IMG/VR virus record: IMGVR_UViG_3300027970_000018
DNA length: 20,000 bases
Strand: one strand, 5' to 3'
Origin: an uncultured virus (IMG/VR IMGVR_UViG_3300027970_000018)
Lineage: Duplodnaviria > Heunggongvirae > Uroviricota > Caudoviricetes
Shown: piece after piece, positions 1-20,000 of the stretch
How positions within the stretch are numbered: position 1 is the stretch's first letter
Layout of the letters: each line of letters opens with the position of its first letter
Notes under the pieces: generated by a model
What the model saw: only the letters and a program-made list of their open reading frames with translations
The model's database searches: none
What the model was told of the DNA's origin: nothing
Program-made: the position numbers and the translations under genes

Positions 1-140
1 CTAAAGATAAAAATGATTTTTACATAAGATATCTGCGAACTGGGATTTTGATACAAAATAATATAAAAGAAATGCTTATAAACTTTTTAGGTGAAATTTC
101 CTCAGAATATGTAGTAGATGATATTAATACAAAACAATGA
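1..140 (+). CDS. 3' end of hypothetical protein (partial)
   Basis: Frame 3 is open from the window edge (KDKNDFYIRYLRTG...INTKQ) to TGA at 138-140, with an ATGA overlap into the next ORF. Confidence 0.55.
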   Translation, partial: KDKNDFYIRYLRTGILIQNNIKEMLINFLGEISSEYVVDDINTKQ

Positions 141-295
141 AAACCAAAGATTATGAAGTACTAAAGAAGTTAATAACTTCCCAAGAGTTACCTAATGACG
201 TAATATCAATTGCAAAGATAATCAAAGCAAAGAGTGTTAAGAAAGTCATTAAAATAGCAAACAAAGAATTAAAAAGTAAAAATAAAAACCAGTGA
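137..295 (+). CDS. small Lys-rich hypothetical protein (52 aa)
   Basis: Manually translated MKTKDYEVLKKLITSQELPND...NKNQ; start and stop overlap both neighbours, implying translational coupling. Confidence 0.55.
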   Translation: MKTKDYEVLKKLITSQELPNDVISIAKIIKAKSVKKVIKIANKELKSKNKNQ

Positions 296-1218
296 AAATG
301 AATACAGAAAGAGTAAACGAGCTTATAGAAAATTTCAGAGAGATTCGAGAAAATATAAAAAATAATCTTGAGGGTATTAAAAAAGAACTTGAGTTAGAAG
401 TTAATGAGTTTTTTAGCTTAGATATTACAAAAGAAATTATCGATAAGGCTAAAAACAGAAAAGATATATCACCACTTGTTAATTCATTGGCTGGTTGGGT
501 GAGGAGAGGAAAAAGAAATAAAAATGCCTTAGCAGATGAGTTTGTGTCCTCTTTGTTTGGAGACAAAGATATTCCGAAAGACCTACTAGATGACCTCAAA
601 GATTCTTATTTTAAGTATTTATCTAAAGTGGAAGATGACATATTTTTTCCGGATAAAAAAGAAGTTGAAATCCCATCTAAGACACAAACACTAAAACCCA
701 TTTCAAAAGGGGTGTGTTTTGATATGCACAGTTTTTGTAAGGAATACGAGACTCGGCAAAACAAAGAGGGAGATAAAAAAGAGTTTGAGTTCTATACAAC
801 CACAGGTACGGTAAAGACATTTATGGATGAATTAGGTCTACTTCCAATAGAAGGAAGTAAGTATAAAACAGCTTGTGAAAGCAAAAAAAGCCTTTTAGAA
901 TCTTTATTTGAAGAAAATATAATAAGATCACGTAGTTTTAGAAAAGAAAAGGTAGCTCTTATATCTGCAGTATTGGATACATGGAGAAATTATCATAAAA
1001 TGTATGTTGAGAATGTGGCCGAACCCTTTGAAGAAGCCTATGGTTTGTTACTAAACAAACACGGAAATCTGGAGGTTTTTAAACAAGAGGATATAGAAGT
1101 AGGCTATCCTTTTCCAACAAGGAGATTAGCAGAGATATTTTTAAGAAATAATAAAACCAACATACTATTATACACTAGAGAATTAACAGAATGGAAGAAG
1201 GAAAACAATTTGTCTTAA
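292..1218 (+). CDS. hypothetical protein (308 aa, N-terminal coiled coil)
   Basis: Long ORF in operon orientation with no recognised motif; the true start may be ATG 298. Confidence 0.8.
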   Translation: MKMNTERVNELIENFREIRENIKNNLEGIKKELELEVNEFFSLDITKEIIDKAKNRKDISPLVNSLAGWVRRGKRNKNALADEFVSSLFGDKDIPKDLLDDLKDSYFKYLSKVEDDIFFPDKKEVEIPSKTQTLKPISKGVCFDMHSFCKEYETRQNKEGDKKEFEFYTTTGTVKTFMDELGLLPIEGSKYKTACESKKSLLESLFEENIIRSRSFRKEKVALISAVLDTWRNYHKMYVENVAEPFEEAYGLLLNKHGNLEVFKQEDIEVGYPFPTRRLAEIFLRNNKTNILLYTRELTEWKKENNLS

Positions 1219-1484
1219 AATACAAGTCAGCAGTAGATACTGGTAGATTTGGTAAGGAGTTAAAACTTTCCCCTAAATTGAAAGTAGAAATATCAGAAGG
1301 TGGTATTAGTATAGAGACTATTGGTAAGACAGTGTCTATTACGTTGGATATTGATAACGAACCAATTTTTATCTGTATGTCCGAATCGGCATGGGAGAAA
1401 CACAATAACGGCTTCGATGTAAATTACCAAACAATTCAAAATCACATAAAAGAAATAAAAAATGGCAAAAGAAACAGAGGTTAA
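1191..1484 (+). CDS. hypothetical protein (97 aa)
   Basis: ORF overlaps both neighbours in the + operon. Confidence 0.7.
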   Translation: MEEGKQFVLKYKSAVDTGRFGKELKLSPKLKVEISEGGISIETIGKTVSITLDIDNEPIFICMSESAWEKHNNGFDVNYQTIQNHIKEIKNGKRNRG

Positions 1485-3321
1485 AAAAGATCCATTCTTA
1501 GCAGCTCTAGAGGAGGTAAATAAGAAGTATGGTGCAGAAGCAGTACAAGATGGCGATGCTATATTAGATATTGAGAGGCTAAAAACAGGATCACTTTCAC
1601 TTGACCTTGCTTTAGGTGGTGGTTGGGGGGTAGGTAAAATAGCAGAGCTTTATGGACCAGAATCTTGCTTGTCGGGTGATACTTTTATCCCCTACGCCTT
1701 GAGAAAAGAGTGTGGAAAACTTAGAAATAAAAAAGGTGGTACTTTAAAATTATTATTTGAGAAGTTTAATAAGTTGCCCCTAACAAAAAGACATGCTAGG
1801 TTTATAAATCCATTAGAAGGGGATTTTTACACAGTTCCTTGTATAAATGAAATGAATAGGATAGAACATATAAAAATAAAAGATGTTGTGTATAATGGAG
1901 TGAAACCTGTTTACAATGTACTGCTTGAAAATGGGATGCAGATAAAAGCTACGTTAGATCACAAGTTTTATGATGGAAGTAAATATACAATGTTAGGGAA
2001 CTTAGTTGCTGGAGATATTGTACACATACATAATAATACAACATTTAAAGTTGATGAGTATCAATATAAGTACTATAAAGAGGTTTTTGTAAAGTACCAT
2101 CCATCTTGGAAACAGAAAATTGTAAATGGTTGCACATATTATAGAAACCATGTATCGAGAGCTATATTTGAAGCAAACATGAATGGTTATGATTATAAGG
2201 ACTTTGTGAAATTACTTAACAGTGGTCCAAGCGAAGAGGCTTCAAAATTACTTACAATACCCGAAAAACATCATATACACCACATTGATGAGGACATCAC
2301 AAATAATTCACTAGAAAATTTATGTTTAATATCTTCTTCTGACCACGGTAAAATACACGCTAACGAAAGGCACAATAACCTGAGATTTATATCTGTCCCA
2401 AAACAAATAGTTTCTATTGATTACGTAGGGGAAGAAGAAGTTTTTGATATAAAATGCGAAGACCCTTACCACAATTATGTAGCAAATGGTTTTATTGTCC
2501 ATAATTGCGGTAAAACAACTTTGTGTATAAGCTCTGCAGTTGAAGCCCAAAAGGCATTTCCAGATAAAAAAGTATTGATTATAGATGCGGAACACGCACT
2601 TGACAGAAGATATTGCAAGAACTTGGGATTAGATATGAAAAATGTAGTGATTTCTCAACCAGATAATGGTGAGCAAGGGTTAGAGATTTTAGAGACATTT
2701 ATTTCATCTGGCAGAATTAGTATTGCAATTATAGACTCAATAGCTGCATTAACACCAAAGTCAGAGATTGAAGGTGAGATGGGTGATTCTCAAATGGGGA
2801 AACACGCAAGACTTATGTCTCAAGCTATGCGAAAATTAACTGGTATTGCAAATAAGACAAAAACAACTCTTTTGTTTACAAACCAATTACGTTCTAAGCT
2901 TGGTGTTATGTTTGGAAACCCAGAGACAACAACCGGTGGGAACGCAATGAAGTTTTACGCATCTACACGAGTTGATATGAGAAAAAAGCAAGGTGATAAA
3001 GTTGATGAAGTAGTTCAGAATATAGTTTCCTCTTGTAAAGTAGTTAAAAACAAGTTAGCACCACCTTTTCAAAAATGTGAATTTACGATTGAGTTTGGAG
3101 AAGGTATTGATAAGGCAAGTGAGATTCTTACACTTGGAGTTGCAACAAGACTTATAGAGAGAGGCGGATCATGGTTCTCTTACCAAGGAGTTAAGATTGG
3201 AAATGGCATCACAGCAACAAAAGATATCCTAAGAGACAACCCACAGTTAATGGAAGAAATTGAAGATATAATCAGAAAAAACATAAGCGTATATGACGAC
3301 ATCGAACAAATTGCCGAATAA
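1462..3321 (+). CDS. recA: RecA recombinase, intein-containing (339 aa after splicing)
   Basis: TGSLSLDLALGGG, ELYGPES//CGKTT (split Walker A), IDAEHALD, SQPDNGEQGLEI, IIDSIAALTPKSEIEGEMGDS, ARLMSQAMRKL, NQLR, FGNPETTTGGNAMKFYAS, KVVKNKLAPPF. Confidence 0.98.
   Translation: MAKETEVKKDPFLAALEEVNKKYGAEAVQDGDAILDIERLKTGSLSLDLALGGGWGVGKIAELYGPESCLSGDTFIPYALRKECGKLRNKKGGTLKLLFEKFNKLPLTKRHARFINPLEGDFYTVPCINEMNRIEHIKIKDVVYNGVKPVYNVLLENGMQIKATLDHKFYDGSKYTMLGNLVAGDIVHIHNNTTFKVDEYQYKYYKEVFVKYHPSWKQKIVNGCTYYRNHVSRAIFEANMNGYDYKDFVKLLNSGPSEEASKLLTIPEKHHIHHIDEDITNNSLENLCLISSSDHGKIHANERHNNLRFISVPKQIVSIDYVGEEEVFDIKCEDPYHNYVANGFIVHNCGKTTLCISSAVEAQKAFPDKKVLIIDAEHALDRRYCKNLGLDMKNVVISQPDNGEQGLEILETFISSGRISIAIIDSIAALTPKSEIEGEMGDSQMGKHARLMSQAMRKLTGIANKTKTTLLFTNQLRSKLGVMFGNPETTTGGNAMKFYASTRVDMRKKQGDKVDEVVQNIVSSCKVVKNKLAPPFQKCEFTIEFGEGIDKASEILTLGVATRLIERGGSWFSYQGVKIGNGITATKDILRDNPQLMEEIEDIIRKNISVYDDIEQIAE
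1666..2505 (+). mobile_element. intein (280 aa) with HNH homing endonuclease domain in the RecA P-loop
   Basis: Block A CLSGDT, block B IKATLDHKF (TxxH), block F VFDIKCEDPYHNYVANG, block G FIVHN followed by Cys+1. Internal HHIDEDITNNSLENL...HGKIH is an HNH motif. Confidence 0.95.
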
Positions 3322-3505
3322 CGACATCGAAGAGATGAGAAGAGTACTCCGAACAGTTAAAAGTGATTCGGAGTTGGCTACCAACAATGATGCTATTTAT
3401 CAGCAACAGCTTAAAGCAGAAGTTGATAAAAAGATAACTAAAGGCTGGAAACCGAGAAGAATAAAGAGATACATGCTCGAAAACTATGGAATCGAATTAA
3501 AATGA
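3293..3505 (+). CDS. hypothetical protein (70 aa)
   Basis: Overlaps the end of recA and is ATGA-coupled to the next ORF. Confidence 0.65.
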   Translation: MTTSNKLPNNDIEEMRRVLRTVKSDSELATNNDAIYQQQLKAEVDKKITKGWKPRRIKRYMLENYGIELK

Positions 3506-3789
3506 ATTTCCTTGTTGTTTGTATTAACGCTAAGAAGCGTCCAGCAGATTTTCCAGTTGATAAGTGGATTATGGAAGAAGAAATTTACACCGTAGTTGAA
3601 AGATTAGAAATGGTCCGCCAAAATATGGCGATAGGATATGTTTTGAAAGAGATTGATTTATCAAGCGTCAAAAACTACAAGGCATTCCACTCCAAACGTT
3701 TTCGACTTGCAACCAAGGTAGATTTAGAACTCCACAATTTGAGAGCAGAAATAATTGAAGAACAGAACCAAATACCAGAATTAGCATGA
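3502..3789 (+). CDS. hypothetical phage protein (95 aa)
   Basis: Coupled ORF (ATGA at both ends); VVCIN...YTV...Y.L.EI...F.S.RF pattern. Confidence 0.75.
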   Translation: MNFLVVCINAKKRPADFPVDKWIMEEEIYTVVERLEMVRQNMAIGYVLKEIDLSSVKNYKAFHSKRFRLATKVDLELHNLRAEIIEEQNQIPELA

Positions 3790-3935
3790 AACATTTTCAA
3801 GTACACGTTACGTACAAAATAGGTGGTCCGAGATCACAAACCCTACTTGGGTTCATTCAGAAGAATGAACCAACCGCTGATGAGATTGAGAAAGCAATTA
3901 AAGAGCAACAAGGTGTTGCTGAACTGACTTTTTAA
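3786..3935 (+). CDS. small hypothetical protein (49 aa)
   Basis: Manually translated MKHFQVHVTYKIGGPRSQ...AELTF; ATGA overlap with the upstream gene and fills the gap. Confidence 0.55.
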   Translation: MKHFQVHVTYKIGGPRSQTLLGFIQKNEPTADEIEKAIKEQQGVAELTF

Positions 3936-3962
3936 GTTACACAATTAAAGTTCTTTCTTAAA

Positions 3963-4289
3963 ATGACAAAAGAAGAAGTTACATCAAAATTCAAGTTAGT
4001 ATCAAACTCTAAACTATTCGGTTCAGAAGTAAAACCTGAGTACTATGTATTCGGATGCGCTTGTGGACACAGAGTAATTAGTTTGTTGAATATCTACGGA
4101 GCTATACCATTTTTTGTTGACTGCGAGAAGTGTGGAAATTTTATGAATCGCATTTACGATTTTGACGACAATCAAACACCATCCACGCATAAATGGTTTG
4201 TACCAACACTCGAAGAAGTTCTACAAACAAAAGATGAGAATCAAGTAGCTTTCTATTTAGACTTTGGACTAAAATTAAAACCACTATGA
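3963..4289 (+). CDS. putative zinc-ribbon protein (108 aa)
   Basis: CACGH...CEKCG pair of Cys motifs. Confidence 0.7.
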   Translation: MTKEEVTSKFKLVSNSKLFGSEVKPEYYVFGCACGHRVISLLNIYGAIPFFVDCEKCGNFMNRIYDFDDNQTPSTHKWFVPTLEEVLQTKDENQVAFYLDFGLKLKPL

Positions 4290-4783
4290 TAAAATATTTA
4301 ATTGGGATTGATCCAGGATTAACTGGAGGAATATCTGTGCTCGACTCAGAGACAAATGAAGTGACAACTTACGCAATTCCACGAGTTGGTAAAAACGATG
4401 TAAATGGACCAGAACTTTTGGAGATACTAAAAAAGTACTCGTCCGAAAAACACCTTGTAGCTATCGAAGACGTACACTCCATATTTGGTTCGTCTGCATC
4501 CTCTAACTTTACATTTGGAAGAGTACTAGGTACACTCGAAGGGTTGATAGTAGGTGCTGAATTATCTTGGATAAAAGTGCAACCAAAAGCTTGGCAAAAA
4601 GTCGCTTGGAATGGAATACCAGTCTTGTTCGATGCTAAAGGAAAGAAGAACACTAAAGGAATGTCTTTCCTTGCAATTACCAGGCTGTTCCCAAAACAAA
4701 AATTCCTCAAAACAAAAGATGGAATTATTGATGCAGCACTTATAGCGTTTTATTTAAAAATTACGTATGCTACAAACTATTAG
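4286..4783 (+). CDS. RuvC-like Holliday junction resolvase
   Basis: LIGIDPGLTGGI, VAIEDV, F.FG...G, V.P..WQK and DGIIDAALIA match phage RuvC/RNase H-fold catalytic motifs. Confidence 0.88.
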   Translation: MIKYLIGIDPGLTGGISVLDSETNEVTTYAIPRVGKNDVNGPELLEILKKYSSEKHLVAIEDVHSIFGSSASSNFTFGRVLGTLEGLIVGAELSWIKVQPKAWQKVAWNGIPVLFDAKGKKNTKGMSFLAITRLFPKQKFLKTKDGIIDAALIAFYLKITYATNY

Positions 4784-4907
4784 ATTGCTCCGCAAGCCAT
4801 TATTATTCACAATGTACCTACTAGCATTAATTGGTTTGAACCTCGGATACCCATTCAAAGTTCGCAGAGTAGCACAAGGAACAACTTTTATCGAGATAAT
4901 GGGGTAA
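4767..4907 (+). CDS. small putative membrane protein (46 aa)
   Basis: Manually translated MLQTIRLLRKPLLFTMYLLALIGLNLGYPFKVRR...; one hydrophobic stretch. Confidence 0.4.
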   Translation: MLQTIRLLRKPLLFTMYLLALIGLNLGYPFKVRRVAQGTTFIEIMG

Positions 4908-4944
4908 AAAATTAAAAATAATATCAATTTTTATAAAAAAGTTG

Positions 4945-4974
4945 TTGGTTATTTAAAATATAGTATTAGTTTTG
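4945..4974 (+). promoter_or_regulatory. Bacteroidota sigmaA-type promoter (-33/-7)
   Basis: TTG (4945-47), 19 nt, TAGTTTTG (4967-74), upstream of ATG 5002. Confidence 0.7.
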
Positions 4975-5001
4975 TTGAAAATTTTAATTAATAAATAAGT
5001 T

Positions 5002-5700
5002 ATGGGAGCAAATAATGCAAGCAGAGAGAACATGAGATTCTTTCGTATCGTGGCAAAAGCTGACAAAGCAGATCAAGCTGGAAGAAGAGCTATCTGTGAA
5101 GTTACAAAAGGTGCAGACGGAAAGTATGTCGCATCAGAGTGGTTTAACAACATTACAGGTTGGATTACCAAATTAGGACAAAAAGAGTTTGAATGGGAAG
5201 GGAAGAAAAGTAAAATCCTTGTTATTCAATTAACAGATTCAGACGGTATCTGTCAAATCGAGGCTTCATTATCTGGACCATTTTTTGCAATTATCAATAG
5301 TTTGATTGGTGCAGATTTAACAAGAGAAGTTGAAATCAGTGCTTGGATCAAAGACGAAAAGTATGTTAATGCATCTTTAAAATATGCAGATGGTGATAAG
5401 TGTGAGTGGGCTATCCCAGTAGAAGACCAACCAAAACCAGTTGAGTATAAAAAACCAAGTGGTGAAATGGATAAAGATTTCACAAACGTTAAAGAGTTTT
5501 GGTCTAACCAGTTTTTAGCTTTAGCATCAAAAGCTACAAAAAGTAATTTTACTGGCACAGTGGCATCAACCCCTCAAGCACCAATTATGGAAGTGGAAGC
5601 TCCAGTTAATGCACCAGCACAGGAAGCAAATACAACTCAGAAGGCAGCACCAGTTAAAGCACCGGCTGTAGAGGAGGTTGATGATTATTTACCCTTCTAA
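5002..5700 (+). CDS. putative single-stranded DNA-binding protein
   Basis: Beta-rich N-terminal domain, Pro/Ala-rich linker and acidic tail ending EEVDDYLPF (SSB C-terminal-like); next to recA and the resolvase. Confidence 0.6.
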   Translation: MGANNASRENMRFFRIVAKADKADQAGRRAICEVTKGADGKYVASEWFNNITGWITKLGQKEFEWEGKKSKILVIQLTDSDGICQIEASLSGPFFAIINSLIGADLTREVEISAWIKDEKYVNASLKYADGDKCEWAIPVEDQPKPVEYKKPSGEMDKDFTNVKEFWSNQFLALASKATKSNFTGTVASTPQAPIMEVEAPVNAPAQEANTTQKAAPVKAPAVEEVDDYLPF

Positions 5701-5718
5701 CTAAATAACAATTTTCAC

Positions 5719-6114
5719 ATGAATGTGATTGGAAAAAGTGAAGTATTTTGTTTCCCAAAATTAAAAATAAAAAGTGTTGTTGGAAAAATAGATACAGGTG
5801 CATTTGGTACATCTATTAGAGCAGGGGGCATAAAAGAGAAAAACAAAAAGCTTTATTTTTGGGTAGGTAATAGGACAAACACTTTTGTATACTCTGATTA
5901 CAAGATGGTGAAGGTTAAGAGTTCTTTTGGACACATTCAAAAAAGATACACAATAAAAATAGAAATTTCATTGGGAGATAGCAAGTATAACATTCATGTG
6001 ATGCTTTCTGATAGAAGTAAAATGCCTTTTAAATACTTAATTGGTAGAAACTTCCTTAAAAAGTCTGGGTATATTGTTGATGTATCAAAACAATTTTTAA
6101 TTTCAAATAAATAA
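5719..6114 (+). CDS. retropepsin-like aspartic protease (RimK-associated 'ATP-dependent Zn protease' family)
   Basis: KIDTGA catalytic motif, VKSSFG...RY, LSDRSKM.F..LIGRNFL, VDVS. Confidence 0.85.
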   Translation: MNVIGKSEVFCFPKLKIKSVVGKIDTGAFGTSIRAGGIKEKNKKLYFWVGNRTNTFVYSDYKMVKVKSSFGHIQKRYTIKIEISLGDSKYNIHVMLSDRSKMPFKYLIGRNFLKKSGYIVDVSKQFLISNK

Positions 6115-6117
6115 AAT

Positions 6118-6609
6118 ATGACAGGAAATTCGTGGTTTACCGTAAAAGTAAAATACACACAGCAAAAAGAGGATGGAACCTTTGCTCGTGTAACAGAGCC
6201 ATACTTATTAGCCGCAGTGTCATTCACGGATGCAGAAGCAAGAATATATGAGGAGTTAGGTTCAATAATACGTGGTGAGTTTATAGTGCTTTCAATTGCA
6301 CGTACAGATATCCACGACATCTTTGCTTATGATGATGCAGATGTTTGGTACAAAGGTGTTGTATCCTACGACAAAATGGACGATGAGGGAGGTAAGAAAA
6401 AGAAGATCAAAAACACATTCTTGATTGGTGCTGAATCAGTAAAAGAAGCGAATGATCGTCTTGTAGAAAGTCTATCTACTCTTATGATTGATTACACTAT
6501 TGATGGAGTTGTAGTAACACCTTTAGTAGATATCTTTCCTTTTGTAGATGTAGAGGATACGAACCAAATTACCCAGTCGGGTGATGGTGTTGATGAAGAA
6601 CAAGATTAA
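6118..6609 (+). CDS. DUF4494-like protein (Bacteroidota family)
   Basis: WF.VKVKY...VTEPYLLAAVSFTDAEARIYEE...WYK..V...D...GKKKK...L..A pattern; acidic tail. Confidence 0.8.
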   Translation: MTGNSWFTVKVKYTQQKEDGTFARVTEPYLLAAVSFTDAEARIYEELGSIIRGEFIVLSIARTDIHDIFAYDDADVWYKGVVSYDKMDDEGGKKKKIKNTFLIGAESVKEANDRLVESLSTLMIDYTIDGVVVTPLVDIFPFVDVEDTNQITQSGDGVDEEQD

Positions 6610-6618
6610 AAACCTATA

Positions 6619-6649
6619 AGTACTGTCGGTAAGCCGACAATACTTTCTT
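6619..6649 (+). terminator. hairpin / possible intrinsic terminator upstream of groES
   Basis: AGTACTGTCGG-TAAG-CCGACAATACT followed by TTCTT. Confidence 0.5.
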
Positions 6650-6660
6650 AACACATTAAA

Positions 6661-7245
6661 ATGAAAGTACTTAGAAGTAATATTTTAATAGAAGAGATCG
6701 GATTTGCACCAACAAAAGCGGATGTAAAAGGTTTATCAAGTACTTGGGGAATATCTGAAAAATTGAGGGGACATAATCCAATGAGAATTGGTGTTGTAAA
6801 ATCAATCGGTACAGATACAACCACGGTACAAGAAGGAGATGTAGTTTTATATCTATCTCTGTATTTGATGAATATACCTGGACTTCCAATAAATCAGTTT
6901 ATGATTTACGAAGGAAATTTGATGGGCAGATACGATGGAATCGAAAACAAAAACGGAACAATAAAAATGGAAAGAATTAAATTTAATCCTTTATCGGATA
7001 GAATTATCGTCAAAAAAGACGAACCTGCTAAACCTAAAAATGGTTTGGTAGTTACGGATACAACAACCAGCAACAAACCACTTACAGGGACAATTGTAAG
7101 AGTAAGTGATTTCCAAGTAGAAAGACCGCTTGTAGTAAAAGAAGGTGATAGAATTATGTTCACTAAAGTTGCAGGAATGGAAATCGAGTTGGAAGAAGGT
7201 AAGTTCATAATCATGCGTGAAGCAGATGTAATCGGAATTTTTTAA
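6661..7245 (+). CDS. groES: co-chaperonin with two tandem GroES/Cpn10 domains
   Basis: C-terminal domain: FNPLSDRIIVK...NGLVV...GTIVRV...VKEGDRIMF.KVAGMEIELEEGKFIIMREADVIG. Divergent N-terminal domain: MKVLRSNILIE...GVVKSIG...VQEGDVVLY...IYEGNLMG. Confidence 0.9.
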   Translation: MKVLRSNILIEEIGFAPTKADVKGLSSTWGISEKLRGHNPMRIGVVKSIGTDTTTVQEGDVVLYLSLYLMNIPGLPINQFMIYEGNLMGRYDGIENKNGTIKMERIKFNPLSDRIIVKKDEPAKPKNGLVVTDTTTSNKPLTGTIVRVSDFQVERPLVVKEGDRIMFTKVAGMEIELEEGKFIIMREADVIGIF

Positions 7246-8853
<1,608 letters not shown>

Positions 8854-8859
8854 TACGCT

Positions 8860-9078
8860 ATGAAAGATGAAAAGTTTCAACAATTGCAGTTAGAAAAACT
8901 GAGGAGTGGAGAAGCAGGTTGCTACGAAGATGCATCTATTTACACAGTGCTTTTAGATTTAGTAGAAGGTAACGGAGTAGACACTGTATATGAAATGTTA
9001 GTACAAGTTGCAGCAAATATTTCTGTACTACCTGAATTAAAAGATGAGATTTTAAAATCGCTCACTTTTAAAAAATAA
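8860..9078 (+). CDS. hypothetical protein (72 aa)
   Basis: ORF starts 6 nt after the groEL stop. Confidence 0.65.
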   Translation: MKDEKFQQLQLEKLRSGEAGCYEDASIYTVLLDLVEGNGVDTVYEMLVQVAANISVLPELKDEILKSLTFKK

Positions 9079-9200
9079 GTGAATTAATAGGCCTAAGTGG
9101 TGGTACTCTATAATGCTTACCAAGGAGAGAGAACTTCCGAACAAACACAGAGGTTGGAAATGAGCTAACCAACACACCACCACTTTTAAAATTAAAAAAT

Positions 9201-9557
9201 ATGACACATTACGTAATAGCAAAGAAAAGTGACTATACTTATCTAAAAGATTATAGACAAAAATTAGTTAACATTTATATCATAAAAGATGATAAGGAAG
9301 CACTTCCTGAAAGTTTTGTGGGGATATTTATAGATGTATCTGAATCTCACCCATTATTTGAGAAAATCGACTTTTTATTAGCACAAGTAGCTGACTTGTC
9401 TGAGAGAGATGACTATGAACCATTATATTCTCAAGTAAAACTAAGGTTTGATCTCCTAGTTAGTTGGATAACTCCAGGGAGTATAAAAGAAGAGCATGAC
9501 GAGGCAGAAGAGTCTTTTAAGTATTTTTCTAAAAACATACACGAATATTTGCCCTAA
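9201..9557 (+). CDS. hypothetical protein (118 aa)
   Basis: ORF with an A-rich upstream region. Confidence 0.7.
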   Translation: MTHYVIAKKSDYTYLKDYRQKLVNIYIIKDDKEALPESFVGIFIDVSESHPLFEKIDFLLAQVADLSERDDYEPLYSQVKLRFDLLVSWITPGSIKEEHDEAEESFKYFSKNIHEYLP

Positions 9558-9566
9558 AACAGTTAG

Positions 9567-9863
9567 ATGAAAGGAGATAAAACACTCAACAGTCTTCCAC
9601 CTTGGACAGATGATATGCACAAAATATTCTTGAAAGACTTAAAGGAGCTACAATCTGTTACAGTACTTCCAAAAGAAAGTTTTTCTTCTCAACCTGCTGT
9701 AATACCACTTGATTTCTTGCTCCGTGGAAAACAACTTCTAAAAGAAATACTTGATGAACAACAAGAAGTAATATCAAGTCCAATTCGATTCAATGGAGTG
9801 CATATCGAGAAGATAAAACAAATATTTGAAAAATATGGTATTGTATTAGAGCAAGAATTTTAA
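9567..9863 (+). CDS. hypothetical protein (98 aa)
   Basis: Tightly packed ORF. Confidence 0.7.
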   Translation: MKGDKTLNSLPPWTDDMHKIFLKDLKELQSVTVLPKESFSSQPAVIPLDFLLRGKQLLKEILDEQQEVISSPIRFNGVHIEKIKQIFEKYGIVLEQEF

Positions 9864-9865
9864 TT

Positions 9866-10387
9866 ATGGAACCGATAAGAAGTGACTTCAATTTAAGTGA
9901 CGAATCTGAGAAAAACTTAATCTCTCATATTAAGAGTTTGAAACCCCTGTATGTGAAAGGGGAAGATATAATATTCAAGACTTTGGACAGCATAACACTT
10001 GAGCCACAAGTGTGTAAAAACATTTACTACCTACTCCAAGAACAACATCTAATTGGTTGGATAAAACATAATGCAAACAGCGCTTTTGAGATTAAAGAAA
10101 TAGATAGGGGGTTTTTCAGTATAAAAAATAAAGAATATAGTACGGAGTATCGCATTGATGCAAATAGGATGACATTTACTAGAAGTGATTTAGAAGGTTA
10201 TATGTCGCAACAGCTTGGGGTATCTATTTTAAAATACTTAGCTTCTGAGCATTACTTGCTTCCATTACAAGACTTCTCGATACTAAACGGTAAGACTTCT
10301 GAAACTTTTATGTCAACAAGCACGATTGAAAGATATTTTACTAATATCAAACAAACTTTTGAAATTGGCAGATATAACCCACGATAA
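9866..10387 (+). CDS. hypothetical protein (173 aa)
   Basis: Last ORF of the + block. Confidence 0.75.
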   Translation: MEPIRSDFNLSDESEKNLISHIKSLKPLYVKGEDIIFKTLDSITLEPQVCKNIYYLLQEQHLIGWIKHNANSAFEIKEIDRGFFSIKNKEYSTEYRIDANRMTFTRSDLEGYMSQQLGVSILKYLASEHYLLPLQDFSILNGKTSETFMSTSTIERYFTNIKQTFEIGRYNPR

Positions 10388-10517
10388 TACCTTCTTTGTT
10401 TTTCACCGCTTCGTATTGGAAGAAATTGTATTTCTGTTCTGATGGAGCATCTTTGGCTACATTTCTTTTACATTTATCCTTGATAGGACAACTCTTATTA
10501 GTGCATTTTATGATCAT
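10347..10517 (-). CDS. small Cys-containing phage protein (56 aa)
   Basis: Manually translated MIIKCTNKSCPIKDKCKRNVAKDAPSEQKYNFF...YICQFQKFV; C-x4-CP-x4-C..C pattern; overlaps the + block convergently. Confidence 0.6.
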   Translation of the reverse strand: MIIKCTNKSCPIKDKCKRNVAKDAPSEQKYNFFQYEAVKNKEGIIVGYICQFQKFV

Positions 10518-10553
10518 TTTAGTAGTCTTAGGTGGATCAATATTAGGGTAAAA

Positions 10554-10721
10554 TTATTCTGTTAAGTAAAATTCTTGAGTTTCAAAATTAAAATAAATTT
10601 CTTTACCATCTGGATTATCAATCATACACACTTTTTCAGTCGCAGTCTGTCCTTCTAAAGTTTCATCATCAGATTTAGAAAAAAGGGCACGACCGGTAGT
10701 AAGTTCGATTATTGTGTACAT
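10554..10721 (-). CDS. small acidic protein after the fibre-like gene (55 aa), possible tail-fibre accessory protein
   Basis: Manually translated MYTIIELTTGRALFSKSDDE...EIYFNFETQEFYLTE; starts 2 nt after the upstream stop. Confidence 0.6.
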   Translation of the reverse strand: MYTIIELTTGRALFSKSDDETLEGQTATEKVCMIDNPDGKEIYFNFETQEFYLTE

Positions 10722-10723
10722 AG

Positions 10724-11611
10724 TTAGAAGTTTTTTATTTCTGCAAATTTTAAATAAGCGTTATCACTTAATGAAGCTAAAGTGATAGTGAAAATTAAAT
10801 AATTATCTACTGTGTTGTCGAAAGGTAAAGAACCTTGAATCCCAGTATTTGTAACATCATCTGTCACAGCTCCACTTGAAAAAGATAATCCAGTTAAATT
10901 AGTTCCGTCAAAATTCATTTTTCTTCTAAAAGGAGTGTATCTTGCGCTAAGCGTTAGCGCTCCAGTAGTTGCTATTCGAGTGGCTGAACCAATATTATTA
11001 CTAACTTGACTAACATACGCTTTAAATGTTATTTGACCAACTGTTGATGTTTTTATTGCAAACATATTAAATTCAAATTTTCCACCACTTGAAGTATAGC
11101 TATTCGCTGGAATTAAAATATTTCCAACTATCGTTTCAACTACCGTATTAACTGTTACAGATTCAGTATTTATTTGATATTTGAAAAAACCTAACTTTGA
11201 AAGAATAGAACTTTGTGTTTCATCTCCTGTATTTGTGTTTGCTAAATTACTAGCTGAAATATTTCCTGTAAAAGTAGCACCTGATAAATCAGCTTTCCCC
11301 GATAATTGAGAACTGTCATTGAAAGTTTTAGGTGTTAAAAACTGATCATCATTTGTTCCAGCATCAACTGTGGCTTGATCTGCATTGTATGGGATAGGAG
11401 TAAATTCCCAGGTTGTTCCATTTGAATAATACATACCAGCATTATAATATGTACCTCCTAACCATGTAGGTCTCCAACTAGCTCCTACACCTGCAGAACA
11501 CCAGTAAAATTGCCCAGGCACTGTACTAGGAGAAGGTAAGGAGTTATAATCGGCAACGACAATTGGAGAACTACTTGTTCCAACTACTAATGTTCTTATT
11601 CTAACAGCCAT
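10724..11611 (-). CDS. putative virion structural / tail-fibre-like protein
   Basis: Thr/Ser/Gly/Asn-rich; ADQATVDAGTNDDQFLTPK and KADLSGATFTG are fibre-type motifs; beta-rich C-terminal domain. Confidence 0.6.
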   Translation of the reverse strand: MAVRIRTLVVGTSSSPIVVADYNSLPSPSTVPGQFYWCSAGVGASWRPTWLGGTYYNAGMYYSNGTTWEFTPIPYNADQATVDAGTNDDQFLTPKTFNDSSQLSGKADLSGATFTGNISASNLANTNTGDETQSSILSKLGFFKYQINTESVTVNTVVETIVGNILIPANSYTSSGGKFEFNMFAIKTSTVGQITFKAYVSQVSNNIGSATRIATTGALTLSARYTPFRRKMNFDGTNLTGLSFSSGAVTDDVTNTGIQGSLPFDNTVDNYLIFTITLASLSDNAYLKFAEIKNF

Positions 11612-11612
11612 A

Positions 11613-12233
11613 TTAAGTATTATAAGTAATTAGAAATTCAGTTCCAGAGGCATCATAAGTGATTGTATTAGCCGCATACACATAGAAAGTTGCTGCTTCA
11701 AATTCTAATATTTCTCCTTTCTTTATTGTGTTCCCAAGTAACAAACCATTTGCTATCCCCACGTTGGCAACGGCAAAGCTTTGTATGGTGAAGTTGAGTG
11801 TCCCTGAGCCTGTCACTCGGACAAAACCCGGAGTGTTGTACCCATTATTTTGGTTCGATGCAATAACAACAGGCATACTGTTTGTCATATTCTTCTGCCC
11901 AAGTGTAGTTGGAATACCTAAATTAATTTCTTGAAGAGTTGTTTCTGTTGCTAATCCAGTAGCTGAAACATCCGCCCACGAAGCAATTGTATCAACTGCA
12001 GTATTTACCCCTGCTATATCATCGGTCCACGTAATCTGGTTTGTAACGTTCTTCAACAAGAATTTAAACGAATCACGGTTACATCTACCATCTCCAATAA
12101 TGTCAACCTCTACTCCGTATTCACCCAAATCATTTTTAAAATGACGAATATTCCCAATAACATCTGGATTGTAAAATTCGGCAAATCCCCCTTTAAATAC
12201 TCGTATCTTATTATACTTTTTATCTATTATCAT
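11613..12233 (-). CDS. putative structural protein (206 aa)
   Basis: ATETTL and LGQKNMTNSMPVVIASNQ motifs; Thr/Gly-rich; coupled to the fibre-like gene. Confidence 0.5.
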   Translation of the reverse strand: MIIDKKYNKIRVFKGGFAEFYNPDVIGNIRHFKNDLGEYGVEVDIIGDGRCNRDSFKFLLKNVTNQITWTDDIAGVNTAVDTIASWADVSATGLATETTLQEINLGIPTTLGQKNMTNSMPVVIASNQNNGYNTPGFVRVTGSGTLNFTIQSFAVANVGIANGLLLGNTIKKGEILEFEAATFYVYAANTITYDASGTEFLITYNT

Positions 12234-12246
12234 AACTTATTTATTA

Positions 12247-12528
12247 TCACCATTTTACCTTGTGACTCCAATATTTTGGACTTAATTTACTTGGGTTAGC
12301 CCCCTGAGCATCATGTCTAGCGTAATAAGATTTTTTACGAGCTTTGTCTTTAGCTGTTTTTGGGTTCTTTCCAGCACCTACAACCCCTTGCTGACCAAAT
12401 CTCAAGAGCTTAACTTTGCTACCTTCTTTAGCCACAACTACGTGAGACTTGGTTTTATGGCTTGGAGTTTTCTTTGGACGATTATACCCGCTTACCCCTG
12501 CTCTTGCTAATCTAGGGTCTTTTTTCAT
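12247..12528 (-). CDS. small basic phage protein (RFGQQG...ARH...YW family)
   Basis: GYN.PK.TP.H.TKSH.V.AK.G..VKL.RFGQQG...KSYYARH...S.KYWS.KVKW, a pattern I recognise from aquatic phages; function unknown. Confidence 0.75.
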   Translation of the reverse strand: MKKDPRLARAGVSGYNRPKKTPSHKTKSHVVVAKEGSKVKLLRFGQQGVVGAGKNPKTAKDKARKKSYYARHDAQGANPSKLSPKYWSHKVKW

Positions 12529-12541
12529 GACTTACTATTTA

Positions 12542-12559
12542 TACCCCTTAATCGGGGTA
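12542..12559. terminator. intergenic hairpin
   Basis: TACCCC-TTAATC-GGGGTA between two minus-strand genes. Confidence 0.35.
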
Positions 12560-12561
12560 GT

Positions 12562-12882
12562 TTACAATCTAACAGCTCCAATAGAATTAGTAGCTTGATT
12601 GTGGTAAAGATAGGTGTTACCAGCTACTGCACCAAGTAATACGGTTATTGCTGCTGCTGCCGCTGTATGGTCAGCATAAGTAGGTAATAACGTGTTGGGG
12701 GTGTATGAAGGTAAGCCCTCTAAGTTAACAATTTCATTTATACCTTTTTTAAAAGATACTTTTTCAGTCTCTCTGCTTACAAAAATTTCTCCTTGATCCG
12801 CTTGTGAATTTCTTTTGAATGTAGGAATTACATCTTCAAAATTGTCTTTCCTTAAATTTGGGTTTTTATAACCTGTTTTCAT
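12562..12882 (-). CDS. hypothetical protein (106 aa), possibly structural
   Basis: First ORF after a minus-strand promoter; contains LPTYADHTAAAAA. Confidence 0.7.
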   Translation of the reverse strand: MKTGYKNPNLRKDNFEDVIPTFKRNSQADQGEIFVSRETEKVSFKKGINEIVNLEGLPSYTPNTLLPTYADHTAAAAAITVLLGAVAGNTYLYHNQATNSIGAVRL

Positions 12883-12910
12883 CTTAAAAATTTTTAGTAT
12901 TAATAAAGTT

Positions 12911-12940
12911 CAAAAGTAATTGGTACAAATTTAGTATCAA
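12911..12940 (-). promoter_or_regulatory. Bacteroidota-type promoter for the putative structural operon
   Basis: Minus strand reads TTG, 19 nt, TACTTTTG (plus strand CAAAAGTA 12911-18 and CAA 12938-40). Confidence 0.55.
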
Positions 12941-12971
12941 AAAATATAATATCTGTTTCAACTCACTAAGG

Positions 12972-13019
12972 AGTAAGTTACTTACTGGTAAGTTTACAGT
13001 AAACAATTTACTGTAAACT
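12972..13019. repeat. clustered palindromes
   Basis: AGTAAGT-T-ACTTACT (12972-86) and AGTTTACAGTAAA-CAA-TTTACTGTAAACT (12991-13019). Confidence 0.8.
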
Positions 13020-13329
13020 ATTTTTCTTTATAATCAAGTCTCATCTTAGTTCTTGGACCAGAGCCTAAAGCCATCTCAAATCTAAAACCACGCTCTTCAA
13101 AGTGCGATAACTTGCCCTTTTTGATATACTTTTGTACAATATCATTATATTCGTCAAAATCAAGTTCATAAGCATTGTAGTCAATCATCTTTTGCCCACC
13201 CTCATTTGTAGGTGCGTTTGCAACTAGGTCATCAAAATCTGCTGATGGTGTAGCTTTTTTGTAAAGTTCTCTGTAACAATCCATAGCTAGGTTGTAAAGT
13301 TTAGTCTCTCTTCTTGTCATTTTTATCAT
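13018..13329 (-). CDS. hypothetical phage protein (103 aa)
   Basis: ORF containing CYRELYKKATPSADFD...LGSGP. Confidence 0.75.
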   Translation of the reverse strand: MIKMTRRETKLYNLAMDCYRELYKKATPSADFDDLVANAPTNEGGQKMIDYNAYELDFDEYNDIVQKYIKKGKLSHFEERGFRFEMALGSGPRTKMRLDYKEK

Positions 13330-13480
13330 TTAAGTTTGTTTCACAGTAAGCAATCATTTTGTCCAAAGCCATCCCTACCTCTCTTGCGTTTGGCATTGGC
13401 AGCCGTGTTAGCGGATCGTTATTATCATCACGTCTCCACTTTTGATAATATTTTATTAGTTCTAAATCCTTTTTTGTCAT
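13301..13480 (-). CDS. small hypothetical protein (59 aa)
   Basis: Manually translated MTKKDLELIKYYQKWRRDD...MPNAREVGMALDKMIAYCE; ATGA-coupled. Confidence 0.6.
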   Translation of the reverse strand: MTKKDLELIKYYQKWRRDDNNDPLTRLPMPNAREVGMALDKMIAYCETNLNDKNDKKRD

Positions 13481-13653
13481 TTGAATATGTCTTTAAATAA
13501 TCCACCAAATAAATTTTCAACAGTATTATCTTCTATTTTATGGAAGATAATTTTAGATTTCACAACCTCTTCAGCTTGTTGTTTTGACTTTGCTTTAATT
13601 TCCACTTTCATTTTCTTACCGAAAATTTCAAAGTAAACAGTATAATTATTCAT
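13477..13653 (-). CDS. small hypothetical protein (58 aa)
   Basis: Manually translated MNNYTVYFEIFGKKMKVEIKAKSKQQAEEVVKSKIIFHKI...; coupled to the next ORF. Confidence 0.65.
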   Translation of the reverse strand: MNNYTVYFEIFGKKMKVEIKAKSKQQAEEVVKSKIIFHKIEDNTVENLFGGLFKDIFK

Positions 13654-13665
13654 TTTTATAGTTTA

Positions 13666-14976
13666 TTATTCTTCAAAAAAGTAATCTGAGTGAGAAATAT
13701 AGCCACTGTTCTTATCTATCACCTGTATGGAGTACCCGAAATACCCACCATTAAAATTGTGTTGTGCCCAAACAGACGGAGGAGCAAATGACATATAATT
13801 TCTGTAGTCAAAGGTAGGACATTTTTCGTAATTTACCTGATGTAAATCTCCTTTTTCTACATGGATATATTTTGAATTGATGTTGTACTTGTCAATATAG
13901 TTACGGATAAAGTTAATTGTATTTGCATCAAGTTGCATTGGTAAACCTCTCTTCATATATTTATGGTCCTTACCATGAGTTTGTATGAAACAGTGTTGTC
14001 CGTAAGTGAAGTGTTCCATAAATCTCTCCAGGATATGGAATTCAACTTTATCTTCTCCATACAATGTGTCGATCAACCTCATTATAGTCCAGTTAGCAAT
14101 TGTCCCAAAACTTCCTGCGTGATTACAATTGACAACATTACGGATACAAATTTTATCTGCGAAATCTGCTTCAATAAAAGATTTAATCAATTTTAATTTT
14201 CCTTCTACATAAGTTTGAAACTGCTGGGTGTTACTCATATTCTGATCTAATTTGTGACCACCCCTTGTAGTTTCACCATTCCAACCATCTAAACCGTCTC
14301 CTAAATCGAATAAGAAAAGTGTATCTACTTTACCGTGTTGTAGATATTCTTTACGCACAGATTCAAAAGCTCTATTTAGGTTTTCATTGAATACTTCCGA
14401 GTTGTAGGTGTAATCATACAAACCAGCATTGTTGGGGTTTGGGTCAAGTCCCACATGCATATCTGAAAGCACTAGCTTAATTGCTTTGGTTTTACTTTTT
14501 ACTCTTGTTTTTGGGAAGGTAAATTTATTGTCAGGGTTTTTAAGATGTTTATCGATTAACTCGTCCACTGCATCGAGCAATTGAATCTGGTTCGTATTCT
14601 TGGTAAAAACGGAGAACTTCTCAGATTTATGCCAATAATGTTTTACTGCTTCTACTGGAATACCCTCTTCCTCACAATGGTCTTTCAACGCACTGTGTTC
14701 AGCCAAAGCTTCTTCAACACCTGATGAGCCGATTTTTGCAACATTAATACGATATTTGTATTGTTCTAAAGTACCCATTAAAGTAGCTTTTTTAAAAGCA
14801 TAATAAGCACCTCTCAGTGTTTCAATAGGAGAATTGCTGTAGGTGGGATTAGATTCTTTTAAGTCTTTAACGGCTTTATTTAATGATTTTGAATTGTCTT
14901 GTATTTGTTTACACACTTCTTTGTAAAGGTATTCTCTTTCTTCAAATGTAAGTGTTGAAACTCCTTGTGATAACAT
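13666..14976 (-). CDS. calcineurin-like metallophosphoesterase with N-terminal helical extension
   Basis: LSDMHVG, DLGDGLDG, CNH, QTHGKD and KGDLHQ are the five metal-binding motifs. Confidence 0.85.
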   Translation of the reverse strand: MLSQGVSTLTFEEREYLYKEVCKQIQDNSKSLNKAVKDLKESNPTYSNSPIETLRGAYYAFKKATLMGTLEQYKYRINVAKIGSSGVEEALAEHSALKDHCEEEGIPVEAVKHYWHKSEKFSVFTKNTNQIQLLDAVDELIDKHLKNPDNKFTFPKTRVKSKTKAIKLVLSDMHVGLDPNPNNAGLYDYTYNSEVFNENLNRAFESVRKEYLQHGKVDTLFLFDLGDGLDGWNGETTRGGHKLDQNMSNTQQFQTYVEGKLKLIKSFIEADFADKICIRNVVNCNHAGSFGTIANWTIMRLIDTLYGEDKVEFHILERFMEHFTYGQHCFIQTHGKDHKYMKRGLPMQLDANTINFIRNYIDKYNINSKYIHVEKGDLHQVNYEKCPTFDYRNYMSFAPPSVWAQHNFNGGYFGYSIQVIDKNSGYISHSDYFFEE

Positions 14977-15065
14977 ATTTGATAAATTATATTAGGAAAA
15001 ACGGATTTAATCCGATTACTGCTTTTAGAATTCGCAATATCTTTTATTTATAAAAAATTTATACG

Positions 15066-15097
15066 CAAACATAATACTTATTTCTTGTTGAAAACAA
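15066..15097 (-). promoter_or_regulatory. Bacteroidota-type promoter for the minus block
   Basis: Minus strand reads TTG, 21 nt, TATGTTTG (plus strand CAAACATA 15066-73 and CAA 15095-97). Confidence 0.55.
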
Positions 15098-15556
15098 TAC
15101 ATAATATTTTAATAACATTATTGGAATATTTGTTATGGAAAAATGAAAAATCCCACTCAACTTAATGGATGGGTTTTACGGCACATTTTATAAAAATTTT
15201 TCTACCCCCATGCCCGAAACGAACCAAATTATTCGTGTGTTTTTTGGGTATACCCCACCCCGCTGATAAGATGGTTCGCCCCAAAACAACCATAGAAAAA
15301 ATCTATAAAGACTAAAATTACATAGACATTATCTAAGTGAAAAACAATTAATTCAAATCCAAAACACTTAATATAACACCAACAAGGAGATATATAGTTA
15401 AGAGAGAGAACTAAAGGGAGTAAGTTAGGGAAGGTAGAGTAATAGATACAGTCAATCGGGGAACTCTTTAATTTCGGGGTATCTAATTTTTTGGAGAAGC
15501 CTAAAAACAATTGGGGCTGAAACAATACCTACTTAAATTTTTTGGGGCACAATAAA

Positions 15557-15581
15557 TCAATGATAGTCAATGATAGTCAAT
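15557..15581. repeat. 10-bp tandem repeat x2.5
   Basis: TCAATGATAG TCAATGATAG TCAAT. Confidence 0.8.
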
Positions 15582-15726
15582 TGGGGCAAAAAGTTGTAAG
15601 CGTAAATACGAGCGACACCACCTACCCATTCACTCTCCCCCCTTATTGGGGTTTCTTTGGGTGTACCCCCTACCAGTTAGAAAGTAAAATTTTCAAAAAA
15701 TGGAACTAAAAAAAATACGAATACAC

Positions 15727-15932
15727 AAAAAAGATATTTTTTAGCACCCAATTAAAGAACATAAACAACAACTATATTAAGATATTAATTTCGGAACCAT
15801 TAGAACAAACAGTTTTTAGCCCTACCTTTGAAAAATTCGGAACCATTAGAACAAACAGTTTTTAGCCCTACCTTTGAAAAATTCGGAACCAAAGGAAAAA
15901 AGATATTTTTTAGCACCCAATTAAAGAACATA
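15727..15932. repeat. nested direct repeats: a 37-bp pair flanking a 46-bp tandem repeat
   Basis: AAAAAAGATATTTTTTAGCACCCAATTAAAGAACATA at 15727-63 and 15896-932. TTCGGAACCATTAGAACAAACAGTTTTTAGCCCTACCTTTGAAAAA starts at 15790 and 15836, with a partial copy at 15882. Confidence 0.92.
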
Positions 15933-16155
15933 GACAAAAGCTATATTTAACCTATTAACTATAAATAATATTTATAATCTACTGATTTAAAGAAATATAA
16001 ACTAATTAATCTTATAAGTATCTGATTTTAAAGCACTTATAACATTTAACATTATTTAACATTTATAATCCAAAGTTAATGCCTACTTTTACAAACGAGA
16101 GGCAACGAAGCCAATTATATAACTATTTTTATTTAATTATTTAATTTTATTTATT

Positions 16156-16887
16156 ATGAAAAATTTAGCAATTTTTGCAGGGCTTAACAGTAGCCAAAAA
16201 ATTCAAGTCCTAAAAAAAATAGGCATCAACGCAACGTCAAAAGACATTGAAGCTAAACAGAATCTTTTTAATAATTTCACATTTGAGGCACAAAGCAAGG
16301 CTTTAAAAAGTCTAGACATTTCAAAGGGCTTTGACAACGAATTATTGAAACTTGAAAAACAAAATGCAAAAATAGAACATAAGGGCATATATTCAGTATT
16401 CAAGGCTATTCAAAATAACACTACTTTGTTAAAAAGTGTTAAGGGTAAAAAATTCGAGCCTACCAATTTGATTGGCTCAATGAATGTGAACCAATTCATA
16501 GGGCAACTTAAAAAAGTGGGCTTCTATTCCATTGACATCCTTTACACTTTTGGTAAAGTGTACGAGTTAGCGAACGATGGCGACAAAGTGTTAATTTCAG
16601 AGCGTGGGCAAAAAATAAATGATCTGTTAATGGAATACAAAAAAGAAATTTTAACACAAAGTGAAGCCCTTACAAAGTTCCTAGAACTTGTTAGCCCTTA
16701 CAAGGTAAAAATTAAAAAAATTAAAGGGCAAAATGACATAATTACAAAAACGTTAATTTTCAACGAAAGTTCTGAAAAATTTTTATTAGAGTTTTGCCCT
16801 GAAGTTGCGAAATTTTACGGCATTGAAAAACAAGTTGAAACGGTAGTTAATGAGTTAGAGTTAGTGGATAGTTCATCAGTAGCTTAA
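16156..16887 (+). CDS. hypothetical Lys-rich protein (243 aa), first gene after the non-coding region
   Basis: Long ORF with an AT-rich leader and a downstream terminator. Confidence 0.8.
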   Translation: MKNLAIFAGLNSSQKIQVLKKIGINATSKDIEAKQNLFNNFTFEAQSKALKSLDISKGFDNELLKLEKQNAKIEHKGIYSVFKAIQNNTTLLKSVKGKKFEPTNLIGSMNVNQFIGQLKKVGFYSIDILYTFGKVYELANDGDKVLISERGQKINDLLMEYKKEILTQSEALTKFLELVSPYKVKIKKIKGQNDIITKTLIFNESSEKFLLEFCPEVAKFYGIEKQVETVVNELELVDSSSVA

Positions 16888-16898
16888 TAGGTTACTCA

Positions 16899-16928
16899 AA
16901 AGGGCTTGAAATATAGCCCTTTATTTTC
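16899..16928 (+). terminator. intrinsic terminator
   Basis: AAAGGGCT-TGAAATAT-AGCCCTTT followed by a T-rich tract. Confidence 0.7.
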
Positions 16929-17159
16929 GTTTTAAGGCATTCAAAAGTGAATGCAATTAAATAATCCTTATACAACATTGAGACGTTTATAAGGGGCAGA
17001 TTTTAGGTAGTGGCAGGAGGCTACAGTTAGTAGAACCACTATCGCATAAAAAACAAGGTAATTGAAACAGTTAGTTAAATTACCACAAAAAAAGTTTTTG
17101 TAAAGTTGTTTTTTATGCTCTTCTTTGAAATATAGATACAAGAACTGAAGCTTAAAAAT

Positions 17160-17825
17160 CTGACGCACATAAGACCGTAGGGCGGGCGTATTTTGGAGTT
17201 TGTTATAACTTGTATGCTTTAATGTAACTAATTAGATTTAGTTTTATTCACTTAAAAGAATGTTTTTTGAGTTGTGGTAACTTGTGTAAAAGAAATTTTA
17301 CAAGCAATGTTTTTGCTTTGCCTCAACATTTGTGTATAAAAAGAAACTTAGTCAAGTGCCGTGAAATTTGAGAGAACACTTTTGTTACTACCTTGAAAAA
17401 GTAGTGCAATATATTGTTTTATACCATGGGAGTAGTAGACTAACTTAGAGTTCTATTAATGGGAGTATTGTGCCATTATGTGAATGTGTTGTCTAGCTTC
17501 GTTTGTGGTATATGATGTTTAGCTCAGGCGGTTGGTTGATACGAACCAATTGTTATTGGGCGGGGTGTGCCTGTTGGTTACTGAATAACATAAGGTAATC
17601 ATTAGATTGGGGGCCGCTATCAAAAGCATATTCCAGCCTTGATTGGGATGCAAAAATCAAAAAGAATTTATTCCCACCACTCAACAATAATGGTTTGTTG
17701 TATGGGTGTGCTATATCCAATCCGCAAGTTCCAGCAGTGGAAACATGTAATGCAATGGTTTGTGGATTGGTGTGTAGTGTACCCATGTAGATTGATTTCG
17801 GTGGTGGGATCTAACTAATCCCTAT
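17160..17825 (+). ncRNA. candidate large structured non-coding RNA (boundaries approximate)
   Basis: No credible ORF; many nested helices with G-U pairs and GAAA tetraloops (see findings). Confidence 0.6.
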
Positions 17826-17848
17826 ATGGGTGTAGTGTAACTTTTCGC

Positions 17849-17985
17849 TATACCTTTGGCAAAGGTATAATAATTTTCTGAGATATAAAATAACCCCATT
17901 GAATAAAATTCGTGGGGTTTGTTGTATTCAGTAAAATATGGGGGTGTGAAATTTCTTTATACTACCTTTCGCCAAAGGTAGTATA
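17849..17985. promoter_or_regulatory. two related TACCTTT..AAAGGTA palindromes flanking a hairpin
   Basis: TATACCTTTG-G-CAAAGGTATA (~17849-69), AACCCCA..TGGGGTT (~17892-919), TATACTACCTTT-CGCC-AAAGGTAGTATA (~17958-85). Confidence 0.6.
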
Positions 17986-18017
17986 TTTATTTTTAAAAAC
18001 CAAATAAATTTTTAACT

Positions 18018-18161
18018 ATGGAACTAGAATTGGACCAAATTTGTAACCTATTGTTTTTAGGTGTAGCAGTTGTTGCTGTGTATTTATCCTGGAGATTAGA
18101 TGTAAATCGCTCAGCCGAGAACTCTCGTGAGAGATTTAAGCGTGAATTGAAGAAGAAATAA
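18018..18161 (+). CDS. small single-pass membrane protein (47 aa)
   Basis: Manually translated MELELDQICNLLFLGVAVVAVYLSWRLDVNRSAENSRERFKRELKKK; AT-rich leader; hairpin after the stop. Confidence 0.6.
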   Translation: MELELDQICNLLFLGVAVVAVYLSWRLDVNRSAENSRERFKRELKKK

Positions 18162-18166
18162 AAGCT

Positions 18167-18190
18167 TTCCCCGCTTTATAGTGGGGATTG
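18167..18190 (+). terminator. hairpin / possible terminator
   Basis: TCCCCGC-TTTATA-GTGGGGA immediately after the stop codon. Confidence 0.45.
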
Positions 18191-18322
18191 TTGGCAGTAA
18201 ACGGCAGCAGTTTTAGATGAGAGTGGTGTGTGCTGGAATATTTATGCCCTATTGTTTGGGGGTTAAATATATAATTTGTAGCTTTACCCCATAAAAAATT
18301 AACATTAACTAAATTTTAAAGT

Positions 18323-18628
18323 ATGTTTTGTAGAACTGTATTAGTAAAGAATAGTGTATTCACTAAAGAACAGGTAGAAGCTGGGGAAGCTGCTATTGAA
18401 ATATTTACATTAGTAGATAAAGGAGACCCAATGGTTAAAGTATCTAAAGATGACACAAAAACATTTAAGGTTAAAGGCATAGTGTGGGGAGTAGATATAC
18501 ACACTAGGGAAATAGATGGGGAATATTATACAGCGTTTGAAGTTCCACCTAAAACAGCTCTTCTAGTACAAGTTGGTCCAGTAGGTGTCGTAACAATGAC
18601 GGCAATAGCTATACGTGAAGAAGAGTAG
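18323..18628 (+). CDS. hypothetical protein (101 aa)
   Basis: ORF with an AT-rich leader. Confidence 0.7.
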   Translation: MFCRTVLVKNSVFTKEQVEAGEAAIEIFTLVDKGDPMVKVSKDDTKTFKVKGIVWGVDIHTREIDGEYYTAFEVPPKTALLVQVGPVGVVTMTAIAIREEE

Positions 18629-18927
18629 AATGTTGTCTCATAGACGAAGAATGTTACACAAAATCTAAAAAGTATGTACGGAGTAGTAGAAAAAAGCGTG
18701 AATGAACTCACAATATTTAGACAGCAAAGGGATTTAGCAGGTCTTTTGGAGGTAAGTACGGCAACAATCCGTAGAAAACATCACCTACCTTGTTGGGAAA
18801 CGGAAAAATATATAATTTATAATCCCGTCAATGTGTACCTTAAAGCAAGAGATTTCAATAAAATAGGCAATTTAAAGGCTAAAATGTGGTAAATGTCGTC
18901 TCATAGACGAAAAATGTTACACAAAAT
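18629..18927 (+). repeat. 36-bp direct repeat pair (34/36 identical)
   Basis: AATGTTGTCTCATAGACGAAGAATGTTACACAAAAT (18629-64) and AATGTCGTCTCATAGACGAAAAATGTTACACAAAAT (18892-927). Confidence 0.9.
18674..18892 (+). CDS. small helix-turn-helix-like protein (72 aa)
   Basis: IFRQQRDLAGLLEVSTATIRRK fits an HTH pattern. Confidence 0.6.
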   Translation: MYGVVEKSVNELTIFRQQRDLAGLLEVSTATIRRKHHLPCWETEKYIIYNPVNVYLKARDFNKIGNLKAKMW

Positions 18928-18956
18928 AAGTATAAATCAATTAAAAATCATAGAAA

Positions 18957-19403
18957 ATGGCTAAAGGAACAACAGTTTACAAGGACTTCATGTCTTTGGG
19001 ACAAGTGGAAACACTAAAAAACAACAGTACTAAGGTACGATGGCAAGAAAGTGGGGGTGATTTCTCGGATGGTATTAGGGTTGGGATTCCCGCAAAGGTA
19101 AAAAATGGTTCGATAAAACCATTAAGTGAAAAAGAATTAAAGCTTGAAGTACAAAGAGTTAGAAACAAAAAGTTCAATACAACTCATATAGAGCTAAAAG
19201 CATACCCAAGAACATTCCAAACATCAATAGGAGAGTACCTAATAACAGACGCAACAAAAGTAATAAACAACTTCCTATACCCCAACGAAATCCAAAGACA
19301 TGGGGAAGTAAAAGCATTCTATTATAGCAAAAATGAAGAAGAATGTAGCAAAGTTTTTAGAGCTACAACCGAGATGGAGTGGGTGATTGAGCATAATGGT
19401 TAG
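18957..19403 (+). CDS. hypothetical protein (148 aa)
   Basis: ORF with an A-rich leader. Confidence 0.7.
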   Translation: MAKGTTVYKDFMSLGQVETLKNNSTKVRWQESGGDFSDGIRVGIPAKVKNGSIKPLSEKELKLEVQRVRNKKFNTTHIELKAYPRTFQTSIGEYLITDATKVINNFLYPNEIQRHGEVKAFYYSKNEEECSKVFRATTEMEWVIEHNG

Positions 19404-19799
19404 ATTGGTAGTGTACCCCAAACCCAATTGGGAGAATGGCGGATAAAACGCTTACATTTTTTCAGAAAAATCCCCAACCCCAAATCAAAGGGGGTACGCT
19501 TTTCACATCCCCAAAGGTGTGTAACCCTATGCATTACTCTAATCTTATGGTTCGTTGTGTACTCTTAGTCTGTTTACTTAATAGATTTCTTTTATGTCTG
19601 TAAGGACTGATATAGAGTAAATTTATGTTTGTTTTCTTGTGTTTTGATTTTCGCACTATTCGTACGGGGGTTATGTTCATAGAAAATACAGACCAATTGT
19701 TGGTGGGTACTACGTTTCAGGCGGCAGGGTGTAGTACCCCAATTTTTTATGCCCAAAAGTCAATTAAAACAAATCAATTAATACTTAAAATTTAAAATT

Positions 19800-20000
19800 A
19801 TGAAAACAATTTACCTACATGACAGAAATTGGAACAAAATCCAATTTGAATATTCTGATATTTCAGAATTAAAAGAAGAATTAGAAAGTAGAGGTATTCG
19901 TATTGGAGACGGTGCAAGTATTGGAATCAATGTAAGTATTGGAATCAATGCAAGTATTGGAATCGATGCAAGTATTGGAGACCGTGCAAGTATTGGATAC
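19800..20000 (+). CDS. hexapeptide-repeat (left-handed beta-helix) protein, 5' part
   Basis: Manually translated MKTIYLHDRNWNKIQFEYSDISELKEELESRGIR-IGDGAS-IGINVS-IGINAS-IGIDAS-IGDRAS-IGY; 18-bp DNA repeat from ~19900; runs off the window. Confidence 0.8.
   Translation, partial: MKTIYLHDRNWNKIQFEYSDISELKEELESRGIRIGDGASIGINVSIGINASIGIDASIGDRASIGY

What the first reader, a model, noticed from the sequence alone, without database searches (positions are those of the whole stretch)
17160..17825. Candidate large, ornately folded phage ncRNA in the early-like region
Seen: ~670 nt with no credible ORF in an otherwise dense genome, G/T-skewed on +, folding almost end to end. The 3' domain has TCCCACCAC(17672-80)/GTGGTGGGA(17801-09) enclosing CAACAA/TTGTTG, then ATGGGTGTGCTA(17702-13)/TAGTGTACCCAT(17775-86; 3 G-U) and CCAATCCGCAA(17717-27)/TTGTGGATTGG(17760-70), capped by GTG-GAAA-CAT. 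Upstream helices: TGTAAAA-GAAA-TTTTACA (17285-302) inside GGTAA/TTGCC and AATGTT/AACATT; AAGTG/CACTT; TACTAC-CTTGAAAAA-GTAGTG; ATACCA/TGGTAT enclosing TAGAC/GTCTA and TAATGG/CCATTA; CAGGC/GCCTG enclosing GGTTGGTT-GATACG-AACCAATT; AAGG/CCTT; TTGATT/AATCAA. Possible pseudoknots are GGCGG(~17559)/CCGCT(~17614) and TTAGTC(17348)/GACTAA(17438). G-U wobbles and GNRA loops work only on the + strand, which points to selection on RNA. Known: phages encode large RNAs of unknown function (GOLLD, ROOL). Inference: a divergent member of one of these or a new class; I could not assign it.
Basis: partly seen in the sequence, partly recalled or inferred. Interest (0 to 1): 0.85.

Follow-up and report, generated by a model that had tools for sequence, protein, structure and literature searches.

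The report
Conserved structured noncoding RNA, lake phage
A gene-free stretch of about 400-600 bases in an uncultivated freshwater phage folds into unusually stable hairpins that related phages preserve better than the neighbouring protein gene, so it is probably a new noncoding RNA whose job is still unknown.

Summary
The ORF-free gap is real, under table 11 and three stop-reassigned codes. Its 3' two-thirds (17416-17810) carry a strand-specific folding signal. The Y-shaped 3' domain (17672-17809) is the most stable local structure in the whole 20 kb. No Rfam family matches, GOLLD and ROOL included.

Two diverged relatives seen in other metagenomes keep the element at about 90-96% nucleotide identity. 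Laid pieces of flanking coding DNA are about 81-82% identical, and the neighbouring protein family is only 61-78% identical. Substitutions in the long hairpin preserve pairing: 1 broken pair against 5.4 expected (P=0.003), including one C-G to U-A double change. All 14 changes at paired sites are transitions; 5 of 9 at unpaired sites are transversions.

- The 5' third (17184-17415) is conserved in sequence but shows no folding signal.
- The predicted outer closing helix is broken in a relative.
- The proposed pseudoknots are untested.

Most likely this is a new, narrowly distributed class of + strand phage ncRNA with a modular build. Its function is inferred, not shown.

The parts
16899..16931 (+). 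Intrinsic-terminator-like hairpin plus T-run ending the upstream 243-aa gene. It sets the element apart as its own unit.
   Evidence: stem 16899-16922, tail ATTTTCGTTT.
17213..17350 (+). Conserved 5' block. It is highly conserved in sequence and contains a 7-bp GAAA-capped hairpin (17285-17302). It has no significant folding signal.
   Evidence: X14 differs at 14 of 138 letters. X13 has 11 other letters (9 of them listed) plus indels over 17122-17434, and no listed X13 change in 17255-17304; z=-0.64 for 17184-17415 and -1.70 for 17256-17332.
17351..17415 (+). Variable joint between the blocks. It holds the hairpin TACTAC-CTTGAAAAA-GTAGTG.
   Evidence: X14 replaces 17351-17357 with 55 other letters. 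X13 lacks 27 letters spread over 17372-17410.
17416..17516 (+). Middle hairpin H1 (36 pairs, 8 G-U).
   Evidence: z=-3.01 on +, -3.36 on -; pair probabilities 0.9-0.99 in the core. X14 is 95.8% identical over 17358-17522.
17520..17563 (+). Middle hairpin H2 (16 pairs, 5 G-U). It is strongly strand- and RNA-specific.
   Evidence: z=-4.66 on +, -0.53 on -; as DNA only -1.61..
17562..17636 (+). Middle hairpin H3 (weak signal).
   Evidence: z=-1.57 on +, +0.02 on -. In X13 the stretch 17434-17653 is replaced by 187 letters that do not align.
17672..17809 (+). Y-shaped 3' domain. P1 is 17672-81/17800-09. The P2 hairpin is 17682-17700. The P3 hairpin is 17701-17787, with 37 pairs and a GAAA cap. The domain has 55 pairs, 10 of them G-U.
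   Evidence: most stable local fold of the window. (pair-preserving substitutions, with the C-G to U-A double change at 17711/17777). In X14 the alignable part starts exactly at 17672 and ends at 17819.
17849..17985 (+). Three terminator-like hairpins downstream: 17849-17869, 17892-17919 and 17958-17985. They are candidate 3' ends of the RNA. The first and third are related palindromic modules.
   Evidence: third hairpin plus T-run; z=-6.21 on + and -4.93 on - for 17801-18000. X13 shows only 3 listed changes in 17849-17963, while X14 diverges here.

Best explanation
The gap encodes a noncoding RNA read from the + strand, the same direction as the flanking genes. It is at least about 400 nt (17416-17810) and probably about 600 nt (from about 17213-17250 to a terminator hairpin at 17849-17985). 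It belongs to a small lineage of uncultivated freshwater and groundwater phages, probably of Bacteroidota hosts.

The RNA is modular:
- a 5' segment conserved in sequence but weakly structured;
- a variable joint;
- a middle set of hairpins that one relative has replaced;
- a very stable Y-shaped 3' domain whose long G-U-rich hairpin is held by selection on pairing.

My best guess at mechanism: it is a free-standing, trans-acting RNA made during infection. The 3' domain acts as a stable scaffold or protein-binding and nuclease-resistant module. The conserved 5' segment acts as the recognition surface for a conserved partner.

Shown here: no coding capacity, strand-specific folding, conservation above the flanks, and pair-preserving substitutions in the 3' domain.
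Inferred: transcription, the ends of the RNA, that the blocks form one molecule, action in trans, and any partner.
For: NO CODING CAPACITY
- No credible ORF under four codes.
- The 77-aa minus-strand ORF has only its own 100% cluster among 5.8 billion clusters. The 13 listed X13 changes inside it fall 7/4/2 on codon positions 1/2/3 (my count).

FOLDING
- 3' domain z=-7.05 on + against -4.75 on -. Core 17184-17810 z=-5.20 on + against -3.40 on -.
- H2 z=-4.66 on + against -0.53 on -. As DNA it is only -1.61.
- 17672-17810 on + is the top local fold of 20 kb.
- In the four hairpin domains, 30 of 130 pairs are G-U. None of the five 1x1 mismatches is A.C, the type that would be G-U on the other strand.

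CONSERVATION (other letters / aligned length)
- X14 element: 14/138, 7/165, 11/143 and 11/148.
- X14 flanking coding pieces: 19/106 and 37/206.
- X13: 78/416 in the upstream gene against 11/313 in 17122-17434.
- The neighbouring protein has relatives at 78, 63, 63 and 61% identity. The 61% relative sits on a 1678-nt contig, the same length as the X14 contig that carries the element. That these are the same contig is my inference.

SUBSTITUTIONS
- In the core, 13 of 14 changes at positions paired with P>=0.5 keep a standard pair.
- The P3 hairpin has 1 broken pair against 5.38+-1.52 in 20000 random sets, P=0.0027.
- The double change at 17711/17777 turns C-G into U-A.
- At paired sites there are 14 transitions and 0 transversions. 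At unpaired sites there are 4 and 5. Fisher P about 0.004 (my arithmetic).

SETTING
- A terminator lies upstream and three hairpins lie downstream.
Against: - No transcript data of any kind.
- Only two diverged relatives, seen as variant tables that were cut to 40 rows. Changes found only in X14 are hidden. The X13 list is complete for 17697-17963 only by my reading of how the table was cut.
- The 5' third has no folding signal.
- One pair (17715-17773) is broken in X13.
- An energy test is weak. The natural variant hairpin folds at -36.4 against -40.0 for the window, and 6.4% of 2000 random substitution sets fold as well.
- Two of the 13 'kept' pairs (17347-17647 and 17351-17643) have partners inside the part that X13 replaced. 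X14 inserts 55 letters at 17351-57, so that long-range helix is doubtful.
- High identity could partly reflect recent exchange of a module. L022 shows a 16-SNP patch at 16716-16881 right next to an almost invariant element.
- 200-nt windows in coding DNA of this phage reach z=-3.96, so z-scores near -3 alone mean little.
- No promoter was found.
Confidence: 0.55

Rival explanations
1. The gap is a composite, not one large RNA. The conserved 5' block (17213-17350) is a DNA-level promoter or operator, or a tiny gene. Only the hairpins downstream (17416-17810) are RNA, as one or several smaller RNAs of about 100-400 nt.
For: - The 5' block has no folding signal yet is the best-conserved part.
- It holds an inverted repeat, TGTAAAA/TTTTACA, of the kind a dimeric DNA-binding protein would use.
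- Both relatives have their indels right after it: 17351-57 in X14 and 17372-17410 in X13.
- A -7-like TAGATTTA sits at 17233 with TTG 20 nt upstream.
- In the frame 17228-17371 (TTG at 17267, 34 codons), 4 of 6 X13 changes are synonymous third-position changes and 2 are conservative (R>K, V>I). The X14 replacement adds 48 nt net, a multiple of three (my reading).
Against: - 4 of 6 changes at third positions has P about 0.10 for one frame, before allowing for six frames.
- The frame has no ATG.
- No predicted protein shares words with the 47-codon frame.
- 96% nucleotide identity is far above what a coding constraint gives in the neighbouring gene.
- The promoter match is imperfect, 5 of 6 specified bases.
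Confidence: 0.25
2. It is a cis-acting leader of the downstream + strand genes, from 18018 on. It could be a processive antitermination or RNA-processing element that lets RNA polymerase read through the three hairpins at 17849-17985. It could also be an RNase III-type processing site.
For: - It has the same orientation as the downstream genes.
- Three terminator-like hairpins lie between it and the next gene, with only 33 nt left for a promoter.
- The long, nearly perfect 37-bp hairpin is the kind of substrate a double-strand RNase cuts (inference).
Against:
- No Rfam cis-regulatory family matches.
- In X14 the hairpin region 17820-17989 is not alignable although the element is kept.
Confidence: 0.12
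3. It works as DNA. It could be a single-strand hairpin signal for priming, replication or packaging next to the repeat-rich region 15700-16150, or protein-binding sites.
For: - Iteron-like direct repeats and very AT-rich DNA lie 1-1.5 kb upstream.
- The 3' domain also folds significantly as single-stranded DNA: z=-5.15 on + and -4.03 on -.
Against: - The strand asymmetry and the H2 signal appear with RNA parameters, not DNA parameters.
- 30 G-U pairs against 0 A.C mismatches.
- Terminators bracket the unit.
Confidence: 0.06
4. It is a highly diverged GOLLD or ROOL RNA.
For: - It is phage-borne, lake-derived and large.
- It has a conserved 3' part and a replaceable middle part. [quoted passage not shown]
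Against: - No match at gathering score or at E<=10 with lax filters.
- No tRNA in 20 kb.
- The fold looks like a row of hairpins rather than the multi-pseudoknot architecture described for those classes.
Confidence: 0.03

Closest known systems
[quoted passage not shown]
   Same: Large noncoding RNA carried by phages and first seen in lake metagenomes. It has a conserved 3' region with a less conserved rest, and its function is unknown (PMC12286853, passages).
   Different: No hit to any Rfam model. It is shorter, about 0.4-0.65 kb against often more than 800 nt. No tRNA neighbours. No shown pseudoknots. Oligomer formation is untested.
ROOL RNA (Rumen-Originating, Ornate, Large)
   Same: Phage and prophage RNA of roughly 0.6 kb, with an internal linker that lacks similarity across homologues (PMC12286853). 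Here 17434-17653 is replaced in relative X13.
   Different: No Rfam hit. No tRNA island. The predicted fold is a series of hairpins plus one three-way junction.
phi29-type packaging RNA (pRNA)
   Same: The 3' domain alone (138 nt) is a three-way junction whose 5' and 3' ends pair. This is a likeness of shape only, and the pRNA shape is recalled from memory.
   Different: No Rfam hit. The host phage is a large phage with RecA and GroEL, not a phi29-like one. The domain is embedded in a longer conserved unit.
Candidate structured RNAs of viruses and phages (Fremin et al. 2023, PMC10690425)
   Same: Same kind of object: a conserved intergenic phage region with pair-preserving change.
   Different: That survey clustered IMG/VR intergenic regions (passages read). 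In IMG/VR, three exact 20-23-mer scans taken from this element and two protein-based searches with its 243-aa neighbour found nothing. It is therefore unlikely to be in that set. I did not see its supplementary tables.

Membership tests
GOLLD | Match to the family's covariance model at or above the gathering score | tested here: not met
   0 families at gathering score in the window. Of the 10 weak hits at E<=10 in 16800-18100, none is a large-RNA family. That Rfam 15 holds a GOLLD model is from my knowledge.
GOLLD | Often next to tRNA genes or tRNA islands in phages and prophages | tested here: not met
   0 tRNA genes in the 20-kb window. The feature is taken from PMC12286853.
GOLLD | Length often above 800 nt, with a universally conserved 3' region | tested here: inconclusive
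   The conserved unit is about 600 nt (17213-17810). A conserved 3' domain exists but has no sequence likeness to the family.
GOLLD / ROOL | Homo-oligomeric RNA-only cage held by kissing loops and A-minor contacts | not testable with these tools
   This needs in vitro transcription and mass photometry or cryo-EM.
ROOL | Match to the family's covariance model | tested here: not met
Structured noncoding RNA (generic criteria) | No conserved ORF | tested here: met
   A 34-codon TTG frame in the 5' block remains a weak lead.
Structured noncoding RNA (generic criteria) | Folding energy beyond dinucleotide shuffles, specific to one strand | tested here: met
   Met for 17416-17810. Not met for 17184-17415.
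Structured noncoding RNA (generic criteria) | Covariation or pair-preserving substitution among homologues | tested here: inconclusive
   It is positive for the P3 hairpin: P=0.0027, with one double compensatory change. It comes from only one or two relatives and a cut variant table. No R-scape-grade alignment was possible.
Structured noncoding RNA (generic criteria) | A discrete transcript | not testable with these tools
   No RNA data could be laid on the stretch.
phi29 pRNA / processive antitermination RNAs (put, EAR) | Match to the Rfam model | tested here: not met
   That these families are in Rfam is from my knowledge.

The most novel reading that the evidence does not exclude
This is the founding member of a new class of large (about 0.6 kb) ornate phage RNA in freshwater Bacteroidota phages. 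Like GOLLD and ROOL it would have conserved end domains and a replaceable internal linker, and it would act as an RNA-only or RNA-protein assembly during infection.
Probability: 0.3. Interest if true: 0.75.

Novelty: new variant of a known kind. Interest (0 to 1): 0.6.

Why it matters
Large structured bacterial and phage RNAs outside the ribosome, RNase P and introns are few. The best known (GOLLD, ROOL, OLE) were recently shown to build RNA-only assemblies of unknown purpose (PMC12286853).

A further, unrelated large phage RNA would widen that small set. This one comes from a phage lineage with no cultured relative. It is kept at 90-96% identity while the neighbouring protein drifts to about 61%. 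It would also give a compact, very stable 138-nt domain that can be tested directly by structure probing, oligomer assays and pull-downs.

If only the hairpins turn out to be RNA, it is still a new phage small-RNA locus, though a more ordinary one.

Tried and rejected
HOMOLOGUE SEARCHES THAT FOUND NOTHING USEFUL
- blastn of 16890-18020 and megablast of the 20 kb against 50,697 phage records.
- IMG/VR: three exact 20-23-mers. Protein-based searches with the 243-aa neighbour, the 148-aa protein, GroEL and a 5-sequence alignment of the neighbour family.
- The 436-aa protein gave 21 IMG/VR loci. None shares any other window protein or any DNA likeness to the element.
- GTDB genomes: two patterns, 0 hits.
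- JGI metagenome contigs: one 20-mer found only two near-identical strains, at 98.75% and 99.7%, with a single SNP (17259 A>G) in the element.
- A covariance model of the 3' domain matched only the window and those two strains among 24 sources. It matched 0 of 12 whole IMG/VR records.

OTHER DEAD ENDS
- No whole genome is held for the window. The 97.7-kb contig behind L022 is not held.
- Expression: no RNA holder listed.
- Earlier findings of this scan: nothing by place, by sequence or by words.
- Neighbour protein function: no Pfam or PHROG family. The AlphaFold model has mean pLDDT 67. Foldseek against the PDB gave 0 matches at E<=0.001.
- No paralogue of the element in the window.
- The 'energy on the reference structure' column is invalid. 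The evaluator scored the broken A-C pair as if it were paired, so I dropped it.
- CRISPR-repeat mimic idea for 17271-17304. It came from a recalled likeness to Bacteroidota repeats. No CRISPR-DR family appeared and the 20-mer is in no GTDB genome. I set it aside as unsupported.
- Bacteroidota-type promoter TAnnTTTG. It occurs 35 times in the window against 30.3 expected. There is no exact copy in 16890-17450.
- The literature search for newly described large phage RNAs gave nothing closer than GOLLD and ROOL (listings and abstracts only, apart from the two papers read in passages).

Full report
CONTEXT

The window is phage DNA. It encodes:
- a RecA interrupted by an intein with an HNH nuclease (1462-3321);
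- a GroES-like and a GroEL-like protein (6661-7245 and 7249-8853);
- a DUF4494 protein and a zinc-protease-like protein.

Nothing in 50,697 phage records is alike at the DNA level. The nearest proteins are distant. GroEL is 46% identical to Bacteroides phages. The 436-aa protein matches 10 records at 28-38%, and 9 of them are Cellulophaga phages. None of 26 ORFs has a Shine-Dalgarno-like word upstream. Together these point to a Bacteroidota host. That is an inference.

The stretch is held in lake-water metagenomes. Two JGI contigs carry it at 98.75% and 99.7% identity.

THE OBSERVATION

The gap 16888-18017 has no ORF of 80 aa or more under table 11, TAG=Q or TGA=W. TAA=Q opens only frames that need 1-11 read-throughs. 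The small ORFs are not convincing:
- The 77-aa minus-strand ORF exists only as its own 100% cluster. The X13 changes in it fall 7/4/2 on codon positions 1/2/3 (my count).
- The 47-codon frame of the 5' block has no relative among predicted proteins.

G over C and T over A on the + strand is real.

IS IT MORE THAN CHANCE?

| Stretch | z on + | z on - |
|---|---|---|
| 17160-17825 | -4.31 | -1.74 |
| 3' domain 17672-17809 | -7.05 | -4.75 |
| 3' domain 17672-17809 (second run) | -6.53 | -4.96 |
| Middle 17416-17640 | -2.58 | -1.03 |
| 5' third 17184-17415 | -0.64 | -0.83 |
| H2 17520-17563 | -4.66 | -0.53 |

H2 as DNA scores only -1.61. A local-fold scan of all 20 kb on both strands puts 17672-17810 (+) first at -62.0 kcal/mol. 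Next come -47.7 for the adjacent hairpin cluster and -44.9 elsewhere.

Background 200-nt windows over 1-7700 have mean z of -0.56 (sd 1.1) and reach -3.96. So only the 3' domain and H2 stand clearly outside the background.

In the four hairpin domains, 30 of 130 pairs are G-U, and none of the five 1x1 mismatches is A.C. That asymmetry fits selection on the + strand.

RELATIVES

All collection scans gave only near-identical strains. Laying contigs of four runs showed two diverged relatives, X13 (aquatic) and X14 (groundwater).

| Relative | Region | Other letters / aligned length |
|---|---|---|
| X14 | flanking coding pieces | 19/106 and 37/206 |
| X14 | the element | 14/138, 7/165, 11/143, 11/148 |
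| X13 | upstream gene | 78/416 |
| X13 | 17122-17434 | 11/313, plus indels |
| X13 | 17653-18007 | 37/355 |

Only pieces at least 80% alike are laid, so the flank figures are upper bounds. The neighbouring 243-aa protein has relatives at 78, 63, 63 and 61% identity. The 61% one lies on a 1678-nt contig, the same length as the X14 contig that carries the element. That they are the same contig is my inference.

The alignable core runs from about 17213 to 17810-17819. In X14 it restarts exactly at the first base of helix P1 (17672). X13 replaces 17434-17653 with 187 letters that do not align and loses 27 letters in 17372-17410. X14 replaces 17351-57 with 55 letters. The build is therefore modular.

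SUBSTITUTION PATTERN

I predicted the structure from the window sequence alone and then mapped the listed changes onto it.
- In the core, 13 of 14 changes at positions paired with P>=0.5 keep a standard pair. One is a double change, 17711 C>T with 17777 G>A (C-G to U-A). The exception is 17773.
- All 14 are transitions. Of 9 changes at unpaired positions, 5 are transversions. Fisher P is about 0.004 (my arithmetic).
- For the long hairpin 17701-17787, 13 changes break 1 pair against 5.38+-1.52 in 20000 random sets matched for transitions and transversions (P=0.0027).

Limits of this evidence:
- The variant table was cut to 40 rows, and changes found only in X14 are not shown.
- I infer that the X13 list is complete for 17697-17963, because every shown row lies at least 45 letters from an aligned end.
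- Two 'kept' pairs have partners in the part that X13 replaced.
- The energy test is weak. 6.4% of 2000 random sets fold as well as the natural variant.
- One column of that test was invalid.

WHAT IS NOT SUPPORTED

- The 5' third is conserved but shows no folding signal.
- The outer helix 17176-80/17822-28 is broken at four positions in X13.
- The pseudoknots are untested.
- The long-range helix 17343-56/17638-50 is doubtful, given the X14 insertion.

A weak lead for a tiny ORF exists in the frame 17228-17371 (TTG at 17267, 34 codons). Four of six X13 changes are synonymous third-position changes and two are conservative. The X13 indels begin right after its stop codon. The X14 replacement adds 48 nt net. 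Chance gives about 0.10 for the codon-position pattern in one frame, before allowing for six frames, so I keep it as a rival and not as a finding.

High identity might also partly reflect module exchange. L022 carries a 16-SNP patch at 16716-16881 beside the invariant element.

KNOWN FAMILIES

No Rfam family reaches its gathering score in the window. At E<=10 in 16800-18100 there are 10 weak hits (best 22.3 bits against a gathering score of 90), none to a large RNA. There is no tRNA in the window.

GOLLD and ROOL are described as phage and prophage RNAs often near tRNA islands. [quoted passage not shown] Both form RNA-only cages (PMC12286853, passages read). The present element shares the setting and the modular pattern of conservation, but not sequence, model match or tRNA context. 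It is not a member of either family.

MECHANISM

I commit to a free-standing + strand ncRNA of at least about 400 nt, probably about 600 nt, bracketed by the upstream terminator (16899-16931) and one of three downstream hairpins (17849-17985).
- The Y-shaped 3' domain would be a stable scaffold or binding module.
- The conserved 5' segment would be the recognition surface.
- Confidence is 0.55 for a functional + strand structured RNA. Confidence is much lower for the trans-acting scaffold reading.

Rivals:
- a composite of a promoter, operator or tiny gene plus smaller hairpin RNAs (0.25);
- a cis-acting leader or processing site for the genes from 18018 on (0.12);
- a DNA-level hairpin signal near the repeat-rich region (0.06);
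- a diverged GOLLD or ROOL (0.03).

VERDICT

This is a real, conserved, strand-specific structured element, and a candidate new class with a narrow known distribution. The comparative support is promising but thin.

Noticed in passing
window 1462-3321 (+): RecA gene of 619 aa interrupted by an intein. Pfam finds the Intein_splicing domain and an HNH_3 nuclease between the RecA halves.
   Followed up: no
window 6661-8853 (+): Phage-borne GroES/GroEL pair. The GroES-like protein is 194 aa, with the Cpn10 domain only in residues 107-193, so it has an N-terminal extension of about 100 aa of unknown nature.
   Followed up: no
window 15727-15947: Repeat-rich, very AT-rich divergent intergenic region (GC 0.245 at 15800-16199). 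It holds a 52-nt repeat twice (94% alike, 169 nt apart) and a 46-nt unit in three tandem copies at 15787-15924. It looks like iterons or a regulatory hub, possibly an origin.
   Followed up: no
window 17824-17990: Two related modules, each with a palindrome (TATACCTTTGGCAAAGGTATA at 17849-69 and TATACTACCTTTCGCCAAAGGTAGTATA at 17958-85), flank a third hairpin at 17892-17919. The window 17801-18000 gives z=-6.21 on + and -4.93 on -. X13 shows only 3 listed changes in 17849-17963, while X14 is not alignable here. They may be terminators, or operators that overlap promoters.
   Followed up: partly
window 18629-18664 and 18892-18927: A 36-nt repeat (94% alike) sits directly after two consecutive small genes. 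It may be a processing or termination signal.
   Followed up: no
window 19900-19997: Four overlapping copies of a 44-nt unit with an 18-nt period, inside the ORF that runs off the window end. This points to a repeat protein with a 6-residue period.
   Followed up: no
window 16716-16881 against L022: A patch of 16 SNPs at the 3' end of the 243-aa gene in a strain that is otherwise about 99% identical, right beside the almost invariant element. It looks like a recombination mosaic.
   Followed up: no
window, 26 ORF starts: None of the 26 ORFs has AGGA, GGAG or GAGG in the 20 bases upstream. With the protein likeness to Cellulophaga, Flavobacterium and Bacteroides phages, this points to a Bacteroidota host.
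   Followed up: partly
window 19390-19533 (both strands) and 15186-15309 (-): Further stable local folds appear in the Lfold ranking: -44.7 and -42.4 kcal/mol at 19390-19533, and -37.7 at 15186-15309 on the minus strand. The window 15201-15400 gives z=-3.08 on the minus strand. They were not examined.
   Followed up: no
window 17228-17371 (+): A 47-codon open frame (TTG at 17267, giving a Cys-rich basic peptide of 34 aa) lies in the conserved 5' block. The few changes in relatives are mostly synonymous. No protein relative was found.
   Followed up: partly
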